In this document: piece by piece, positions 1 through 64,000 of the stretch
How positions within the stretch are numbered: position 1 is the stretch's first letter
Layout of the letters: every line of letters starts with the position of its first letter
Origin: an uncultured Eubacteriales bacterium
Lineage (GTDB): Bacteria; Bacillota; Clostridia; Oscillospirales; CAG-272
Assembly: GCA_900546635.1 (NCBI GenBank)
Contig: URDS01000005.1
Span: 73-64,072 of the forward strand
Direction: 5' to 3'
DNA length: 64,000 nucleotides
Translations under genes and position numbers: made by a program
Notes under the pieces: generated by a model
The model's database searches: none
What the model was told of the DNA's origin: nothing
What the model saw: only the letters and a program-made list of their open reading frames with translations

Positions 1-3
1 GAT

Positions 4-33
4 AAAAACCGCGTGACAAGCACGCGGTTTTTA
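4..33 (-). terminator. Rho-independent terminator downstream of the GH2 gene (bidirectional shape)
   Basis: 8-bp stem ACCGCGTG/CACGCGGT with an A-run on one side and a T-run on the other, just 3' of the stop at 44. Confidence 0.6.
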
Positions 34-43
34 TCATAAACGA

Positions 44-1744
44 TCAGTCTTCAATTACGGCTTTTCGGGTATTGATCGCACGGATCACGTCTGCCGGGAA
101 TTTCGGCCGACGGTCATAGGTATAAAGACCGTTGACTTCCTGCTCAACGTCGGTCAGTTGCGTATAGCAGAACGCGCTGATTGCGCTGTTATCCAGGAGC
201 GCGTCCACAAGTCCTTTGTATCTGGCAAGAAACTCCTCTTCGCTCTGCGGCCGATTGCCGTATCCCCAACCGTGCTCCAAATCCTTCGGATTCCACCAAA
301 TGCCGCCGAACTCGCTGATGAACGTCGGACAGCCGCCCTGCGGATAATGCGGGAAACGTACCGCCTCTCCCTTTTCAAGCGGCAAATAATGCGCGCGAAA
401 CACGGCCGGATCCTGCTCATAGTCATGCGCGTCGAGAATATCGGTCAAATCATCCTGATGCGTCCATCCGGAAGCGTCAATATACAATCTGTCGGGGTCG
501 TATGCGCGGGTCATATCGGCAACCATTTTGACAAAATCGCGATTCTGATTCTGCTGTGTCTCATTTAACGGACACCAGCCGATAATCGCCGGATGGTTAT
601 AATCGCGCTGCAGCACCTCCTGCCACTCGGGCAAAAAGCCGCGCCATGCCTCATAACGCGCAATATCCAGCCCCCAGTTTGCATGCTCGCCCCATACGAT
701 GTATCCCATACGGTCGCAATGATACAGAAAACGAGGTTCAAAAACCTTTTGATGCAGGCGCGCGCCGTTGAAGCCCATATCCAGAGAGCGCTGAATGTCG
801 GCAATCAGTTCTTCATCGCTCGGCGCGGTGTAAATCCCGTCCGGATAAAATCCCTGGTCGAGAATCAAGCGCTGATAGACAACTTTTCCGTTGATATACG
901 TTTTGCCGTCTCTCCATTCGACTTTCCGCATGCCAAAATAAGAATAAACCTTATCTCCGTCAAGGTCAAGTTCAAGGTCGTAAAGCTGGCCGTCGCCGAC
1001 GCTCCAAAGATGCAGTTCGGAAAGCTGGATTTCCAGCGCCGCAACTTTTCCGGTTACAATCGTCCGCGCCTCACCGACACATTTTCCGCCAAAGGAAGCT
1101 GTGGCACGCAGCACTTTTCCGTCCGCATGTTCGCAAACCGCCTCGACAAACAAGCTCTGGTTTTCAAGAGACGGACGGTATTTGGTGCGATCTATGTAAT
1201 GATCCGGTACATTTTCGAGCCATACGGTCTGCCAAATGCCGGTCGTCCGCGTATAAGAGCAGCCGATCGAAGCGAATTTACGGCACTGCTTGCCGCCCGG
1301 TTGTCCCTGACTGCGCAAAAGGTCTGTCGCAGAGATGACGATTTTATTCTCTCCGGCATGCAGCGCAGCGGTAATGTCCATCATAAAAGACACATATCCG
1401 CCGATATGCCGGCCGATATACCGGCCGTTTACATAGACCTCTGTCTCAAAATCGCAGGCGCCGATGTTGAGAAGCGTCCGGCGTCCCTCGGCTACCCATG
1501 CATCCGAAAGAGTGACCGTGCGCATATACCATACGCACTCCATAAAGTCCGTATGCGCCAAACCGGACAGCTTGCTTTCCGGGCAAAACGGAACCTGAAT
1601 CGTTTCGGAAAACTGTTCCGACTGCCAAAGCTTTCTTTCCTTGCCGCTCCGGCCATGATCGATTTCAAATTGCCAAGTGCCGTTCAAATTCATCCATTCC
1701 CTGCGTTCCATTTGCGGACGCGGATATTCAGGACGTGGAATCAT
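44..1744 (-). CDS. Glycoside hydrolase family 2 (beta-galactosidase/beta-glucuronidase-like), cytoplasmic
   Basis: ORF 44-1810. Start moved to ATG 1744, which follows GAGGAGAA. N-terminus MIPRPEYPRPQMERREWMNLNGTWQF and the overall layout are typical of GH2. No signal peptide. Confidence 0.8.
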   Translation of the reverse strand: MIPRPEYPRPQMERREWMNLNGTWQFEIDHGRSGKERKLWQSEQFSETIQVPFCPESKLSGLAHTDFMECVWYMRTVTLSDAWVAEGRRTLLNIGACDFETEVYVNGRYIGRHIGGYVSFMMDITAALHAGENKIVISATDLLRSQGQPGGKQCRKFASIGCSYTRTTGIWQTVWLENVPDHYIDRTKYRPSLENQSLFVEAVCEHADGKVLRATASFGGKCVGEARTIVTGKVAALEIQLSELHLWSVGDGQLYDLELDLDGDKVYSYFGMRKVEWRDGKTYINGKVVYQRLILDQGFYPDGIYTAPSDEELIADIQRSLDMGFNGARLHQKVFEPRFLYHCDRMGYIVWGEHANWGLDIARYEAWRGFLPEWQEVLQRDYNHPAIIGWCPLNETQQNQNRDFVKMVADMTRAYDPDRLYIDASGWTHQDDLTDILDAHDYEQDPAVFRAHYLPLEKGEAVRFPHYPQGGCPTFISEFGGIWWNPKDLEHGWGYGNRPQSEEEFLARYKGLVDALLDNSAISAFCYTQLTDVEQEVNGLYTYDRRPKFPADVIRAINTRKAVIED

Positions 1745-2070
1745 AATACTTTCTCCTCTGCAACATTTATTGATAGCAACCGTTTGCAAACGGCTCAAAA
1801 GCTTTCGCAAACAGAATTTATATCTATATTATACAACCGCCGGAAAATTAAGAAAATACAAAAAACTCGCGAGAACTTATATTTTGTATAGTTTTTTACA
1901 CAAAAGAAGCAAAAGTTTTTCAATCTTTCTTTTCATGGAGCGTACAGCAGTCCGGCGATATACGGTTTTCAGATGATTTTCAAAGCGGCAGCCAATGAAG
2001 CGCGCAGAAAACGCAGTACACAAAGTCTCGGCGAACAGGAGGCGTTCGGAATGCGGACGCTTGCGGTATT

Positions 2071-3087
2071 TTACAGCATTTCCTCGATGGTATAGGCGCG
2101 GGTATAAGCGCGGCCGCCGTTTTGGTCGATCAGGGTAACGCGCACATATTTATCTATCGGTTCCATTTTGTACGTCCCCTCTGTGACGCGGTTGCCTTTT
2201 CCCTCGCATATACGGCTGCATCTGCGGATGCCGGTTGTGAAAATAATGCTTTCACAAGGTTCGGCCTCTACATGCAGCACGCCGTCCTCGCACCAAAGCG
2301 CCTTCAACAGCGGGCCGGTTGATGCATAATACTGCTTTTCGCGAAGCGCCTTTGCAAACGCTTCATAGCTGATCGATTTTGCCCGGAGCATCGTAAATGC
2401 GACAAAACTATCGCTGAGCGGATGGCCGATAGGCTTGCCGTTATGGTTATCGTCGCTTCCGGTTACGGCAATCAATTTCCCCTGGCGAAGCAAGTCGTCA
2501 TAGGCATGGGCGTTGTTTTCGTCGTAACCCGCCGCGAGGCAACCGCCGTTGAAAATCTCCAGCGCGTCCATCCCCTCGTATGCACCGTATTCATTTAAGG
2601 TTTCAAGCGACCATGTCGGGTGGTTATAGGAGACAAAAAAGCCTGCTTCTTTCGCTCTCCGAATCATATCGTTGACGCCCTGCGGCGTATAACTGCGCAC
2701 ATAATCCTCCGCATCGCCGAAAACCATTTCATCAAAATGAGAGGCCGCATTTCCGATCATATAATTGCGCCTGTGCAGACACACCTGCGTCAGGTTGTTT
2801 TTGTCCAGTGCGATAAAACAGAGATGACAGGTTTTTCTGAGTCGGAACGGGGTATCCGGCTGACTTGCTTCCACTTCGTAACCATGGAGCGGAACAAATT
2901 CATCGTCAGCCAATTCATCGTGTGCGACAAAAATATCATGATCGGTAAAAGCCACGGCGGCATACCCTGCTTTTTTATATACTTCTTTGATTTCGGCGGG
3001 CGAAAGCTTTCCGTCGGAATACGTCGTATGACAGTGCAGATTGGTTTTATAAAATCTACCGTCCTCTGCAAAAAGATATTTTTTCAT
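2071..3087 (-). CDS. PHP-domain metal-dependent phosphoesterase
   Basis: N-terminal LHCHTTYSDG and AFTDHD motifs of the PHP superfamily. AAGGGA RBS upstream of the ATG. Confidence 0.7.
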   Translation of the reverse strand: MKKYLFAEDGRFYKTNLHCHTTYSDGKLSPAEIKEVYKKAGYAAVAFTDHDIFVAHDELADDEFVPLHGYEVEASQPDTPFRLRKTCHLCFIALDKNNLTQVCLHRRNYMIGNAASHFDEMVFGDAEDYVRSYTPQGVNDMIRRAKEAGFFVSYNHPTWSLETLNEYGAYEGMDALEIFNGGCLAAGYDENNAHAYDDLLRQGKLIAVTGSDDNHNGKPIGHPLSDSFVAFTMLRAKSISYEAFAKALREKQYYASTGPLLKALWCEDGVLHVEAEPCESIIFTTGIRRCSRICEGKGNRVTEGTYKMEPIDKYVRVTLIDQNGGRAYTRAYTIEEML

Positions 3088-3369
3088 GGCTTGTTTCCCT
3101 TTCTGAATGAATTTTCGCTGCGATGTTCAAGCATATCTCACTTGATATCAAGCATAACACGCACACATTTAAATGTCAAGGCGCGAAGCGGCGAAATCGT
3201 TTATCTGATTTCGCGCAAGAATTGCAGTTCAACTGCTTTGAAAAAAATCTTTATATTCTGCAAGAACTTTAAAAAAACGCTTGATTTTTTCTATTCTTTC
3301 GTGCATATTTAAATAGGAAAAGAAAATATTTCCGCTGTTCTTTACAAAAAGCGTGTAACGGAGGGACTC

Positions 3370-5631
3370 ATGAAAAGAAAACGATTCTGGCTGCCATTCG
3401 CTGTTTTTCTCTGCTTTTTCTGTCTGTCGGTCTGCGGTTTGGAAACCGTGCTGTACGAAAATGACTTTTCAAGCGCGGACTTGTCCGCTTTTGCGCAAAG
3501 GGGCGGCTTTACGGTGAAAGACGGAAAGCTGTATACGACAAGCGGCAACGGTCCGTCCGCATTTTTATCTTACACATTTCCCGCATCGGCACAGGGAAAG
3601 GATTACAGGGTCGATGTGGACTATATCGGTCACACCGGCATGGGCGGCATCTTAATCGGCGCGACCGGCAAAAAGCTGACAGCCGTGCCCGCATACTTTT
3701 CAGGTTATACCTGCACGACAACCACAGACGGCCAACATACATATATTGCGTATTTCAACGAGACAGGCTGGGGCGGCAACTTTGCGCCCGGCACGAACAA
3801 AATTGAATTTTCGGATATTCATTTGTCGGTTACCGTACAAAAAGGCGTGATGACCTTTCGCACCACCTCGCTTGACCGTAAAACCGAAATTCAAACTTTC
3901 CGCTATGAAATCGGCGATCATGAAAAAGACCTGTACGATACCTTTCTTTCGACGGTCGGTCTGCGAAAATATTATAATGACAGCGGCTGCTTTGATAATT
4001 TTGTAATTACGATTTTGGAAGATGACAAACTGCCCATCATGACCGAACACTTAAAGTGCGGCGATACAGATTTTTCATCGAGCGGACTTGCGGCAGACGG
4101 CGGGCTTTTGACCGGCAGCGGCGCCGCGCTTTCCGAATCGAAGCTGAGCGGGAACTACCGTCTGACCTGCGCGGTTGCAAGCAATGACATAACACGGCTG
4201 TATTTCGGAATGAAGGATGAAAAAAACGGTTACGCATTTGAGTTGAATGAAGCGGAAAAAGCCGTTTTTCTGTACAGCATCCGCGACGGCGTGTATACCT
4301 GCCTCGGCGAAAAGGAAACCAGATTGCGGAATCGTTTTTGCGACCTCACGCTTGACGTGACAGACGGTGTTGTCGCGCTTTATTATGACAATCTCCACGA
4401 GGGCGCGGCGGCTTTTCCGAAGTTTGAATTTCCGATTGCGGATGCGGACGGCAAATTTGGCTTTTGGCTGTCGGGCGGACAAATCGCAGAACTTACGCTC
4501 GGCGACGGAGCGAACATAAAGCGGGATGAAACCTATCTGAATCCGGTCTGCCCCGGCGCCGACCCGGATATGCTCTATTATGACGGCACCTATTATCTCT
4601 ATGTTTACGCAGGCAACGACGGCACCAATATTTTCCGTGTCTACACCTCACCCGACCTTGTGCATTTTACGCCGCGCAATATCGTTTTCAAATGGGACCA
4701 TGAACAATATGCCAATGTGAACGGCAAGTCCGCATGGAGCCCGAACGTCTTTTATTATGACGGTTTGTTCTATCTGTTCTTTGCCGCAAATCCTGCCGGA
4801 GACGACTCGGTACGCCACGTTTATTACGCCACCTCGGATTCGCCTTACGGTCCGTTCAAGCATGACGGTCCGCTGGTCGCTGTCAATCCGGATGTAAATG
4901 AGATCGACGGACATCCGTTCCTTGACGATGACGGACGCATTTATATGTCCTTTTCACGCTATGACCTGGGTGGCACAATCTGGCTTGAGGAGGTCAAAAT
5001 GAAGGACGGCGTGGTCACCGCGCTACCGGAAACAGCAACGCGTGTGATTATTTCCGACCGCGAATGGGACAACGACGGTGCAACACGTCTGTGCGAAGGC
5101 GGTTTCGTTTTCAAGCACAACGGCCTTTACTATATGATTTACGCGACAGTCAGCTATGCGCGTCATTACGGCGAGGCTTTCGCCGTGGCGGAACATCCGC
5201 TCGGTCCCTATAAAAAATATGACTACAATCCGTTTCTGATACACAACTATACGCTGGACGGACCGGGCGACGCGCTTGTGATACCGTCTCCCGACAAAAC
5301 CGAACTCTATCTGGTCTATCACCGGCATTTTGCCGTCGGCACGGTGCATCCGCGTCAAACCTGTGTGGATCTTATCAAATTTGTGCCCGACCCGGACGGC
5401 GGACCGGATATTTTGACGGTACGCGGACCGTCATCCACACCGCAGCCGCTGCCCTCAAACAGCGGACGTTATGACGTTAACCGCGACGGGCGCGTCACCC
5501 TTGCCGACGCGCTGAAAGCCCTGCGCGTCTGGGTTGCCGGCGGGACATACAGCGGTATTTACGATACGGATGCAAACGGTTCTGTCGGACTGAATGACGT
5601 GGTTTGTATCTTGAAAAATTTATTGAATTGA
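3370..5631 (+). CDS. Secreted multidomain GH43 glycoside hydrolase with C-terminal dockerin
   Basis: Signal peptide MKRKRFWLPFAVFLCFFCLSVCG. Two N-terminal beta-sandwich-like modules. GH43-type propeller motifs (DPDMLYYDGTYYLYVY, WSPNVFYYDGLFYLFF, DGHPFLDDDGRIYM, CEGGFVFKHNGLYYMIY). Two dockerin Ca-loops, DVNRDGRVTLAD and DTDANGSVGLND. GGAGGG RBS. Confidence 0.8.
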   Translation: MKRKRFWLPFAVFLCFFCLSVCGLETVLYENDFSSADLSAFAQRGGFTVKDGKLYTTSGNGPSAFLSYTFPASAQGKDYRVDVDYIGHTGMGGILIGATGKKLTAVPAYFSGYTCTTTTDGQHTYIAYFNETGWGGNFAPGTNKIEFSDIHLSVTVQKGVMTFRTTSLDRKTEIQTFRYEIGDHEKDLYDTFLSTVGLRKYYNDSGCFDNFVITILEDDKLPIMTEHLKCGDTDFSSSGLAADGGLLTGSGAALSESKLSGNYRLTCAVASNDITRLYFGMKDEKNGYAFELNEAEKAVFLYSIRDGVYTCLGEKETRLRNRFCDLTLDVTDGVVALYYDNLHEGAAAFPKFEFPIADADGKFGFWLSGGQIAELTLGDGANIKRDETYLNPVCPGADPDMLYYDGTYYLYVYAGNDGTNIFRVYTSPDLVHFTPRNIVFKWDHEQYANVNGKSAWSPNVFYYDGLFYLFFAANPAGDDSVRHVYYATSDSPYGPFKHDGPLVAVNPDVNEIDGHPFLDDDGRIYMSFSRYDLGGTIWLEEVKMKDGVVTALPETATRVIISDREWDNDGATRLCEGGFVFKHNGLYYMIYATVSYARHYGEAFAVAEHPLGPYKKYDYNPFLIHNYTLDGPGDALVIPSPDKTELYLVYHRHFAVGTVHPRQTCVDLIKFVPDPDGGPDILTVRGPSSTPQPLPSNSGRYDVNRDGRVTLADALKALRVWVAGGTYSGIYDTDANGSVGLNDVVCILKNLLN

Positions 5632-5787
5632 CAACTGCCGACTGCAAAAGGCAAAACAAAAATCAAAAATTTGCATTATCTGCAAAATGGTCGCTTTCGG
5701 CGCAATCAGCACAGGTATTTTTGAAGCATTACATAACAAAAAATGCTTTTTGCGCTTGCCCGTGACCCATAAGCCCTTGCGATAAAC

Positions 5788-5835
5788 AAAAGGTAGACAA
5801 TATGGTAAGTTTCCATATGTCTACCTTTCTCTTCC
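5788..5835 (+). terminator. Hairpin, possible terminator of the GH43 gene
   Basis: Stem aggtagacaatatgg / ccatatgtctacct (one bulge) followed by ttctcttcc. It lies about 160 nt after the stop. Confidence 0.4.
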
Positions 5836-5867
5836 CCCTGCACTCAGCGGATAGCTCCCGTTATACG

Positions 5868-5898
5868 AAAAAGCAGCCGCGCACAGGCGGCTGCCTTC
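5868..5898 (-). terminator. tsf terminator copy that retains the U-tract (left copy of the 26-bp duplication)
   Basis: On the minus strand this reads gaaggcagccgc-ctgtgc-gcggctgc followed by TTTTT. Confidence 0.6.
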
Positions 5899-6062
5899 TG
5901 ACCGTCGAAAAACGAAGGTTTTCCGACGATGAGGCGCGTTCGCTCGCGCCGTCGCGCCGCCCTTGGCGGCACTCGCACGCCTGTAAGGTGTTTACAAGGC
6001 GGCACAGGTCCGCCTTGTAAACGTATTTGATTTGCGATTTTCACTTCTTTGACAGACTGAAG
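5899..6062 (+). mobile_element. MITE-like structured repeat, copy A (164 bp)
   Basis: Flanked by 26-bp direct repeats at 5873-5898 and 6063-6088 (25/26 identical). The 124-nt core 5903-6026 matches the reverse complement of 9687-9810 at 116/124 positions with no gaps (hand count). The first 12 nt recur at 63989-64000. No credible ORF. Confidence 0.75.
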
Positions 6063-6151
6063 GCAGCCGCACACAGGCGGCTGCCTTCACTTTCTATCAA
6101 ACGTTTTGTTGTCCTTTTTACAAGCTACCCGGCTTTGGCTTTTATTCGCTT

Positions 6152-7078
6152 TCAGCCATTCACCATTTTATTGATCTCTTCGGCAAAGTTTTCTTCGCGC
6201 TTCTGAATGCCCTCGCCTTTTTCAAAGCGATAGAAAGCCGTAACCGCGATCTTGCCGCCGAACTCTTTGGCGGAAGCTTCAACATACTTCTTTACGCTCA
6301 TGGAATCTTCCTTGACATAAGCCTGCTCTAAAAGGCAATTTGCTTCATAAAACTTTCCGATTCTGCCGTCAACCATCTTTTCCTTAATTTGTTCCGGCTT
6401 CTTCGCGCTCTTTTCATCATTGTTGATCTGAGACATGATGATTTCACGCTCTTCAGCGATTCTGGATGCCGGAACAGCCTCGATGTTGAGATACTCAACC
6501 GGGTATGCCGCAGCCTGCAATGCAATATTCTTCGCAAATTCCGCAAAGCCGGCATTGTTCTTTGCCGCATCATCCGCGTCAAATTTCACAACAACGCCGA
6601 TCGAACCGCCGCCGTGGATATAAGAACTGGTCACGCCCTCCACAACAACGAAACGGCGAATGTCCATCTTCTCGCCGATGGTAAAGATCATTTCTTTGAT
6701 CTTATCCTCAACCGTAATATCCGCATCTGCAAATTTACAAGCCTTCAAAGCCGCTACATCGGCAGGTCTCTGCGCGATGATCGTCTTGAGAATGCCGCGG
6801 ACAAATTCACGGAACGACTCGTTTTTCGCAACGAAATCAGTTTCGGAATTTACCTCAATCATAGCGGAAACATTGTCCTCGGTCAAAATATCAACGATGC
6901 CCTCGGCGGCGATTCTGTCCGCCTTTTTAGCGGCGACCGCCAGTCCTCTTTCACGGAGAACTTTAATCGCCTCGTCCATATTCCCGTCCGCTTCGACAAG
7001 CGCATTTTTGCACTCCATCATGCCGCAGCCGGTCTTTTTTCTAAGCTCGGCAACGTCTTTTGCACTGATTGCAGCCAT
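6152..7078 (-). CDS. tsf: Translation elongation factor Ts
   Basis: MAAISAKDVAELRKKTGCGMMECKNAL N-terminus and an EF-Ts core. ATG 7078 follows GAGGGA. The ORF-track upstream extension is Arg-rich read-through. Confidence 0.95.
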   Translation of the reverse strand: MAAISAKDVAELRKKTGCGMMECKNALVEADGNMDEAIKVLRERGLAVAAKKADRIAAEGIVDILTEDNVSAMIEVNSETDFVAKNESFREFVRGILKTIIAQRPADVAALKACKFADADITVEDKIKEMIFTIGEKMDIRRFVVVEGVTSSYIHGGGSIGVVVKFDADDAAKNNAGFAEFAKNIALQAAAYPVEYLNIEAVPASRIAEEREIIMSQINNDEKSAKKPEQIKEKMVDGRIGKFYEANCLLEQAYVKEDSMSVKKYVEASAKEFGGKIAVTAFYRFEKGEGIQKREENFAEEINKMVNG

Positions 7079-7136
7079 AGTATATCCCTCGGATCCGCTC
7101 GGATCCTTTTCCTTTCCTCGATTTATTTCTTGTTTC

Positions 7137-7916
7137 TTACGCCTGAGCGGTCTCCGCAGCTTCAGCCGTCTGAGCCGCATCCTCTGCGGGCGCCTCCTGC
7201 GCCTCGCCGGCCTCGGTTTCGGGGGCAAACGCTTCGCCCTGTCTTCCCTCGATCACAGCGTCCGCCAAAACGGAAGAAATCAGCTTAATTGCACGGATCG
7301 CGTCATCGTTACCGGGGATAATATAATCCGCATCGTCCGGATCGCAGTTTGTATCGACAATCGCAACCACCGGAATGCCCAGTTTCTTCGCTTCAAGAAC
7401 AGCGATCTTCTCTTTTCTCGGGTCAACAATAAATACCGCATCCGGCAGTTTCTCCATAGTCTTGATACCGCCGTAATTCTTCTCCAGATTGAAAATCTCT
7501 TTCTGAAGCGCAGCAACCTCTTTCTTCGGAAGCAGATCGAACGTGCCGTCCGCCTGCATTTTTTCAAGGCTGTTCAAACGGCTGATGCTCTTACGGATGG
7601 TTTTAAAGTTGGTCAGCATACCGCCCGGCCAGCGGACGTTTACATAGTACATGCCGCAGCGCTCAGCTTCTTCCTTGATGGTGTCAGCCGCCTGCTTCTT
7701 TGTACCGACGAGCAAAATATTGCCGCCGTTTGCAGACAGATCGCGTACAAACATATACGCTTCCTCAAACTTTTTAACGGTTTTCTGCAAATCAATGATA
7801 TAGATCCCGTTTCTCTCGGTGAAGATGTACTCCGCCATTTTCGGGTTCCATCTTCTGGTGTGGTGTCCGAAATGAACACCGGCTTCAAGCAACTGCTTGA
7901 TCGTAATAACAGACAT
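7137..7916 (-). CDS. rpsB: 30S ribosomal protein S2 (with an Ala/Glu-rich C-terminal tail)
   Basis: [30 protein letters not shown] 7916 follows GGAGGAG. Confidence 0.95.
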
Positions 7917-8028
7917 AAGTCTCCTCCGGTTTTTCCACCATATGAGCTGCTGCCGCCAACCTTTCGGCACCGGGCGGCTCTATGCCCCTATGTGTGTATT
8001 AAATTTTCTGCTTATTGCAGACTTAAAT

Positions 8029-8057
8029 ATTTTACCATCTATATATGCTGTTTTCAA
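8029..8057 (-). promoter_or_regulatory. Candidate sigma-A promoter of rpsB-tsf
   Basis: Minus strand: TTGAAA, 17 nt, TAAAAT, about 110 nt upstream of the rpsB start. Confidence 0.4.
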
Positions 8058-8114
8058 GACCTTTTTAAAAATTTACAAAAATTTTACACTTATTGTATCA
8101 TATTCATGGAACCT

Positions 8115-8411
8115 TCATTCAAAAAAGCTGCGCTTTTTCCTCTTTTTTTCCTCCTTGCAGGGACATCGGCACTCATCAATCACAATGTCCACCAAAATCA
8201 CATCTTCCCCGAAGCGAACAATTTTACACCAAGGGATAACCAACTCTTCCCCTTTTGAAAAGCCGGGCAGCGAGCAGTCGCCGACCACCAGCGCTACAAT
8301 TTTCCCCTCGCACACTTCAAATTGAATATCCGTCACAAACCCAAGATTGCTTCCGTCCCGAATATTGATCACGTCTTTTTGTCCCAGATTGCTTGTCGAA
8401 CACCGTTCCAT
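8115..8411 (-). CDS. ylmC: YlmC/YmxH-family sporulation protein (PRC-barrel)
   Basis: 98 aa. The motif KDVINIRDGSNLGFVTDIQFE...GKIVALVV is characteristic of YlmC/YmxH. GGAGGGAGG RBS. Confidence 0.8.
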   Translation of the reverse strand: MERCSTSNLGQKDVINIRDGSNLGFVTDIQFEVCEGKIVALVVGDCSLPGFSKGEELVIPWCKIVRFGEDVILVDIVIDECRCPCKEEKKRKKRSFFE

Positions 8412-8507
8412 ATCGCGCCTCCCTCTGTATTTCCTATTGCTAATGATATGTTTTTATGGTAAACTACATGCAAAAGACGAAATCACTTACTGTTAAAATA
8501 CTGCGGG

Positions 8508-9356
8508 GTGATCCTTTTGCGTGAATTTATTACACCGGATTTTGTAAAAAACGCGCTTCCGAAACGAAAACGACAGTCAAACAAATCTACCTACGGCCGT
8601 GTACTGCTCGTCTGCGGAAGCGATTGTATGCGCGGAGCCGCCGCACTGGCTGCGCGCGGCGCGCTTCGAATGGGCGCCGGACTTGTAACCGTCGCATCCT
8701 CGAAAGCCGTGATCGACACGCTCTCTGTTTCCCTCTGCGAACCGATTTATTTAGACACGGAAACCGACAATCTTTTTCAAGCGGCAGAGCGAATGCAGGC
8801 CATCGGCCTCGGATGCGGTCTCGGCCGCACAGAAAAGACGGCCGCATGGACGATCGAATTTTTATCCTCTGCCGGCGCCCCGCTGATTCTGGATGCCGAC
8901 GGTATCAACGTACTGAGCGGACAGGCAGCGTTTCTGAAAGCGGCGAAGCGTCCGGTTTTGCTCACGCCGCATCCCTTAGAATTTTCCCGGCTGACAGGGC
9001 TCCCGATAGAGGCCATTCAATCTGACCGCGAAAACACTGCGAAACGGTTTGCCGCCCAATACGGCGTCACACTTTTGCTCAAAGGCGCGGACACCGTGGT
9101 CACGGACGGAGAAACCGTATATGTCAATCCTACCGGTTCAAGCGCGCTTGCCAAGGGCGGAAGCGGAGACACGCTTTTGGGTATGATCTGCGCGTTTGCA
9201 GCGCAGGGCGCGTCGCTTTTAAATGCGGCGGCTATTGCGGCCTATCTGCACGGACTGGCAGGCGAGCGCCTTTCCAAAATCTATTCGGAATACGGCGTAC
9301 TGCCAAGCGATCTCCCCGAAAAAGCCGCGCAAATTCTGGCCGAATGGGGATTCTAA
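8508..9356 (+). CDS. nnrD: ADP-dependent NAD(P)H-hydrate dehydratase (YjeF C-terminal type, no epimerase domain)
   Basis: Motifs STYGRVLLVCGS, AALAARGALRMGAGLVTV and a C-terminal GGSGDTLLGMI. The start codon is uncertain (GTG 8508 or TTG 8517). Confidence 0.8.
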   Translation: MILLREFITPDFVKNALPKRKRQSNKSTYGRVLLVCGSDCMRGAAALAARGALRMGAGLVTVASSKAVIDTLSVSLCEPIYLDTETDNLFQAAERMQAIGLGCGLGRTEKTAAWTIEFLSSAGAPLILDADGINVLSGQAAFLKAAKRPVLLTPHPLEFSRLTGLPIEAIQSDRENTAKRFAAQYGVTLLLKGADTVVTDGETVYVNPTGSSALAKGGSGDTLLGMICAFAAQGASLLNAAAIAAYLHGLAGERLSKIYSEYGVLPSDLPEKAAQILAEWGF

Positions 9357-9615
9357 AGTATAAAAACCGCACAGCCATTTTCAAATTTTACATCTTTATG
9401 GATATAAAAGCAGGAAAGCAATTGTTTTTTGTCAATCTGTAATACAATAAAATTTGCGAATGAAAATAAATGTATGGTTGCAGGACAGACATACATCGTT
9501 TTGCAAATCTTCTGCGAGCAGTTCCCCAAAGTGCACCGGCGCCGATACGCAAGTATCGCGAAAGGACGGCGAAGCGCGCATATACAATCCGCTCATTGAA
9601 AAAATATTTTTTCAT

Positions 9616-9648
9616 AAATTTAAAACAGGGAAGCTACCGCTTCCCTGT
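9616..9648 (-). terminator. rpsU terminator copy that retains the U-tract (left copy of the 26-bp duplication)
   Basis: On the minus strand this reads acagggaagc-ggta-gcttccctgt followed by TTTTAAATTT. Confidence 0.6.
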
Positions 9649-9813
9649 CAGCTTGTCGATCAAGATAAGAATTGCAAATAAAAAAAATACGTTTACAAGG
9701 CGGACATGCGCCGCCTTGTAAACACCTTACAGGCGTGCGAGTGCCGACAATGGCGGCGCGACGGCGCGAGCGAACACGCCCTATCGTCGGAAAACCTTGG
9801 TTTTTCGACGCTC
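9649..9813 (-). mobile_element. MITE-like structured repeat, copy B (165 bp, inverted relative to copy A)
   Basis: Flanked by perfect 26-bp direct repeats aaacagggaagctaccgcttccctgt at 9623-9648 and 9814-9839. The core is 116/124 identical to copy A. Confidence 0.75.
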
Positions 9814-9844
9814 AAACAGGGAAGCTACCGCTTCCCTGTTTTGA

Positions 9845-10021
9845 TTACTTATACTTACGCTTGCGTGCCGCCTCAGATTTCTTTTTGCGCTTAACGCTCG
9901 GCTTCTCATAATGTTCTCTTTTGCGAAGTTCGGTAAGCACACCGGATCTTGCACACTGGCGTTTAAAGCGGCGAAGAGCGCTGTCAAGAGATTCATTTTC
10001 TTTCACTCTGACTTCTGCCAT
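9845..10021 (-). CDS. rpsU: 30S ribosomal protein S21
   Basis: [28 protein letters not shown]. The ATG follows GGGAGGGA. Confidence 0.95.
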
Positions 10022-10081
10022 CTGAATTTTCCCTCCCCTCGCCATTGGACATTTGCCCAATCAAAGAAATAATTACACTTT

Positions 10082-10110
10082 ATTATAGCGTTTTAGTTCC
10101 AAAAAGTCAA
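10082..10110 (-). promoter_or_regulatory. Sigma-A promoter of rpsU
   Basis: Minus strand: TTGACT, 17 nt, TATAAT. Confidence 0.6.
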
Positions 10111-10133
10111 TAGAGAAAATAGAATTTTTTGAA

Positions 10134-12536
10134 TTATTTTACTACAATATTGACGATTTTGTTCGGAACAACAATTTCTTTCACGACGGTTTTGCCCGCA
10201 GCGGCCGCAATCAAACGTTCGTCTTTTTTCGCCGCCGAAAGCGTTTCCTCTTTGCTGAGCCCTGCCGGAAGCGTCATGGTTCCCTTAAACTTTCCGTTGA
10301 CCTGAAGCGCGATCTCAACCGTCTCGTCTATTGTCTTTTCCTCACTGTACTGCGGCCATGCTTCAAGCGACAAAAGCGTGTCGTGGCCAAGCTGCTGCCA
10401 AACCTCTTCGCAGAGATGCGGCGCAAACGGACAGAGCAATTTCGCAAAAGTTTCAAGCTCATGCTTCGTCAGCCCGCCCTGATCGTATACTTCGTTTAAA
10501 AACGCCATCATAGAAGCAATCGCGGTATTAAACTTCATGCCGTCGATGTCTTCCGTGACCTTTTTAATCATTTTATGCATACCGGGTTCGAGCGCCGGTG
10601 TAACGTCTCCCGGCCGCACCATATCGGTCAAAGCCGCAAAACGCTCCAAAAAGCGCTTGCAGCCGCGAATGCTGGCCTGCGACCAGGGCGCCGATTTCTC
10701 AAAATCACCGATAAACATTTCATACAGCCGAAGTGCGTCCGCGCCGTATTCTTTCACAACGTCGTCCGGATTGATGACATTGCCGCGCGACTTGGACATT
10801 TTTTCACCGTTTTCGCCGAGAATCATGCCGTGCGCCGTCCGTTTCAGATACGGCTCCGGACAGGAAAGAATGCCCATATCATAGAGGAACTTCGCCCAGA
10901 AACGGGAATACAAAAGGTGCAGCGTGACATGTTCCATGCCGCCGTTATACCAATCGACCGGCATCCAGTAATCAAGCGCTTCTTTGGCAGCGAGCGCCTC
11001 GGTATTCTTCGGATCGCAGTAGCGCAGGAAATACCAGGATGACCCCGCCCAGTTCGGCATCGTATCGGTTTCACGTACAGCAGGCCCGCCACAAACGGGA
11101 CAGGTTGTCTTTACCCAGTCCGTGATCTTGGAAAGCGGCGACTCGCCCGTATCCGTCGGCTCATAATCCTTGACCGCGGGCAGCAGAAGCGGGAGATTTT
11201 CCTCTTTCAGCGGCTGCCATCCGCAGGCCTCGCAATGTACCATCGGAACCGGCTCGCCCCAATAGCGCTGGCGCGAGAATACCCAGTCGCGCAGCTTAAA
11301 GTTTGTTTTCTTCAAGCCGACGCCCTGCTCCGTCAGCCACTCGATTATTTTTTCTTTTGCCTCCGCGACCTCCAAACCGTTCAAAAAGCCGGAATTGACC
11401 AGTTTGCCGGACGATACGTCGGTAAATGCAGCTTCTTCTACATTGCCGCCCGCAACAACTTCTATAATAGGAAGATCAAACTTCTTGGCAAAATCCCAGT
11501 CGCGCGTATCGTGCGCGGGCACCGCCATAATAGCGCCCGTTCCATACGTAGAAAGCACATAGTCCGATACAAAAATCGGAATCTCCGCACCGTTTACGGG
11601 ATTGACAGCCATCACGCCGTCAAGACGAACGCCCGTCTTGTCCTTGACCAGTTCCGTCCGTTCAAAATCCGATTTGCGCGCCGCTTCTTCGCGATAAGCC
11701 GCAATCTCGGCATAATTATTCAGCTTATCTTTCCACTGTTCAATCAGTCTGTGTTCGGGCGCGATCACCATATACGTCGCGCCGAACAGCGTATCCGGCC
11801 GCGTCGTATACACGACGATGTCGTCCCCCTCGGTGGATTTAAATGTAACCTCAGCGCCGTGCGAACGGCCGATCCAGTTGATTTCCTGCGTTTTTACCCG
11901 CTCGATGAAATCCAAATTTTGAAGATCGTCGATCAGCCGGTCCGCGTAATCGGTAATTTTCAGCATCCACTGGCTTTTGACCTTATGCACGACCTCGCTG
12001 CCGCACCGCTCGCAAACGCCGTTGACCACTTCCTCATTGGCAAGCACCACTTTGCAGGACGTACAGAAATTGACATTCATTTCCTTTTTATAGGCCAGAC
12101 CGCGCTTGTACAGTTGAATAAAAATCCACTGCGTCCACTTATAGTAGTCCGGATCGGTCGTGTTGATCTCACGTGACCAATCAAAACTGAATCCGAGCAT
12201 TTTAAGCTGCTGCTTAAAACGCGCAATATTCCGCTCGGTGACCAGTGTGGGATGAATTTTATTTTTGATCGCATAGTTCTCCGTCGGCAGACCGAATGCA
12301 TCCCATCCCATCGGGAAAAGGACGTTAAAGCCCTGCATACGCTTTTTCCGCGCGACAATATCCATCGCCGTATACGGGCGCGGATGACCGATATGCAGTC
12401 CCTGTCCCGAAGGATACGGAAATTCCACCAATGCGTAATATTTCGGTTTGGTATAATCGTTTTTCGCTTCAAATGCCTGCTTTTCATCCCAGATTTTCTG
12501 CCATTTTGGTTCAATTTCACTGTAATTATACTTCAT
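10134..12536 (-). CDS. leuS: Leucine--tRNA ligase
   Basis: [18 protein letters not shown] start, HIGH-type motif (GLHIGHP) and KMSKS motif. It overlaps the rsfS stop by 11 nt. Confidence 0.95.
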
Positions 12537-12948
12537 TGCTGCCGTCCTCGCTGCCGTCAGAGCGGACATCTTCGGTTAAAAACCGTTTGATATCCACCTG
12601 GTTTTCTTCATGATATAATTTTTCCAACTTATAAAAATCGCGCTGTTCTTTCGTGAAAATATGCACGAGCACCGATCCGTAGTCCATCAATACCCAATTT
12701 CCGGTACCGCGGCCGTCTACTCGAGCCATTGAAACGCCCTGCTGCGCAGTTTGAAATTCCACTTCGTCGGACAACGCATTGACATGCGTTGTGGAACGCC
12801 CGCAGCACAGCACATAATAATCCGCTATGATCGTCTGATCCTCCACATGGATCAGTTGGATATCCGACGCGCTTTTTTTATACAGGGTTTCCACGCAAAA
12901 GCAGGCAAGTCCCAGCGGTTCATTCAAATTAAATTTTGTATCTTCCAT
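12526..12948 (-). CDS. rsfS: Ribosome silencing factor RsfS (iojap)
   Basis: [22 protein letters not shown]...[14 protein letters not shown] is typical of RsfS. Confidence 0.9.
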
Positions 12949-13034
12949 CTGTGCTCCTTTTCCATTCTTTTCGGAATGCCATCCGACGCCTCCGGCATTT
13001 TTCCGCGCATAAGCTCGGTTGACGCAATTGCCGG

Positions 13035-14312
13035 TTAGGATGCGTCGCTTAAATCTTCACTGCCGGCCGCATCTTCGACAGGCGGCTCAGCCGTTGCGGC
13101 TGCCTGTGTCGTCTGCACTCCGGCGGAAGCGTATCTGGAAATATCGATCTCCTCCGTATGATCGGCCGTATAGGACTCTTCGTCCACATTTTTCGTCATA
13201 AACAGCGAATACATATACGTATCCACCGTATCATACAACGCATTGTCCCGGTCAAACATGTCCACGGTCACTTCAAAATTGTAAGAATTGAAATATTTAT
13301 TGATCGCGGCAATCGTAGCGTCCCGATATACGATATAATACCATGTGCCGGTGGTATCATACTGACGCCCCTGAATGCCGGGAACGGTCATCATCGTCAT
13401 CTTGGACAAGTCCACCGACAAAGCCTGTTTCGCGAAATACACAACCTGCTGCAGTTCAAGATCAGTCGTCACGTGCTTCAGCGCTTTCTCAACAACGCTC
13501 GCTATCGTGGACACGGTGAAATTATTTTTAACCTGTTCAATGCAGGCGCTGATAAACAGCTTTTGCGCGTCCACACGCCCGATATCGCCCTCAATATACC
13601 CGCTGCGGAAACGGATAAACTGCTCCGCCTGGTCGCCGGTCAGCGTCTGTTCGCCGGGATACAGATCAATATACAGATTCTGCACCGGGTCGCGGTAATA
13701 CATTCTGCTCGGAACGTTCATTTTTACACCGCCGAGCGCGTCTACAATTTCCACAAAGCCGTTCAGATCCATAATCGCATAATAGTCGATCGTGATACAA
13801 AAAACCTGCTCGATGGCTTTTTCCAGTTCTTTCACCGCAGCCGAATAAGGATCCGCTTCCTTATTCCGCACCGCCTCATTATAAAATGAGGCAAGCAGTG
13901 AATTGATTTTATGATTGCCGCGGCCGATATCAATATAGGTATCTCTCGGAAACTGCATTAAACTGATCGCACCGTTGGTCACGTCAAAGGACGCAATCAT
14001 CATGACATCCGTATTAAACGCCCAGCGGTCCTTGCCGAGAATCAGAAAATTATATTTTTCAGTGCGTTCAGGCCGATCGACCTCTTCTCCGGAGGGATCG
14101 GTAAAACGAATCGTACTGTCCCCCGTTTGAAACGGAAGATCAATGACCGGTTCCGGCTTGTACAATAGCAAAACCGTCACAATCGCCGCAAGCACGACAA
14201 ACAAAGCGATCACACAGACAAGCACAACCGTCTGCGCCCGTCTTTTTCTTCGGCCGTTGCGTCTTGCACCGGCATTTACGGATGAATTTCTGTTGTTATT
14301 ACGCTCACTCAT
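13035..14312 (-). CDS. LCP (LytR-CpsA-Psr) family cell-wall polymer transferase, membrane-anchored
   Basis: N-terminal basic region plus a TM helix. The LCP core carries FLILGKDRW...TDVMMIASFD and LMQFPRDTY. Confidence 0.85.
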   Translation of the reverse strand: MSERNNNRNSSVNAGARRNGRRKRRAQTVVLVCVIALFVVLAAIVTVLLLYKPEPVIDLPFQTGDSTIRFTDPSGEEVDRPERTEKYNFLILGKDRWAFNTDVMMIASFDVTNGAISLMQFPRDTYIDIGRGNHKINSLLASFYNEAVRNKEADPYSAAVKELEKAIEQVFCITIDYYAIMDLNGFVEIVDALGGVKMNVPSRMYYRDPVQNLYIDLYPGEQTLTGDQAEQFIRFRSGYIEGDIGRVDAQKLFISACIEQVKNNFTVSTIASVVEKALKHVTTDLELQQVVYFAKQALSVDLSKMTMMTVPGIQGRQYDTTGTWYYIVYRDATIAAINKYFNSYNFEVTVDMFDRDNALYDTVDTYMYSLFMTKNVDEESYTADHTEEIDISRYASAGVQTTQAAATAEPPVEDAAGSEDLSDAS

Positions 14313-14315
14313 ACT

Positions 14316-14957
14316 TTACTGCCTCTGTTCACTCTCAAGCTTTAAGAGAAACGCGTTGCGCGCGCGAAACGTATCCGGCGCGATTACGCTTCCCCTGCTC
14401 ATCAAATCATGAATGGTAAGGTCAAACGACAAAACCATTGTCCTATATAAATGAAATTGCCTTGCCTCTTTGGTACCGAGAGTTTGAACGCCGTCCCAGA
14501 AAAAACTGCGAAGCTTTTTACAATCGTCAAATTTCCGAAGCGGTTCGATGAAATCGGCGAGATACAGTATACAGTCCAAAAGAGACATATTTTCACTGCC
14601 CGCCGTGTGTTTTTTCACTGCGGAAAGGATGTCCGGCTCCGCGAAATCAGGATACAGCCGCGGAATCAGGAGCGCCGCCGTTTCGGAATGAAACACGCTT
14701 GGGCAATGCAGGGTAACATTGTCGATTATTATACCAAATTCTGAAAAGATTTGCAACTGTTTTTTACGATCATATTCTTTTGTTATGTCGTGCAAAAGAG
14801 CGGAAATCCTCGCTTTTTGAACGGATTCCGGCAAATATATTTGTGCGAGGCGCGCGGCTTCTTTCTCCACGGACAGCACATGCGCAAAGCGATAGGCGCC
14901 AAGCGATCGACCGACCGCGCTGCGCAGTTCATCTATTTTTTGCTCATCCCAAGTCAT
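14316..14957 (-). CDS. yqeK: HD-domain bis(5'-nucleosyl)-tetraphosphatase YqeK
   Basis: RFAHVLSVEKEAARLA...LLHDITKE HD motif. ATG 14957 overlaps the nadD stop (TAATG). Confidence 0.85.
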   Translation of the reverse strand: MTWDEQKIDELRSAVGRSLGAYRFAHVLSVEKEAARLAQIYLPESVQKARISALLHDITKEYDRKKQLQIFSEFGIIIDNVTLHCPSVFHSETAALLIPRLYPDFAEPDILSAVKKHTAGSENMSLLDCILYLADFIEPLRKFDDCKKLRSFFWDGVQTLGTKEARQFHLYRTMVLSFDLTIHDLMSRGSVIAPDTFRARNAFLLKLESEQRQ

Positions 14958-15577
14958 TACCTGTATAACCCCTGTGCTTGAATGTATTCCTCGACCGAAG
15001 CGGGCAGCAGTGCGGAAACATCCTCTCCACTCCGCACCATATCGCGGATTTGGCTTGAAGAAACCGCAAAAGGCACAGCCGGGATTTCCACAATATCCGC
15101 GCCGTAACGCCGCCGCAGATCCATTGCTTTTTCTCTGGCTTCCGCCGCTGTCTGCAAATCTCCGATGCGGCACATATACGCGATTTGCGCCATGCGCAGC
15201 AACTCCTCAAAGCAATGCCATTGCTCCAGCGTCAAAAGCATGTCCGTCCCGCAATAAACCGAAACAAGATCGGCCATCGGCAACAGCGCCTTTACCGTGT
15301 CCACGGTATAGCTCTTGCCGCCCCGGCGCATCTCGATATCCGAAACAAAAACATTATACCCCGGTTCCAATGTTTTTACAGCCAGCCGCAGCATATCGAT
15401 CCGCTGGCTGTCGGTCGCATGGTCCTGCCGTGTTTTATGCGGCGGTTTGGCGGTGGGAATCATGTACAGCACATCCGGTTTGACGGTCTCGTAAAACGCG
15501 CGCAATGCCCGAAGATGCCCGTTATGCACCGGTGAAAACGTACCGCCGAACACGGCAAGCTTTGAAACCTTTTTCAC
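14957..15577 (-). CDS. nadD: Nicotinate-nucleotide adenylyltransferase
   Basis: FGGTFSPVHNGHL (T/HxGH motif). The GTG start overlaps the yhbY stop (GTGA). Confidence 0.9.
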   Translation of the reverse strand: MKKVSKLAVFGGTFSPVHNGHLRALRAFYETVKPDVLYMIPTAKPPHKTRQDHATDSQRIDMLRLAVKTLEPGYNVFVSDIEMRRGGKSYTVDTVKALLPMADLVSVYCGTDMLLTLEQWHCFEELLRMAQIAYMCRIGDLQTAAEAREKAMDLRRRYGADIVEIPAVPFAVSSSQIRDMVRSGEDVSALLPASVEEYIQAQGLYR

Positions 15578-15864
15578 ACCAAATCAATCCTTTGTTTTGT
15601 CTTTGAGCGTCTGTACAGCACAAACCGGCTTCCGGTGACCGAAACCACATCCGCACCGGCCGCGGACGCAAGCGTGTCGGCGGCCTCTCTCGCCGTATAG
15701 CCGCTGTTTTCGAGTACGCGGGCTTTGATAAGTTCCCGCGCTTCCAGCGCATTGGAAATCTGGCGAACCGTTTCTTCACCGATACCGCCCTTGCCCACCT
15801 GAAATATGGTTTCAAGCCCGTTTGCCATGGCGCGCAGCGCCGCTCTCTGTTTACTTGTCAGCAT
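15574..15864 (-). CDS. yhbY: Ribosome-assembly RNA-binding protein YhbY (CRM domain)
   Basis: MLTSKQRAALRAMANGLETIFQVGKGGI. ATG 15864. Confidence 0.85.
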   Translation of the reverse strand: MLTSKQRAALRAMANGLETIFQVGKGGIGEETVRQISNALEARELIKARVLENSGYTAREAADTLASAAGADVVSVTGSRFVLYRRSKTKQRIDLV

Positions 15865-16489
15865 TTTCTTTTTGATTCTCCGATCCGTTTTGCCGGATAG
15901 CCTCGGCAAACGCCAAAGCAAATTTCCGCATGGCGATTCCCCGGTGGCTGATCGCATTTTTTTCCTCAGCGCGCATCTGCGCGTAGGATTTCCCCGCCGG
16001 CGCGTACCAAAACAGCGGGTCATACCCGAAACCGCCCTCGCCGGCCGGTGCCTTTAAAATCCGGCCGGGACATTCGCCGCGCACAACGATCTCCTCGCGC
16101 CCGTCCGGGAACGAGCATGCGACAACCGAAACAAAGCGTGCCGTGCGGCATTCGTCCGGTACATTTTCAAGCTCGAAGAGCAGTTTTTGATTGTTTTTTT
16201 CCGAGTCGCATTCCACCCCCGCATACCGTGCGGAATATACGCCCGGCGCGCCGTCAAGCGCGTCCACCTCCAGTCCGGAATCGTCCGCAACCGTAATATA
16301 GCCGAGACGCGCGCCCGTGCGCGATTTAATCAGCGCATTGTCCTCAAAAGTGATTCCGTTTTCCTCGATTTCATCGAAAAAGCCGATGTCCGCCATGGAT
16401 ATGACTTCCGCTTCCGGAACGGTCGTACAAAGCAGCGCCTGCAATTCGGCGATTTTTCCCTTATTGTGAGAAGCCAGCAAAACTTTCAT
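15851..16489 (-). CDS. rdgB: Non-canonical purine NTP pyrophosphatase (XTP/dITP diphosphatase)
   Basis: MKVLLASHNKGKIAEL and GFGYDPLF are Ham1/RdgB motifs. Confidence 0.9.
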   Translation of the reverse strand: MKVLLASHNKGKIAELQALLCTTVPEAEVISMADIGFFDEIEENGITFEDNALIKSRTGARLGYITVADDSGLEVDALDGAPGVYSARYAGVECDSEKNNQKLLFELENVPDECRTARFVSVVACSFPDGREEIVVRGECPGRILKAPAGEGGFGYDPLFWYAPAGKSYAQMRAEEKNAISHRGIAMRKFALAFAEAIRQNGSENQKENADK

Positions 16490-16501
16490 CCTAAATTCTC
16501 C

Positions 16502-17407
16502 TCAGTCAAACATTGCGCGCACAAATTCGTCGGGGTCAAACGGCTGAAGATCGTCAATCTTTTCTCCGACGCCGATGTATTTCACAGGAACGCTCAGTTC
16601 ACTCTGAATGGAGAAAACGCATCCGCCTTTCGCCGTACCGTCCAGTTTAGTCAGAATCAGTCCCGTAATATCCGCCGCGTTTTTGAATTCTTTGGCCTGC
16701 GAAATCGCATTCTGGCCTGTGGTCGCGTCCAAAACAAGCAGCGTCTCCCGCGATGCGTCCGGCAATTCCCTGCCGATCACACGGTCGATTTTGGCCAGTT
16801 CGTCCATCAGGTTTTTCTTGTTGTGCAATCGTCCCGCCGTATCCACGATCAAGACGTCCGCGTGCCGGCTCTTTGCCGCGCTTGCCGCGTCAAACACAAC
16901 CGCAGCCGGATCGGACCCCTCGTTTTGCCGAATCAGTTCCACCTGCGCGCGGTCGCACCAGACCGCAAGCTGGTCGATCGCCGCGGCGCGAAACGTATCC
17001 GCGGCGGCTACCACAACCTTTTTCCCCTCGCCGTGCAGCTGCGCGGCAATTTTGCCGATCGAAGTCGTCTTTCCCACACCGTTGACGCCGATAACCAGCA
17101 GCACGGACGGACTGCCCGCAAGGTGAAGACCGTCGTTTTCGGGCAGCATCGAAGTGAGAATTTCACGCAGCGCCACGCGAACGGCCTCGCCGTCGGAAAG
17201 TTTTTCTTCCTTCACACGGTCACGCAGCTTTGTGAGAATCTGCTCGGTCGTACCGACGCCGACATCCGCGCAAATCAACAGTTCTTCAAGTTCCTCAAAA
17301 AGTTCCTCGTCCACGCGCACAAAGCTTTTCAAAAGCGTGTCCATCTGCCCGACAAACGCATTCTTGGTTTTGGAAAGTCCGGCTTTCAGCTTATCAAAAA
17401 ATCCCAT
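16502..17407 (-). CDS. ftsY: Signal recognition particle receptor FtsY
   Basis: NG-domain motifs GVNGVGKTTSIGK, DTAGR and TKLDGTAKGG. Confidence 0.95.
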   Translation of the reverse strand: MGFFDKLKAGLSKTKNAFVGQMDTLLKSFVRVDEELFEELEELLICADVGVGTTEQILTKLRDRVKEEKLSDGEAVRVALREILTSMLPENDGLHLAGSPSVLLVIGVNGVGKTTSIGKIAAQLHGEGKKVVVAAADTFRAAAIDQLAVWCDRAQVELIRQNEGSDPAAVVFDAASAAKSRHADVLIVDTAGRLHNKKNLMDELAKIDRVIGRELPDASRETLLVLDATTGQNAISQAKEFKNAADITGLILTKLDGTAKGGCVFSIQSELSVPVKYIGVGEKIDDLQPFDPDEFVRAMFD

Positions 17408-17420
17408 CTCATTATCTCTT

Positions 17421-20400
17421 TCAATCGAATTTTACTTCATCCACATTCAGCGCGAGCACCTTGGAAACGCCCCGTTCGGGCATGGTGACGCCGTAGATGC
17501 GATCCGCCGCTTCCATTGTTCCCCGGCGGTGCGTAATCAAAACAAACTGCGTGTTGTCTGACATACGCTTCACATATTCCGCAAAGCGGGATACGTTCAC
17601 CTCGTCCAGCGCCGCTTCAATCTCATCCAAAATGCAGAAAGGCGACGGATTGACTTTCAGGATGGCAAAAAACAGCGCGATGGCCACAAACGCCTGCTCG
17701 CCGCCCGAAAGCAGCGTCAGGCTTTTGATAATTTTTCCGGGCGGTGCGGCTTTGATCTCGATTCCGCTCCCCAGAACATCCTCAGGTTCGGTCAGAATCA
17801 GTTCGGCGCACCCGCCGCCGAACAGTTCGGCAAACACCTTGGAAAAATGATCGTTGATCCGGTTAAACGCATCCATAAACTGCCCGCGCATTTCATTCTC
17901 CAGGCGATGAATCACCGTGACAAGCTCGGTCTTTGACTTTTGCAGATCTTCGATCTGCGACGCAAGCTCGTCATAGCGCGTTTTGACCTGCGTATACTCC
18001 TCAATCGCGCCGACATTGACCGAACCGAGCGACTTCATCTCCCGGCGGTATTCGGCGGCGGACGCGGCAAGCGCGGGGCGCTCGGCCGCCTCAAGCGGCG
18101 GATATCCGAGTTCCAGCGCGGCGCCGTAGGTCAGTTCATATTCTTCAAGCATCCGTTCCGCAAGCTTATCCTGCTCCGAGAGGAGAGAATGCAGCTTGGA
18201 TTCATTTTTAGTATGCGCCAGCAAAATGGTTTCTTTCTGCCCTGTCTTCTCCCGAATTTTCAACCGCGTCTCATTCAGTTTGCGCTCATACTCCGCCGTA
18301 CCGGATTCTACGCTGCCGCGCTGTTCGGTCAAAAGAGAAAGTCTCGTCATATCCTGCGCAACCGATTCGCGGTTAAGGGTCTGCGCCTGCGCGAAATTCT
18401 CTATATCCGCCCTATATTTTTCCACCGATTGCAAAGCGGCCGCCGTCGTCTCCGTCAACTCACAAACGCGCGCTTTAAGCGCAAGGCGCGCGTCCTCAAG
18501 CGTCTGCGCATCTTTTTTCAGTTCGGCCAGCAAAACGGAATTTTCGCCGAGGCGCGCCTCCATTTCGCGGACTTCGTCCAGCGCCGAATTTCGCTCGCTG
18601 TCTTTATTGGCGCGGAAAATCCGGATTTCCTCAATGCGCGCCTCCGCCTCATCAGCGGCCTTTTGCAGGTTTAAAAGCTCATCGCCGAATCCGTCTTTCT
18701 GTGTGCGCAGACGCTCAATATCCGCGCGAAGCTTTTCGCACAACTCCTCATTGGCCGCAAGCTTTGCGCTCTGCGCCTCCAGCCGTGCGCGCTCCGCCGC
18801 AATCAGCGCCTGTATGATCTCGCGCTGCGCGAGCGCGCCCTCTCTGCGCGACTGTGCGTCGTGCAGCGTTTTCTCGGCGGCAGAGAGCATCCGATCCTCC
18901 GCAAAGAGCCTTTCCTCCGCCTCCTTGGCCATTTTGCGCAAGGATTTTATCTCAGCGGAACGGGTCAGGATTCCGCTGTCCCGGCGCACGGAGCCGCCCG
19001 TATACGAACCGCCCGCATGAATGACCTGTCCGTCCAGCGTGACCACTTTCACGCGGTATTTTTGCTCCCGCGCCATTTTGGAAGCGTTGTCCAGCGTATC
19101 AAAAACAAGCGTTCTGCCCAGTATGCTGCGCATAATCTCGGCAAACAGCGGATCATAATCAAACAAAAGGTCGGCGCGGCCGATATAGCCCGCATATGCG
19201 CGCGCGCGAATCATTTCCTCCGTCTCATCCTGCGCTGTGACCGAGGTCAGCGGATAAAAGGTCGCCCGTCCCGCCCTTGCCTCTTTCAGCGCACGAATCG
19301 CAGAGACCGCGACAGCTTCGTTTTCAACGGCGATATTTTGAATATTGGCGCCGAATGCGGTTTCCACCGCAGTTACGTACTGCTCCGGCACGCTGATCAG
19401 CTTAGAAAGCGGACCGTAAACCTGTCCGCCCCCGATCTTGCCGTCCGACGCGGCCTGCATCACAAACCGAACGCTGCCGGAATACCCCTCAAACAATTCC
19501 TCCATGCGCTCAAGAGACTCCGCACGGTGCAAATACCCGTCCAAACGAAGCTTTTCTTCCGCGGCGGACGCTTTACGCTTTTCCCTGTCGGCCTCGGCGG
19601 CGTCCACGTCTTTCGCAAGCGTTTCGATCACCAGCGCGGTTTGATCCGCGTTTTCTTTGTAAGCGGCAATCTCCGCCCGGATTCCGTCAATTTCCGTCTG
19701 CAGCGCCTGCGCGTCCTTTTGCCGATCCGCGATTTCATCGCTCGCTTTGGCGCTGGCCGAATCATCGGCGCTGACCGTGCTTTCCAGCGCGCCGATCCGT
19801 ACCTTCATCTCAACCGAAGCGTCGCGAAGCTTCTGCGCTTCGATATGCTTTTCATCAATTTCTTTTTCAAGCGCATCCGCTCTCTGCGCGCAGGCCGCCC
19901 GGCGCTCTTCAAGACCCGCGCGCTCCTTTGCGGCAAGTTCAATTTTGGCCTTTACTTCCTCTGCCTGACAAGCAAGGCGCCGCTCTTCCCCCTCCGCTTC
20001 ATCGATCTGCGCACGGGCTGCGGAAACCGACTCTGCCGATTTTTCCATCAGTTCACGTCTGTGCGCGATCTCATTTTCCGTCACCTTATACGCGCTGTCC
20101 GCCTGATGAATCTGCTCTTTGAGCGTGCCGATCTCGGTCAAAAGCTTTTCGGAGGCCATTTTGCCGCGTTGGCTCTCCTCAAACAGCTTGTCGCTCTGCG
20201 TCTCCAGCATATGCAGACTGTCCTCGGCCACTTCAAGCTCATGCTCGGACAAATGCACCGCTTTCTGCGCCGCCGCAACCTTTTCTTTCAGCGCGGCGCT
20301 GTCAAAAATCCAAAGGCGAACGTCCGCCCGGCGCTTGGCATCGTAAATCTCGAGATACTTTTTCGCCTTGCGGCTGTCCCGCTCAAGCGGACCGACGCGG

Positions 20401-21005
20401 CTCTCAAGTTCAGCGGCAATATCATTCAGCCGCACAAGATTTTCATCGGTAGCCGAGAGCTTTTTCTCCGCCTCATACTTTTTATACCGGTATTTGGCAA
20501 TTCCGGCGGCCTCTTCAAAAACATTCCGGCGTTCTTCGCTTTTTCTGGAAAGAATTTCCGAAATTTTGCCCTGTCCGATCACCGAATAGCCGTCCCGGCC
20601 GATACCGGTATTCATAAACAGTTCATGCACATCGCGAAGCCGGACCGCCTTGCGGTTGATAAAATATTCACTTTCCCCGCTTCGGTAATACCGCCTGGTC
20701 ACCGTGATCTCATCATAAGGGAGATCCATCCGATGCGCGCCGACACTGTTGTCAAACGTGACCGAAACCTCGGCAAAGCTCATCGGACGGCGCGCATCGG
20801 CGCCGCCGAAAATGACATCCTCCATTTTGGTTCCGCGGATGTTTTTGCTCGATATTTCACCCAAAACCCAACGCATCGCGTCGGATATATTGGACTTGCC
20901 GCTGCCGTTCGGTCCGATTACCACCGTCGCACCGGGTTCAAAGCGCAAAACCGTTTTATTGGGGAAAGATTTAAAGCCGTACAATTCCAGTGATTTTAAG
21001 TACAC
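17421..21005 (-). CDS. smc: Chromosome segregation protein SMC
   Basis: 1194 aa. N-terminal Walker A GPNGSGKSN, long coiled coils, a hinge, C-terminal LSGGE and a Walker B. GTG start after GGAGGGG. Confidence 0.95.
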   Translation of the reverse strand: MYLKSLELYGFKSFPNKTVLRFEPGATVVIGPNGSGKSNISDAMRWVLGEISSKNIRGTKMEDVIFGGADARRPMSFAEVSVTFDNSVGAHRMDLPYDEITVTRRYYRSGESEYFINRKAVRLRDVHELFMNTGIGRDGYSVIGQGKISEILSRKSEERRNVFEEAAGIAKYRYKKYEAEKKLSATDENLVRLNDIAAELESRVGPLERDSRKAKKYLEIYDAKRRADVRLWIFDSAALKEKVAAAQKAVHLSEHELEVAEDSLHMLETQSDKLFEESQRGKMASEKLLTEIGTLKEQIHQADSAYKVTENEIAHRRELMEKSAESVSAARAQIDEAEGEERRLACQAEEVKAKIELAAKERAGLEERRAACAQRADALEKEIDEKHIEAQKLRDASVEMKVRIGALESTVSADDSASAKASDEIADRQKDAQALQTEIDGIRAEIAAYKENADQTALVIETLAKDVDAAEADREKRKASAAEEKLRLDGYLHRAESLERMEELFEGYSGSVRFVMQAASDGKIGGGQVYGPLSKLISVPEQYVTAVETAFGANIQNIAVENEAVAVSAIRALKEARAGRATFYPLTSVTAQDETEEMIRARAYAGYIGRADLLFDYDPLFAEIMRSILGRTLVFDTLDNASKMAREQKYRVKVVTLDGQVIHAGGSYTGGSVRRDSGILTRSAEIKSLRKMAKEAEERLFAEDRMLSAAEKTLHDAQSRREGALAQREIIQALIAAERARLEAQSAKLAANEELCEKLRADIERLRTQKDGFGDELLNLQKAADEAEARIEEIRIFRANKDSERNSALDEVREMEARLGENSVLLAELKKDAQTLEDARLALKARVCELTETTAAALQSVEKYRADIENFAQAQTLNRESVAQDMTRLSLLTEQRGSVESGTAEYERKLNETRLKIREKTGQKETILLAHTKNESKLHSLLSEQDKLAERMLEEYELTYGAALELGYPPLEAAERPALAASAAEYRREMKSLGSVNVGAIEEYTQVKTRYDELASQIEDLQKSKTELVTVIHRLENEMRGQFMDAFNRINDHFSKVFAELFGGGCAELILTEPEDVLGSGIEIKAAPPGKIIKSLTLLSGGEQAFVAIALFFAILKVNPSPFCILDEIEAALDEVNVSRFAEYVKRMSDNTQFVLITHRRGTMEAADRIYGVTMPERGVSKVLALNVDEVKFD

Positions 21006-21030
21006 GCGCCCCTCCGATTTATCCTGATTT

Positions 21031-22050
21031 TCAATAAACTCTTAATAAGATATTATAAAGCATCAGGCCGTCTTTTTCAACAATTTTCAGCCTTTTTATA
21101 TGAAAATCCTTTTTCAGCCGCTCCCGGTTCTCCCCGCGATACCCAACCGCTTTGGAAACCTCGCCCGGCGCGACCGATACTTCGACAGTCTTTCCGGCGC
21201 ATGCACCGCCGTATGCGCGCAGCCGCTCGGCAATCATACGACCGTACAGCCGTCCCATCGTCATCTCTCCGAGCGCCGGATGAAAAGCGCCGCCCAGAAC
21301 CTTATCCTCCGAGGTCAGAGACTCGCCGGCGCAAAGCCCCACCCGAATCACCGGTACTCCGTGCTGCACGAAAATTCGCAAAATATCGGCCGCGCGCTCC
21401 GCCGCTGCATCGTTTTCAAGCGGTGCGTAAAGGCCGGATTGCATCATGCCGCAAAGCTCCGTGCCGTGAAAAACAACAACCGGATATATGCGCGCGGCCG
21501 CAGCGCCCGCATCACAAATAAACGCGGCGGTTTTTCGTTCGCTCTCCGGCGTTGAGGCGGGCAGGCCGACCATCATCTGACCGACGAGTGAAAAGCCATA
21601 TTCACGCACAAGCGCCGCGGCACGGGCAGAAGCCGCAGCCGTATGACCGCGCCTCGACGCACGCAGAACCGCGTCGTCCATGCTCTGTATGCCGAGTTCG
21701 ATTGTGCGCACGGAATATCGGCTTAGAATTTCCAGCACTTCCGCATCGATATAATCGGGGCGGGTGGAGAGGCGAATCGCCTGTACCCGCCCAAAATCCA
21801 CATATCGCTGCGCGGTTTCAAGCAGCGAAATCATCAAGGCGCGGTCGATTCCGGTAAAGGAGCCGCCGAAAAAAGCGATTTCGGTTTCCGTATCCTGCGA
21901 TATGGTTGACAGGGCAAGATCAATCGTTTGGACGACATCGCCGGCGGAAAATGTCTCCACGCCCGAAATCAAGCGCTGATTGCAGAATACGCACTGATTC
22001 GGGCATCCGAGATGCGGAATAAAGACGGGAATATTGACATGCTTTTTCAT
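21031..22050 (-). CDS. Radical SAM protein (Elp3-like catalytic domain only)
   Basis: IPHLGCPNQCVFCNQ is a CxxxCxxC cluster motif. It sits in the rnc-smc interval, a position I recall as common in Clostridia. Confidence 0.75.
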   Translation of the reverse strand: MKKHVNIPVFIPHLGCPNQCVFCNQRLISGVETFSAGDVVQTIDLALSTISQDTETEIAFFGGSFTGIDRALMISLLETAQRYVDFGRVQAIRLSTRPDYIDAEVLEILSRYSVRTIELGIQSMDDAVLRASRRGHTAAASARAAALVREYGFSLVGQMMVGLPASTPESERKTAAFICDAGAAAARIYPVVVFHGTELCGMMQSGLYAPLENDAAAERAADILRIFVQHGVPVIRVGLCAGESLTSEDKVLGGAFHPALGEMTMGRLYGRMIAERLRAYGGACAGKTVEVSVAPGEVSKAVGYRGENRERLKKDFHIKRLKIVEKDGLMLYNILLRVY

Positions 22051-22103
22051 CGGTGACTTCCTCCAAAACGATTTTAAGCGCCGAAAACACGGCGCTTAAA
22101 GCG

Positions 22104-22820
22104 TTATTTTTGTCCAAAAAGTTCAAGCGCCTGTCTGGCCGCGACCTGTTCTGCCGCGCGCTTGGTGCGCCCCTCGCCGGTGCCGATTACATTGCTGTTC
22201 AACCGTGCTTCCACCGTGAAGCATTTATTGTGATCGGGACCGCGCTCGTCTACCACGAAGTACTCCAGCACTTCCCCGCCGGCCTGCTGCACAAACTGCT
22301 GCAAAAGCGTTTTATAATCCCGCGCCGCGCCGCTGATTTCAAGCTTGGTAAGCTCGGCTTCAAGCAGAGGTACGAGAAACTTTGCGACCCTATTTTTGTC
22401 CATTCCGCAGTCGATGAAAATCGCTGCAAGCAGCGCCTCAAACGCATCCGCCAAAATAGACGGTCGCTCGCGTCCGCCTCCGAGTTCCTCGCCGTGGCCG
22501 AGACAAAGATACGCGCCGAGGCCGATCTTCCCCGCGAACACGCTAAGCGCCTTTTCGCAGACAATCTCAGCGCGCATCCGCGTCAATTCGCCCTCAGGCT
22601 GTTCGGGAAACTTCAAAAACAGGAATTCACTTGCAACAATCGATAAAACCGAATCTCCCAAAAATTCCAGACGCTCGTTGCACTCCACATATGCGCCCTT
22701 GCTCTTCGCTTCGTTTGAATACGAGGAATGCGTCAGCGCCGTATCCAACAGCGTGCGGTCATGAAACGCATAGCCAATGGCCGCCTCCAGCGCCGCTCTG
22801 TCCTTTCTCAGTCTCTGCAT
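22104..22820 (-). CDS. rnc: Ribonuclease III
   Basis: NERLEFLGDSVL signature plus a C-terminal dsRBD. Confidence 0.95.
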   Translation of the reverse strand: MQRLRKDRAALEAAIGYAFHDRTLLDTALTHSSYSNEAKSKGAYVECNERLEFLGDSVLSIVASEFLFLKFPEQPEGELTRMRAEIVCEKALSVFAGKIGLGAYLCLGHGEELGGGRERPSILADAFEALLAAIFIDCGMDKNRVAKFLVPLLEAELTKLEISGAARDYKTLLQQFVQQAGGEVLEYFVVDERGPDHNKCFTVEARLNSNVIGTGEGRTKRAAEQVAARQALELFGQK

Positions 22821-22823
22821 GAT

Positions 22824-23852
22824 TCACTTCCTGTCAAGCGGCTCCGCCGGATCCGCCTGTGCCCGAAGTTCACCGGCATGCGCCGCAATATCATAAATAA
22901 CGCCTGTATCAATATAGGCCATCGCCTGACGAACCGCATTCAAAATCGCGCGCGCATCCGAAGAACCGTGCGCCTTGATCACCGGTTTTGAAATACCGAG
23001 CAGCGGCGCGCCGCCGTATTCCGAGGGATCAAACTGCTTTTTGAACGAAGTAATCGAAGCGCGGAGCGGAAGCGCGCTGACCTTGGTAAGCAGATTTTGC
23101 CCGAACACGCCTTTGAGCGTGCGCATGAAAAATTTGCTTAGCCCCTCGATCGTTTTCAGCATGATGTTTCCGGTAAAGCCGTCGCACACCAAAACATCGC
23201 ACACGTCAAACGGCACTTCTTTTCCCTCAACGTTGCCCACGAAATTGACATATTCGGACGCTTCAAGCAGCGCGTAGGCATTTTTATACAGCGCGGTACC
23301 TTTCGTCGGCTCGGTGCCGTTGTTCAAAAGACCGACGCGCGCGCAGCCGAGACCGTATATTTTCTCCATGTACACGGAACCCATCACCGCAAACTGTTCA
23401 AGCGTTTTCTCATCAACTTCCAGATTCGCGCCCGAATCCAACAGCAAAAGCGGTTTTTGAAAAGGCATAATCGTACCGATCGCAGCACGGTGAACGCCTT
23501 TGATTCTGCGGACGATCAGCGTTGCGCCGGCAAGCAGCGCGCCTGTATTTCCCGCGCTGACAAACGCATCCCCCTGGCCTTTTGAAAGCATCTGCAGACC
23601 GATCGCCATAGAAGAATCGTTTTTATCCCGCACCACGCTGAGCGCAGGATCCTCCATAGTAATCACCACGTCGGTATCCACGACGGACAGCGGCGAAATA
23701 TCCAAATCCGACTCTGCGGCAATATGCTCGATCGTTTCCCTGTGTCCGATCATGGTAATCTCGACGCCGAACTCCTGACGCGCCAGCACTGCGCCCCGAA
23801 TGATTTCAGCGGGCGCCTTGTCGCCGCTCATTACATCTATTAAAATATTCAT
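22824..23852 (-). CDS. plsX: Phosphate acyltransferase PlsX
   Basis: MNILIDVMSGDKAP...FVSAGNTGA is typical of PlsX. Confidence 0.95.
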   Translation of the reverse strand: MNILIDVMSGDKAPAEIIRGAVLARQEFGVEITMIGHRETIEHIAAESDLDISPLSVVDTDVVITMEDPALSVVRDKNDSSMAIGLQMLSKGQGDAFVSAGNTGALLAGATLIVRRIKGVHRAAIGTIMPFQKPLLLLDSGANLEVDEKTLEQFAVMGSVYMEKIYGLGCARVGLLNNGTEPTKGTALYKNAYALLEASEYVNFVGNVEGKEVPFDVCDVLVCDGFTGNIMLKTIEGLSKFFMRTLKGVFGQNLLTKVSALPLRASITSFKKQFDPSEYGGAPLLGISKPVIKAHGSSDARAILNAVRQAMAYIDTGVIYDIAAHAGELRAQADPAEPLDRK

Positions 23853-23871
23853 TGCTTCACGCCTCTCGACT

Positions 23872-25197
23872 TCAATTTATAGATTCTGCCATCTCGCGCA
23901 GTGCGGCCAAAGACCGCGCCGCAAGCGCCTCATTTTTCGCTCTTTTGCCGCCCTTGACACGTTCGCCGAGCGGCTCGACAAGTCCGAAATTGGCATTCAT
24001 CGGCTGGAAACTTCCGGTATTTCCGGAACTGATATAGTCCGCCATCGCGCCGATCACCGTCTTTTTGGGGAACAGCACAGGCGGCTTATCCAGCGCGCGC
24101 ATCGCCGCGTTTATTCCCGCGACCAGACCGGACGCCGCCGACTCCACATAGCCCTCGACACCGGTCATCTGCCCGGCAAAAAACAACTGCGGCCGATTCC
24201 GAACCGAATAATCGGCATTCAGAAAACCGGGAGAATGCAGATACGTATTTCTGTGCATCACGCCATATCGAACAAATTCCGCATTTTCAAGGCCCGGAAT
24301 CATGGAAAACACACGTTTTTGTTCGCCAAACGTCAAATGCGTCTGAAAGCCCACCATATTGAAAAGGGACGCCGCCGCATCATCCTGACGAAGCTGCACA
24401 ACAGCGTAGGCTTCTTTCCCCGTGCCGGGCAGCGGCAGGCCGACCGGCTTCATCGGGCCGTAACGGAGCGTATCATAGCCGCGCCGCGCCATAACCTCCA
24501 CCGGCATACAGCCTTCAAAAACGGTAAGCTCGCCCTGCTGTTCCCGGTCAAAATCTTTCAGCGCGGCTTCTTTGGCGCCGATCAGCGCCTCATAGAATAC
24601 ATCGTACTCCGCTTTGGTCATCGGGCAGTTGATATATGACGCTTCTCCCTTTCCGTAACGGGAAGCAAAAAACGCTTTTTCCATATCAATGCTCGAAAAC
24701 TCCACGATAGGCGCCGCCGCATCGAAAAAGTAGAGCTTTTTCCCGCCGATAAAGCGGCCGATCGCCTCGGAAAGCGGCTCCGATGTAAGCGGACCGGACG
24801 CAACGACCGCAATGCCTGCGTCCGGCAATTCAGCGACCTCTTTTTCGATCACTTCGATATTGGGATGCCTTTGGATTTTGTCGGTAATATAGGCCGAAAA
24901 GCCCTCCCGGTCTACGGCAAGCGAGCTTCCCGCCGGAACCTCGTTTGCATACGCCGCTTCCATAATCAGAGAGTTCAAGAGGCGCATTTCTTCTTTCAAG
25001 AGTCCGACTGCGTTGACAACCGAATTTGAGCGCAGCGAATTGGAGCAGACAAGTTCCGCAAACTGCGCGCTGTGGTGCGCCGGCGTCATCTTCTCCGGCT
25101 TCATCTCATACAGTTTCACTCGAACGCCGCGCTCTGCCGCCTGCCATGCCGCCTCGCATCCGGCGAGTCCGGCGCCGATAATCTCAATCTGTGTCAA
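23872..25197 (-). CDS. trmFO: Methylenetetrahydrofolate--tRNA-(uracil-5-)-methyltransferase TrmFO
   Basis: [17 protein letters not shown] motif and full-length TrmFO/Gid similarity. An apparent TTG start abuts the topA stop. Confidence 0.9.
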
Positions 25198-27480
25198 TTA
25201 TTCTTCCTCTGCCTGTTCAGCTGCCGGCGCATCCGCTTTATATCCGCACGCCTTATCATGGCAAATCAACTGATTTTTTCCTTTTTTGCGATACAGCATC
25301 TTTCCGCACTGCGGACATTTTTCCTCGGTCGGCATATCCCAGGAAGAAAAATCGCAGTCCGGATACCGCTCACAACTGTAAAACACCGTCCGGTTCCGTC
25401 CGATCTTGGAAACGATCTTGGCGCCGCACTGCGGGCAGGCTACGCCGGTATCTTTGGTACGCTGCTTTGTGAATTTACACTTCGGATAGTTTGCGCAGGC
25501 ATAAAAGCTGCCGTAGCGCCCGGTACGAAGCACCATGTCTCCGCCGCAGAGTTCGCATTTGAAATCGGCAACAGTCGGTTTTTTTTCTTCCGATTCACCG
25601 GTGCTGCCGTCCTTATCGAGCGGCTTTGTGTTTTTGCAGGCCGGATAGTTCGGACATGCCGCAAACCGGCCGTAGCGCCCGTTTTTCACAATCATTTTGC
25701 TGCCGCATTTTTCACAAATAAGGTCGGTCTCCTCGGTAGGCAAAACGATTTTTTCGTTTTGATAATTCTGTTCGGCGCCCGAAAGCGCCTTGGCGAAATC
25801 CGTATAGAAATCGCCGAGTACCTGCGTCATGGTACTTTCGCCGTGCGCGATGCCGTCCAGCTGATCCTCCATCTGCGCCGTAAACGCATAGTCCACGATC
25901 TCCGGGAAATATTCAATCATCAGTTTGGTGGTGGTTTCTCCGAGCGGCGTGGGAACAAGCGATTTGCCGTCGCGCGAGACGTAATTCCGCGCGACAATGG
26001 TTGTAATAATCGGCGCGTAGGTACTCGGACGGCCGATTCCCTTTTCCTCCAAAAATTTAATCAGCGAAGCCTCTGTAAAACGCGGAGGCGGCTCTGTAAA
26101 ATGCTGCTGCGGATCATATTTTTCGGCCGTCAGACGGTCTCCCTCGGAGATCGGCGGGATTTTTTCATTTTCTTCCACGTCCGCGCCGTCATTTTTAGTC
26201 TGTTCGTCCAGCGACTCCTCATATACGGCCATATATCCCTGGAATCGTACGGTGTAGCCGCTGGTACGGAAGCGGTACTCGCCCGCGCCGAATTCAATCG
26301 TCTGGGTATCAAAAACGGCAGACGCCATCTGACTCGCGATAAAACGGTCCCAGATCAGCTTATACAGTTTATACTGATCGTTTGTAAGGAATTTCCGAAT
26401 CTGCGCCGGCTCCAGCGCCGCATTGGAAGGCCGAATCGCCTCATGCGCGTCCTGCGCATTCGATTTGGTTTTATATACTCTCGGATGCGGCGGGCAATAA
26501 CTTTCTCCGTACTTTGCCGCGATCAGTTCCAGTGCGGCGCTCTGCGCTTCGGCGGAAATCCGCAGCGAATCGGTACGCATATACGTGATAATACCCTGTA
26601 CGCCGCCGTTTTCGGAACCGAGATTGATTCCCTCGTACAGTTCCTGCGCCACTTTCATGACCCGCTGAGACTGAAATCCCAGTTTGCGCGAAGCCTCCTG
26701 CTGCATTGTGGACGTGGTAAAAGGCGGAGCGGGCTGCTTGTTTTTTGCGGCTTTCTTGACCGAGAGACAGGAAAACGCGGCATTCTGCAAAGCCGCCAAT
26801 ACAGCGTCAACGTCCGCTTTCGATTCAAGCTTGACTTTTTGCTTTCCCCTGCCCGCAAGACGCGCCTTGACCGGTTTGTCGTCCGCGGTTCGCAAAAGCG
26901 CATCCAGCGTCCAGTATTCCTGTTTGACAAACGCGCGTATCTCCGCTTCGCGCTCGACAATAATGCGCGTTGCCACAGACTGCACGCGCCCTGCGGACAA
27001 TCCGCTTTTGACGCTTTTCCAGAGAAACGGACTCAGCTTATACCCCACAATGCGGTCTAAAATCCGTCTGGCCTGCTGTGAATTTACAAGCTCCATGTCG
27101 ATCTCACGCGGATGCTTAATCGCGTCCTTGACCGCGCTTTTGGTCACCTCGTTAAAAGCGACGCGGCAGCATTTTTCGGGATCCAGTCCGAGTGCGTTTG
27201 CCAAATGCCAGGAAATCGCCTCACCCTCGCGGTCAGGGTCGGTCGCAAGGAAAACCTTGCTCGCCGCCTTAGCGTCCTTTTTCAAAGCCTTTATCAATTC
27301 GCCTTTGCCGCGAATATTAATATAATGCGCCGCAAAGTCATTTTCAATATCCACGCCGAGCGTACTTTTCGGCAGATCGCGGACATGCCCTTTGGAGGCG
27401 ACCACTTTATAGTTGCTGCCGAGATAGCTTTTGATCGTACTCGCCTTTGACGGCGACTCCACAATAACCAAATTTGCCAT
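25198..27480 (-). CDS. topA: DNA topoisomerase I with four C-terminal zinc ribbons
   Basis: MANLVIVESPSKA Toprim start and an active-site region. C-terminal repeats of the form CxxCG...CPNYPxC. Confidence 0.95.
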   Translation of the reverse strand: MANLVIVESPSKASTIKSYLGSNYKVVASKGHVRDLPKSTLGVDIENDFAAHYINIRGKGELIKALKKDAKAASKVFLATDPDREGEAISWHLANALGLDPEKCCRVAFNEVTKSAVKDAIKHPREIDMELVNSQQARRILDRIVGYKLSPFLWKSVKSGLSAGRVQSVATRIIVEREAEIRAFVKQEYWTLDALLRTADDKPVKARLAGRGKQKVKLESKADVDAVLAALQNAAFSCLSVKKAAKNKQPAPPFTTSTMQQEASRKLGFQSQRVMKVAQELYEGINLGSENGGVQGIITYMRTDSLRISAEAQSAALELIAAKYGESYCPPHPRVYKTKSNAQDAHEAIRPSNAALEPAQIRKFLTNDQYKLYKLIWDRFIASQMASAVFDTQTIEFGAGEYRFRTSGYTVRFQGYMAVYEESLDEQTKNDGADVEENEKIPPISEGDRLTAEKYDPQQHFTEPPPRFTEASLIKFLEEKGIGRPSTYAPIITTIVARNYVSRDGKSLVPTPLGETTTKLMIEYFPEIVDYAFTAQMEDQLDGIAHGESTMTQVLGDFYTDFAKALSGAEQNYQNEKIVLPTEETDLICEKCGSKMIVKNGRYGRFAACPNYPACKNTKPLDKDGSTGESEEKKPTVADFKCELCGGDMVLRTGRYGSFYACANYPKCKFTKQRTKDTGVACPQCGAKIVSKIGRNRTVFYSCERYPDCDFSSWDMPTEEKCPQCGKMLYRKKGKNQLICHDKACGYKADAPAAEQAEEE

Positions 27481-27509
27481 TCTATTTCTCTGCTGGTGCA
27501 GTTCCTTTC

Positions 27510-28778
27510 TTACTTAATACATGACCGACAGTACCGGTTTCCCGGCAGACTGACGGCCAGTCCCTTCACCGAAAGGGAAATCAGATGCATGCTTACATCC
27601 GCAACCGTCTGCCCGGTGGCGCTGACAAGCATATCCACGCTCACGCCGCCCTCCTCCGGGAGACAGTCATATACCGCCTTTTCACATTCGGGCAGCATGA
27701 TAAATTCAGAATTTCGCGCGGTATTTTCCGCGTCGTGCTGCGGCAAATCCGCCGCTTCCTCTGCAAATTCGTCCGGTTCGGCGGCAGGCTTTCGCAGATG
27801 TATAAATTTCGTGTCGGAATTGCCGGCGCTGACGCCGTAACGGCGCATCGCCCGTTCGGAATCATACCGTTTGCTGCCGATGGCGCAAACATCCACATCC
27901 GGGAATGCGGCAGGATCGAACGAGGTCAAAATATCCGCGGCGCAGGTCACAAGCCGCGCGCCGTTTTTAATCAATTCATTTGTACCGGCGCTGTTCGGAA
28001 ATCCGACATTTCCGGGCACCGCAAATACGGGACGTCCCTGCCGAATCGCATTCCGCGCCGTAATCAGCGCGCCGCTCTTGGCCGGTGCCTCAACGACAAG
28101 CGTACATCTCGACAAGCCGCTGATCAGTCGGTTGCGCTGCGGGAAATTGCGTCCGTCCGGCTCTGTGCCGGGCGGATACTCGCTGAGTAAAAATCCGTCA
28201 TTCAAAATACTTTTGCAAAGCTTGGCGTGCACGGCCGGATACACCCTGTCCAGCCCGCAGCCCAGCACCGCCGCGGTTTCCGCCTGCGCGTCCAGCGCGC
28301 CCGCAGCCGACATACCGTCGATTCCGAGCGCCATTCCGCTGACGATCACCGCGCCGGCCGAAGCAAGATCATAGCCCAAGCGATACGCCATATCCCGGCC
28401 GTATTCGCTCATGGTGCGCGTACCCACGACGCCGATGCAAAGACGCTTGTCAAAATCTACAGGCTGTCCTTTGAAATAGAGCAGCGCAGGCGGCGTCGCA
28501 ATATATTTCAGAACAGACGGGTATCGGGAATCGCTGTATGTAAGAACGCCGATCCCCAGCCGCTTACAGTCCTCCAAAATCCGTTCGGACCGAGAAAGCT
28601 CCTTGTTCAAAAGACGCAGACGAATGCGCTCCGGCAGCCCTTCGACCGACAAAAGCGCATCACGCTCCGCCTCATAAATCGCTTTTGCGGACACAAACTT
28701 TGTTACGAGCAGCGCAAGATACGGGCTGGCTGCGCCGAGCCGTGTGCTAAGCCATGTCCAATATACGCTCTCACTCAT
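27510..28778 (-). CDS. dprA: DNA-processing protein DprA
   Basis: Rossmann-like core VVSGMALGIDG...GALITA plus a C-terminal winged-helix tail. ATG 28778 (MSESVYW). Confidence 0.9.
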   Translation of the reverse strand: MSESVYWTWLSTRLGAASPYLALLVTKFVSAKAIYEAERDALLSVEGLPERIRLRLLNKELSRSERILEDCKRLGIGVLTYSDSRYPSVLKYIATPPALLYFKGQPVDFDKRLCIGVVGTRTMSEYGRDMAYRLGYDLASAGAVIVSGMALGIDGMSAAGALDAQAETAAVLGCGLDRVYPAVHAKLCKSILNDGFLLSEYPPGTEPDGRNFPQRNRLISGLSRCTLVVEAPAKSGALITARNAIRQGRPVFAVPGNVGFPNSAGTNELIKNGARLVTCAADILTSFDPAAFPDVDVCAIGSKRYDSERAMRRYGVSAGNSDTKFIHLRKPAAEPDEFAEEAADLPQHDAENTARNSEFIMLPECEKAVYDCLPEEGGVSVDMLVSATGQTVADVSMHLISLSVKGLAVSLPGNRYCRSCIK

Positions 28779-28800
28779 ACATATTACCTTTCCGCTGCGG

Positions 28801-29676
28801 TTATGACCGCTGCATAAATGCAAAAATCGAAGCGGCTACAGCGGCATTCAGAGACTCCGAATCCGGCCGGATCGGAATATACACGCTGCCGGAACACGCC
28901 GCCGAAATTTCCGGCGGGATACCGTGTCCTTCATTGCCGATCAAAAAACAGTCGTTTTGCCCAACGCCAACCGTGTCCGCGCTGCGCGCGCCCGGACGAA
29001 GCTCGGCGGCGAAGACCCGGCGTCCCGAAGCGGTCAGCGCCAATACGGCCTGCCGCATCTGTCCGACCAAGTCCACCTTGATTTTAAAAAGCGCACCCAT
29101 CGCGGCGCGCATGGCGCGGCTGCTGTAAAGATCCGCGCTGTCCGCGCTGAATATCAGCCGGTCAAAGCCGAACGCCGCCGCGCTCCGAACAATCGTCCCC
29201 GCATTGCCGGGATCGCGTACCGAGCACAAAAGCATCAGCTTTTCTCCGGCATAGCGCTTTGCCCTGCTTTCTTCAAATACGGGAACGGTTCTGATATTTT
29301 TTAAAAAATTCAAAACGCAAATAACGCCTTCGGGAGCCTTTTCACTGCTGATTTTATCAAAAGCGGATGCGGAAAGCGTGAAGAGACGCGTTTTTTCATA
29401 TACAGAGATTCCGCGCATCGCATCCAGCGTTTCGGATGCAAGCGTCCCGGTCTGTCCCTCGCGCAGAAGCACCGCCTCAATCCCGGCGCGGCACCCGACC
29501 GCCTCGGAAAATAGTTTTGCTCCCTCGCACAGAAACAATTCGTCCGTCTCCCGATATTTTTTATCCGCAAGTTTCGCATATTTGACTACAACAGGATTCG
29601 CTCTGCTGCCGATATACACATTTTCAAGCACAAGCGGCCTCCAAAAAGCAAGATTTCCGAGATGCGGCGCATTCAT
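28801..29676 (-). CDS. TrmH/SpoU-family RNA 2'-O-methyltransferase
   Basis: C-terminal SPOUT motifs LMLLCSVRDPGNAGTIVRSA, FLIGNEGHGI and SLNAAVAASI. The start position is uncertain. Confidence 0.8.
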   Translation of the reverse strand: MNAPHLGNLAFWRPLVLENVYIGSRANPVVVKYAKLADKKYRETDELFLCEGAKLFSEAVGCRAGIEAVLLREGQTGTLASETLDAMRGISVYEKTRLFTLSASAFDKISSEKAPEGVICVLNFLKNIRTVPVFEESRAKRYAGEKLMLLCSVRDPGNAGTIVRSAAAFGFDRLIFSADSADLYSSRAMRAAMGALFKIKVDLVGQMRQAVLALTASGRRVFAAELRPGARSADTVGVGQNDCFLIGNEGHGIPPEISAACSGSVYIPIRPDSESLNAAVAASIFAFMQRS

Positions 29677-29733
29677 TTTAAAAGCGCCCTTAAAAACGCC
29701 AAAAACCCGGCTTTTACCGGGTTTCTTTTTGAA

Positions 29734-30087
29734 TTAAAGCGCAGCTTTCGCTTTTTCAACCAGAGAAGCAAACGCTTCCTTGTCGTAAACTGCGATCTCA
29801 GAAAGCATTTTTCTGTTCAGTTCGATACCCGCGAGCTTCAGCCCGTGCATAAGCGTCGAATAATTCATGCCGCAAACCTTCGCCTGCGCGGAAATTCTGG
29901 TAATCCAGAGAGAACGCATGTCTCTCTTTTTCATCTTTCTGCCGGCGAACGCATAATTGCCGCTCTTAAGCACGGCCTGTTTCGCCATCTTAAAGTGTTT
30001 GCTCTTTGCGCCCCAATATCCTTTTGCAGCCTTTAATACGCTTTTTCTTCTCTTGCGCGTCATCATAGCGCCTTTTACTCTAGCCAT
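29734..30087 (-). CDS. rplT: 50S ribosomal protein L20
   Basis: [29 protein letters not shown]. Confidence 0.95.
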
Positions 30088-30127
30088 TTTATTGAATCCT
30101 CCAAATTCCTGATTTTACGGCGCCCGA

Positions 30128-30322
30128 TTATTTCTGAATGAGCGCTTTGATTGTGGGAGCCATCGATGTGCTGAGGTATGCGCCCTTGCGAAGCGATCTC
30201 TTGCGCTTGGCCGTCTTGATACCGAGCTTATGACGATGCTGCGAATGATTCATTTTCACTTTTCCGCCGCCGGTAACGTCAAATCTTTTTGCCGACGCCT
30301 TATGTGTCTTGATTTTTCCCAT
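30128..30322 (-). CDS. rpmI: 50S ribosomal protein L35
   Basis: MGKIKTHKASAKRF. The ATG follows AAGGAGA. Confidence 0.95.
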   Translation of the reverse strand: MGKIKTHKASAKRFDVTGGGKVKMNHSQHRHKLGIKTAKRKRSLRKGAYLSTSMAPTIKALIQK

Positions 30323-30380
30323 GGTTCTATCTCCTTTTGATTTTTTCAAAAAATATGCAAATTCCCGAGAATTTACCGGA

Positions 30381-30899
30381 TTACTTCTTCACGGGCGACA
30401 GAACGACAGACATAAATCTGCCCTCCATCGAAAGGCCTTTCTCAGAAACGCCCGAACCGCTGCACGCCTCAAGGAATTTCTCCAGCATGGAACGTCCGAT
30501 ATCCTGATGCGCCATTTCGCGTCCCTTAAAACGGATGATCGCCTTGACCTTATCTCCGCCGTCCAGAAACTTGCACGCCTGATTGACGCGAGTCTGAAAA
30601 TCATGCGTATCGATCCGGCAGGACAACTGCACTTCTTTTACCTTGACGATCTGCTGCTTTTTGCGTGCCTCTTTCTGTCTCTTGTCCTTCTCAAAGCGAT
30701 ACTTGCCGTAATCCATGATGCGGCATACCGGCGGCTCCGCCTGCGGAGACATCATAACAAGATCCAGTCCCTTGCCGTAAGCGAGTTCCTTTGCATCCTC
30801 CGTAGAAAGAATGCCGATCTGTTCGCCGTCTGCCCCGATAACACGCACTTCTCTGACCCTGATATCGTCGTTAATCTGTGTCGAATCCTTTGCGCTAAT
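30381..30899 (-). CDS. infC: Translation initiation factor IF-3, ATT start codon
   Basis: INDDIRVREVRVIGADGEQIGI...AHQDIG. The in-frame ATT at 30897-30899 is preceded by GGAGGTG plus 6 nt. No ATG/GTG/TTG start is placed properly. Confidence 0.9.
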   Translation of the reverse strand: MSAKDSTQINDDIRVREVRVIGADGEQIGILSTEDAKELAYGKGLDLVMMSPQAEPPVCRIMDYGKYRFEKDKRQKEARKKQQIVKVKEVQLSCRIDTHDFQTRVNQACKFLDGGDKVKAIIRFKGREMAHQDIGRSMLEKFLEACSGSGVSEKGLSMEGRFMSVVLSPVKK

Positions 30900-30912
30900 G
30901 CTGAACACCTCC

Positions 30913-30946
30913 AAGAAAAAAATAAATGCGAAGAAAAATTCTCCGC
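30913..30946 (-). promoter_or_regulatory. Leader attenuator (intrinsic terminator) just upstream of the infC RBS, L20-leader-like
   Basis: Minus strand: GCGGAGAA-TTT-TTCTTCGC followed by ATTTATTTTTTT, abutting the GGAGGTG RBS. Confidence 0.5.
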
Positions 30947-31047
30947 ATACAAACAATGCGCCGACCGGCTGCATTTTCTGAGTATTGACCGCGACCGCTG
31001 AGCGCTGCCGGGTGAGAACGGAGTACATTCTTCTTTATTGCTTTGAA

Positions 31048-31077
31048 ATTATAGCATATCCCGCGCCGTCTTGTCAA
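31048..31077 (-). promoter_or_regulatory. Sigma-A promoter of infC-rpmI-rplT
   Basis: Minus strand: TTGACA, 18 nt, TATAAT. Confidence 0.65.
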
Positions 31078-31240
31078 TCCTTTTTTGAATTTTTTTCGCA
31101 GTTTCGCAAATATCAGGAAAAAAACAAAAAAACATCACACTTTTTTTAATTTGACCTATAGAAATCGGAGCGTATATATGGTATACTATTAAATTGAAAT
31201 ATTATGTTAAGCGAAAGGACTGCCACGGCAGAAAAAATAC

Positions 31241-33655
31241 ATGTCAATTTCACTGCATTCAACCGACCGGTACAGCGTCCCGGTCTTACCGCTGCGGGGA
31301 ATGGTCGCATTTCCCTCCGTTCCGCTCAGTATTGAGATCGCACGTTCAAAATCGATCGATGCGATCCGCGCCGCCGAACAGAGCGACGGATATATTTTGC
31401 TTCTGGCGCAAAAAGATTTGTCTGTTGAAGATCCCGGAGCGGACGATCTGTTCGCGGTCGGCACGATTGCCAAAATCAAGCAATCCATTAAAACAGCCGA
31501 GGGCGCCGTGCGTGTTCTGCTTGAGGGGCAGAGCCGTGCCGAAATCGAGGCGTATACGCAGGACAGCCCCTATATCCGCGCTTTTGCGGCGCTGCAAAAC
31601 ACTGCGGAAGCCGAAGCCTCCGTACAGTCGGAAGCGCTGATCCGTCAGGCACATGCCGCGCTGACGCGCGTCGCAAAGCTGATGCCGAAAATTTCGGATG
31701 AGCTTGTGTTTGCCGCGCAGGCCATCAGCCAGCCCGGATTGCTTGCGGATTTCATTGCCGTAAACTTTCTGTTCCGATACGAGGACAAACAGGAAATCCT
31801 GGAAATATTCGATCCGCAGTCGCGGCTGGAAACCGCCGCCGCACTGCTCCGGCAGGAAGAAGAAATTCTGCACTGCGAAATGGATATTCACAAAAAAGTA
31901 CGTGCGCGGCTGGAAGAAAACCAGCGCGACGCCTACCTGCGCGAACAAATGCGCGTCATTCAAGGCGAACTCGGCGACGACGGCGCGGATGACGCCGACG
32001 AATTTTTTGACCGCATTGAAGAAGCCGCGCTTCCCAAAGAAGTCAGGGAAAAGCTTGAAAAAGAGGCCGCGCGCCTTGCCAAAACGCCGTACGGCTCGGC
32101 GGAAAACAGCGTTCTGCACAATTACCTGGAAGAATGTCTCGACATTCCGTTCGGCAAGTATACGAAACCTGTTTTCGATCTCGAACAGGCAAGCAAAATC
32201 TTAGAGCGCGATCATGACGGGTTGAACGAGGTCAAGGAGCGCATTCTGGAATTTTTAGCCGCGCAGCAGTTTTCCGGTCAGAAGGGCGGCCAGATCCTCT
32301 GCCTCGTCGGACCTCCCGGCGTCGGAAAAACATCGGTTGCCGCTTCGATTGCCGAAGCGCTCGGCAGAAAATATGTGCGCGTATCGCTCGGCGGCGTGCG
32401 CGATGAAGCGGATATCCGCGGGCACCGCAAAACCTATGTCGGGGCGATGCCCGGCCGTATTGTCGCCGCCCTGCAAAAGGCGGGCGTGATGAATCCGCTG
32501 ATCCTGCTGGACGAAATCGACAAGCTGACCAACGACGCGCACGGCGATCCCGCCTCCGCGCTCCTTGAGGTGCTGGACAGCGAACAAAACAAGTCGTTCC
32601 GCGATCATTTTACGGAAATTCCGATCGACCTTTCCGAATGCGTATTTTTAGCCACGGCCAACACGCTGGACACCGTTGCCCGTCCGCTGATCGACCGAAT
32701 GGAGATTTTGCATCTCGATACCTATACGCGCACCGAAAAGCTGCGCATCGCCAAAAATCACTTGATTCCCAAGCAGCTGCAAAAATACGGGATGACCAAA
32801 AAGCAGTGCGTAATCACGCCCTCCGCTACAGCGGAACTGATCGATTACTATACAGCGGAAGCCGGCGTCCGGAATCTGGAACGCACGCTGGCCGCGCTCT
32901 GCCGTAAGGCGGCAAAGGAACTGCTCGGCGGCGCCGAGAAAGTCACCATACGCGCTTCCGATATACAAAAATATCTCGGCGCGAGGAAATATCTGCCCGA
33001 AAAGCTGTCCCCCGCCGACGAGGTCGGCGTTGTCAACGGTCTGGCCTACACTTCGGTAGGCGGGGATATTCTGAAAATCGAAGCGGCGATTCTCGACGGA
33101 TCCGGAAAAATCGAAATGACCGGCTCGCTCGGCGATGTCATGCGGGAATCCGCAAAGCTTGCCGTCAGCTATGTCCGGATGATTGCCAAAGACTACGGTA
33201 TCGACAGCGATTTTTATAAAACCAAAGACATACATATCCATTTTCCGGAGGGCGCGGTTCCCAAAGACGGCCCCAGCGCCGGTGCAGCCATCGTATGCGC
33301 GCTGGTCAGCGCGCTCAGCGGCACACCGGTCCGGCGGGATGTGGCGATGACGGGGGAATTCAGTCTCCGCGGCCGTCTGATTGCGATCGGCGGCCTCAAA
33401 GAGAAAACCATGGCGGCCTATACGGGCGGTATACGCACCGTCCTGATTCCCTGCGATAATGTAAAAGACCTTGAAAAAATCGACCAAGAGGCGCGCGCGC
33501 ATCTGAATATCATCGGATGCCGCAGCATACAGGAAGTGCTCAGGCATGCGCTGGCAAACGCCTCCGCCGCCCGGCGGCACACGGCCGCGCGCATCCAAAA
33601 AGCGCCCGAAGCCGCCCGCAGCGCAAAGGCAAAACACAGCGGCGCGCCTCTGTGA
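31241..33655 (+). CDS. lon: ATP-dependent Lon protease (endopeptidase La)
   Basis: LON N-domain (VLPLRGMVAFP), Walker A GPPGVGKTS, and a protease domain with PKDGPSAG. Confidence 0.95.
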   Translation: MSISLHSTDRYSVPVLPLRGMVAFPSVPLSIEIARSKSIDAIRAAEQSDGYILLLAQKDLSVEDPGADDLFAVGTIAKIKQSIKTAEGAVRVLLEGQSRAEIEAYTQDSPYIRAFAALQNTAEAEASVQSEALIRQAHAALTRVAKLMPKISDELVFAAQAISQPGLLADFIAVNFLFRYEDKQEILEIFDPQSRLETAAALLRQEEEILHCEMDIHKKVRARLEENQRDAYLREQMRVIQGELGDDGADDADEFFDRIEEAALPKEVREKLEKEAARLAKTPYGSAENSVLHNYLEECLDIPFGKYTKPVFDLEQASKILERDHDGLNEVKERILEFLAAQQFSGQKGGQILCLVGPPGVGKTSVAASIAEALGRKYVRVSLGGVRDEADIRGHRKTYVGAMPGRIVAALQKAGVMNPLILLDEIDKLTNDAHGDPASALLEVLDSEQNKSFRDHFTEIPIDLSECVFLATANTLDTVARPLIDRMEILHLDTYTRTEKLRIAKNHLIPKQLQKYGMTKKQCVITPSATAELIDYYTAEAGVRNLERTLAALCRKAAKELLGGAEKVTIRASDIQKYLGARKYLPEKLSPADEVGVVNGLAYTSVGGDILKIEAAILDGSGKIEMTGSLGDVMRESAKLAVSYVRMIAKDYGIDSDFYKTKDIHIHFPEGAVPKDGPSAGAAIVCALVSALSGTPVRRDVAMTGEFSLRGRLIAIGGLKEKTMAAYTGGIRTVLIPCDNVKDLEKIDQEARAHLNIIGCRSIQEVLRHALANASAARRHTAARIQKAPEAARSAKAKHSGAPL

Positions 33656-33664
33656 AAGGAACGC

Positions 33665-34270
33665 ATGAACATCAATCTGCAAAATGTGAAGCTGGCGATC
33701 AGCGCCGGGAGGCCCGAACAGTTTCCGAGAAAAGCGATTCCGCAAATTGCTTTTTCCGGGCGTTCCAACGTCGGAAAAAGCTCGCTTATCAATGCGCTGC
33801 TCGGCCGCAAATCCTTAGCGCGCGTCAGCAGTTCGCCCGGAAAAACGATCACCATAAATTTTTACGAGATCGACGGCAAATGCTTTTTGGCCGATCTGCC
33901 CGGCTACGGGTTTGCCAAGCGTCCCCCGGATGAAAAAGCGGCCTGGTCGGCGCTCACCGACGGATATTTTACGGCGAATCCGAACCGGGATCTTCTGCGC
34001 CTTGTCGTGCAGCTGATCGACGCTAAAGTCGGCGCGACAAAAGACGATCTTCAGATGCTTGAATGGCTGGCGCAGTCCGATATTCCCTTTGTAATCGCCA
34101 CCACCAAAAACGACAAGCTCTCCAAAGCCGCCGAAAGCCGCGCCGTGGACAGTCTCTCCGCCCTGCCGTTTGTCCGGCATGCAAAAGAGATCATCCCCTG
34201 CTCCTCCGAAACGCGCGCCGGCTGTCAGCCTCTCTGGAACGCCATCTTAAAGTACGCCGATCTGATATAG
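33665..34270 (+). CDS. engB: Ribosome biogenesis GTPase YsxC/EngB
   Basis: G1 motif GRSNVGKSSLIN, DLPGYG and TKNDK. Confidence 0.9.
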   Translation: MNINLQNVKLAISAGRPEQFPRKAIPQIAFSGRSNVGKSSLINALLGRKSLARVSSSPGKTITINFYEIDGKCFLADLPGYGFAKRPPDEKAAWSALTDGYFTANPNRDLLRLVVQLIDAKVGATKDDLQMLEWLAQSDIPFVIATTKNDKLSKAAESRAVDSLSALPFVRHAKEIIPCSSETRAGCQPLWNAILKYADLI

Positions 34271-34279
34271 GAGTCGATC

Positions 34280-34948
34280 ATGGATATTTTGGAAATTTAC
34301 AGTTATATCATCCGCGTTCCAATCGTTCTGCTGGCTCTGACCGTGCACGAAGTTTCACACGGTTACGCCGCCTACAAGCTCGGCGATCCGACCGCGCGGA
34401 ACCTCGGACGGCTCTCACTGAATCCGCTGAAGCACCTGGATCCGCTCGGCGCGCTTTGCATGCTTCTGTTCCGTTTCGGATGGGCAAAGCCGGTTCCGAT
34501 CAATACAAGATATTTTAAAAAGCCGCGGCGGGACATGGCGCTCTCCGCGCTGGCCGGTCCGCTGTCCAATATTTTAATGTCTTTCGTCGCCTTTATCGCA
34601 AGCCAGTATGTTTATAAATACGGCTGTCATGACGGCTATGTGGATTCAAACATTCTCGGCGACAAAATTGCCTTTCTGCTGTTTCTTTTTCTATTTACCT
34701 TTTATCAAATGAACCTGTGTCTCGGCATTTTTAACCTGATCCCCATTCCGCCGCTGGACGGTTCACGCATCCTGTTCGTTTTTTTACCGGACAGAGTATA
34801 TTTCGGCCTTATGAAATACGAACAGTTCATTTCCATTGCGCTGATCGTCGGACTCTGGACGGGACTGCTCGACTATCCGCTCAGCTGGGTGATCGGCTCC
34901 ATTGAGAATGCTTTTACTTTCGTGGCCGAATTTCTGCCTTTTTTATAA
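34280..34948 (+). CDS. Site-2 protease family (M50) membrane metalloprotease
   Basis: HEVSHG zinc motif, LNPLKHLDPLG, and a multi-TM profile. Confidence 0.8.
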   Translation: MDILEIYSYIIRVPIVLLALTVHEVSHGYAAYKLGDPTARNLGRLSLNPLKHLDPLGALCMLLFRFGWAKPVPINTRYFKKPRRDMALSALAGPLSNILMSFVAFIASQYVYKYGCHDGYVDSNILGDKIAFLLFLFLFTFYQMNLCLGIFNLIPIPPLDGSRILFVFLPDRVYFGLMKYEQFISIALIVGLWTGLLDYPLSWVIGSIENAFTFVAEFLPFL

Positions 34949-34975
34949 GAAATTGATACAAGCGAGGCGATCATT

Positions 34976-35734
34976 GTGGAGCAGCTTACCTATAAATTGG
35001 ATATTTACGAAGGGCCGCTGGATCTCTTGCTGGATCTGATTGCCAAAAACAAACTGGACATCGCCGATATTCCGATCGCGCTGATCTGCGATCAATACAT
35101 GGCTTATATCGAACAGGCGCGCGCCATGGATATGGAACTCGCCGGTGAATTTATCGTTATGGCAAGCGAACTTTTGTATATCAAAAGCAAAGTTCTTCTG
35201 CCGCATGCCGATCCCGAAGAGGAAGACCCGCGCGCATCGCTTACCGAAATGCTGCTTCTATACAAGCAGGCCAAAGACGCCGCGGAACAACTGGCGCCGA
35301 TGTACTCCGTATACGGCGGCCGCCTTGAAAAAGAAGAGGATGAGGTTCGCGGGGCAACCGAACTGCCGGACGGCCTTTCGCCGGAATTGCTCCGCCGCGC
35401 CATTCACGCGGTTTCGGCAAGGCTCTCCGAACTTGAAGCGGCGCACAGCCGGAACCTGTCTCCGCTCGTCCGCGAAGCTGTGGTTCCGGTATCCGAAAAA
35501 ATCGAAGAAATCGTGCATATCCTTAAAAAGAAGCCGGCGACGCTCCGAAGTTTTCTATGCAGTGCAAAAACACGGTCTTCTCTGATCGCCGTGTTTATGG
35601 CGCTGCTGGAACTCATCAAAGAGCATACCGTCACGCTGCAGAGCAAAGACGAGGACACGGGCAATGTCGGCGATGATGTTCTGCTTTCTCTGAACGACAG
35701 CGCCGATCTTCGCATTCCGACAACCGAATTTTAG
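34976..35734 (+). CDS. scpA: Segregation and condensation protein A
   Basis: YEGPLDLLLDLIAKNKLDI is kleisin-like ScpA. GTG start. Confidence 0.9.
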   Translation: MEQLTYKLDIYEGPLDLLLDLIAKNKLDIADIPIALICDQYMAYIEQARAMDMELAGEFIVMASELLYIKSKVLLPHADPEEEDPRASLTEMLLLYKQAKDAAEQLAPMYSVYGGRLEKEEDEVRGATELPDGLSPELLRRAIHAVSARLSELEAAHSRNLSPLVREAVVPVSEKIEEIVHILKKKPATLRSFLCSAKTRSSLIAVFMALLELIKEHTVTLQSKDEDTGNVGDDVLLSLNDSADLRIPTTEF

Positions 35735-35745
35735 GAGTTTAAAAC

Positions 35746-36351
35746 ATGTCCGAGATGTTTTCCATTACCGATCAGGCAAAAGAAATCCTGGAAGCGGTGC
35801 TCTTTGCCGCCGGTCACCCGCTGACCTATGCGCGCCTCGCACAGATCTTTGAAATCTCCCCTGAAGAAGTCCGGGATATGGTCACCGAGTACGCGGAAGA
35901 ATACAACAGCGGCAAGGTCACGCGCGGCATTATGATGCTGACATTTGAGGATGCCTGCCAGCTTTGCACAAAAGAAGCCTATATACAGGAAATCCGCACG
36001 GCGCTCGGCATTCGCCGCGGTGGAAATTTGTCAGCTTCCTCGCTTGAAGTACTGGCAATCGTCGCCTATAATCAGCCGGTTACCCGCGCTTATATCGATA
36101 TGATTCGCGGGGTGGATTCGGGCTATGCGGTCAGCACACTGACCGAACGCGGTCTGATCGAATCCAAATCCCGTCTGGACGCTCCGGGGCGTCCTATGCT
36201 GTACACGACGACATCCGCTTTTCTGCGCTGCTTCGGCCTCAGTTCGCTCGATGAACTGCCCGAACTCTCTAAAAATGAGGGCGCGCTGCTGGATGCGCTG
36301 AAAAATCCGGACGGCGACCGCACTTTGGAAAATTTTGCACAGGAAAATTGA
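35746..36351 (+). CDS. scpB: Segregation and condensation protein B
   Basis: LEAVLFAAGHPLTY...LSASSLEVLAIVAYNQPVTRAYI. Confidence 0.9.
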   Translation: MSEMFSITDQAKEILEAVLFAAGHPLTYARLAQIFEISPEEVRDMVTEYAEEYNSGKVTRGIMMLTFEDACQLCTKEAYIQEIRTALGIRRGGNLSASSLEVLAIVAYNQPVTRAYIDMIRGVDSGYAVSTLTERGLIESKSRLDAPGRPMLYTTTSAFLRCFGLSSLDELPELSKNEGALLDALKNPDGDRTLENFAQEN

Positions 36352-36390
36352 CTAATCTATCGCCATACAGTCAAAAATTGATTCGCGGAG

Positions 36391-37029
36391 GTGAGCGCGC
36401 TGACTATTCTCTATATCATCTTAGCTATTATTCTGCTATTTTGCGCGCTTTTGTTCCTGCGAATCCGATTCGTTATCGAATGCAATACCGACATTTCGGT
36501 AAAACTGAGTATTTTCGGTATAAAATTCAATCTGTATCCGAAAAATAAATCCAAGATTAAGCTATCGGCTTTTAAAAAAGGATATCCGGAACCGGCAGAA
36601 AAAAAGCAGGAAAAAAAGCCGCAAAAAGTGAAAGACACCGCCGCAACGCCGTTTACCGATAAAATTTCAACATTGACAGAGCTTGCGCGTCTGTTTTTTT
36701 CAAAATTTTTCCGCCACCTGAGACTGGACATTTCAAAAATCCTCGTCACGGTCGGCGCAAAAGACGCGGCGGCGTGCGCCGTTACGTATGGTGTGATTGC
36801 GCAGTCGGTCGCCTATCTGCTTGAATTTCTGGATACGCATTTGAAGATCAATAAAAAGCGGCGGGGTGCGATCAATGTGCTCTGCGATTTCACCGCCGAG
36901 AGCGTGACGTATGATATTTTGATCAGCGCTTCCATGACTGTCTGGCAACTTCTTGACATCGGCATATCTTTCGCGTATAATTATCTAAAAGGCGAAGATA
37001 TTTTTCACATTTTCAAACCGAAACAATAA
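36391..37029 (+). CDS. YtfI-like (DUF2953) membrane protein
   Basis: N-terminal TM helix, a size of about 210 aa, and a position directly upstream of ytfJ. The start codon (GTG 36391) is uncertain. Confidence 0.55.
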   Translation: MSALTILYIILAIILLFCALLFLRIRFVIECNTDISVKLSIFGIKFNLYPKNKSKIKLSAFKKGYPEPAEKKQEKKPQKVKDTAATPFTDKISTLTELARLFFSKFFRHLRLDISKILVTVGAKDAAACAVTYGVIAQSVAYLLEFLDTHLKINKKRRGAINVLCDFTAESVTYDILISASMTVWQLLDIGISFAYNYLKGEDIFHIFKPKQ

Positions 37030-37049
37030 TAGCTACGGAGGACATTACC

Positions 37050-37481
37050 ATGGCGGAAAGCAAGATAAACGATATAATCAAGGTCTCTCTGGAGAAAATC
37101 AAAGATATCGTCGGTGCGGAAACGATCATCGGCTCTCCCATCACCACTGCCGGCGGAACAACCATTATTCCGGTTTCAAAAGTTGCCGTCGGTTTCGCGT
37201 CAGGCGGTTTCGACTACGACACAGACAAGGGACAAAGCAAAGACGCAAAGTCTTCCCTTTTGAAGTCGGCCAATTTCTCAGGCGGCGGCGGAACCGGGAT
37301 CAGCGTTTCTCCGATTGGCTTTCTTGTGGTAAGCAGCGAGGGACACGTTGAGCTTTTAACCGTAGATAACCCGAACAGCGGCGATTCCATTGATAAGCTG
37401 GTTTCTGTCATCGAACGCTCGCCTGAAATCATTTCAAAAGTAAAATCCGCTTTTTCCGGAAAAGCGGAAAAAGAAAATTAA
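37050..37481 (+). CDS. ytfJ: GerW/YtfJ-family sporulation protein
   Basis: IGSPITTAGGTTIIPVSKVAVGFASGG is typical of YtfJ/GerW. Confidence 0.8.
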   Translation: MAESKINDIIKVSLEKIKDIVGAETIIGSPITTAGGTTIIPVSKVAVGFASGGFDYDTDKGQSKDAKSSLLKSANFSGGGGTGISVSPIGFLVVSSEGHVELLTVDNPNSGDSIDKLVSVIERSPEIISKVKSAFSGKAEKEN

Positions 37482-37561
37482 ATCAGCGCACCGAATTTGT
37501 ACCCGCCGAATAGAATCTGCATATCTGCAAAGACTATGCATGTTCAAAGGACGGTGATTTT

Positions 37562-38698
37562 ATGTACAAATTCGGTGATTTTTTACAGCGGGTTTCCGCG
37601 TTTTCATTCCTATTAATAATATGCGCGCTGATCTGCTGCCCAAATGCAAGCGCACGGCCGGCGCTTTCTGCGGAGAGCGCCATTCTGATTCGCGCGGACA
37701 CCGGCGAGCCGATTGCCGAATACAATGCCGATCACAAAAGCGGCATGGCCAGCACGACCAAAATTATGACTGCGATTCTCGCGATCGAAAACGGGGATCT
37801 CGACCGTGAAATCACGGTGCCCGATCAGGCGATCGGCGTTGAGGGGTCTTCCCTGTATCTGAAGCAGGATGAAAAGATCACGATGCGGGATCTTGTATAC
37901 GGACTTCTTTTGCAAAGCGCAAACGATGCAGCGGAAGCCATCGCAATCGAAATTGCAGGCAGCATTGAGGCATTTGCGGATAAAATGAACCAAAAAGCGG
38001 AAGAACTCGGCCTTAAAAATACGCATTTTACAAATCCGCACGGCCTTGCGGACGAAAATCATTACACAACGGCGCGTGAACTTGCCATGATTGCAAAATA
38101 CGCGCTGGAAAATCCGATCTTTCGTGAAATATGCTCCACACTGCGCGCGACGATTTCCAATAACGGCGACGGGAACCGATATTTGATAAACCACAACAAG
38201 CTGTTGGCCGTCTATGACGGCACATACGGAGTCAAAACCGGTTTTACAAAGGCAACCGGACGCTGCCTCGTCTCCGCCGCCGAGCGAAACGGCGTCAGCT
38301 TGATTGCCGTCACACTGAACGCACCGAGCGACTGGAACGACCATATGTCTCTGTTCGACTACGGATTCGATACCTACGAATGTATTGACTTAGCCGCTTC
38401 CGGCGAGATTCAGTGCAAGCTCCCCGTCATCGGCGGCGTGTCCGAAACCGTAACGCTCACCAATACGCAGCCCCTGCGTGTATGCGTAAAAAGGAACCGC
38501 GGCAGCATCGTATCGCGCATCGAACTCAATCGCCCGCACTTTGCTCCCATCTACGCGGGACAAGTCCTCGGACGCGTTGTTTTTCTTTTAGACGGCGTCG
38601 AAATCGCTTCCGCAGATTTGGAGGCGTCCTCCTATATTGAAAAAACAGAACCGAAAAAACGTTTTTCAATATTTCAAAAAATTTTTCAGACAGGATAA
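37562..38698 (+). CDS. Serine-type D-Ala-D-Ala carboxypeptidase (S11, PBP5-like)
   Basis: Signal/anchor sequence, SxxK motif (MASTTK), and SANDAA (SxN). Confidence 0.85.
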   Translation: MYKFGDFLQRVSAFSFLLIICALICCPNASARPALSAESAILIRADTGEPIAEYNADHKSGMASTTKIMTAILAIENGDLDREITVPDQAIGVEGSSLYLKQDEKITMRDLVYGLLLQSANDAAEAIAIEIAGSIEAFADKMNQKAEELGLKNTHFTNPHGLADENHYTTARELAMIAKYALENPIFREICSTLRATISNNGDGNRYLINHNKLLAVYDGTYGVKTGFTKATGRCLVSAAERNGVSLIAVTLNAPSDWNDHMSLFDYGFDTYECIDLAASGEIQCKLPVIGGVSETVTLTNTQPLRVCVKRNRGSIVSRIELNRPHFAPIYAGQVLGRVVFLLDGVEIASADLEASSYIEKTEPKKRFSIFQKIFQTG

Positions 38699-38700
38699 AA

Positions 38701-39429
38701 ATGGAACCCATCAGACTTCAAAAGTTTTTCACCGATTGTAAAATAATGTCCCGGCGGGCGGCGGAAGCCGAAATCGCTGCCGGAAATGTTTTCATAAACG
38801 GAAAGCCCGCGAAAATCGGGGATAAAATCGACCCCGACCGCGATGTCGTGGTCTATAACGGCAAAACCGTCCATTATCTCCCTACTGAGCATATCTATAT
38901 TCTGCTGCACAAGCCGCGCGGCTATCTGACCAGCATGCGTGATGACCGAGGCAGAAAATGCGTCCCTGAACTTTTAAGCGACCTCGGCTCGCGCGTGTAT
39001 CCGGTCGGGCGTCTTGATCTGAACTCAGAGGGACTGTTGCTGCTCACAGACGACGGTGAACTCACCAATCTGCTCACGCACCCGAAGCACCACATTCCGA
39101 AAGTATATCAGGTATCGGTGCGCGGCGAATTGTCCCCCGAAACGCTGGAGAAGCTCCGGGCGCCGATGCTGATCGACGGATACAAGACCCACGGCGCCGA
39201 GGTTGAGCAGATCGAACAACACCGCGGCGGCGGTAAACTGAGAATCACGCTCTTTGAGGGGCGGAACCGGCAAATCCGAAAAATGTGCGAACAGGCCGGC
39301 CTTGCGGTCGGCCGGCTCTGCCGCGTGCAGATCGGTGAAATCAGGCTCGGCAAGCTTACGCTTGGGAAATGGCGTTTTTTGAATCATGCCGAGATCCGCT
39401 ATCTGCAAAATTTAAAGAAAGATTTTTGA
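38701..39429 (+). CDS. rluB: Pseudouridine synthase, RsuA/RluB family, with an S4 domain
   Basis: S4 N-terminus RLQKFFTDCKIMSRR. Catalytic VGRLDLNSEGLLLLTDDG. Confidence 0.85.
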   Translation: MEPIRLQKFFTDCKIMSRRAAEAEIAAGNVFINGKPAKIGDKIDPDRDVVVYNGKTVHYLPTEHIYILLHKPRGYLTSMRDDRGRKCVPELLSDLGSRVYPVGRLDLNSEGLLLLTDDGELTNLLTHPKHHIPKVYQVSVRGELSPETLEKLRAPMLIDGYKTHGAEVEQIEQHRGGGKLRITLFEGRNRQIRKMCEQAGLAVGRLCRVQIGEIRLGKLTLGKWRFLNHAEIRYLQNLKKDF

Positions 39430-39441
39430 CGGGGTTACATA

Positions 39442-39834
39442 ATGCTTATACTGAAACCGATTCAGGAAAAACGTGTGCAGGAAGCGATCTGTGCACAGTG
39501 CGGCGCAGCGTACGACGCGGATATGCTCGCCTATGCCGCACACGCGGACGATTTGCTGCTCGGTGTTTGCCAATTTCGCTTTTACAGCAATTTTGCTTTT
39601 ATAAAAGATTTGAAGCCCGCACCCGGAACAGAGGACTTTGAAGCCATGTTTCTTCTGGCGCGTGCGGCAATGAATTTCATCGATCTGTGCGGCACGCATA
39701 CCGCTCGCTGTACAAATGAAACCGGTGAAATACGTCTGCTTTCGGCACTTGGCTTTCACGAGATCGACCAAAATCTGTATGAATTATATTTGCCTGACAT
39801 TTTCCATGGAAAATGCGGGTCCGGCGAAAAATAA
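39442..39834 (+). CDS. Hypothetical protein, 130 aa
   Basis: ORF with a weak RBS followed by a strong terminator. I recognised no motif. Confidence 0.4.
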   Translation: MLILKPIQEKRVQEAICAQCGAAYDADMLAYAAHADDLLLGVCQFRFYSNFAFIKDLKPAPGTEDFEAMFLLARAAMNFIDLCGTHTARCTNETGEIRLLSALGFHEIDQNLYELYLPDIFHGKCGSGEK

Positions 39835-39870
39835 AGAAGCGAGGCGAAAACCGCCTCGCTTCTTTATTTC
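39833..39870 (+). terminator. Rho-independent terminator
   Basis: 14-bp perfect stem aaagaagcgaggcg / cgcctcgcttcttt running into a T-rich tract. Confidence 0.8.
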
Positions 39871-39884
39871 GACAATATACGACA
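39868..39884 (-). promoter_or_regulatory. Two tandem Spo0A-box-like sites upstream of spo0A
   Basis: TTCGACA (reverse complement of the TGTCGAA 0A box) at 39868-39874 and TACGACA at 39878-39884, spaced 10 bp centre to centre. Confidence 0.5.
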
Positions 39885-39957
39885 TAGATTTGTAGCAATC
39901 CGATAATATGAAGTGTAAAAATTTGGTAATTATTTCGTTTCCATTTCTCTTGAAAAA

Positions 39958-39976
39958 ATTACCATATTATGGTAAT
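39958..39976. promoter_or_regulatory. 19-bp perfect palindrome in the spo0A promoter region (candidate operator)
   Basis: ATTACCATA-T-TATGGTAAT lies between a TTGAAA hexamer and TATAAT-like sequence, about 50 nt upstream of the spo0A ATG. Confidence 0.45.
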
Positions 39977-40025
39977 ATAATAGCGTAATAACAATTTAAT
40001 TCAAGAAGGAGCGTACATAGCGTAA

Positions 40026-40820
40026 ATGGAACTGAACACTAAAATTCTGATTGCCGATGAAAACCTCGAACAAAGAAATCTTTTGAAAGATAATCTTTAT
40101 CATGCAGGATATCGAAATGTAGATGTCGCTGTCAACGGCGAAGATGCAATTCTCAAAATCAACCGCACACACCCGGACATTGCAATTATTGATATTCTGC
40201 TGACAAAATTGGATGGCATCGGCGTACTCCGCAATGCACGCACGATTGATTTCGGAAAAGACATGCCTACCTCTTTCATTGTGATTTCCGCCGCCGCCAA
40301 TCAAAATCTACTGTCTGATGCAACGAAACTCGGTGCGGAACTTTGTCTGCTGAAACCATACAATTATACCAGCCTGATCGAACACGTTGACGCCATTTCC
40401 GAGCGCAGAGGCAAAACGCGCATCTCTTCTATACACACAAACGAAAGCGCACCGGCGCCTGAAAATCTGGATCTGGAAACGCAGGTTACGCAAATTATCC
40501 ATCAGATCGGCGTACCTGCACACATCAAAGGATACCAGTACCTGCGCACCGCAATCCTGATGACGATTAACGACAGCGAAATCATCAACTCCGTAACAAA
40601 GGTACTCTATCCGTCTGTTGCCAAGAAATACTCCACGACGACTTCCCGCGTCGAGCGCGCCATCCGCCATGCCATTGAAGTCGCTTGGGATCGCGGCGAC
40701 GTGGACACACTGAACGCTTATTTTGGATATACCATCCAAAACAATCGCGGAAAGCCCACAAATTCTGAATTTATCGCCATGATTGCGGACAATCTCCGTC
40801 TGAAACTGAAACTGTTCTAA
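40026..40820 (+). CDS. spo0A: Stage 0 sporulation master regulator Spo0A
   Basis: Receiver domain plus the diagnostic C-terminal block [20 protein letters not shown]...[18 protein letters not shown]...[17 protein letters not shown]. Confidence 0.95.
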
Positions 40821-41035
40821 AGAGAAAGCGCTCCGCGCACAATACAATTTATATGTTTTAAAATGCACCTCAAAAGTACGCCCGAATGATCGTTTCAAGA
40901 TCACAGGATGCGCAAAATGAGGTGTATTTTATTTTCCCTCTAAAAAAGGCGCTGCGATGCATCTCATCGGGCGGCAACGATATACATATCCGTATGCCCC
41001 GCGCGCCTTGAAGCCGAAGCAAAGCGCAATTGTTC

Positions 41036-41066
41036 TATATAAAAAGGAGCGGCTTATTGCCGCTCC
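41036..41066 (-). terminator. glyQS terminator
   Basis: Stem GGAGCGGC / GCCGCTCC followed on the minus strand by TTTTTATAT. Confidence 0.7.
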
Positions 41067-41090
41067 CAAAACCGTTTGATAAAAATTCTA

Positions 41091-42482
41091 TCAAAAAGCA
41101 ATCTTATTTTCAATATAAGCCCGAAGTTCTTCGATCTTGACCCGCTCCTGCTCCATAGTGTCGCGATCCCGCACGGTCACACAGCCGTCCTCAAGCGAAT
41201 CGAAATCATAGGTAATGCAGATAGGCGTACCGATCTCATCCTGGCGGCGATAGCGTTTTCCGATTGAACCGGCCTCATCAAAATCAACCATAAAGAACTT
41301 TGAAAGTTCTTCCTGCACTTCAGAAGCCTTTTCGGACAGCTTTTTAGACAAAGGAAGCACGGCGGCCTTAAACGGCGCCAGCGCCGGATGCAGATGCATA
41401 ACGACCCGCGTATCGCCCTCTCCGACCGTCTCCTCGTCATACGCTTCCACCAGAAAAGCGAGCGCCACGCGGTCTGCGCCGAGAGACGGCTCAATGACAT
41501 ACGGAACATATTTTTCGTTTGTTTCCGGATCAAAATACTCCATAGATTCGCCGCTGTGGTTGGCATGCTGAGTCAAATCGTAGTCGGTACGGTCCGCCAC
41601 GCCCCAAAGTTCGCCCCAACCGAAAGGAAACAAATACTCAAAGTCGGTTGTCGCCTTGGAATAGAAGCAGAGTTCATCGGCATCATGGTCGCGCAGCTTG
41701 AGATTTTCCTTGGCCATACCCAGATCATATAAGAACTGCGCGCAATAATCTTTCCAGAATTTGAACCATTCAAGATCCGTTCCCGGCTTACAGAAGAATT
41801 CCAGTTCCATCTGTTCAAATTCACGAATACGGAAGATAAAGTTGCCGGGCGTAATCTCATTTCGGAAAGACTTACCGATCTGACCGACGCCGAACGGCAG
41901 CTTTTTGCGTGTTGTGCGCGCAATATTTTTAAAGTTTACGAAAATGCCCTGCGCAGTTTCCGGACGAAGATACAACTCGGAAGAAGAATCCTCGGTGACG
42001 CCCTGATAGGTCTTAAACATCAAATTGAACTTGCGAATATCGGTAAAATCCTTTGCGCCGCAGGACGGACAGGCAATACCCGACTTTGCAATATAATCCG
42101 CCATCTGTTCGTTTGTCCAGCCGGCCGGGTTAATGTCTAACTGATTCTCCGCCGCGTAGTCCTCGATCAGCTTATCCGCGCGATGACGGGTCTTACAGGC
42201 TTTGCAGTCCATAAGCGGATCGGAAAAGCCGCCGACATGTCCGGACGCTACCCAAGTTTCCGGATTCATTAAAATCGCGCTGTCCAATCCCACATTGTAC
42301 TTGCACTGCTGGACAAAACGTTTCCACCAGGCGCGCTTAACGTTGTTTTTATACTCCACGCCCAGCGGGCCGTAATCCCATGAATTTGCCAGCCCGCCGT
42401 AAATCTCAGAACCGGGATAGATAAAACCGCGGTTTTTACAGAGAGCGACGATCTTCTCCATTGTCTTTTGAGAATTGTTCAT
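41091..42482 (-). CDS. glyQS: Glycine--tRNA ligase (homodimeric GlyQS type)
   Basis: [34 protein letters not shown] and class II motifs. AAGGAG RBS. Confidence 0.95.
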
Positions 42483-42515
42483 TTGTCTTGCTCCTTGATT
42501 TATATCCTATAAAAT

Positions 42516-43544
42516 TTATTTATTCTTTGCCATCTCCGTGATTGCGGCGGAAATATTCGGGGTGAAATACCGAACGCCGTCACGATAATAATAGCTGCCG
42601 GGGTATTCTATCTGATTAATCTCAAAATCACTGTATGAAAAAATCAAATCAAGATTTTTCAGCAAGTCCTTTGACGTAATGTTCGTGCAAAGATATTCTT
42701 CGATATTTGCAAAAATATCAACCGCTTTATTCAGATACGTCACATTGGTCATTCTCTGCGCAAGCGCCATTAAAAAGGAAAGGCAGGTCTTTTCCCGTGA
42801 AAGCGCCGGATTTGTATAGGAATTATACGCAAGCAGTCCCGCAACATCTTTGCCCTTCAGATTCTGCGTGCCGCTTTTCAGGGAAATCGTCAGACCGGAT
42901 ACCTCGTCGGTATAGTCCATATCACACGGAACCGTATATAAAATCTCGCCCATCGCGTCCGCAACATTGGCGATCTGTTCGATACTGGTCAGCGCATAAT
43001 AGTCAATCGCCACACCGGTAATACCCGACATTTTGTTGACAAAATACGCAAGGCCTTTGTCATAGTAGAGTTCGCTCACCGTTGTCGTAACGCCGCCGAC
43101 GGTCAACTGCATATCCGTCGGAATCTGCATATACGTAAAACGCTTTTTTTCTTTATTTACGCATACCAAAACAACCGCGTCGGCGCTGACGGTACGGTAG
43201 GGATACACCGGCAACGACCCGTTATAGCCGATCAGCTTAGCGGAATCCTCAAAATACGGATACTGCGTTTCAATGTCGGGATGATAATTATTTAAAATAC
43301 TCGGACGATAATCCGTACCGATCAGCAGCACGTTGAAAGACTCGCTTTCATCTTCCGGCTCATCCGGCCGATTCGGTGAATCCACGTCCGATGTGTCTGT
43401 AGAATCGCTCGTGGTTTCCGTCACATTTCCATTTCTAAAAAAGTCGGTGATGCTTATTACAAATCCGGTTATGAAAAAGGCACACACGCCGAAAATAAGC
43501 AAAGCGATCAGAAAGGTGATAATAAAACTTCGCAAAGAATTCAT
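42516..43544 (-). CDS. LCP (LytR-CpsA-Psr) family protein, second paralog
   Basis: N-terminal TM helix, an acidic linker, and an LCP core starting FNVLLIGTDYR. Confidence 0.8.
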   Translation of the reverse strand: MNSLRSFIITFLIALLIFGVCAFFITGFVISITDFFRNGNVTETTSDSTDTSDVDSPNRPDEPEDESESFNVLLIGTDYRPSILNNYHPDIETQYPYFEDSAKLIGYNGSLPVYPYRTVSADAVVLVCVNKEKKRFTYMQIPTDMQLTVGGVTTTVSELYYDKGLAYFVNKMSGITGVAIDYYALTSIEQIANVADAMGEILYTVPCDMDYTDEVSGLTISLKSGTQNLKGKDVAGLLAYNSYTNPALSREKTCLSFLMALAQRMTNVTYLNKAVDIFANIEEYLCTNITSKDLLKNLDLIFSYSDFEINQIEYPGSYYYRDGVRYFTPNISAAITEMAKNK

Positions 43545-43630
43545 ATCCGCCTCACTCCCTTAAGTACAAATAATAATAATTCATTATATAACAAATTTTT
43601 GAATTTTTCAATATGGAAATGGAATTTTGC

Positions 43631-43659
43631 TTGTCACGTCCCGGAAAAAGTGCTACAAT
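43631..43659 (+). promoter_or_regulatory. Candidate sigma-A promoter of the rRNA methyltransferase/ClC genes
   Basis: TTGTCA, 17 nt, TACAAT. Confidence 0.5.
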
Positions 43660-43688
43660 GAAAAAAAAGATTTTTCGGAGGAACGAAA

Positions 43689-45077
43689 GTGCTGCGCAAA
43701 AACGATATTCTGACTGTGGAAATTACAGATATGAACATGCTTGGCTTCGGCATAGCAAAGCCGGACGGCTTTGCCGTTTTTGTCAGCGGCGCGGTTCCCG
43801 GCGACCGTGCAAAAATTCGCATTATTAAAGTACAAAAAAACTACGCCATAGCCCGGACAGAAGAAATTTTAGTCCGCTCACCGCACCGAACCGAAGATGA
43901 GTGCCCCGTTTCGTCCGCCTGCGGCGGATGTGCGTTCCGCGCGCTCAATTATACCTATGAGGTTTCTCTGAAAGAAGCTGCCGTGCGCCAAAGCTTTTTG
44001 CGGCAGGGACTTTGCGACATACAAATCGCGCCTCTGACGCATACAAACAGGCTGTCGCACTACCGCAATAAAGGCCAATTCCCGGTTTCCAAGACGCAAA
44101 ACGGAGACATCGCAATCGGTTTTTATGCCGCAAAAAGCCATCGTGTGCTCAACTGTCCGGACTGCGCGCTTCAACATCCCGCGTTTGAACCCATTCTCAC
44201 CGAAATACGGCGTTTTCTCTTGGAATTTCAAATCTCTGTTTACAACGAAGAAACCCACGCGGGTCTTTTGCGCCATATCTATCTGCGAATCGGAGAAGCG
44301 ACCGGCGAAATTATGCTCTGTCTGGTCATTTGCGGCGACCGTCTTCCGTATGCCGACCGCCTGATTGAGCGCATAACGCAAAACTTCCCCGCCGTGCGTT
44401 CAATTTTGCTGAATATCAACACGGCGGATACAAACGTGGTGCTTGGACAGCGATATATTTCTCTGTACGGCGACGGCGTGATTTATGACAAGCTCTGCGG
44501 AATATTGCTGAAAATCACCCCCGCTTCCTTTTATCAGGTCAACCGCGACGCCGCTGAACTGCTCTACCGAAAGGCCGCGCAGCTTGCCGAACTCACCGGC
44601 AAGGAGCTTCTGCTCGATCTCTACTGCGGCGTCGGCAGCATCGGACTTTCCATGGCACACCGTGTACGGCGGCTGATCGGAATCGAGGTTGTCCCCGACG
44701 CGGTCGAATGCGCAAAGGAAAACGCGCGAATCAACGGGATCACAAACGCCGCTTTTTACTGCGGGGATGCGGCGAACACAAAGGATTTACTCTCTGCCGC
44801 AAGCGCATCAGAGGGAGACATCCGTCCCGACGTCGTGATTCTCGACCCGCCGCGCCGGGGCTGCGCGTCCGCTCTGCTCGACTGGCTGAGCGAACTCCAA
44901 CCGCGGCGCATTGTGTATATTTCCTGCAATCCGGAAACACTGGCGAGAGACGCGAAGCTGCTTACAGAAAAAGGATATACGCTCGGAACCGTCTATCCCT
45001 TCGACCTTTTTTGCCGAACCGGGCACTGTGAGGTCGTGTGTTCGCTAATCAAACACCGGGATCGGACAACCTATTGA
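43689..45077 (+). CDS. 23S rRNA (uracil-5-)-methyltransferase, RumA/RlmD type (TRAM + Fe-S + SAM MTase)
   Basis: TRAM N-terminus, a Cys cluster (CPVSSACGGCAF), the SAM motif LDLYCGVGSIG, and a catalytic ISCNP. GTG start after GGAGGAA. Confidence 0.85.
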   Translation: MLRKNDILTVEITDMNMLGFGIAKPDGFAVFVSGAVPGDRAKIRIIKVQKNYAIARTEEILVRSPHRTEDECPVSSACGGCAFRALNYTYEVSLKEAAVRQSFLRQGLCDIQIAPLTHTNRLSHYRNKGQFPVSKTQNGDIAIGFYAAKSHRVLNCPDCALQHPAFEPILTEIRRFLLEFQISVYNEETHAGLLRHIYLRIGEATGEIMLCLVICGDRLPYADRLIERITQNFPAVRSILLNINTADTNVVLGQRYISLYGDGVIYDKLCGILLKITPASFYQVNRDAAELLYRKAAQLAELTGKELLLDLYCGVGSIGLSMAHRVRRLIGIEVVPDAVECAKENARINGITNAAFYCGDAANTKDLLSAASASEGDIRPDVVILDPPRRGCASALLDWLSELQPRRIVYISCNPETLARDAKLLTEKGYTLGTVYPFDLFCRTGHCEVVCSLIKHRDRTTY

Positions 45078-45104
45078 GATATGGCTGTTTCAGGAGGAAC
45101 GAAT

Positions 45105-46376
45105 ATGGAGAAGATGGAAAATAGGTTGCTCTGTGCGTGGCGCTATCTGCTGAAATGTTTTAAATGGCTGACGCTTGCTGTACTTGCCGGCTGTGTAACC
45201 GGACCGTTGGGCACGGCATTTGGACTGGCGCTGAATTGGGCCAATGAGGTTCGCGCTGTACATGGCTGGCTGCTGTATCTTTTGCCCGCGGGCGGCCTTA
45301 TCATCGAATTTCTGTACCGCCATTTTGATCCGAACGGCGGCTCCACAAACCAGGTGTTTGCAGCCGTGCGGGAGCAAAAAGTACTGACGCTGCGCTCCGC
45401 GCCACTGATCTTTTTCTCCACTGTGGTCACCCACTTGCTGGGAGGTTCCAGCGGACGGGAGGGCGCTTCGCTGCTTTTGGGCGGATCGGTCTCGGGACAA
45501 CTGGGACGGCGCTTGCATATGAGCCGTCAGGACTGCCGCCAGATGACCATGTGCGGCATGGCGGGAGCGTTTTCTGCTATTTTTGGCACGCCGTTGACCG
45601 CTACAGTTTTCACGCTGGAAGTGGTGGATGTGGGCGCCATGCCTTATGCGGCTCTGCTTCCGTGCATGATATCGGCTTTGGTGGGTGTGTGGATCAGCCG
45701 CTCGATTGGCCTGTCCCCTACTTTCTTTGCCCTGGAAACCGTAGCGGAGGCGGATCCCGTCAACATCACCCGAGTGTTGCTGCTGGGCGCGCTGCTGGCG
45801 GGGTTAAGCATTCTGTTTTGCGCGCTTTTGCATGCGGCTCCCAGGCTGTATTCCCGCTGTTTCCCAAATCCCTGCCTGCGCGTGGTTGCAGGCGGCGCGC
45901 TGATCATTTTTCTGACCAGGATGTTGGGCACTACGGATTATAACGGTTCGGGGAGCGCTGTAATTGCCGCGGCCATTGCCGGACAGGCGGTCCCCTGGGC
46001 TTTTTTGTTGAAAATGTTGTTTACCGCCCTGACGCTGGGCTGCGGATTTAAAGGCGGAGAAATTGTACCCATCTTCTTTACCGGATCCACTTTTGGCTGT
46101 ATTGCGGCTCCTCTACTGGGACTGCCCGCCCCACTGGGCGCAGCGCTTGGCATGGTAGGTTTGTTTTGCGGCTGCACCAACAGCCCGCTGGCATCCATCT
46201 GCCTGGGACTGGAGGTATTCGGCGGCAAATGTTTGCCGCTGTTTGCACTGGTGAGCGCGGTATCTTATATGTTGTCCGGCTACTTTAGTCTGTATCATGA
46301 GCAGCATTTTCTGTATTCCAAGTTGCGTATTGTCGGGTTGGAGCGTCGCCAGGGACGTTGGCAGGAAAAAAACTAA
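45105..46376 (+). CDS. ClC-family anion/proton antiporter (possibly the CLC-F fluoride type)
   Basis: GGSSGREGASLLLG and GFKGGEIVPIFFTG filter motifs in a multi-TM protein. ATG 45105 follows AGGAGGA. Confidence 0.8.
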   Translation: MEKMENRLLCAWRYLLKCFKWLTLAVLAGCVTGPLGTAFGLALNWANEVRAVHGWLLYLLPAGGLIIEFLYRHFDPNGGSTNQVFAAVREQKVLTLRSAPLIFFSTVVTHLLGGSSGREGASLLLGGSVSGQLGRRLHMSRQDCRQMTMCGMAGAFSAIFGTPLTATVFTLEVVDVGAMPYAALLPCMISALVGVWISRSIGLSPTFFALETVAEADPVNITRVLLLGALLAGLSILFCALLHAAPRLYSRCFPNPCLRVVAGGALIIFLTRMLGTTDYNGSGSAVIAAAIAGQAVPWAFLLKMLFTALTLGCGFKGGEIVPIFFTGSTFGCIAAPLLGLPAPLGAALGMVGLFCGCTNSPLASICLGLEVFGGKCLPLFALVSAVSYMLSGYFSLYHEQHFLYSKLRIVGLERRQGRWQEKN

Positions 46377-46486
46377 TTTTAAAAAAGGCAAATAGAAAAC
46401 AGTTCTGGCAGACACAAGAATGTATCGCAAGTTTTACAAAACAACCGTCCTAAAACCGAATTTCATCAAAAAACGGAGGTGCATAT

Positions 46487-47125
46487 ATGCTGTACGGACC
46501 GGATCCCAATGTTCTGTATCCAAATGCGCATCAAACGCGAATTTGCTTTATCAAAAACGCGATAACCTGCCCCGGAATCATAATCGGAGACTACACCTAC
46601 TATGACGATCCAAACGGGGCCGAACGCTTTGAAGAACATGTCACGCATCATTATTACGACATCATCGGCGACCGTCTTATCATCGGCAAATTCTGCGCGA
46701 TTGCCAAAGGAATCGAATTCATCATGAACGGCGCCAATCATCGCATGTCAAGCGTCACAACCTATCCGTTTAATCTGATGGGCGGCGGGTGGGAATGCGC
46801 CGCGCCCGCACTTGAAGATCTGCCCATCAAAGGCGATACCGTTGTCGGAAACGACGTATGGATCGGCCAAAACGTAACTGTATTGCCCGGCGTTCATATC
46901 GGAGACGGCTCGATTATCGCCGCAAATTCAGTCGTCGCCAAAGATATACCCCCCTACTGCGTTGCAGGCGGCAACCCCTGCCGAATCATTCGCAAGCGCT
47001 TTGACGATGCGCTTTGCGATTATCTCCAAACACTCAAATGGTGGGATTGGCCGGCTGAAAAAATCTTTCAAAATCTTGAATCCCTCTGTTCCGCCGATCT
47101 TTCAAAGATCCGGGAAATTGACTGA
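46487..47125 (+). CDS. vat: Vat-family streptogramin A O-acetyltransferase (xenobiotic acyltransferase, hexapeptide repeat)
   Basis: IGKFCAIAKGIEFIMNGANHRMSSVTTYPFNLMGGGW, IKGDTVVGNDVWIGQNV, GGNPCRIIRKRFDD and LKWWDWP closely mirror Vat(A-E) as I recall them. Confidence 0.85.
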   Translation: MLYGPDPNVLYPNAHQTRICFIKNAITCPGIIIGDYTYYDDPNGAERFEEHVTHHYYDIIGDRLIIGKFCAIAKGIEFIMNGANHRMSSVTTYPFNLMGGGWECAAPALEDLPIKGDTVVGNDVWIGQNVTVLPGVHIGDGSIIAANSVVAKDIPPYCVAGGNPCRIIRKRFDDALCDYLQTLKWWDWPAEKIFQNLESLCSADLSKIREID

Positions 47126-47136
47126 CGGCCAATTTT

Positions 47137-47175
47137 AAAGCCGGCGCCCTGAAAAACACGGCGCCGGCTTTTGCG
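47137..47175. terminator. Bidirectional terminator between vat and potD
   Basis: 12-bp stem aaagccggcgcc / ggcgccggcttt with flanking A- and T-runs. Confidence 0.75.
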
Positions 47176-47191
47176 TATATAAATTTTTTGT

Positions 47192-48415
47192 TTAATACAT
47201 CTTTTCGCGTCTCTTCTTAACAACCGAACGATACACAAAGAAAGCCGCAATCAAAACCACAATTACCGCCGCAAGAATATACACAACCGCGCCGATACCG
47301 CCGTCAATCTTCAGATCCTCCCAAAGATCGTTTACAAGCGCAAGCGTGTCGGCATCCAGATTGCGGAAGCTCAGTTCATTGTATTTTGCCGCGAAATCAA
47401 AATTTTCGGGATAAAGCACTTCCATAGCCGTCTCGCCCATATCCTCCTTGTAAACGTCGCTTTCATAAACCGCAGAGTTCGGTGAAGCGTAATAAATATA
47501 CTCCGCATTGGCAATGGCCACCTCTTCGGAAAGCATAAAGTTGATATAGATTTCCGCAAGCTCCTTGTTGGCCGCTCCTTTCGGAATGCAGAAAGCGTCT
47601 ACAAATAAATTGGTTGCAATATTGCCCTCGGCGTCGGTCGGATAATAAAACGCAAGCTTTTCGTTGTTCTCAGCCATAGAGAGAAAATCTCCCGCATAAT
47701 AAGCAGCAATTGCCGACTCGCCCGATTCCATTTTATTGAACACCTCGTCCATGACCCAGCCCTGCACCAGAGGTTTCTGCGCCTGAAGCTCGGCAAACGC
47801 CGCGTTCCAAAGCTCCGGATCGGTCGTATTGACATCAATTCCGTTTTTATACATGGCCGTGCCGAACGCATCGCGCGAATTGTTAAACTGCAAAATCTTT
47901 TTGCTGTACTTTTCATTCCACATCAAATCCCATTTGCCGACATCCGCGGGATCCACCACCGTGGAATCATAAATAATGCCGACCATGCCGTATGTATACG
48001 GAATCGTATACGCATCTTCGGGATCATAATATAAGCCTCTGAAATCATCGGAAATATACGCATAGTTGGGAATGTTTGAAAAATCAATTTTTTCCAGCAT
48101 TCCCTCCTCAATCATGCGCGCAATCATATAATCTGAGGGAATAATCACATCATATCCCGCGGCGCCGCTTTTGAGCTTGGCATACATATCCTCATTGCTG
48201 GCATACGTCGTATAAATTACATCTATGCTTTCGCCGTATGTTTCCTGATAATACTTTTCAAAGGCAGCGTTGACATCCATCGACCCCTCGCTGCCGTCGG
48301 AAATATACTCGCCCCAGTTATAGACATTCAAAACGCGATCCGCCGCAAATGCGGAAAGAGAGAGCAGTGCGCAAAGCGCGGCAGATGCCAAAGCAATCGA
48401 AAGTATTTTTTTCAT
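47192..48415 (-). CDS. potD: Spermidine/putrescine ABC transporter substrate-binding protein with a C-terminal TM anchor
   Basis: Signal peptide, a PotD-like core (VYNWGEYI...), and a C-terminal hydrophobic helix followed by KKRREKMY. Confidence 0.85.
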   Translation of the reverse strand: MKKILSIALASAALCALLSLSAFAADRVLNVYNWGEYISDGSEGSMDVNAAFEKYYQETYGESIDVIYTTYASNEDMYAKLKSGAAGYDVIIPSDYMIARMIEEGMLEKIDFSNIPNYAYISDDFRGLYYDPEDAYTIPYTYGMVGIIYDSTVVDPADVGKWDLMWNEKYSKKILQFNNSRDAFGTAMYKNGIDVNTTDPELWNAAFAELQAQKPLVQGWVMDEVFNKMESGESAIAAYYAGDFLSMAENNEKLAFYYPTDAEGNIATNLFVDAFCIPKGAANKELAEIYINFMLSEEVAIANAEYIYYASPNSAVYESDVYKEDMGETAMEVLYPENFDFAAKYNELSFRNLDADTLALVNDLWEDLKIDGGIGAVVYILAAVIVVLIAAFFVYRSVVKKRREKMY

Positions 48416-48430
48416 TTCAGTCCTCCAAAG

Positions 48431-49240
48431 TTACATTGTTTTGGGCAGTTTTGCATGCTTTTTGTCTCGTCCGGCAAAATTGGACAGAAGCAGCAATACC
48501 AAAACCGCAATAAAAATCAGTGTGGAAAGCGCGTACATATCCGGTGTAACGCGTTTTTTGGTCATGGAATAAATCCGGATCGGCAGGGTCTCAAAGCCGT
48601 TGCCCGTCGTAAAATAACTGATAACAAAATCGTCAAGCGAAAGTGTAAACGCCATAATGAGACCAGAAATTACGCCCGGCATAATCAGAGGAAGCTCCAC
48701 TTTCCAAAACGCCTGAAACGGCGTACAGCCGAGATCCATCGCCGCCTCGGTCAAATGCTGGTCCATCTGCCGGATTTTCGGCGTGACCGAGAGAATGACA
48801 TACGGCAGATTGAATGTGATGTGCGCGATCAGCACCGTTGTAAAACTCAAACTGCTGGAAAGGCCGAGCCGAACGCAGACGAACACAAAAAGCAGCATCA
48901 TGGAAATACCGGTCACAATATCCGGGTTCATCATCGGGATATTGGTAACGGTCATAACCGCACCGCGCACATACTTGCTTTTCATCCGCGCCATGCCGAC
49001 CGCCGCCGCCGTGCCGATCAGCGTTGCAATCAGGGAAGAAAGAACCGCTAAAATCAGCGTATTTTTCAAAGCGGCAAGCGTCGCCCCGTCCCGAAACAGT
49101 TCGCGGTACCAATACAGCGAAAAGCCCGAAAATACCCCGGTCGAGTTGGACTGGTTAAAAGAGAACAAAACCATAACCGCGATCGGCGCATACAAAATGA
49201 CAAAAATGAGCGCTGTATAAATTTTAGGGAGTGTCTTCAT
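48431..49240 (-). CDS. potC: Spermidine/putrescine ABC transporter permease
   Basis: Six-TM BPD-transport profile with an EAA-like loop (EAAMDLGCTPFQAFWKV). Confidence 0.85.
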   Translation of the reverse strand: MKTLPKIYTALIFVILYAPIAVMVLFSFNQSNSTGVFSGFSLYWYRELFRDGATLAALKNTLILAVLSSLIATLIGTAAAVGMARMKSKYVRGAVMTVTNIPMMNPDIVTGISMMLLFVFVCVRLGLSSSLSFTTVLIAHITFNLPYVILSVTPKIRQMDQHLTEAAMDLGCTPFQAFWKVELPLIMPGVISGLIMAFTLSLDDFVISYFTTGNGFETLPIRIYSMTKKRVTPDMYALSTLIFIAVLVLLLLSNFAGRDKKHAKLPKTM

Positions 49241-50064
49241 GCCACAATCCCCCCCTCATTATCCGAATAGCGATTCATAATCGCCATGGATACCAGAATA
49301 ATAATCATCAGCACAAGCGACATGGCCGCGCCAAGGTTATAATTATACGCGCTCTGAAACTGCCGCTCAATCGTATCGCCGATCAGATCAAAATTGCCGC
49401 CGCCGAGCTTTTGCGAAATATAGAACGTGCTGACCGAGGGAACAAACACCATTGTGATCCCCGAAACCACGCCCGAAGTGCTGAGCGGCATGACCACCTT
49501 GAAAAAGGTCTGCGCCGGGGTGCATCCGAGATCGGCCGCCGCCTCAAACAAGCGCCGGTCAAGCTTGGAAAGCACCGTATAAATCGGCAAAACCATGTAC
49601 GGCAGATAATTGTATACCATACCGAAAATAACCGCGCCGGCCGTATTGATCATATGAACCGGCGACAGCCCCAAAGCGCGGAGCATCGAATTCAAAAATC
49701 CGGTATCCTCAATAATGGCCATGATCGAATAGGTGCGAATCAGAAAATTCATCCACATGGGAAGCATAATCAGCATAATATAAAACTTTTGCGAACCGGG
49801 CTTTGCACGGGAAACCGCATACGCCAGCGGATAAGCCACCAAAAGACAGATGGCCGTGGCGGCCAGCGCAAAACTTGCGGAGCGTATAAAAATATCAACA
49901 TAGTTGGCGCTGCCAAGCTGTTTGATATTGCTGAGGGTAAAATTTCCGTTTCGATCCGTAAACGCATAATACAGGACAAATACGAGCGGCGCCAGAATAA
50001 AAAGCACCGACCAAAGCACATGCGGGGCGGCCATGATGCGCGCCATCACAGACTTACCGCGCAT
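49237..50064 (-). CDS. potB: Spermidine/putrescine ABC transporter permease
   Basis: [17 protein letters not shown] loop. ATG 50064 follows AGGAGG. Confidence 0.85.
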
Positions 50065-51178
50065 TTTTTCCGCCCTCCTTCGCCGCAACAGACACATCCA
50101 ACTCGTCTATATACGAAGAATAATCACCGTAGAGATCGGAATATTTCGATTTTTTCATAACGTGGATTTCATGCGGCAAAATCCGCAGACCGACTGTTGT
50201 TCCCGGCTCGGCGTAATCGGTCGTCTGCACCATCCATTTGAAGCCGTCTACATCCACAATAATTTCATAATGTACGCCCTTAAAGGTCACCGTGTCCACG
50301 ATACCGTGAATCGGCACGGCGGCCACGTCAACAATATCGACGTCCTCCGGCCGGATGACAACATCCACCGGCTCGTCTTTGGAAAAGCCGCTGTCCACGC
50401 ATTCCAGCGTGTGACCGGAAAATTCCACCAGCTTATCCGCATGCATGATGCCGTCCAGTATATTGCTCTCGCCGATAAAATCCGCCACGAAAGCATTGGC
50501 CGGCTCGTTATATATATCCTCCGGCGTGCCGATCTGCTGAATCAGACCGTTATCCATAACCACCACCGTATCGCTCATGGAAAGCGCTTCCTCCTGGTCG
50601 TGCGTCACATAAACGAACGTGATGCCCATTTTCTGCTGTATCTTTTTCAGTTCAACCTGCATTTCTTTCCGCAGCTTCAGATCCAGCGCGCCGAGCGGCT
50701 CATCCAACAGCAAAACTTTCGGGTTATTGACAAGCGCCCGCGCAATGGCAACCCGCTGCTGCTGTCCGCCTGACAGATTTTCAACGTTCCTTTTTTCAAA
50801 CCCGCCAAGGTTGACGATTTTCAGCATTTCCTTAACTCTGCTTGAAATTTCCTTTTCACTGCGCTTGGCAAGCCGAAGCGCGAACGCAACATTTTCATAT
50901 ACATTCAAATGCGGAAACAACGCATATTTTTGGAAAACCGTATTTACGGTCCGCTTATAGGGGGGCAGATCATTGATACGTTTACCGTCAAAATAAACAT
51001 CCCCCGTGTCCGGCGTTTCAAAACCGCCGATAATGCGCAGCGTCGTCGTCTTTCCGCAGCCGGAGGGGCCTAAAAGTGTAACAAATTCCCGATCGCGGAT
51101 ATACAGATTCATATTTTTCAGAACCTGTGCATCCTCAAAAGATTTCGATACGTTTTTCAGTTCAATAAGCCTGCTCAT
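50054..51178 (-). CDS. potA: Spermidine/putrescine ABC transporter ATP-binding protein
   Basis: Walker [18 protein letters not shown], Walker B LLLDEP, and a C-terminal TOBE-like domain. Start ATG 51178 has a weak RBS. Confidence 0.9.
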
Positions 51179-51429
51179 TTTTTTAAAATTTATACACATC
51201 CTTTTTAACCGATTGAACCCGAAATATGCATATATTTTCACACAGGGTTCATGTCGAAAATCATTATATAAAAAACCATTGTAAAATGCAATAGTTTTCT
51301 CAAAAAAATGCACATTTTTTTGGATTTTTCCGCTTTGGCATATGATCTCCCATTGCTTAATCCGTTTTTTTCAATGAAATCTCATAATTGCTTTAAAATA
51401 CTTTTATTTTCTCTTAAATTCTTTTATTT

Positions 51430-51470
51430 TTAAATAAATCGAAGCCGGCAGTTTTTAACCGCCGGCTTCA
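51430..51470 (-). terminator. Terminator of the M15 peptidase gene
   Basis: Stem GAAGCCGGC / GCCGGCTTC followed on the minus strand by GATTTATTTAAAAA. Confidence 0.65.
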
Positions 51471-51518
51471 TGATGCCGAAAAAACGAGTTTTTAGATTCG
51501 TTTTCTGTTGCAATATCC

Positions 51519-52775
51519 TCATTTTTCCGCTTTGCTGTCAAGATATTCCACATATTCCTCAAGGCACATATCAAGCCGATGCATTTCCGACGCATGATAA
51601 CGCCCGACGAACCGGTAGTGCCAGGGCTCAAAACTATATCCCGTGATGTCCTCTTTCCCCTCCGGAAAACGCAGAACAAAACCGAATTTATGCGCATTGT
51701 CGCAAAGCCAGGTGTATACCGCTTCATTCGCGAAACGCTGAGACGCGCTCGGCAGATTGTGCATGTCGCAGCACAGCCCCGTCTGATGCTCGCTCGTGCC
51801 CGGACGCGCGGAATACGTATCCACGACTTTCTGCGCCTCAGCGCGGCTGAGCCCCTTCGACATCTCCTGTTCCGTATACAGGTTGTACAAATATTCCTGT
51901 TTTTCATATGTGCGATAGCCGCTTGTAACCGATACATCCGTATAGCCTGCCGCACGCATTTCAATATACAGCGCTTCAAGCGCTTTTTCCGCCGTTTCAA
52001 CCATGCGCTCGGTGCGGTCGGAACGCGAATCTTTAATATCCACAAGATCGGACGGAACAAAATCCGCGGTAACCGTTTTTTCCCGATTCACCAAAATCAA
52101 AAAACCGTCCACATCTTCAGGACACATATACGGCTCGTAGGCGGAAAGATCGGTTAAAAACTCATAGACCGGCGCTACTTTTATATCGTCCTCATTCGGC
52201 TGTTCGAGCACTTCATCCCCCTTGACCGAAAAAGCGGGATCCGAATACAACGGATTTTCCTTTGTCGCTGCATTATACTGCCCGCGCGCAATGGAAACCC
52301 GGCCGTTTTCCTGTAAAATTTCAATACCGCCCATAAACTGACGCACAAACTGCAGCGGCGCGTACAGTTTTCCGTCCGTCAGGCGAGCCTCTGCCATCAT
52401 ATTGACAGAAGCGCCGTTGACCTCCGCGATTTTGCTTCCGGCGCGCAGCGTAATGCGTTCATCCGAATTTCCGGCATAATAGGTTTTCTCATTTTCGCTT
52501 CCAGTGACGGTCATTTCACAAAGAAGCGCGACATCATCAAAGCAAACCATCAGTTCGCCGTCAGAATACGCCGTGTCCGCCGAAAGCGTATAGCTGCTTT
52601 TGCCGATTTTATATTCCACGTCCGACAGTTTTGCGCCGCCGAAAAAATCGAATATGAAAAAAAGCAGTACAATCGCCGCCAAAGCGAAAAATACCGTGAA
52701 AAAGACAGCGCCGGCACTGCCTTTACTTCTCTTTCGGGATACCGGTCTTCTCCCCTGCCCACTCTGCTGCTGCAT
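51519..52775 (-). CDS. VanY-like M15 D-alanyl-D-alanine carboxypeptidase, membrane-anchored, with a stalk domain
   Basis: N-terminal TM helix. A copper-amine-oxidase-N-like stalk. M15B motifs SGYRTYEKQ, SEHQTGLCCDM and EPWHYRFVG. Confidence 0.8.
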   Translation of the reverse strand: MQQQSGQGRRPVSRKRSKGSAGAVFFTVFFALAAIVLLFFIFDFFGGAKLSDVEYKIGKSSYTLSADTAYSDGELMVCFDDVALLCEMTVTGSENEKTYYAGNSDERITLRAGSKIAEVNGASVNMMAEARLTDGKLYAPLQFVRQFMGGIEILQENGRVSIARGQYNAATKENPLYSDPAFSVKGDEVLEQPNEDDIKVAPVYEFLTDLSAYEPYMCPEDVDGFLILVNREKTVTADFVPSDLVDIKDSRSDRTERMVETAEKALEALYIEMRAAGYTDVSVTSGYRTYEKQEYLYNLYTEQEMSKGLSRAEAQKVVDTYSARPGTSEHQTGLCCDMHNLPSASQRFANEAVYTWLCDNAHKFGFVLRFPEGKEDITGYSFEPWHYRFVGRYHASEMHRLDMCLEEYVEYLDSKAEK

Positions 52776-52783
52776 ATACCCTC

Positions 52784-53335
52784 CTATTTTGTTTCAAGCG
52801 CAAAAAAATACGGCGACGTCGGCGAATTGACAATCTGCAATCTGGAAACGCACATTTTCCGGCGGTCAAGCCCCGAAAAATACCGTGCAAGCGCCTCGCC
52901 TTCAGCGGCCCCTTCCGCGTGTCCCGGATAAACGGCGACAAGCAGGATCGCATCCGCATCCAGCATCGAAATCGCCGCCTCCACAGCTGCCAGCGTACTC
53001 TCCCGATGCGTCGTAAACTCTTTGTGTCCGCTGCCCGGCAGATAACCGAGATTAAACATGCCCGCCTTAATCGGCGCATGAATATACGCTTTCAGATTTT
53101 CATGGCTATCGCAAATCAAGGTGCAATTGGAAAGGTTCGCCTCCTCCAATCGTTTTCGAGTCGCTTCCAGCGCCCGCGTCTGCACGTCAAACGCATATAC
53201 ATGCCCCGTATCGCCGACCGTCCGGCATAGGAACTCCGTATCGTTTCCGTTGCCCATTGTGAAATCGGCAGCCCTGTCCCCGATGCCCAAATGACGCAGT
53301 ATGAGCCGCTTATGCATGTCCAAAAGATCAATCAT
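52784..53335 (-). CDS. mnmM: YtqB/MnmM-type SAM-dependent tRNA methyltransferase
   Basis: DFTMGNGNDTEFL...GHVYAFDVQ...FNLGYLPG...VAVYPGHAEG parallels B. subtilis YtqB. Start at the internal ATG (MIDLLDMHK). Confidence 0.75.
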   Translation of the reverse strand: MIDLLDMHKRLILRHLGIGDRAADFTMGNGNDTEFLCRTVGDTGHVYAFDVQTRALEATRKRLEEANLSNCTLICDSHENLKAYIHAPIKAGMFNLGYLPGSGHKEFTTHRESTLAAVEAAISMLDADAILLVAVYPGHAEGAAEGEALARYFSGLDRRKMCVSRLQIVNSPTSPYFFALETK

Positions 53336-53461
53336 CGCATTTTCACCGTCCGAAACGGCCGAATCCCACAGAACGGCCGAAAAATGCAGTACGGCGCACT
53401 GCATTCTGCCGTGCGCCGCGCCGTGCTTTATGTATATTTTACCACACGCATTCCCGTACTG

Positions 53462-54013
53462 TCAAGGTACTATGGCAATTCCGCCGAGCAAATCGGAAAA
53501 ACAGGTATCGGCGGAAAAATCAATTTCAAAGCGAACGCCCCGAATCCCGATATAGCGAGCCGAAGCGAACTCATATGTGCTAAGCGGACGGTCAAGCGCG
53601 TCGTCCGAATGCGCGGCTACAAGAATCTCCCCCTGCTCCGAAAAACCGCTCACAAACAGCGTATGATAATATTGCCCCTCGGCATTTTGAAGCTGAACAA
53701 CATCACCAACAACTACCCCGCTCTCTTCAATCTCCGCACCGTAAGGACCCACGCCGGTGTTTCCGGTCATAAAATTATAAAAAAATTCCACCCCCGTCCA
53801 GGAAGCCGTGCGCGAATTTGAATCCAAATAATACCATCCGAAAACCGGTGTAAAGTTCATTTCACAGCTTCCCGCAAACACGCACTGAGAAACGAAATTC
53901 GTGCAGTCGCCGCCGATTCCGGTATAGTTATAAAACAGCGGATTGCGTGAAAGCGCCCAAGTTCTGGCATATTCCAGCGCATGCCTGCGATCATACGGCC
54001 GTACAACCAACAT
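53462..54013 (-). CDS. Putative amidase-domain protein (papain-like Cys-His fold)
   Basis: YNYTGIGGDCTNFVSQCVFAG...YYHTLFV matches the 'putative amidase domain' family from memory. Confidence 0.6.
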   Translation of the reverse strand: MLVVRPYDRRHALEYARTWALSRNPLFYNYTGIGGDCTNFVSQCVFAGSCEMNFTPVFGWYYLDSNSRTASWTGVEFFYNFMTGNTGVGPYGAEIEESGVVVGDVVQLQNAEGQYYHTLFVSGFSEQGEILVAAHSDDALDRPLSTYEFASARYIGIRGVRFEIDFSADTCFSDLLGGIAIVP

Positions 54014-54147
54014 AAAATCACCTCAAACAAAGCATATGCGAAAATACGAACAATGTGCGATTATGGAACGGTTGATTGTTTTCAGCAGCAAAAGAACTCC
54101 AAATTTCATAAATTACAGCCATTACAACCATTTCTTTTTTAATTGTT

Positions 54148-56397
54148 TTAATGAATATATAAGCTGCTAAATTCTTCTGCACAAATAGGCTTATTATAAA
54201 AATATCCCTGTCCACAATCACAATTGAGCATTCTCATCGTTTCCCGGTCATATTCCGTTTCAATTCCCTCTGAAACTGTATAAATTCCAAGCTTTTTGGT
54301 GATAGCAATGATATGCTCCAAAGTTATTTTACGGCGTTCATTGTCTGCATCTGATACTTTTTGAAGAAAAGCTCTGTCAAGTTTTAATTCGTCAATTTTC
54401 AATTGATACAACATATTGAGCGAAGAATACCCGCTTCCAAAATCATCCATAGACACCTTAAACCCTTCGGAATGCAATTCTTCAATTCTACAATTAATCT
54501 CTTCCAATCTCTCCATAGCGACACCTTCCAAAATTTCCAAAGTGATAAGCGATGGAGATATATTGTAACGATTTACCACCCGCAGCAAATCATTTACATA
54601 ATTTCGATTGAAAAAAAGCAATTTCGATTGATTAATGGAAACAGGAACGGGATTCATGCCTAAGTCAATCCATCGGCGAAGCTGACGGCATACCCTATCT
54701 ACCATATACATATCCAGTTTAAGACAAAATCCATTCGCCTCAAACAATGGTATAAATTCACCCGGATATCGATAGGTTCCATCGGGCTTCTGCCAGCGAA
54801 CCAACGCCTCCGCCCCGGCTAATCGGTTGGTTTTCAGTTCATATTTAGGCTGCAAAAACAGTTTGAATTCTTCATTCTGCAATGCCGTTTGCATATATCT
54901 TTCTATGTTGTTTTTCTCTCTTAAGCTTTTATGAAGCTCCTCATTATACATCGCTATGCTTGTATAAAGTTTTTGTTGAATGCTTTGCATCGCAAGCAGC
55001 GCCTTTTCAGTATCTCCTCTGATTGCGACGCCTGAATATAAGGATAGCTCATAACTATACTCGGCATTGCGGGAGGTTTGGCTCACATGGCTTATAATGC
55101 TTTCAAGGCGTAATTTGATTTTTTCTTCCTCTGTATCTAACATTAAAATATAAAACAAATCAGCGGTATCCCTGCAAAAAAACTCTCCTGCTTCTAAATT
55201 TTCTTCTATGACACGTTTTATGTAACATAAAACTTTATCGCCTTCACGATTGCCAAACAAGTCATTGATAAACTTAAAATTACGAATATTCATAGAAACT
55301 ATGCTGTAATCGTCATGGTTTTTTCTAAACTCTTCTAACTCCTGCGAAAACCGCAATGAACTTTTTGCTCCTGTAATTTGATCAAAATAGGCCTGCTTTA
55401 AAACGAGCGAAGTATTTTTATAAAATTTAAAATAACCAAAATATAGCCAAAAAAGCATTAACAATAAAATGGAAAACAGCACAGTTCCAATTACAAGAAT
55501 AAATCGTCCCAGCGGCAATATGCCGCCTAAAAATTTATTTACACAAAATAAATTCCACCCATTCAACCCCATAGATTCTAAATAAAAATGGCATTTCTCA
55601 TTATTGTACCTGAAGTCGCCAAGCATGCTTTCCTGATTTAAAAGCTTGGTTTTTGTAATATTTTTAGTGTTTCCTGTTATATAAGGGCCGTCAAAGATTG
55701 AGTATATATTTTCCTTAACCAGTGTATTCTTCGAACGAACAAGAAAATTTCCTTGTTCATCAATAATATGCACATACCCATGGCCATTCATTACCGTATT
55801 ACCGTCTGCAATATCTCTGAAAATTTCTATCGTATCGCTTGCGGCAACAACGCCCAGTATCTTTTCACCATCATAAACCGGCACCGCATAAAGAAACAGC
55901 TTTTCAGGGTATATTTTACTGTCAAACAGTTTTGAAATCGTATTTTCTCCTTGAAAAGCTTTTTTGATTGCTTCTCCTGCTTCATTACTGATTTCATCTA
56001 TAGAAAAATCATACCATGTGTCATAATCAGGGGTGTTTATTATTCCCCTGCCATCCGCGGATAAATAAGCAAAGCTTACAAATTTATTCACCTTGTTTGC
56101 TTCAACAATGCTGTTTCCCAGTTTTTCTTTAGAATCTAAAATACCGCTTGTTTTACACACATTTGCAAAAGTCTCAAGAATATGCGAATTTTTATTCATT
56201 TGCTTTAAAATACGATTTTTATATTCCATAACCTCTGTTTGCATTTGAATATGTTCCGTCTCGTGAGCGCTGCGATATATATAGAGCAATATTCCGCCGG
56301 TCGCCGCACACAGGATTATGCTGCTGCATATTGCAGTAATCGCCATCATTATGAGTTGTTTCTTAATTTTTTTCTCATTTACACCTTCTCTTCGCAC
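54148..56397 (-). CDS. Membrane sensor: Cache-like periplasmic domain, degenerate GGDEF, intact EAL (c-di-GMP phosphodiesterase)
   Basis: Two TM helices flank a loop of about 270 aa. The GGDEF position reads RDTADLF. The EAL motifs EALVRW, SINQS, EILE, DDFGSGYSSL, KLD, EGIETE and GQGY are all present. The gene is markedly AT-rich. Confidence 0.85.
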   Translation of the reverse strand: MRREGVNEKKIKKQLIMMAITAICSSIILCAATGGILLYIYRSAHETEHIQMQTEVMEYKNRILKQMNKNSHILETFANVCKTSGILDSKEKLGNSIVEANKVNKFVSFAYLSADGRGIINTPDYDTWYDFSIDEISNEAGEAIKKAFQGENTISKLFDSKIYPEKLFLYAVPVYDGEKILGVVAASDTIEIFRDIADGNTVMNGHGYVHIIDEQGNFLVRSKNTLVKENIYSIFDGPYITGNTKNITKTKLLNQESMLGDFRYNNEKCHFYLESMGLNGWNLFCVNKFLGGILPLGRFILVIGTVLFSILLLMLFWLYFGYFKFYKNTSLVLKQAYFDQITGAKSSLRFSQELEEFRKNHDDYSIVSMNIRNFKFINDLFGNREGDKVLCYIKRVIEENLEAGEFFCRDTADLFYILMLDTEEEKIKLRLESIISHVSQTSRNAEYSYELSLYSGVAIRGDTEKALLAMQSIQQKLYTSIAMYNEELHKSLREKNNIERYMQTALQNEEFKLFLQPKYELKTNRLAGAEALVRWQKPDGTYRYPGEFIPLFEANGFCLKLDMYMVDRVCRQLRRWIDLGMNPVPVSINQSKLLFFNRNYVNDLLRVVNRYNISPSLITLEILEGVAMERLEEINCRIEELHSEGFKVSMDDFGSGYSSLNMLYQLKIDELKLDRAFLQKVSDADNERRKITLEHIIAITKKLGIYTVSEGIETEYDRETMRMLNCDCGQGYFYNKPICAEEFSSLYIH

Positions 56398-56738
56398 GAT
56401 TTCCTCCTACGTCCCCTACGATTGAAATATCCAAAAAATAAAAAATTTATTTTATCCAAATATTTTTTTGCTTCATAAAGCGGTATCGGCTTATATAAGA
56501 AAAAATCTTGAAGTTCACACAATTTATTTGAACCGGTTTGTTCGTTGGTTTGGGCCATTTCAGCAAGGACTGTCATGTTCAGCCTATGCTATTCAATTTT
56601 TTCTAATTGTCCCCGGTTCGAGTCCGGTCGATGCTTTGGATTATCCTTTTTTGTTCACTCACATTTTTTAAGTATTTTGGACGTTTTTCAGACGGTCCCT
56701 CGTTTATGCCCTGTTCAAAACGGGCGGATAAATATTTT

Positions 56739-56770
56739 GAAAAAAGGGCTGCGGAAAAACCGCAAACCCT
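56739..56770 (-). terminator. Terminator of the tRNA-Arg/tRNA-His operon
   Basis: Minus strand: GGGTTTGCGG-TTTTT-CCGCAGCCC followed by TTTTTTC. Confidence 0.6.
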
Positions 56771-56818
56771 TACCGCTTCTGAACAAATCAGCATGATAGC
56801 TAACTTGTTCAGTTTTTA

Positions 56819-56896
56819 TGGGGTGACTGATGGGATTCGAACCCACGACCTCCAGGGCCACAACCTGGCGCTCTAACCAACTGAGCTACAACCACC
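56819..56896 (-). tRNA. tRNA-His (anticodon GTG), with encoded G-1 and CCA
   Basis: Hand-folded cloverleaf: GGTGGTTG-TA-GCTC...GAGC-G-CCAGG-TTGTGGC-CCTGG-AGGTC-GTGGG-TTCGAAT-CCCAT-CAGTCAC-C-CCA. Confidence 0.9.
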
Positions 56897-56921
56897 ATTT
56901 TCCCCCGCTATTGCAGGGTAA

Positions 56922-56998
<77 letters not shown>

Positions 56999-57021
56999 AT
57001 ACATCCGCCGCAACGCTTGAT

Positions 57022-57050
57022 ATTATATCATCCGTCCGGCGGCTTGTCAA
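57022..57050 (-). promoter_or_regulatory. Consensus sigma-A promoter of the tRNA operon
   Basis: Minus strand: an A-rich UP-like tract, then TTGACA, 17 nt, TATAAT, about 20 nt upstream of tRNA-Arg. Confidence 0.75.
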
Positions 57051-57132
57051 TATTTTTTTTAAAATATGAGCGGAAATTCCGGCATATTCTTCTATACAGA
57101 CAAAATACCGGAGATACGACAGCATCCGAACG

Positions 57133-57627
57133 CTATTTTCCAAAGACAATCGGCAGGCACTGCGCATTTGCCGCGCGAATAAAATCATCCGGTGACAACA
57201 GAATCTGCGAGCCGATGCGGCCGCCGGAAACCATGATGGTATCAAACAGCACACAACTCTCATCAATGACCGTCGGATATTCCTTTTTCATACCGATTGC
57301 CGTACAGCCTCCGCGCACATAACCGGTCAGTTTCTGCAAATCCCGAACCGGAATCAGTTCCACCGCTTTTTCCCCAACCGCTTTGGCCGCGGACTTCATA
57401 TCCAGTTCCGCGGCAACCGGAATAACAAAGACAAAATGTCCGCCGCTCCTTCCGACCGCGACCAAGGTTTTGAACGTACGCTCACGCGGCGCGCCGAGTT
57501 TATCCGCAAGACTCACGCCGTCCGTAAACTCGCCGCCCTCATACGTCCGCACTTCATACGAAATGCCGAGCGTATCCAGAATGCGCATGGCATTCGTTTT
57601 AACATCCTTTTCTTTCTCTTTCGACAT
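57133..57627 (-). CDS. ybaK: Cys-tRNA(Pro)/Cys-tRNA(Cys) deacylase YbaK
   Basis: TNAMRILDTLGISYEV...KTLV...TGYVRGGCTAIGMKK is typical of YbaK/EbsC. Confidence 0.85.
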   Translation of the reverse strand: MSKEKEKDVKTNAMRILDTLGISYEVRTYEGGEFTDGVSLADKLGAPRERTFKTLVAVGRSGGHFVFVIPVAAELDMKSAAKAVGEKAVELIPVRDLQKLTGYVRGGCTAIGMKKEYPTVIDESCVLFDTIMVSGGRIGSQILLSPDDFIRAANAQCLPIVFGK

Positions 57628-57638
57628 AAAACATTCCT

Positions 57639-58634
57639 CTATTTCCGAAATCCCGCGCGCTCCATCGCGGCAATCAGGTTGTGCGTATACAGGCCGAACC
57701 CAAGCGTATTCGGATGCAGCCCGTCGGAATAAAAATCGCTGATATTCGGCACAAGCGTCCGGCCGTCAACGACCGTCACGTTCGGATGCGCGCTGTAAAG
57801 CTCGCCCAGTATATCATAAATCGCGGCAAACGGCATCCGTTCAGGCCGGACGTTTTGGTCCGACCGCCATACCGGCATAATCCCGAAAATCCGCGCATCG
57901 GAATATCTGCGGCAAAGCTTATTTATGTATGTTTCCGCCGCATTGCGGTATTTTTGCTCGTCTTTTCCGTACCGTCCCCAGTCGTTGGTGCCGTAAGCGA
58001 CCGTAACCGCGTCCGGCTCAAACGGCAGCGCTTCGTCAATCACGTCCGCTTCAAAATAATGCCCCGCAATCGACTGGTTTAAACTATCAGCCTCAAAATG
58101 TCTCACCACTGACGACGCATAGGACAGCGAAGTGTACCGGGTATCAAACCCCTGCGTAATCGAATCGCCCAAAAGCAGAATCTTTTTACCCGAAACCGGG
58201 ACAGGTTCAAAAGATGCGCCGTCGTCCAGTGTGAAATTGCAGATCTCCACGCCGCAGGTACAGGGCAGATATACCTGAATCCGGCGGCGCTTTTTTTCCG
58301 CAAAGCGATAGACAAAATGCGTAGAGCCCTCTCCGTTTATCATGGTCTTATGCGCATATATCATGATCCCGTCGGCGTACAGATCAAAACTCATAAAAGC
58401 GCGCGAGCACTGATGCATCGGGAAAAAATCAAATGCGATCAGACTGCCGTCATAATAAAAATCAAAGTATTCCCCAACATTGCAGCGCGCACGGATGCCG
58501 AATCCGGTATTGCGGTCATAAAGCGCGGTTTGATATTCGGTAAACCGCGAAAACGCAATACAGTTTCCCTCTTTTTTACTATAGCCGAGACTGCCGCGAA
58601 GCAGCGCTCCGACCTCATCCAACCGTAGAATCAT
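57639..58634 (-). CDS. SGNH/GDSL-family hydrolase with an N-terminal beta-sandwich module
   Basis: Block I LLLGDSITQG, YGTNDW, and block V DGLHPN. ATG 58634 follows AGGAG and overlaps the upstream gene by 20 nt. Confidence 0.75.
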   Translation of the reverse strand: MILRLDEVGALLRGSLGYSKKEGNCIAFSRFTEYQTALYDRNTGFGIRARCNVGEYFDFYYDGSLIAFDFFPMHQCSRAFMSFDLYADGIMIYAHKTMINGEGSTHFVYRFAEKKRRRIQVYLPCTCGVEICNFTLDDGASFEPVPVSGKKILLLGDSITQGFDTRYTSLSYASSVVRHFEADSLNQSIAGHYFEADVIDEALPFEPDAVTVAYGTNDWGRYGKDEQKYRNAAETYINKLCRRYSDARIFGIMPVWRSDQNVRPERMPFAAIYDILGELYSAHPNVTVVDGRTLVPNISDFYSDGLHPNTLGFGLYTHNLIAAMERAGFRK

Positions 58635-59538
58635 CTGTTTTTTCTCCTTTCGGCAGTACGCCGGTATAATCGAATTTCGGAATAAAGCTCTCCGCCACGC
58701 ATTCGCTGTCCTGGATGAATGCGTTTTCAATCCCAAGGGAGAGCGCAAAATCCACAACTTCCTCATATTCCGCATCGGTCAGTTTACGCAAAAGCTCAGG
58801 CGCGGCGCACACAGACGGCGGCGTATACTGCCGCATAATCGACAAAATCGCCCGATCGCCGCAAAGCGCAAATACACGCTTCAAGACCGCCTTTGAATCT
58901 TCCGCGCAGCCGGGAAGCACAAGATGACGGACAATAACGCCGCGCGCTAAAAGATCGCCTGAATATACGCACGCCGGCTGCTGACGCAGCATCTCGCAAA
59001 GCGCCCGCTCCGCCGCCGCCGGATAATCGGGCGCGTCCGAATACCGCCCGGCAAGCTCGGTTGACATATATTTAAAATCCGTAAGATATATATCGATCAA
59101 TCCGTCAAGCATGCGCAAAGTCTCTTCGCCCTCATACCCGCCGGTATTCCAGACAAAAGGCAAATCAAAACCCCGCCCGCGCGCTGTGCGAATCGCTTTT
59201 GCAATCTGCAAAGCATACTGCGTCGGCGAAACCAGGTTGATATTATGGGCGCCTTTCGCCCGAAGTTCAAAAAAAATCTCGATCAGACGTTCCTCTGAAA
59301 TCTCAAGTCCGCTGCCGCCGGCCGATATCTCGCGATTTTGGCAGTATACACATTTCAGCGGACAATTTGAAAAAAACACAGTGCCGCTGCCGCGCGTCCC
59401 CGATACCGGCGGTTCCTCCCACATATGCAGCGCCGCGCGCGCAACATAAAGCCCGGCGCCCGCGCCGCAAAATCCGCTTTGTCCGTGTTTCCGGTCGGCG
59501 CCGCACTGCCGGGGGCAAAGCATACAACATTCAGACAT
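58615..59538 (-). CDS. Radical SAM protein, PflX-like (pyruvate formate-lyase activase homolog)
   Basis: FFSNCPLKCVYCQN cluster motif plus an N-terminal CxxC. Resembles the COG1313 family from memory. Confidence 0.7.
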   Translation of the reverse strand: MSECCMLCPRQCGADRKHGQSGFCGAGAGLYVARAALHMWEEPPVSGTRGSGTVFFSNCPLKCVYCQNREISAGGSGLEISEERLIEIFFELRAKGAHNINLVSPTQYALQIAKAIRTARGRGFDLPFVWNTGGYEGEETLRMLDGLIDIYLTDFKYMSTELAGRYSDAPDYPAAAERALCEMLRQQPACVYSGDLLARGVIVRHLVLPGCAEDSKAVLKRVFALCGDRAILSIMRQYTPPSVCAAPELLRKLTDAEYEEVVDFALSLGIENAFIQDSECVAESFIPKFDYTGVLPKGEKTDDSTVG

Positions 59539-59719
59539 ACAAATTCAGCCGATGCACAAAAAAATAGAGTAAAACCCCTCTATGCGCAAAGCCTTTCCGT
59601 TTTATTCCGGCAGCGTCGAAGCCCGCCGGAATTTTCCCTAAAGAGACTGCCAAACAGTTCTTTCCAATTGTTCATAGTAACACAATTTTACCGACAAAGC
59701 AATATTTTTCAAAAATGTA

Positions 59720-59747
59720 TTGACAAGAATTTAAAAAATGATATAAT
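59720..59747 (+). promoter_or_regulatory. Sigma-A promoter of the marR-ABC operon
   Basis: TTGACA, 16 nt, TATAAT. Confidence 0.65.
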
Positions 59748-59754
59748 AATCAAC

Positions 59755-59778
59755 ATGTTAACAGTTAATATGTTAACT
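59755..59778. promoter_or_regulatory. Candidate MarR operator (overlapping palindromes)
   Basis: ATGTTAAC is repeated at 59755 and 59770. Inverted repeats TTAAC-A-GTTAA and AGTTAA-TATG-TTAACT lie immediately downstream of the -10. Confidence 0.5.
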
Positions 59779-59810
59779 AATGTGAATGATTCGTGAAGGA
59801 GACGTGAAAG

Positions 59811-60302
59811 ATGCCGTATAATTCAAGAGGCGAACCCATCGTGCGCAGTACGATACATAAATTAACGACCACTGTCAGGCTGCATCATCATACTTTTGAC
59901 AACATACGCAAAACAACGGGGCTTGGCAGAGCGGCGCACCGTATGCTCTTGCTGATTGCGGAAAAAGAAGCGCCCTGCTCTCAGACAGAAATTGCGGAAA
60001 TACTCGAAATCAGCACTGCCGCTGTCGCCGTTATGCTCAAAAAGCTGGAAACGGACGGATATGTGTGCCGTGAGGTAAACCCCGCGGATACGCGCTTCAA
60101 CAGCATTTTGCTGACTGCAAAAGGCACGGATATTGTGGAAAAATCCCATGAGGCGTTCGACGCGGCCGACAACGCAATGATGAAAAACTTCTCTCAGGCG
60201 GAACTGCTAACGCTCAACGCCTATCTTGACCGAATGCAGGAAAATATCCGCGCCGCATGCGAAACGGCCAAAGACAAACACGGAAAGGGTGATTGCATTT
60301 GA
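59811..60302 (+). CDS. MarR-family transcriptional regulator
   Basis: Winged-helix region LLLIAEKEAPCSQTEIAEILEISTAAVAVMLKKLETDGYV. Confidence 0.85.
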   Translation: MPYNSRGEPIVRSTIHKLTTTVRLHHHTFDNIRKTTGLGRAAHRMLLLIAEKEAPCSQTEIAEILEISTAAVAVMLKKLETDGYVCREVNPADTRFNSILLTAKGTDIVEKSHEAFDAADNAMMKNFSQAELLTLNAYLDRMQENIRAACETAKDKHGKGDCI

Positions 60303-62059
60303 AAAAATGGCTGAAGTATGTAAAGCCATACACAAAATACTTTATTCTGGGTCCGCTGTGCATGATCGTGGAGGTTGTCGGTGAGGTTGCAATGCCGAAG
60401 CTCTACTCCATGATCGTCGGTCATGCAGAAAAACATCTGAGCGCGCAGGCAGACGGTTCCGTCTTGTACGTAACCGGCATTGCGCTGTTGATGGTGCTCA
60501 CCGCGCTGCTGATGATGGCCGGCGGAATCGGCGGCGCGTATTTCGGCGCAAAAGCCGCCGTCAATTTTGCAAGCGACCTGCGTCTTGACGTATACAAGCG
60601 GGTTCAGGACTTTTCTTTTGCCAACATAGACAAATTCCAAACCGGCTCCCTGATTACCCGTCTGACCAACGACGTGACACAGCTTCAAAACTTTGTCAAT
60701 ATGCTGCTGCGAATGTTTCTGCGCGCCCCCGGTATGCTGATCGGCGCGCTGATTATGTGCATCTCGCTCAGCCCGAAGCTTGCGCTGGTTCTGGCGGCGG
60801 CCATTCCGGTGCTTGCCGTTCTGCTTTTCTTTATTGTCAAAGTCGGTTTTCCGCGCTTCGGCGTTATGCAGACAAAAATTGACGCGCTGAACAATACAGT
60901 CGGCGAAAATCTGACCAATATGCGCGTGGTAAAATCCTTTGTCCGCGAAGATTTTGAAAATGAGAAATTCCACAAAGCCAACAACAATCTGAAAGAAGCC
61001 GGTCTTCGCGCCATGAACGTGATGATCTTCACCCAGCCGATCATGATGCTGGTCATGAACCTGACCTCCCTTGCCGTGATCTACTTCGGCGGCAATATGG
61101 TCATCGGTGGGAGCCTTGCCATTCAGGATTTTTCCGCGCTGCTCACCTACATCATGCAGATTCTGATGTCTCTGATGATGATTACCATGCTCTTTATGAT
61201 TAGTTCGCGCGCGCTGGCGTCCTCGCGGAGAATTACCGAGGTGCTTGAGGAAAAAATCGATCTCAACGACACCAACGCCGCGCACAAAGATAAAAAGGTT
61301 GAAAAGGGCGAGGTCGAATTTAAAAATGTCGGCTTTCGCTATTATAAAAACAGCCCGGACGAAGTCCTGAGCAAGATCAGCTTTACAATTCATGCCGGTG
61401 AGACGCTCGGTATTATCGGCGGCACCGGCAGCGGAAAGACTACGCTTGTGTCCCTGATCCCCCGCCTGTACGACACAGACGAAGGCGAGATTCTGATCGA
61501 CGGCGTCAATGTAAAAGACTATGACATGCATACGCTGCGGGACGGTATCGGCATGGTGCTTCAAAAGAATCTGCTTTTTGCCGGAACCGTTGAAGAAAAT
61601 CTCCGCTGGGGAGATGAAAACGCTTCCGAAGCCGAACTCCGGGAAGCGGCGCAGTCCTCGCAGGCAGACGGGTTCGTTCAAAGCTTTAGCGGCGGCTACG
61701 CGCATGAAATCGAGCGCGGCGGCGCCAATGTCTCCGGCGGACAAAAGCAGCGTCTGTGCATTGCGCGCGCACTGTTGAAAAAGCCGAAAATCCTGATATT
61801 GGACGATTCGACCAGCGCTGTGGACACGGCTACCGAAGCCAAAATCCGAGAGGCGTTTAAAACCAGTCTGAAAGACTCCACAAAAATTATCATTGCACAG
61901 CGTATTTCCTCGGTTCAGGACGCGGATAGAATCCTTGTGCTGGAGGACGGGCGCATTGCCGGCCTCGGTCGTCACGACGAACTTCTGCAAAGCTGCGAGG
62001 AATACCGTGAAATTTACACACTGCAGATCGAAAGCAAGGGGGTAGAGGAAAATGGCTAA
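60293..62059 (+). CDS. ABC exporter, fused permease/ATPase (heterodimer subunit 1)
   Basis: Six-TM domain, Walker A GGTGSGKTT, VSGGQKQR, and Walker B ILILDDSTS. TTG start; exact position uncertain. Confidence 0.9.
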   Translation: MHLKKWLKYVKPYTKYFILGPLCMIVEVVGEVAMPKLYSMIVGHAEKHLSAQADGSVLYVTGIALLMVLTALLMMAGGIGGAYFGAKAAVNFASDLRLDVYKRVQDFSFANIDKFQTGSLITRLTNDVTQLQNFVNMLLRMFLRAPGMLIGALIMCISLSPKLALVLAAAIPVLAVLLFFIVKVGFPRFGVMQTKIDALNNTVGENLTNMRVVKSFVREDFENEKFHKANNNLKEAGLRAMNVMIFTQPIMMLVMNLTSLAVIYFGGNMVIGGSLAIQDFSALLTYIMQILMSLMMITMLFMISSRALASSRRITEVLEEKIDLNDTNAAHKDKKVEKGEVEFKNVGFRYYKNSPDEVLSKISFTIHAGETLGIIGGTGSGKTTLVSLIPRLYDTDEGEILIDGVNVKDYDMHTLRDGIGMVLQKNLLFAGTVEENLRWGDENASEAELREAAQSSQADGFVQSFSGGYAHEIERGGANVSGGQKQRLCIARALLKKPKILILDDSTSAVDTATEAKIREAFKTSLKDSTKIIIAQRISSVQDADRILVLEDGRIAGLGRHDELLQSCEEYREIYTLQIESKGVEENG

Positions 62060-63950
62060 ACGAACCCTGGAAAATCTGCAAAAGCAGTATAATTCCTATA
62101 CGGCGGCTGTGAAAAGCGGCCCCATGCGCGGTCCGGGGCCGGGTGGTCCGGGGCCGGGCGGTCCCGGAGCCCATGGCCGAATCTCCGCATCCAAGCCCAA
62201 GGGCGACACCAAAAAGGTGATCCGGCGGCTGCTTTCCTACATCGGTTCCTACAAATATATCCTGCTCATTGCGTTTGTTTTTCTGATCGTCTCCACACTT
62301 GCGGGCACGGCGGCATCCTATCTGCTCCGCCCCATTGTCAATACGCTGGTTGACGGCAGCATGACCGTATCAGACCGGGCAGCGTATATTCTCAAAACGG
62401 TCTTTCTGCTGCTCGGTATTTACCTTGTACAAGTGCTGTTCCAATATCTGCAAGCAAAGCTGATGCTGCGGGTTTCCCAAAACGCAATGGAAAAGCTGCG
62501 CAACGACCTGTTTGCCAAGATTCAAAAACTGCCCGTCAGATTTTTTGACAATGAAAGCCACGGTGAAATCATGAGCCGCTTTACAAACGACGTCGATAAT
62601 GTGGCCACCATGTTTGACAGCACGCTGACCAGCCTGATTTCCGGCGCCATTACGCTTCTCAGCACTTTTGCGATCATGTGCTACACCAACATCTGGCTCA
62701 CGCTGATTACCGTAGCCTTTATCCCGGTGTTTATTTTCGGCGGCGGCGCGATCGCCAAGCGCTCCCGTAAATATTATTCCGCACAGCAGGCTGCGCTCGG
62801 CGCGGTAAACGGTTATATTGAAGAAAGCGTTTCCGGACAAAAAGTCATCAAAGTCTTTAACCATGAGCAAACCTGCACCGAGGAATTTGCACTGCTCAAC
62901 GACGATCTGCGGGAAAAGCAGATTTCCGCGCAGTTCTACGGCGGTATCATGGGGCCGATCATGGGCAACGCCGGGCAAATCAGCTATGCGCTGACAGCGG
63001 GAATCGGCGGTATCCTCTGCCTGACGCGCGGCTTTGACATCGGCGGCCTCACGATTTTTGTCAACTATGCCCGCCAATTTGCCCGCCCAATCAACGAAAT
63101 TTCCATGCAGATGAGTACGGTCTTCTCCGCGCTGGCCGGCGCTGAGCGTGTGTTCAACATATTGGACCGCGCTGAGGAAGAACCGGATGTACCCGACGCA
63201 AACGATGTGCCGAATATGCGGGGATATGTCAAACTAAACGACGTTACTTTCGGTTATGTACCGGATAAAACCATTCTGAAACACATCTCGCTCTACGCAA
63301 AACCGGGGCAGAAGATCGCCTTTGTCGGCTCGACCGGCGCGGGAAAAACGACCATCACCAATCTGCTGAATCGGTTTTACGATATTGAAGCCGGTGAAAT
63401 CACAATCGACGATGTCAATATCCGAAACATCAAACGCGACATACTTCGTAAAAATATCGCGATGGTCTTGCAGGATACGCATCTGTTTACCGGAACGGTC
63501 ATGGAAAATATTCGCTACGGACGGCTGGATGCAACCGACGAGGAAGTTATTCAAGCCGCCAAAACGGCAAGCGCACATAGCTTTATCATGCGTCTGGAAA
63601 ACGGGTACGACACCATGATTACCGGCGACGGCGCAAACCTCTCCCAGGGACAGCGGCAGCTTTTGAATATTGCGCGCGCCGCCATTTCCAAAGCGCCGAT
63701 TTTGGTGCTGGACGAGGCGACAAGCTCCGTAGACACGCGAACCGAGCGGCATATCGAACGCGGCATGGATCGCCTGATGCAGAACCGTACGACCTTTGTC
63801 ATCGCGCACCGGCTCTCAACCGTGCGGAACGCAAGCGCCATCATGGTGCTGGAAAACGGCGAGATCATCGAGCGGGGCACGCATGACGATCTTCTGGCGC
63901 TGCGGGGACGCTATTACGAACTGTATACCGGCAAAAAAGAATTGGACTGA
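62052..63950 (+). CDS. ABC exporter, fused permease/ATPase (heterodimer subunit 2) with a Gly/Pro-rich N-terminal tail
   Basis: Walker A GSTGAGKTT, LSQGQRQL, and Walker B ILVLDEATS. It overlaps subunit 1 by 8 nt. Confidence 0.9.
   Translation: MAKRTLENLQKQYNSYTAAVKSGPMRGPGPGGPGPGGPGAHGRISASKPKGDTKKVIRRLLSYIGSYKYILLIAFVFLIVSTLAGTAASYLLRPIVNTLVDGSMTVSDRAAYILKTVFLLLGIYLVQVLFQYLQAKLMLRVSQNAMEKLRNDLFAKIQKLPVRFFDNESHGEIMSRFTNDVDNVATMFDSTLTSLISGAITLLSTFAIMCYTNIWLTLITVAFIPVFIFGGGAIAKRSRKYYSAQQAALGAVNGYIEESVSGQKVIKVFNHEQTCTEEFALLNDDLREKQISAQFYGGIMGPIMGNAGQISYALTAGIGGILCLTRGFDIGGLTIFVNYARQFARPINEISMQMSTVFSALAGAERVFNILDRAEEEPDVPDANDVPNMRGYVKLNDVTFGYVPDKTILKHISLYAKPGQKIAFVGSTGAGKTTITNLLNRFYDIEAGEITIDDVNIRNIKRDILRKNIAMVLQDTHLFTGTVMENIRYGRLDATDEEVIQAAKTASAHSFIMRLENGYDTMITGDGANLSQGQRQLLNIARAAISKAPILVLDEATSSVDTRTERHIERGMDRLMQNRTTFVIAHRLSTVRNASAIMVLENGEIIERGTHDDLLALRGRYYELYTGKKELD
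62130..62168 (+). repeat. 15-bp in-frame tandem repeat (about 2.6 copies) encoding (GPGPG)n
   Basis: ggtccggggccgggt / ggtccggggccgggc / ggtcccgga. Confidence 0.8.
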
Positions 63951-63961
63951 GCTTCATATTC

Positions 63962-63988
63962 AGGCGGACAGCAAAAACTGTCCGCCTC
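63962..63988 (+). terminator. Terminator hairpin of the ABC operon, also the insertion site of repeat copy C
   Basis: Stem GGCGGACAG-caaaaa-CTGTCCGCC, immediately followed by the repeat terminus tgaccgtcgaaa instead of a T-tract. Confidence 0.6.
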
Positions 63989-64000
63989 TGACCGTCGAAA
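63989..64000 (+). mobile_element. MITE-like structured repeat, copy C (only the first 12 nt are inside the window)
   Basis: tgaccgtcgaaa is identical to the first 12 nt of copy A (5899-5910) and sits in the same position relative to a terminator hairpin. Confidence 0.5.

Follow-up and report, generated by a model that had tools for sequence, protein, structure and literature searches.

A gene-less repeat inserted at terminator hairpins in gut Clostridia, with duplication of the hairpin

In the 64,000-nt stretch of DNA from an uncultured Eubacteriales bacterium that was analysed here (the window), the spacer between a GH43 gene (3370-5631, + strand) and tsf (6152-7078, - strand), whose nearest named homologues are from Clostridia and Oscillospiraceae MAGs, carries the same terminator hairpin twice, with non-coding DNA between the two copies. 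This raises the question of whether the paired hairpins are the target-site duplication of a mobile element and, if so, how a whole hairpin could be duplicated on insertion. The initial annotation of this locus had proposed a hairpin-recognising insertion with a 26-bp duplication, which it could not place in any known family.

Three copies of the repeat in the window

The flanking repeat described in the initial annotation was recovered as GCAGCCGC[G/A]CACAGGCGGCTGCCTTC at 5873-5898 and 6063-6088, identical at 25/26 positions, with the sole mismatch at a loop position (5881 g vs 6071 a). A repeat search extended the pair to 29 nt at 93% identity (5870-5898 / 6060-6088). The left target copy (5873-5898) consists of the terminator hairpin GCAGCCGC-GCACAG-GCGGCTGC followed by CTTC, and the A-run upstream of it (5868-5872), read on the minus strand as the T-run of the tsf terminator, has been retained. 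The right target copy (6063-6088) forms a stem of 12-13 bp when joined with the terminal GAAG of the element, and the native downstream sequence toward tsf resumes after it. Between the two lies element copy A (5899-6062, + strand), a short variant of 164 nt that was detected by nhmmer over profile positions 2-161 (E = 2.6e-52). It is non-coding; a credible ORF had been denied to it before, and the only two ORFs, of 72 and 76 aa, are spurious and reach into the flanks. Another strong hairpin (GGTAGACAATATGG...CCATATGTCTACC) is found in the GH43-tsf spacer at 5792-5825, outside the element.

Copy B is the reverse complement of copy A, with arms of 135 nt (5899-6033 / 9680-9814) that are 92% identical. 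It is also a short variant, of 165 nt (9649-9813, - strand; nhmmer, profile positions 2-161, E = 1.3e-50), and is located between an NnrD-like carbohydrate-kinase gene (8508-9356, +) and rpsU (9845-10021, -). The flanking direct repeat, AAACAGGGAAGCTACCGCTTCCCTGT at 9623-9648 and 9814-9839, is exact over 26 nt, and the hairpin is unlike that of site A: it is the rpsU terminator hairpin, AAACAGGGAAGC-TACC-GCTTCCCTGT, one copy of which (9623-9648) abuts the right end of copy B and the other of which (9814-9839) adjoins the rpsU stop codon (9845). The orientation of the element to the upstream gene is antisense at site A (tsf) and sense at site B (rpsU). Of copy C, only the left end, CTGACCGTCGAAA, is present (63988-64000, +), as it is cut by the end of the window; it follows a target hairpin, AGGCGGACAG-CAAAAA-CTGTCCGCCT (63962-63987), 3' of an ABC-transporter gene (62052-63950, +). 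The recurrence with different flanks that had been reported for 9649-9813 and for the window end is therefore upheld, apart from the start of the third copy, which is 63988 and not 63989.

In a sister genome, GCA_964324025.1, all three window sites are occupied by the element, and the copy at site C (contig L001) is complete, with an exact 26-nt duplication of AGGCGGACAGCAAAAACTGTCCGCCT around it. All three sites have locus-specific 26-nt duplications, matching at 25/26 at site A, exact at site B, and seen at site C via the sister strain. The sister strain carries a long variant at all three sites (L109:160-440, L109:3985-4290 and L001:11911-12188), with an extra hairpin-rich module of ~73 nt that is bounded by a short repeat (GGGCGTGTAT/GGGGCGTAT), and the window strain carries the short variant with identical tips at site A (5899-6062) and site B (9649-9813). 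This strain-wide pattern resembles concerted change across loci, by gene conversion or repeated deletion. The two strains have the hairpin of site C in common and differ there in the four tip bases and in the internal module, suggesting that the same hairpin has been used repeatedly.

The element as a whole is a 160-230 nt non-coding repeat with imperfect terminal inverted repeats of 15-16 nt, conserved internal hairpins and a terminator-like hairpin of its own. In copy A, the left terminal inverted repeat is TGACCGTCGAAAAAC (5899-5913, +; family consensus C(T/A)GACCGTCGAAAAAC), the first C of which may be common with the last base of the duplication. Subterminal hairpin 1, CGTCGAAAAAC-GAAG-GTTTTCCGACG (5903-5928, +), begins 5 nt inside the left end, as had been noted, and has compensatory changes at two pairs. 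It is followed by a central multi-stem domain (5932-5982, +), in which two small GC hairpins lie inside a closing stem; this domain was derived from an RNAalifold consensus with compensatory pairs 37:86, 40:83 and 49:60. The GC hairpin named in the initial annotation is present as GCCGCC-CTT-GGCGGC, the loop given there as aag being ctt on the + strand, a trivial difference. Terminator scoring identified an internal hairpin, GTTTACAAGGCGG-CACAGGT-CCGCCTTGTAAAC (5990-6022), with a T-rich tail (together 5990-6036, +), and its stem (GTTTACAAGGCGG/CCGCCTTGTAAAC) is perfect over 13 bp. The pattern of this hairpin occurs twice in the window against 0 expected; the hairpin is invariant in the family, but the pattern with which the copies were collected was picked from the same region. 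Both the flanking hairpins and the internal hairpin score as terminator-like.

The right terminal inverted repeat, defined from the sequence and the family alignment, is CTTCTTTGACAGACTG (6044-6059), followed by 3 nt, AAG, to the end of the element (6044-6062, +). The weak inverted repeat of the two ends that had been suspected from copy A is genuine and also stands in the family consensus. In copy A, the right end reads CAGTCTGTCAAAGAAG in reverse complement and agrees with the left end at 10-11/16 positions, depending on the left-tip variant aligned, and in the family C(T/A)GACCGTCGAAAAAC matches the right-end reverse complement CAGTCTGTCAAAAAAG at ~11/16. The ends C(T/A)GACCGTCGAAAAAC and ...TTTTTTGACAGACTG (or ATCGACAAGCTG) are common to 24 aligned copies as an imperfect inverted repeat. 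In one subfamily, an outward TTGACA, a -35-like hexamer, is found 5 nt from the right tip (cf. window 6044-6059), with no matching -10 identified.

The description of copy A as strongly structured was confirmed by RNA folding of 5899-6062 (-66.9 kcal/mol, z = -3.5, 0/200 shuffles equally stable), and copy A with its flanks, folded as DNA, gave z = -8.2 vs shuffled controls. The consensus fold comprises hairpin 1, the closed multi-stem domain and the terminator hairpin, with compensatory changes at five pairs. These changes give modest support for a selected fold, which could be that of an RNA or of single-stranded DNA alike.

Flanking hairpins and the geometry of the duplication

An exact-pattern scan of one genome per species detected the element in one MAG only, that of an uncultured Eubacteriales, the copies of which have duplications of 26, 29 and 64 nt. 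A metagenome scan added 90 stretches with the element, nearly all of them from one assembly, OLGD01. With a profile built from five copies, 181 hits were obtained and combined into ~110 composite matches across the 90 metagenome stretches and the one reference MAG, a collection that is skewed to copies retaining the 18-mer used in the scan. A diverged relative of ~125 nt was met by chance at L113:3470-3600 (also in L114), 3' of the tsf terminator in a species whose tsf is 84% identical, and the family is therefore wider than this collection. The terminator hairpin at L113 has the same loop (CGCATGT), and the flank is just an 11-nt repeat of the hairpin 3' arm (ATCGGTCTTTT).

Strong hairpins are located within a few nt of both ends in 33/37 full-length internal copies, compared with 2.7% of 1,500 positions drawn at random from the same DNA, which bears out the claim that insertion is aimed at hairpins. 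The same hairpin is present on both sides in 27/37, unrelated hairpins are present on the two sides in 7/37, and the left hairpin is absent in 3/37. It was considered whether the copies with unrelated hairpins represent a second mechanism. This was rejected, as the reciprocal partners adjoin elements at other contig ends in three cases (L025 right = L033 left; L071 right = L018 left; L095 left = L040 right), suggesting that these copies are assembly chimeras or the result of recombination through the repeat.

The flanking hairpin pairs often differ by an inverted loop with the stems unchanged, as in L014, L017, L021, L026, L054 and L057. Direct vs inverted flank copies were considered as a clue to the mechanism and were rejected as such: the stem of L017 keeps its G·T asymmetry and only the loop is flipped, so the loop inversions arose after insertion.

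At sites homologous to the occupied ones, single hairpins were found. In 8/10 related-species contigs with an identical S21 protein, rpsU is followed by just one terminator hairpin, AAAAACAGGGAAGC-nnnn-GCTTCCCTGATTTTT, whose stem is the same (CAGGGAAGC/GCTTCCCTG), and the tsf terminators of related species are likewise single hairpins; these are homologous sites and not strictly orthologous strain-level alleles. The insert is present in all contigs that share the exact tsf protein of the window. In one related species (L104:3178-3750, also L106), the 3' arm of the rpsU terminator is split (GCTTC|GGCCTCATAAGG) by ~570 nt of unrelated non-coding sequence.

The flanks are thus target-site duplications, as originally proposed, being the same hairpin in most copies, specific to each locus and centred on the dyad, with a single hairpin at the homologous rpsU terminator. 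Orthologous empty sites that already have two hairpins, or a lack of flanking duplications at other copies, had been named in advance as evidence against this reading, and neither objection was borne out. A different explanation is that the repeat is a structured small-RNA or regulatory module that is not mobile, of which the flanking hairpins are functional parts and which arose by ordinary duplication or recombination. The conserved core fold, with its few compensatory changes and its own terminator, is in keeping with such a module. However, the flanking hairpins are wholly different among loci yet identical within a locus, the homologous terminators of related species are single hairpins, the element is oriented differently with respect to the upstream gene at A (antisense, tsf) and at B (sense, rpsU), and there is neither an Rfam family nor a promoter-like site. 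We therefore regard a non-mobile module as highly improbable. The Rfam check that had been suggested returned no family match: the covariance search of the window gave gathering-score matches to two tRNA genes only (56822-56895 and 56925-56998, -), and in a permissive search of 5800-6150 the top sub-threshold score was 20.6 bits vs a cut-off of 50.

To define the duplication itself, the empty sites of 21 distinct duplications were rebuilt, giving lengths of 19, 20, 23 (x4), 26 (x6), 27, 28, 29 (x4), 31, 32 and 34 nt. The centre of the duplication was ≤2 nt from the dyad of the palindrome in 20/21, and its length was ≤4 nt off the palindrome length in 14/21. At the six longest palindromes (35-47 nt), the duplication was 8-21 nt shorter than the palindrome, yet still centred. 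The length of the duplication tracks the structure and is not set by a ruler, and the 26 bp of the window is a coincidence of hairpin size. The initial annotation had expected ~26 bp at each copy; a fixed length of 26 bp did not hold, as the duplications range over 19-34 nt, with one case of 64. Two simpler rules were also rejected. Duplication of the entire palindrome is contradicted by the rebuilt long-palindrome sites with their shorter, centred duplications, and a fixed 26-bp stagger of an IS1202-like kind is contradicted by the range of 19-34 nt and by ends that are not TGT/ACA.

It is shown by these data that a gene-less repeat with inverted ends has been inserted into terminator palindromes, in either orientation, and that the palindrome has been duplicated symmetrically. 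The 64-nt case is found at L003:1458-1735, where the exact flanking duplication comprises the hairpin and 39 nt upstream of it, and where the right end of the element is truncated at profile position 145. This copy does not fit a model of symmetric attack.

Possible routes of insertion

Our preferred explanation, which we consider probable, is that the repeat is a non-autonomous MITE-type element moved in trans by symmetric strand transfer into terminator palindromes, with an IS1630-like transposase as the likeliest driver. The element is <500 bp long, has no transposase gene, and has terminal inverted repeats, locus-specific duplications and many dispersed copies, all of which are features of MITEs; a related autonomous IS with the same ends, which is a further feature, was not present in the sequences searched.

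A transposase encoded elsewhere would act in trans on both ends of the element, and the two ends would be joined to the two target strands symmetrically about the dyad, at the base of the stem or slightly within it. Two single-stranded gaps would remain, and their repair would copy the whole hairpin, leaving one complete hairpin on each side. Spacings of 19-34 bp, or about two to three helical turns, would be out of reach for one protein geometry on B-DNA, and we therefore infer attack on a cruciform: the palindrome would be extruded and attacked at the four-way junction, where the points of attack are adjacent, and the position of the branch point would set the variable length of the duplication.

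Such an insertion could be nearly harmless. The left hairpin would keep the upstream A-run and the right hairpin the downstream T-run, and the element would contribute its own terminator in one orientation only. With hairpins and runs kept and a terminator added, the flanking genes would remain terminated, which would explain why insertions are tolerated beside tsf, rpsU and many other genes.

The parent of such a MITE was searched for in several ways. Neither a transposase gene nor a longer element sharing the ends of the repeat turned up in the window, in 944 kb of fetched flanks, in plasmid and phage collections or in viral contigs. Multi-copy ORFs in the 944 kb of flanks, a solo-end motif scan of these flanks, and blastn against plasmids and phages did not reveal a parent IS, and scans of viral contigs for the element ends gave chance 14-16-mers only.

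A single IS30-family IS was observed, an active one in a related species from the same clade, which serves as a precedent for an IS30-type driver. L111:3482-4573 and L112:3427-3480 are a filled/empty pair, in which the 1.09-kb IS encodes a 320-aa transposase (NF033563, E = 2e-81). It lies in the T-tract right after the tsf terminator of this species, and has duplicated a short T-run. This IS was rejected as the parent, as its ends are unrelated and its duplication is that short T-run. No additional copy was detected in the fetched sequences by phmmer with an IS30-family transposase as query. Since the searches yielded neither a parent IS nor a transposase with matching ends, the place of the element in the IS30 family is not proven.

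Some features of the family are less expected of a transposon. The left tip is not strictly kept: besides CTGAC/CAGAC, a T-rich tip occurs, the variation being confined to a minority of copies. A variable left tip is unusual for a transposon end and counts against the transposon reading. Besides the long form with its extra hairpin-rich module of ~73 nt, the variants include 118-nt tandem arrays, tail-to-tail pairs with one common hairpin and right-truncated copies. The tandem arrays (profile positions 4-119) finish in one full unit, as at L024:1902-2176, L025:1619-1898, L041:1886-2273, L085:10205-10562 and others, and the junctions within them connect the internal hairpin's 3' base (CCGCCTT) with the T-rich left tip (TTTCCGCCG).

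These variants bear on a route in which no dedicated transposase is involved and the element is spread by template switching during replication. Having just replicated a hairpin, the nascent strand would leave its template, continue on a copy of the element immediately 3' of another hairpin, and finally return to the original template upstream of the first hairpin, so that the hairpin is duplicated. The left junction is invariably the 3' base of a hairpin followed by the element, and the T-rich left tip is identical to the sequence after the internal hairpin in the 118-nt arrays, which template switching would itself explain. The 64-nt duplication of L003 with its right end cut at profile position 145, the partial repeat of only 11 nt at L113, and the right-truncated copies without a right hairpin also agree with this route. 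On the other hand, there is a conserved terminal inverted repeat and a sharp right end (GACAGACTG) that abuts the hairpin in most copies, and dyad symmetry within 2 nt is not expected from a homology-free return switch. Moreover, no microhomology is seen between the element ends and the varied target hairpins. We consider this route improbable.

A broader alternative, which we regard as doubtful, is that the driver is not of the IS30 type, being either an uncharacterised structure-specific transposase or integrase that reads the four-way junction of a cruciform, or hairpin-to-hairpin template switching. DNA structure alone would then set both the target and the length of the duplication, and the three-stem fold with its terminator would be a functional small-RNA cargo carried to dozens of gene ends.

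Known elements with long duplications, and minor variants

The insertion signature is that of IS1630, an IS30-family element of Mycoplasma fermentans, and an IS1630-like transposase is the most likely driver of the MITE-type element proposed here. According to the title of the 1999 paper on it, as cited in later work, IS1630 inserts into and duplicates inverted repeats (PMC2853133, PMC7648426, PMC3317919). In strain M64, its copies have duplicated junctions of 16, 23, 25 and 26 bp (PMC3317919). ISMhom-1 has been described in similar terms, and is counted with ISMbov6 among the relatives of IS1630. The likeness consists in the duplication of inverted repeats and in a length that varies among copies of one element (16-26 bp vs 19-34 nt here). 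The duplicated repeats of IS1630 reportedly come from the rho-independent terminators of neighbouring genes.

IS1630 differs from the element in being an autonomous IS of 1.4 kb, with 27-bp inverted repeats, an IS30-type transposase and a Mollicute host, whereas the element has 160-230 nt, no gene, ends of ~16 nt, gut Clostridia as hosts, duplications of up to 34 nt, and tandem arrays. As judged from this comparison, the element works like IS1630 and would be a non-autonomous addition to a rare, already known insertion style. The earlier statement that no known family behaves in this way therefore has to be withdrawn, as IS1630 is a precedent and long duplications are also known from the IS1202 group and from IS1634/IS1549.

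No parent IS was found, and the same kind of element could be driven by one of these other long-duplication families, the IS1202 group (TnsB-like) or the IS1634/IS1549 type (IS4-related). Unusually long duplications are documented for both, with targets that are not understood. In the IS1202 group (IS1202, ISSeq2, ISTde1 and others), duplications of 16-28 bp occur with no recognised target sequence, and the likeness to the element lies in this unusual length. IS1202-family ends, however, are 5'-TGT...ACA-3', and the length is fixed for each IS (16, 17, 27 or 28), whereas the element ends in C(T/A)G...CTG with duplications of 19-34 nt; when the element was examined for TGT...ACA outer ends and for a single characteristic duplication length, it showed neither. 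The group has a TnsB-like transposase, and targeting of palindromes is not reported for it. IS1634 and IS1549 have variable duplications of 8-514 bp, for which there is no mechanistic model, and share with the element that the duplications are long and variable; but the family norm is 5-6 bp of AT-rich sequence, and neither centring on palindromes nor any relation to hairpins has been reported. A driver from either family is given a low probability here.

Classical bacterial MITEs (Correia/NEMIS, RUP, ERIC, Nezha and others) resemble the element in being small, gene-less, strongly folded, intergenic and multi-copy, with terminal inverted repeats and presumed movement in trans. They differ in their short duplications (~2-10 bp), and duplication of a whole terminator hairpin is not described in the reviews consulted. 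For EFAR, the Enterococcus faecalis repeats of Venditti et al. 2007, it is said that stem-loop targets may be duplicated too. A more distant analogy is the duplication of the CRISPR repeat by Cas1-Cas2, in which two staggered strand transfers border an often palindromic sequence of ~28-37 bp and are followed by gap repair. The target would be duplicated by gap repair in both systems, but Cas1-Cas2 is guided by a ruler and by sequence, acts at one locus and inserts spacers, and no cas genes or repeat arrays are involved here.

That a terminator hairpin can be duplicated as a whole was known from IS1630 (1999), yet with only a handful of copies behind it this has stayed a curiosity, for which we found no mechanistic model. 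The present family gives dozens of independent insertions in gut Clostridia, from which usable rules can be drawn: the cuts are dyad-symmetric, the length follows the palindrome (19-34 nt) and falls below it at very long palindromes, and each side is left with a hairpin. Such rules suggest that a cruciform or four-way junction is attacked, an idea that is thus testable in vitro. For annotation, identical terminator pairs that lie 160-230 nt apart at gene ends can be used as a mark of such elements. Bidirectional terminators are split by the element, which also brings in one of its own, and short-read assemblies break at it.

The internal terminator hairpin was also observed on its own. At L004:1214-1273, 3' of a gene, it is present with its T-tail and the rest of the element is absent; this solo hairpin could be a remnant of a former copy, or the source of the terminator module.

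Follow-up and report, generated by a model that had tools for sequence, protein, structure and literature searches.

A small non-coding element that inserts into terminator-like hairpins and duplicates the whole hairpin

Results

Two copies of one element occupy the terminators of rpsU and tsf

The window, that is, the whole stretch of 64,000 nucleotides analysed here, carries the housekeeping genes of a spore-forming member of the Clostridia, with Spo0A at 40026-40820. Two adjacent tRNA genes on the minus strand (56822-56998) were its sole Rfam matches at the gathering threshold. The genes of main concern are tsf, encoding elongation factor Ts (6152-7078, minus strand, PF00889), and rpsU, encoding ribosomal protein S21 (9845-10021, minus strand, PF01165). 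The terminator of each is occupied by a copy of the same small element, here called copy A at tsf and copy B at rpsU.

At rpsU, the 26-mer AAACAGGGAAGCTACCGCTTCCCTGT stands at 9623-9648 and again at 9814-9839. Direct comparison showed that the two are identical at 26/26 positions and enclose a 165-bp insert (9649-9813), exactly as the original prediction had it. The 26-mer is itself a perfect hairpin with a stem of 10-11 bp and a loop of 4 nt, and the repeat starts 5 nt past the rpsU stop codon. The palindrome beside rpsU (9814-9839) is followed, on the minus strand, by just TTT before the element begins. The distal palindrome (9623-9648) has retained its T-run on that strand and scored as terminator-like (9649..9624, minus strand).

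Ten contigs encoding an identical S21 protein were then compared, eight of which came from other species and showed 79-84% DNA identity around rpsU. All of these eight loci (8/8) have a single hairpin, AAAACAGGGAAGC...GCTTCCCTG, with a T-run directly 3' of rpsU, and the covariance model found the element in none of the ten contigs. The position of the repeat 5 nt past the stop codon and the homologous hairpin and T-run at this place in eight other genomes identify it as the rpsU terminator. Copy B is an insertion into a pre-existing terminator, and the duplicated segment is the target hairpin itself; the earlier argument against an accidental duplication was upheld. In two loci that are 94% identical to the window over rpsU-leuS (L007:3180-3200 and L009:3180-3200), synteny ends exactly inside the 3' arm of the terminator hairpin (AAAACAGGGAAGCGAATGCTTC|GGCCTC...), which places the rearrangement breakpoint within the same rpsU hairpin.

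Copy B lies on the plus strand and is of the short form. The covariance model matched it at 9691-9815 with 148 bits, and its boundary with the right-hand repeat is ambiguous by 1-2 nt. It begins with the left end CAGCTTGTCGATCAAG... and an A-rich tail (9649-9690), which the alignment of copies placed in a minor tail subfamily together with L014, L029, L030, L031, and L044. Hairpin 3 (9691-9723) follows with a 13-bp stem and a 7-nt loop, and reads on the minus strand as a terminator-like site (9725..9689). The next part is the GC-rich branched stem of hairpin 2 (9732-9780), in which the long form of the element has its extra sequence. The last part is the right-end hairpin CGTCGGAAAACC TTGG GGTTTTTCGACG (9785-9810), which is followed by the terminal nucleotides CTC(AA).

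Copy A (162 bp, 5898-6059) is inverted relative to copy B and lies on the minus strand, where the covariance model matched it at 5898-6022 with 149.6 bits. Its right-end hairpin is at 5903-5928, hairpin 2 at 5933-5981, hairpin 3 at 5990-6022, and the tail with the left end at 6023-6059. The tsf terminator palindrome flanks it on both sides, at 5870-5897 distal to tsf, with a T-run on the minus strand, and at 6060-6087 beside tsf. The two palindromes agree at 26/28 positions. An identical 26-bp duplication at both sites had been proposed, which did not hold, as the repeat of copy A is 28 bp long and has two mismatches.

The 124-nt core of copy B (9687-9810) was recounted against the reverse complement of 5903-6026, and the earlier hand count of 116/124 without gaps was reproduced. 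A repeat search joined the two copies over 135 nt at 92%. The eight differences (9706, 9709, 9747, 9751, 9776, 9781, 9782, and 9799) are distributed over the loop of hairpin 3 (two), the loop of the right-end hairpin (one), the loop of hairpin 2 (one), an unpaired linker (two), and the stems of hairpin 2 (two). This agrees with the observation made at the outset that three of the eight fall in the loops of hairpin 3 and the right-end hairpin, both stems of which are intact. A 36-mer of the core occurs twice in the window, compared with 0 occurrences expected from 100 shuffles.

The element belongs to a dispersed non-coding family

About 45 copies were found beyond the window: ~40 in the metagenome OLGD01, one in the MAG CATYXQ01, and the others in strains of the window's species, whose contigs L043, L044, and L045 carry the element at the same rpsU/tsf sites. 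Scanning species-representative genomes with a 22-mer gave one match, in an uncultured Eubacteriales MAG, which is the third copy, and a 20-mer scan of metagenomes gave 30 loci, all from assembly OLGD01. At E<=1e-8, the covariance model matched the OLGD01 loci (203.6 kb) 40 times, with many of these matches at contig ends, and the window twice. The element was absent from plasmids and phages by blastn, and three scans of viral contigs returned 0, one chance match, and 0, respectively. Rfam searches with the whole window at gathering thresholds and with both element forms at E<=10 gave nothing relevant; the best match, frnS, reached 30 bits compared with a threshold of 60, and the long form was also without match. 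Given the few matches in the collections and none in the literature that we searched, the family is rare in public data and apparently undescribed there.

The open reading frames across the element differ from copy to copy, and no predicted protein in a large protein collection shares words with the one that spans the core. The element is non-coding. It exists in a short form of ~162-167 bp and a long form of ~235 bp. In the orientation of copy B, the left end CAGTCTGTCAAAAAAG is followed by the A-rich tail, which falls into two subfamilies (copy B has the minor one, CAGCTTGTCGATCAAGATAAGAATTGC), then by hairpin 3 (GTTTACAAGGCGG-loop-CCGCCTTGTAAAC), the conserved unpaired linker ACACCTTACAGG, the branched GC-rich hairpin 2, and the right-end hairpin (CGTCGAAAAACC-loop-GGTTTTTCGACG). 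The terminal nucleotides are GTC[A/T]G in other copies. The ends are weakly inverted, the left CAGTCTGTCAAAAAA agreeing with the reverse complement of the right, C[A/T]GACCGTCGAAAAA, at ~10-12/15 positions. On the other strand, a T-run stands after hairpin 3, and this arrangement scored as terminator-like in both window copies. With a length below ~500 bp, no coding sequence, many dispersed copies, and target-site duplications specific to each copy, the element has several features of a miniature transposable element with inverted repeats (MITE).

Two observations concern the relations among copies. Identical 125-nt cores were found at three different hairpins (L028:1219-1343, L033:937-1061, and L036:1002-1126), with flanking pairs 1-5 edits apart, which indicates either recent activity or homogenisation of the cores. 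Moreover, an orthologous terminator, whose gene shows 95.6% protein identity, is occupied by different subtypes in L021 (2340-2790), which has two copies tail-to-tail with one common hairpin, and in L011, which has a single tail-variant copy.

Target hairpins are unrelated in sequence and are duplicated whole

Hairpins were defined by a stem of 8-16 bp with <=1 mismatch and a loop of 3-7 nt, giving a span of 20-38 bp. With same-species strains left out of the count, 32 left and 32 right junctions had a hairpin whose end was 0-3 nt away, and nearly every element end adjoins a hairpin in this way, compared with 3.2% of 3000 random positions of the same loci that were positive in the same test. 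The target hairpins are unrelated in sequence across sites, so the targeting looks shape-based: the target is seemingly recognised by shape and not by sequence. The 5' foot was AAA in 22/32 target hairpins and the 3' foot TTT in 21/32, a pattern that has the look of bidirectional intrinsic terminators.

The left and right flanking hairpins were copies of each other in 17 of the ~22 complete copies. Family-wide, the repeat measured 22-31 bp, the two window copies having 26 and 28 bp, and its length tracked the size of the palindrome. The geometry is thus determined by structure rather than by a constant stagger. A defined staggered cut at the base of the hairpin, itself deduced rather than observed, had been proposed from the two window copies. 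The position of the breaks at the hairpin feet (32 + 32 junctions) agrees with this proposal, and the range of lengths speaks against a fixed stagger. Wide variation in length had also been named as what would undermine a defined cut geometry; to the letter, the lengths do vary (22-31 bp), but the breaks are placed by structure.

The folded core is conserved by compensatory changes

An alignment of 22 distinct cores was used for the covariation analysis with 500 column shuffles. In the three-hairpin structure, 97% of the cells were paired, compared with 37-53% when the partners were slid by 1-3 columns. Five pairs change on both sides, and the observed covariation was reached in 0/500 shuffles, a result to be read with the mutual relatedness of the aligned copies in mind, and with the ability of template switching to keep palindromes symmetric without selection. 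In hairpin 2, C-G changed to U-A at columns 46/86; in the right-end hairpin, CGTCGA/TCGACG became CGCCGC/GCGGCG, with two pairs altered on both sides. The substitutions in these 22 copies were biased toward unpaired positions, as had been anticipated: 18/78 paired columns (23%) were variable compared with 20/42 unpaired columns (48%; Fisher p=0.008).

These patterns in the alignment, together with the lack of relatives of the core-spanning frame in the protein collection, support the view that the three internal hairpins are maintained by compensatory changes under structural and not coding constraint, as the preservation of the stems had suggested. The non-canonical stem cells on the copy B strand were G-T in 12 cases and A-C in 4, which is only a hint about which strand folds. 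The internal hairpins could be cis-acting sites for transposition, or hairpin 3 with its T-run could restore termination.

Irregular copies and exchange between copies

Not all copies have the regular arrangement. The loop of one flanking hairpin was clearly inverted relative to the other in L014, L015, and L028 (direct/inverted edit distances of 2/0, 4/2, and 5/2, respectively) and marginally so in L017 and L020, and 11 other flank pairs were plain direct repeats. Such inversions (3-5 copies) are not what a plain staggered cut followed by gap filling would yield; they could have arisen later, through a flip caused by template switching, or during integration as a by-product. In about five copies the left and right flanks carry different hairpins (L023, L029, L030, and L041), as would be expected if copies had recombined with one another. 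Chains of the type hairpin-element-hairpin-element and tail-to-tail pairs with one common hairpin were also found, and both fit repeated hits on duplicated hairpins.

A tail-less 118-nt unit forms tandem arrays at L037:10203-10562 (three units), L018:1906-2146, L026:10640-10854, L029:6828-7181, and L032:4-123, with the junction CGACGG-AAAA-AGGCGG between units. As the unit starts inside hairpin 3, the top of this hairpin (AAGGCGG..CCGCCTT) behaves like a duplicated target.

The core also differs between strains. In L044 (GCA_964324025.1), which belongs to the window's species, both the rpsU and the tsf site carry the long core (L044:190-387 and L044:4057-4254), in which an extra 72-74 nt forms two more hairpins inside hairpin 2. 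The short core is present at both sites in the window (9691-9815 and 5898-6022) and in L043. Since the cores differ while the site-specific tails, ends, and flanks are the same in the window, L043, and L044, the inner part was replaced once the element had inserted, with gene conversion between copies as the probable route. An origin of the short form from the long form by simple slippage was rejected, as the predicted junction mismatched. The loop inversions, tandem arrays, and exchange of short and long cores lie outside the simple insertion model.

Two local structures were resolved separately. A 64-bp repeat in L011 was considered as a long target duplication and rejected: it consists of a 33-bp hairpin together with the initial 35 nt of the element's left end, present a second time, and this extra copy stands after the right-hand hairpin copy, on the reverse strand, at about 6265-6545. 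In L023 (4903-4940), a mini-element made of the left and right ends only (GCAGCATGTCAAAAAAGCTTGTTTTTTCGGCGGTCGG) directly follows the right-flank hairpin of a full copy.

Search for a mobilising enzyme

Pfam annotation of 30 open reading frames of the window revealed no transposase, only housekeeping genes including Spo0A. Neither a transposase nor a complete element bearing the family ends turned up in the window, in 200 kb of related loci, or among plasmids, phages, and viral contigs. A scan of the related loci for the terminal motif detected small copies only, no open reading frame repeated between loci was transposase-like, and palindromic direct repeats 0.25-6 kb apart gave nothing besides the known copies.

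Members of the IS1182 family on Firmicutes plasmids (L050:1099-2924, L053:753-2584, L054:727-2536, and L052) share the end core CTG[G/T]GACA[A/T]AA. Three of these four are located between the two arms of one palindrome, a split hairpin such as AAAAGGAC|IS|GTCCTTTT, then a T-run. They are thus also hairpin-associated, but in a geometry different from that of the present element. The ends of the element match the Firmicutes core at 9/11 and 7/11 positions, a weak agreement in A-rich sequence, and this core had one chance match in the related loci, inside a gene. ISKpn6, reached via blaKPC plasmids, was tried as an IS1182 reference and rejected, as it has a different terminal repeat, no hairpin flanks, and no likeness to the element ends.

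Discussion

The direct repeats recorded in ISfinder for the IS1182 family range from 0 to 60 bp. Within this family, IS1272 and TnSha1 are the documented cases of insertion into hairpins, for the most part transcription terminators, of unrelated sequence and in either orientation, and they delete or replace the stem-loop without duplicating it (PMC5678879, PMC4923244). A published model also holds a second outcome: when a cruciform is attacked at its 5' feet, the whole stem-loop is duplicated (PMC5678879 Fig 13, pathway b; PMC4923244). For further family members that target palindromes, the two papers refer to Siguier et al. (2015). The present element resembles IS1272 and TnSha1 in its insertion into hairpins or terminators without sequence specificity and in its Firmicutes hosts. 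It further resembles IS1272 in that one hairpin may be hit repeatedly and that terminal sequences occur as a tandem duplicate (IS1272L) (PMC5678879, PMC4923244). Unlike both, it is bordered by an intact hairpin at either end, codes for no transposase, and has ends that match the family only weakly. It combines the hairpin-targeting habit known from IS1272 with duplication of the whole terminator and a conserved folded core.

It is highly probable that the element is mobilised in trans, targets hairpins, and duplicates them. The best reading of the data, which we hold with moderate confidence, is that the element is a MITE-like, non-autonomous transposon whose movement depends on a structure-specific transposase joining it at the feet of an extruded palindrome. 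The palindromic intrinsic terminator would be extruded and the element joined at the palindrome feet, and repair synthesis would then remake a complete hairpin on either side, the whole process corresponding to pathway b of the model drawn for IS1272 (PMC5678879). The enzyme would be supplied in trans. Its likeliest kind would be a DDE transposase of the hairpin-targeting IS1182/IS1272 type, an assignment that is tentative and inferred, as no transposase was found in the sequences searched. The two window copies in different terminators, each with its own duplicated palindrome, argue for this reading, together with the chains and tail-to-tail pairs. Against it stand the lack of a transposase or full-length partner in the sequences searched, the deletion or splitting of the hairpin by documented IS1182 members, the weak and A-rich similarity of the ends, the inverted loops and non-matching flanks of some copies, the subterminal hairpins with compensatory changes, which are more typical of single-strand (HUH) than of DDE elements, and the arrays of the 118-nt unit, which fit simple cut-and-paste poorly. 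A precedent for a small relative of the IS1182 family is MITEPye1 of Paracoccus yeei, an IS1182-derived MITE with 4-bp direct repeats and clear 18-bp terminal inverted repeats that match a known IS (PMC11578231). Like the present element, it is small, non-coding, multi-copy, and intergenic, and is presumably mobilised in trans, but it does not target hairpins.

Alternatively, the integration machinery might have a target defined purely by DNA secondary structure, remaking the full terminator on both sides; the conserved, strand-specific core of three hairpins would then serve, in folded form, as an indispensable cis element or RNA cofactor. An IS1182-type DDE transposase would not be required, and the enzyme could be junction-resolvase-like, HUH, or Cas1-like and not yet linked to transposition. 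If this were true, a mechanism acting on hairpins would itself generate the loop inversions and tandem arrays as direct by-products. We consider this alternative unlikely.

A single-strand transposon, whose HUH enzyme (Y1/Y2, IS200/IS605-, RAYT-, or IS91-like) reads folded hairpins in both element and target, would account for the strand-local subterminal hairpins with compensatory changes, for the excess of G-T over A-C as expected if that strand folds, for hairpins as targets, and for the tandem arrays, which recall rolling-circle or one-ended products. However, known HUH transposons insert without target duplication, whereas whole hairpins are duplicated here in most complete copies. Between the left and right hairpins there is no sequence relationship, in contrast to the ends of IS608; a conserved target of 4-5 nt is absent in front of the left end, the targets being unrelated; and neither a tnpA nor a RAYT gene was seen among the 30 annotated window ORFs (Pfam). 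These points make a HUH transposon quite unlikely. Extragenic palindromes also serve as mobility unit or target in REP/BIME/REPIN sequences with their RAYT and in IS1397, ISKpn1, and IS1111-type elements that target REP palindromes; there, the palindrome is a conserved family sequence, whereas the present targets are unrelated and duplicated.

The conserved fold also brings to mind an element that is primarily a structured small RNA or 3'-UTR module, whose spread from terminator to terminator would rest on recombination or gene conversion involving similar hairpins instead of on transposition. Consistent with such a module are the covariation, the conserved unpaired segments ACACCTTACAGG and GAGCGAA, and an additional domain that is optional and has a set position in hairpin 2, a feature of many structured RNAs; hairpin 3 with its T-run resembles a terminator, and the exchange of short and long cores at fixed sites points to gene conversion. 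But the target hairpins share no sequence in which recombination could take place, and the element has defined, weakly inverted ends. Furthermore, neither window copy contains a promoter-like site, Rfam gave no match, and the strand with the G-U excess is not the one on which the terminator is read but its complement. A spreading RNA module is accordingly improbable. Small dispersed intergenic repeats with terminator-like or RNA structures and nested insertions are known from SPRITE, BOX, and RUP of Streptococcus pneumoniae and from Correia elements (PMC10969869, PMC3049150), but these have duplications of 2-9 bp or none, and duplication of a whole terminator is not reported for any of them.

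Intrinsic terminators are targets of other mobile elements as well, and palindromic segments can be duplicated by other integrases. Class C group II introns recognise the stem-loops of intrinsic terminators as structure and home to the position directly behind them. They differ in having ribozyme domains of at least several hundred nt and in inserting by reverse splicing without duplication, and group II intron domains gave no Rfam match in the element even at E<=10. In CRISPR spacer acquisition, Cas1-Cas2 attacks both borders of the repeat and thereby duplicates it, and a Cas1-like integrase of the casposase type that attacked both borders of a palindromic repeat would in a formally identical way duplicate a palindrome of ~22-31 bp. 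The likeness to Cas1-Cas2 and casposons is that integration at both borders of a ~30-bp palindromic segment duplicates the segment, but these systems need sequence-specific repeats or leaders and cas genes, neither of which was seen here. The 30 annotated window ORFs include no cas1 gene (Pfam), casposon duplications are 14-15 bp of fixed sequence, and nothing further points to Cas1, so that we give this explanation very little weight.

Equally little weight falls to a retro-mobilised RNA inserted by target-primed reverse transcription, which leaves target duplications of variable length. One end is A-rich, the other strand ends like a transcript in a terminator hairpin and U-run, and the duplication length is variable; yet this length follows the hairpin exactly and is non-random, the tail has a conserved sequence instead of being homopolymeric, and both ends are sharply defined and weakly inverted. 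A chance repeat or an assembly artefact has a negligible probability, with 0 matches in shuffles and the same structures in independent ENA, NCBI, MAG, and separate metagenome assemblies.

A MITE-like transposon of the favoured kind, which lands only in terminator hairpins and restores an entire hairpin at either border, may have very little effect on the genes nearby. In the window it has entered the terminators of rpsU and tsf, both essential genes, and in one orientation the element brings its own terminator-like hairpin. The ~30 different natural targets offer a way to ask what the transposase reads (a stem of 8-16 bp, a loop of 3-7 nt, and A/T feet). They are also a usable test of the published, unproven IS1182 model, in which attack at the 5' feet of the cruciform leads to duplication and attack at the 3' feet to deletion. 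In practical terms, tandem terminators and dispersed repeats break metagenome assemblies, as indicated by the many copies at contig ends, and the repeats promote rearrangements, as the non-matching flanks suggest. The finding is more general than the two window copies alone had shown, and has moderate to good value for transposon biology.

A minor observation concerns the left end. At 6049-6054 on the plus strand, 5 nt from the left end of copy A, the window has an outward-facing TTGACA, which is -35-like. This hexamer is kept in the major subfamily (TTTTTTGACAGACTG) and could make hybrid promoters that read into the flank.

Follow-up and report, generated by a model that had tools for sequence, protein, structure and literature searches.

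A third copy of a MITE, probably mobilised by an IS1182-family transposase, at a duplicated terminator hairpin

The window, by which is meant the whole 64,000-nt stretch of DNA analysed (G000:C5:73-64072, from genome G000), breaks off within the third copy of a short repeated element that follows directly on the terminator hairpin of an ABC exporter gene. The third copy is real, and its kind, that of the IS1182-type elements, is already known. With a probability of about 85%, the element is a non-autonomous MITE mobilised in trans by an IS1182-family DDE transposase that targets terminator palindromes and duplicates the whole hairpin. Its unusual feature is a 96-nt covarying folded core, which is absent from the autonomous elements.

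The ABC exporter gene (632 aa; 62052-63950, plus strand, from the ORF list; Pfam ABC_membrane and ABC_tran) encodes a protein that is also found, identical, in the sister assembly L144, and its terminator is the target of the insertion. The hairpin begins about 11-12 nt past the TGA stop and is present whole as the left copy of the duplicated target (26 nt; 63962-63987, plus strand), with the stem arms aGGCGGACAG (63962-63971) and CTGTCCGCCt (63978-63987) around the loop caaaaa. As the initial annotation had read it, no T-tract stands behind this hairpin; the sequence continues instead with c plus tgaccgtcgaaa (63988-64000, plus strand), which by its sequence and its match to the family is the 5' terminus of the third copy, c-TGACCGTCGAAA..., and which also matches the IS1182-family IRL CAGACCGTCGACAAAAAGG of an element in genome G155. 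The terminator scan of the window called no terminator at this hairpin because there is no T-tract there. The exact 12-mer tgaccgtcgaaa has two sites in the window, 63989 and 5899, the second being the start of copy A; tolerating one mismatch adds a coding site and the first bases of copy B on the minus strand (9803-9814). These four matches at up to one mismatch compare with 0.39 expected, and four or more were seen in 0 of 100 shuffles of the window, so that the sharing of the 12-mer with copy A, from which a third copy directly behind the hairpin had been proposed, is far above chance. The remaining details of that proposal also stand: in copy A and the third copy alike the 12-mer lies one base (c) past the last duplicated base, and these two copies are on the plus strand with copy B on the minus strand.

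No more than 13 nt of the element fall within the window, and contig C5 stops 31 nt further on at coordinate 64031, still inside the element; one might therefore suspect a likeness due to chance or, this being the edge of a contig, an artefact of assembly. Against this, and besides the shuffling result, the further 31 nt of C5 match the MITE family, and the final bases, ...gggcgcgtat, are consistent with the long form of the element. The matching far side, present on another contig (C76) and in the independent assembly L144, rules this explanation out, and we give it practically no weight.

Copies A and B lie near the other end of the window. Copy A (5899-6059, plus strand; covariance model match at 5930-6025) is of the short form, 161 nt running from TGACC... 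to ...GACAGACTG, and sits between a left hairpin copy, AAAGCAGCCGCGCACAGGCGGCTGCCTTC (5870-5898, plus strand), and a right copy identified by flank pairing (6060-6088, plus strand) that differ by two mismatches. Copy B (9649-9814, minus strand; covariance model match at 9688-9783) is also of the short form, with a type-2 3' end (...ATCGACAAGCTG), and is bracketed by perfect 25-nt hairpin copies at its 3' end (9624-9648) and its 5' end (9815-9839).

The far side of the third copy reads, on the minus strand at the end of C76, ...ccgccttgtaaacaaattttattgcaattcctatctttatcgacaggctt followed by AGGCGGACAGCAAAAACTGTCCGCCT and then aagtttatcg..., that is, the 3' part of the family (ending tcgacaggctt) and then the same 26-nt hairpin. 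L144 (GCA_964324025.1), an independent assembly of the same species, reads through the whole insertion in the order hairpin (3411-3436), 226-nt long-form element, hairpin (3663-3688), beyond which the right flank is that of C76 and leads into a GDSL-lipase gene; the second hairpin copy is perfect both there and at G000:C76:9460-9485. The initial annotation had predicted that the 26-mer at 63963-63988 would be repeated about 164-165 bp further on. The hairpin is indeed duplicated, but the register was one base out, since the repeated unit is 63962-63987 and the last c of the predicted 26-mer is absent from the second copy on both C76 and L144. The predicted spacing did not hold either: the two hairpins are 252 nt apart, start to start, in L144, which could be chimeric inside the repeat, being a metagenome assembly, and a spacing of around 250 nt is found because the third copy is a long variant. 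The empty site is seen in the sister species G008, whose orthologous locus aligns at 94% across the joined flanks of the third copy and has, without the element, just one hairpin with TTTTTTT behind it, which together make a canonical intrinsic terminator.

Two further observations concern this locus. The same insertion differs at its first bases between the two assemblies: G000 has c-TGA-CCGTCG with an intact 5' hairpin (window 63988-64031), and L144 (3437-3460) has t-TTT-CCGTCG with a 10-nt deletion in one arm of the 5' hairpin. The TTT start of L144 restores a T-tract behind the left hairpin copy, and a TTTCCG start is found again in other copies and in every unit of the tandem arrays described below; the difference between L144 and G000 could be a MAG chimera. 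In addition, about 316 nt to the right of the second hairpin (G000:C76 minus 9144-9459, equal to L144 3689-4004) are missing from the G008 orthologue. This segment starts with the inverted-repeat-like aagtttatcgaaaaagtaaaag and also contains ...aaaataggtttacaa, and it may be the decayed remnant of another element, inserted the other way round.

It is clear from the rest of the genome that the duplication of a whole hairpin is general. Left and right flanks were matched with each other, contig breaks being bridged too, and in all 46 paired insertions obtained in this way in G000 the duplication is the whole hairpin, with a length of 19-40 nt and a median of 26. The rule of a 26-bp duplication that had been assumed is thus replaced by one in which the length varies with that of the hairpin; the value of 26 reflects the mode among terminator hairpins rather than any property of the enzyme. 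Thirteen of the 46 pairs are identical and 27 have diverged, chiefly in their loops. The stems of the duplicated pairs frequently differ by compensatory changes, and in 4 to 6 of the 46 the stems agree but the two loops are reverse complements (for example C9:71/C9:42413, C16:24014, C9:42179/C71:10969 and C3:89/C62:3182, all outside the window); loop inversion of this sort is known from small hairpin-flanked inversions. One copy in G008 (L124, G008:C7:41400-41800) has direct-repeat flanks of about 65 nt, made up of the hairpin and 40 nt upstream of it, and is without the usual 3' terminus. Several MITE copies sit between two differing hairpins, and such flanks, which recur among the autonomous relatives, need a secondary explanation, for instance recombination between copies or a replacement insertion of the sort reported for IS1272.

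The suggestion of a high-copy family, made from three insertions in the window, is borne out by the genome. A blastn search of G000 with copy A gave 260 HSPs, and when copy A, the long form and a diverged copy from G016 were all used as queries the matches merged into 179 blocks, or 1.0% of the 2.18-Mb genome. As many as 84 of the 220 contig ends of G000 fall inside an element copy, and the element therefore explains the fragmentation of the assembly. About 108 genuine 5' ends and 83 3' ends could be located, nearly all of them adjoining a GC-rich stem-loop of unique sequence. The element occurs in a short form of about 161 nt, a long form of about 235 nt (226 nt in the third copy) and a 290-nt form, the ttcgct loop being replaced by additional stem-loops in the 235-nt and 290-nt forms. 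Its boundaries are crossed by short ORFs only and it contains no transposase gene. No orientation bias was seen relative to the A/T tract (T>A in 17 pairs, A>T in 18) or to the upstream gene (co-oriented at 56 of the 108 5' ends). With all of the sequence-level features of a MITE present, the element is, on this basis, a non-autonomous MITE.

The termini point to the transposase. The 5' end of the MITE, cTGACCGTCGAAAAAC, and the reverse complement of its 3' end, CAGTCTGTCAAAAAAG or, in type 2, CAGCTTGTCGATAAAG, make up terminal inverted repeats, and the copy at C2:45920 has a perfect ...TTCGACGGTCA at its 3' end. Two IS1182-family genes are resident in G000. One, at C1:84632-86226, is intact (440 bits for NF033551, cut-off 270; Pfam DDE_Tnp_1, DUF772 and DDE_Tnp_1_6), and the other, at C2:8366-9894, is a pseudogene with three stops. 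It is the pseudogene, not the intact copy, that has the best-fitting ends: these are CAGTCTGTCAAAAAAAG and CTTTGACAGACTG, with 16/17 agreement with the type-1 3' end of the MITE, as against about 12/17 for the CAGACTGAAGAyAAA ends of the intact C1 copy. Both resident IS1182 copies are flanked by two different hairpins; around the C2 pseudogene, the differences between the two (GGAGCGGATTCC... and GGAGAGGATACC...) are paired and compensatory, and GGAGAGGATACC is seen again beside a partial MITE at C2:29330. One other gene was considered as the partner and rejected: the C24 element (G000:C24:22100-23550, L001), a 175-aa ORF followed by a 250-aa ORF with the only rve-domain match in the genome, is an ordinary two-ORF IS3-type element unrelated to the MITE.

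Most autonomous relatives behave in the same way as the MITE. A set of 80 IS1182 loci with 63-86% amino-acid identity was gathered from Clostridia isolates and MAGs (L044-L123), 49 of them with both flanks. In 30 of these 49 a whole hairpin of 18-34 nt is perfectly duplicated, right up against the inverted repeat CAGACTGTAGACAAAG and in most cases with A as its first and T as its last base; the remaining 19 lie between two different hairpins (e.g. L049, L050, L056, L077 and L080). Within the same order as G000, the whole hairpin is duplicated in 10 of 16 further elements with both flanks, and the inverted repeats of the same-order elements bracket both termini of the MITE. The G155 element is 1571 bp long and has nine identical copies, and all four of those examined have perfect hairpin duplications; its IRL (CAGACCGTCGACAAAAAGG, also given as CAGACCGTCGACAAAA) matches the 5' end of the MITE, C(A/T)GACCGTCGAAAAAC, and the IRR of L156, CTTTTTTGACAGACTG, is identical to the 3' end of the MITE. 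Some copies of the MITE in G016 have diverged and start with GAGACTGTCGAAAAAC, intermediate between the two forms. In this data set, then, whole-hairpin duplication is found in most examined copies of an IS1182 subgroup from gut and rumen Clostridia, and by its sequence the MITE is a member of that hairpin-duplicating subgroup. From the shared termini alone we infer that an IS1182-family transposase mobilises it in trans. For IS1182, ISfinder gives direct repeats of 0-60 bp. When the three MITE forms were compared by blastn with 82 IS1182 loci, nothing was common to the two past the terminal 16 or so bases. A parent IS containing the MITE core was likewise rejected, this search of the 82 loci being blank and the core motifs being absent from four autonomous elements, and the covariance model found no core in five genomes with intact autonomous IS1182 copies.

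The same outcome would be seen if the MITE derived instead from an IS30-family element of the IS1630 type, since IS1630 of Mycoplasma fermentans is a published duplicator of terminator inverted repeats and is flanked by duplicated junctions of 16-26 bp (PMC3317919). However, NF033563 found no match, and hence no IS30-family gene, in the 98.5%-complete genome G000, the IS30 loci of related genera do not have the 5'-end motif of the MITE, and both of its termini match inverted repeats of the IS1182 family. An IS30/IS1630 partner was rejected on these grounds and an origin of this type is highly improbable. IS1630 itself also differs in coming from another transposase family and in being an autonomous element, not a MITE.

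Under the preferred IS1182 reading, the transposase would ignore the sequence of its target and choose a DNA palindrome, in practice an intrinsic-terminator hairpin, which for the third copy would be the ABC-exporter terminator. Each end of the element would be joined to a different strand, one at either foot of the palindrome, and gap repair would then leave one full copy of the hairpin on either side of the element. The observed joints are symmetric at the two feet of palindromes of any sequence, 18-40 nt in length, and the palindrome is wholly duplicated. It may be that the palindrome is recognised when extruded into a hairpin or cruciform. If the transposase attacked this structure across its base, with an ordinary short stagger and the standard polarity, the resulting duplication would be as long as the hairpin. 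Because the geometry of a DDE transpososome is fixed, extrusion is the simplest account of a stagger that depends on the hairpin, and it is as a model of this kind that we infer the cruciform step.

The folded core, 96 nt long, is preceded in the element by the 5' terminal hairpin and followed by the 3' tail. It consists of a long-range helix, P2 (GGGCGCG...CGCGCCC), a nearly invariant hairpin, P3 (GCCGCC/GGCGGC), and an internal hairpin, Hi, with the conserved loop CACATGT. Among 17 hand-chosen sequences from three genera, 93.7% of cells are standard pairs and 15 of the 26 pairs have changed on both sides; 0 of 500 shuffles reach this covariation, and slid controls are 40-47% paired. For 39 distinct sequences, whose alignment was fitted to the covariance model and is hence biased towards the structure, the figures are 96.2% and 23 of 26 pairs, again with 0 of 500 shuffles reaching the covariation and with slid controls 41-49% paired. 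An alternative 'switch', in which the 5' GGCGCG would pair with the proximal CGCGCC, was rejected, as it is not conserved (the G008 copies have CTCTCGCC) and it is the distal helix that covaries. Of 151 genomes sampled from the order, 7, belonging to five families, have a match to the covariance model of the core; G031 carries 14 copies and G166 carries 11, and there too the core lies between duplicated hairpins.

A conserved fold might be thought to indicate a functional RNA, and two explanations of this kind have to be weighed. Structured RNAs normally have a clear excess of G·U pairs, yet the 959 paired cells of the core contain 15 G·T and 16 A·C pairs, with no G·T excess. The absence of G·U excess favours palindromes under selection at the DNA level, on either strand, and so we favour a structure of the DNA rather than of an RNA. 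The first such explanation is that of an RNA-based mobile element, for instance a degenerate class C group II intron or a retroelement homing to terminator stem-loops. Class C group II introns insert beside intrinsic terminator stem-loops, and the covarying core and the GNRA- and UNCG-like loops of the long form would fit with such an origin. They are, however, ribozyme and reverse-transcriptase retroelements, much larger and without terminal inverted repeats or target duplication. The element has both inverted repeats and symmetric target duplications, which are not products of retrohoming, and DDE insertion sequences have identical flanks to these. Its 161-290 nt are also far under the size of a ribozyme, and in Rfam, introns included, copies A and B, the long forms and the arrays are all without a match at the gathering score. 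Together with the G·T count, this makes an RNA-based element scarcely credible. A separate, sub-threshold Rfam match in the window (7929-8014, minus strand) is to t44 RNA, at 24.2 bits against a gathering score of 44 and E = 0.069.

The second explanation is that the element is mainly a structured RNA or regulatory module useful to the host, of 3'-UTR or small-RNA type, held between twin terminators, and that its movement is a by-product or has ceased. In favour of this, conservation and covariation of the core extend over at least five families of the order, and read-through should transcribe the element because the upstream hairpin loses its T-tract on insertion. And yet there are more than 100 copies in both orientations to the neighbouring genes, the spread among the 151 genomes is patchy, the site of the third copy is filled in G000 and empty in G008, and the duplication pairs that are still identical indicate recent insertion; further, the base-pair statistics are without strand asymmetry. 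A host module of this sort is therefore improbable, if somewhat less so than an RNA-based or IS30-derived element, and a mobile MITE is the reading that we retain.

Tandem arrays of the 5' unit occur at G000:C6:43620-44013, C32:23551-23909, C65:10524-10878 and C43:7916-8267. The units are positions 4-118 of the element placed head to tail at the foot of the internal hairpin, each beginning (c/t)TT-CCG immediately after an internal hairpin ending ...CCGCCTT, and each array has a single 3' tail and is bracketed as a whole by one pair of target hairpins. Simple nested insertion is a poor fit, as a second tail would be expected from it and none is seen, and on their sequence the arrays appear not to be accounted for in that way. 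A comparable tandem duplication of the left end is known in IS1272L (PMC5678879). It is conceivable, though on balance doubtful, that the core is a cis-acting DNA-structure module, with built-in palindromes that the hairpin-recognising IS1182 transposase would bind or land on; if so, this would account both for the runaway copy number and for the arrays at the foot of Hi. A resemblance of the core to CRISPR repeats was also considered. A CRISPR array in G000 (G000:C15:14062-15560) contains at least 12 copies of the repeat GTCGCACCCCGCGAGGGGTGCGTGGATTGAAAT, which is similar to type I-C repeats; the core shares with it only GTCGC and a GC-rich hairpin and is without the 3' handle, and mimicry was rejected, the likeness being judged due to chance.

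The third copy itself adds little beyond copies A and B. The wider family matters for the reading of the genome: besides breaking up the assembly, it explains the apparent twin terminators behind many genes, and many operon ends may terminate differently because each insertion strips the T-tract from the upstream copy of the hairpin. A 2024 review of prokaryotic MITEs does not mention an IS1182-derived or hairpin-duplicating MITE (PMC10969869), and our search of the literature for IS1182 elements with palindromic targets found nothing other than the papers on IS1272.

Comparison with these and other known systems places the element as follows. IS1272 and TnSha1, IS1182-family elements of staphylococci, choose as targets hairpins or inverted repeats, in many cases terminators, that are unrelated in sequence, and their published insertions delete or replace the hairpin with no target duplication (PMC4923244, PMC5678879). 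The transposase family and the hairpin targets are the same here, but the hairpin is kept and duplicated; by analogy, its deletion by IS1272/TnSha1 would be the expected outcome of the opposite polarity of attack, and the two outcomes would form a useful pair for studying how a DDE transposase reads the shape of DNA. With class C group II introns the element shares its position at terminators, from which it is set apart by its small size, inverted repeats and duplications. Like the classical MITEs (Correia/NEMIS, RUP, BOX and MITEAba12) it is short, non-coding, multicopy and intergenic with terminal inverted repeats, and like them it is probably mobilised in trans, as the shared termini suggest; the classical MITEs, however, make fixed duplications of 2-9 bp at sites defined by sequence, unlike the whole-hairpin duplications seen here. 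Closest are the autonomous IS1182 elements of Clostridia, which have in common with it the termini CAGxCxGTCGAnAAA, the DDE transposase family, the duplication of whole hairpins and a subterminal hairpin by the inverted repeat, and which differ in their length of 1.5-1.7 kb, in carrying their own transposase and in being without the 96-nt folded core of the MITE.
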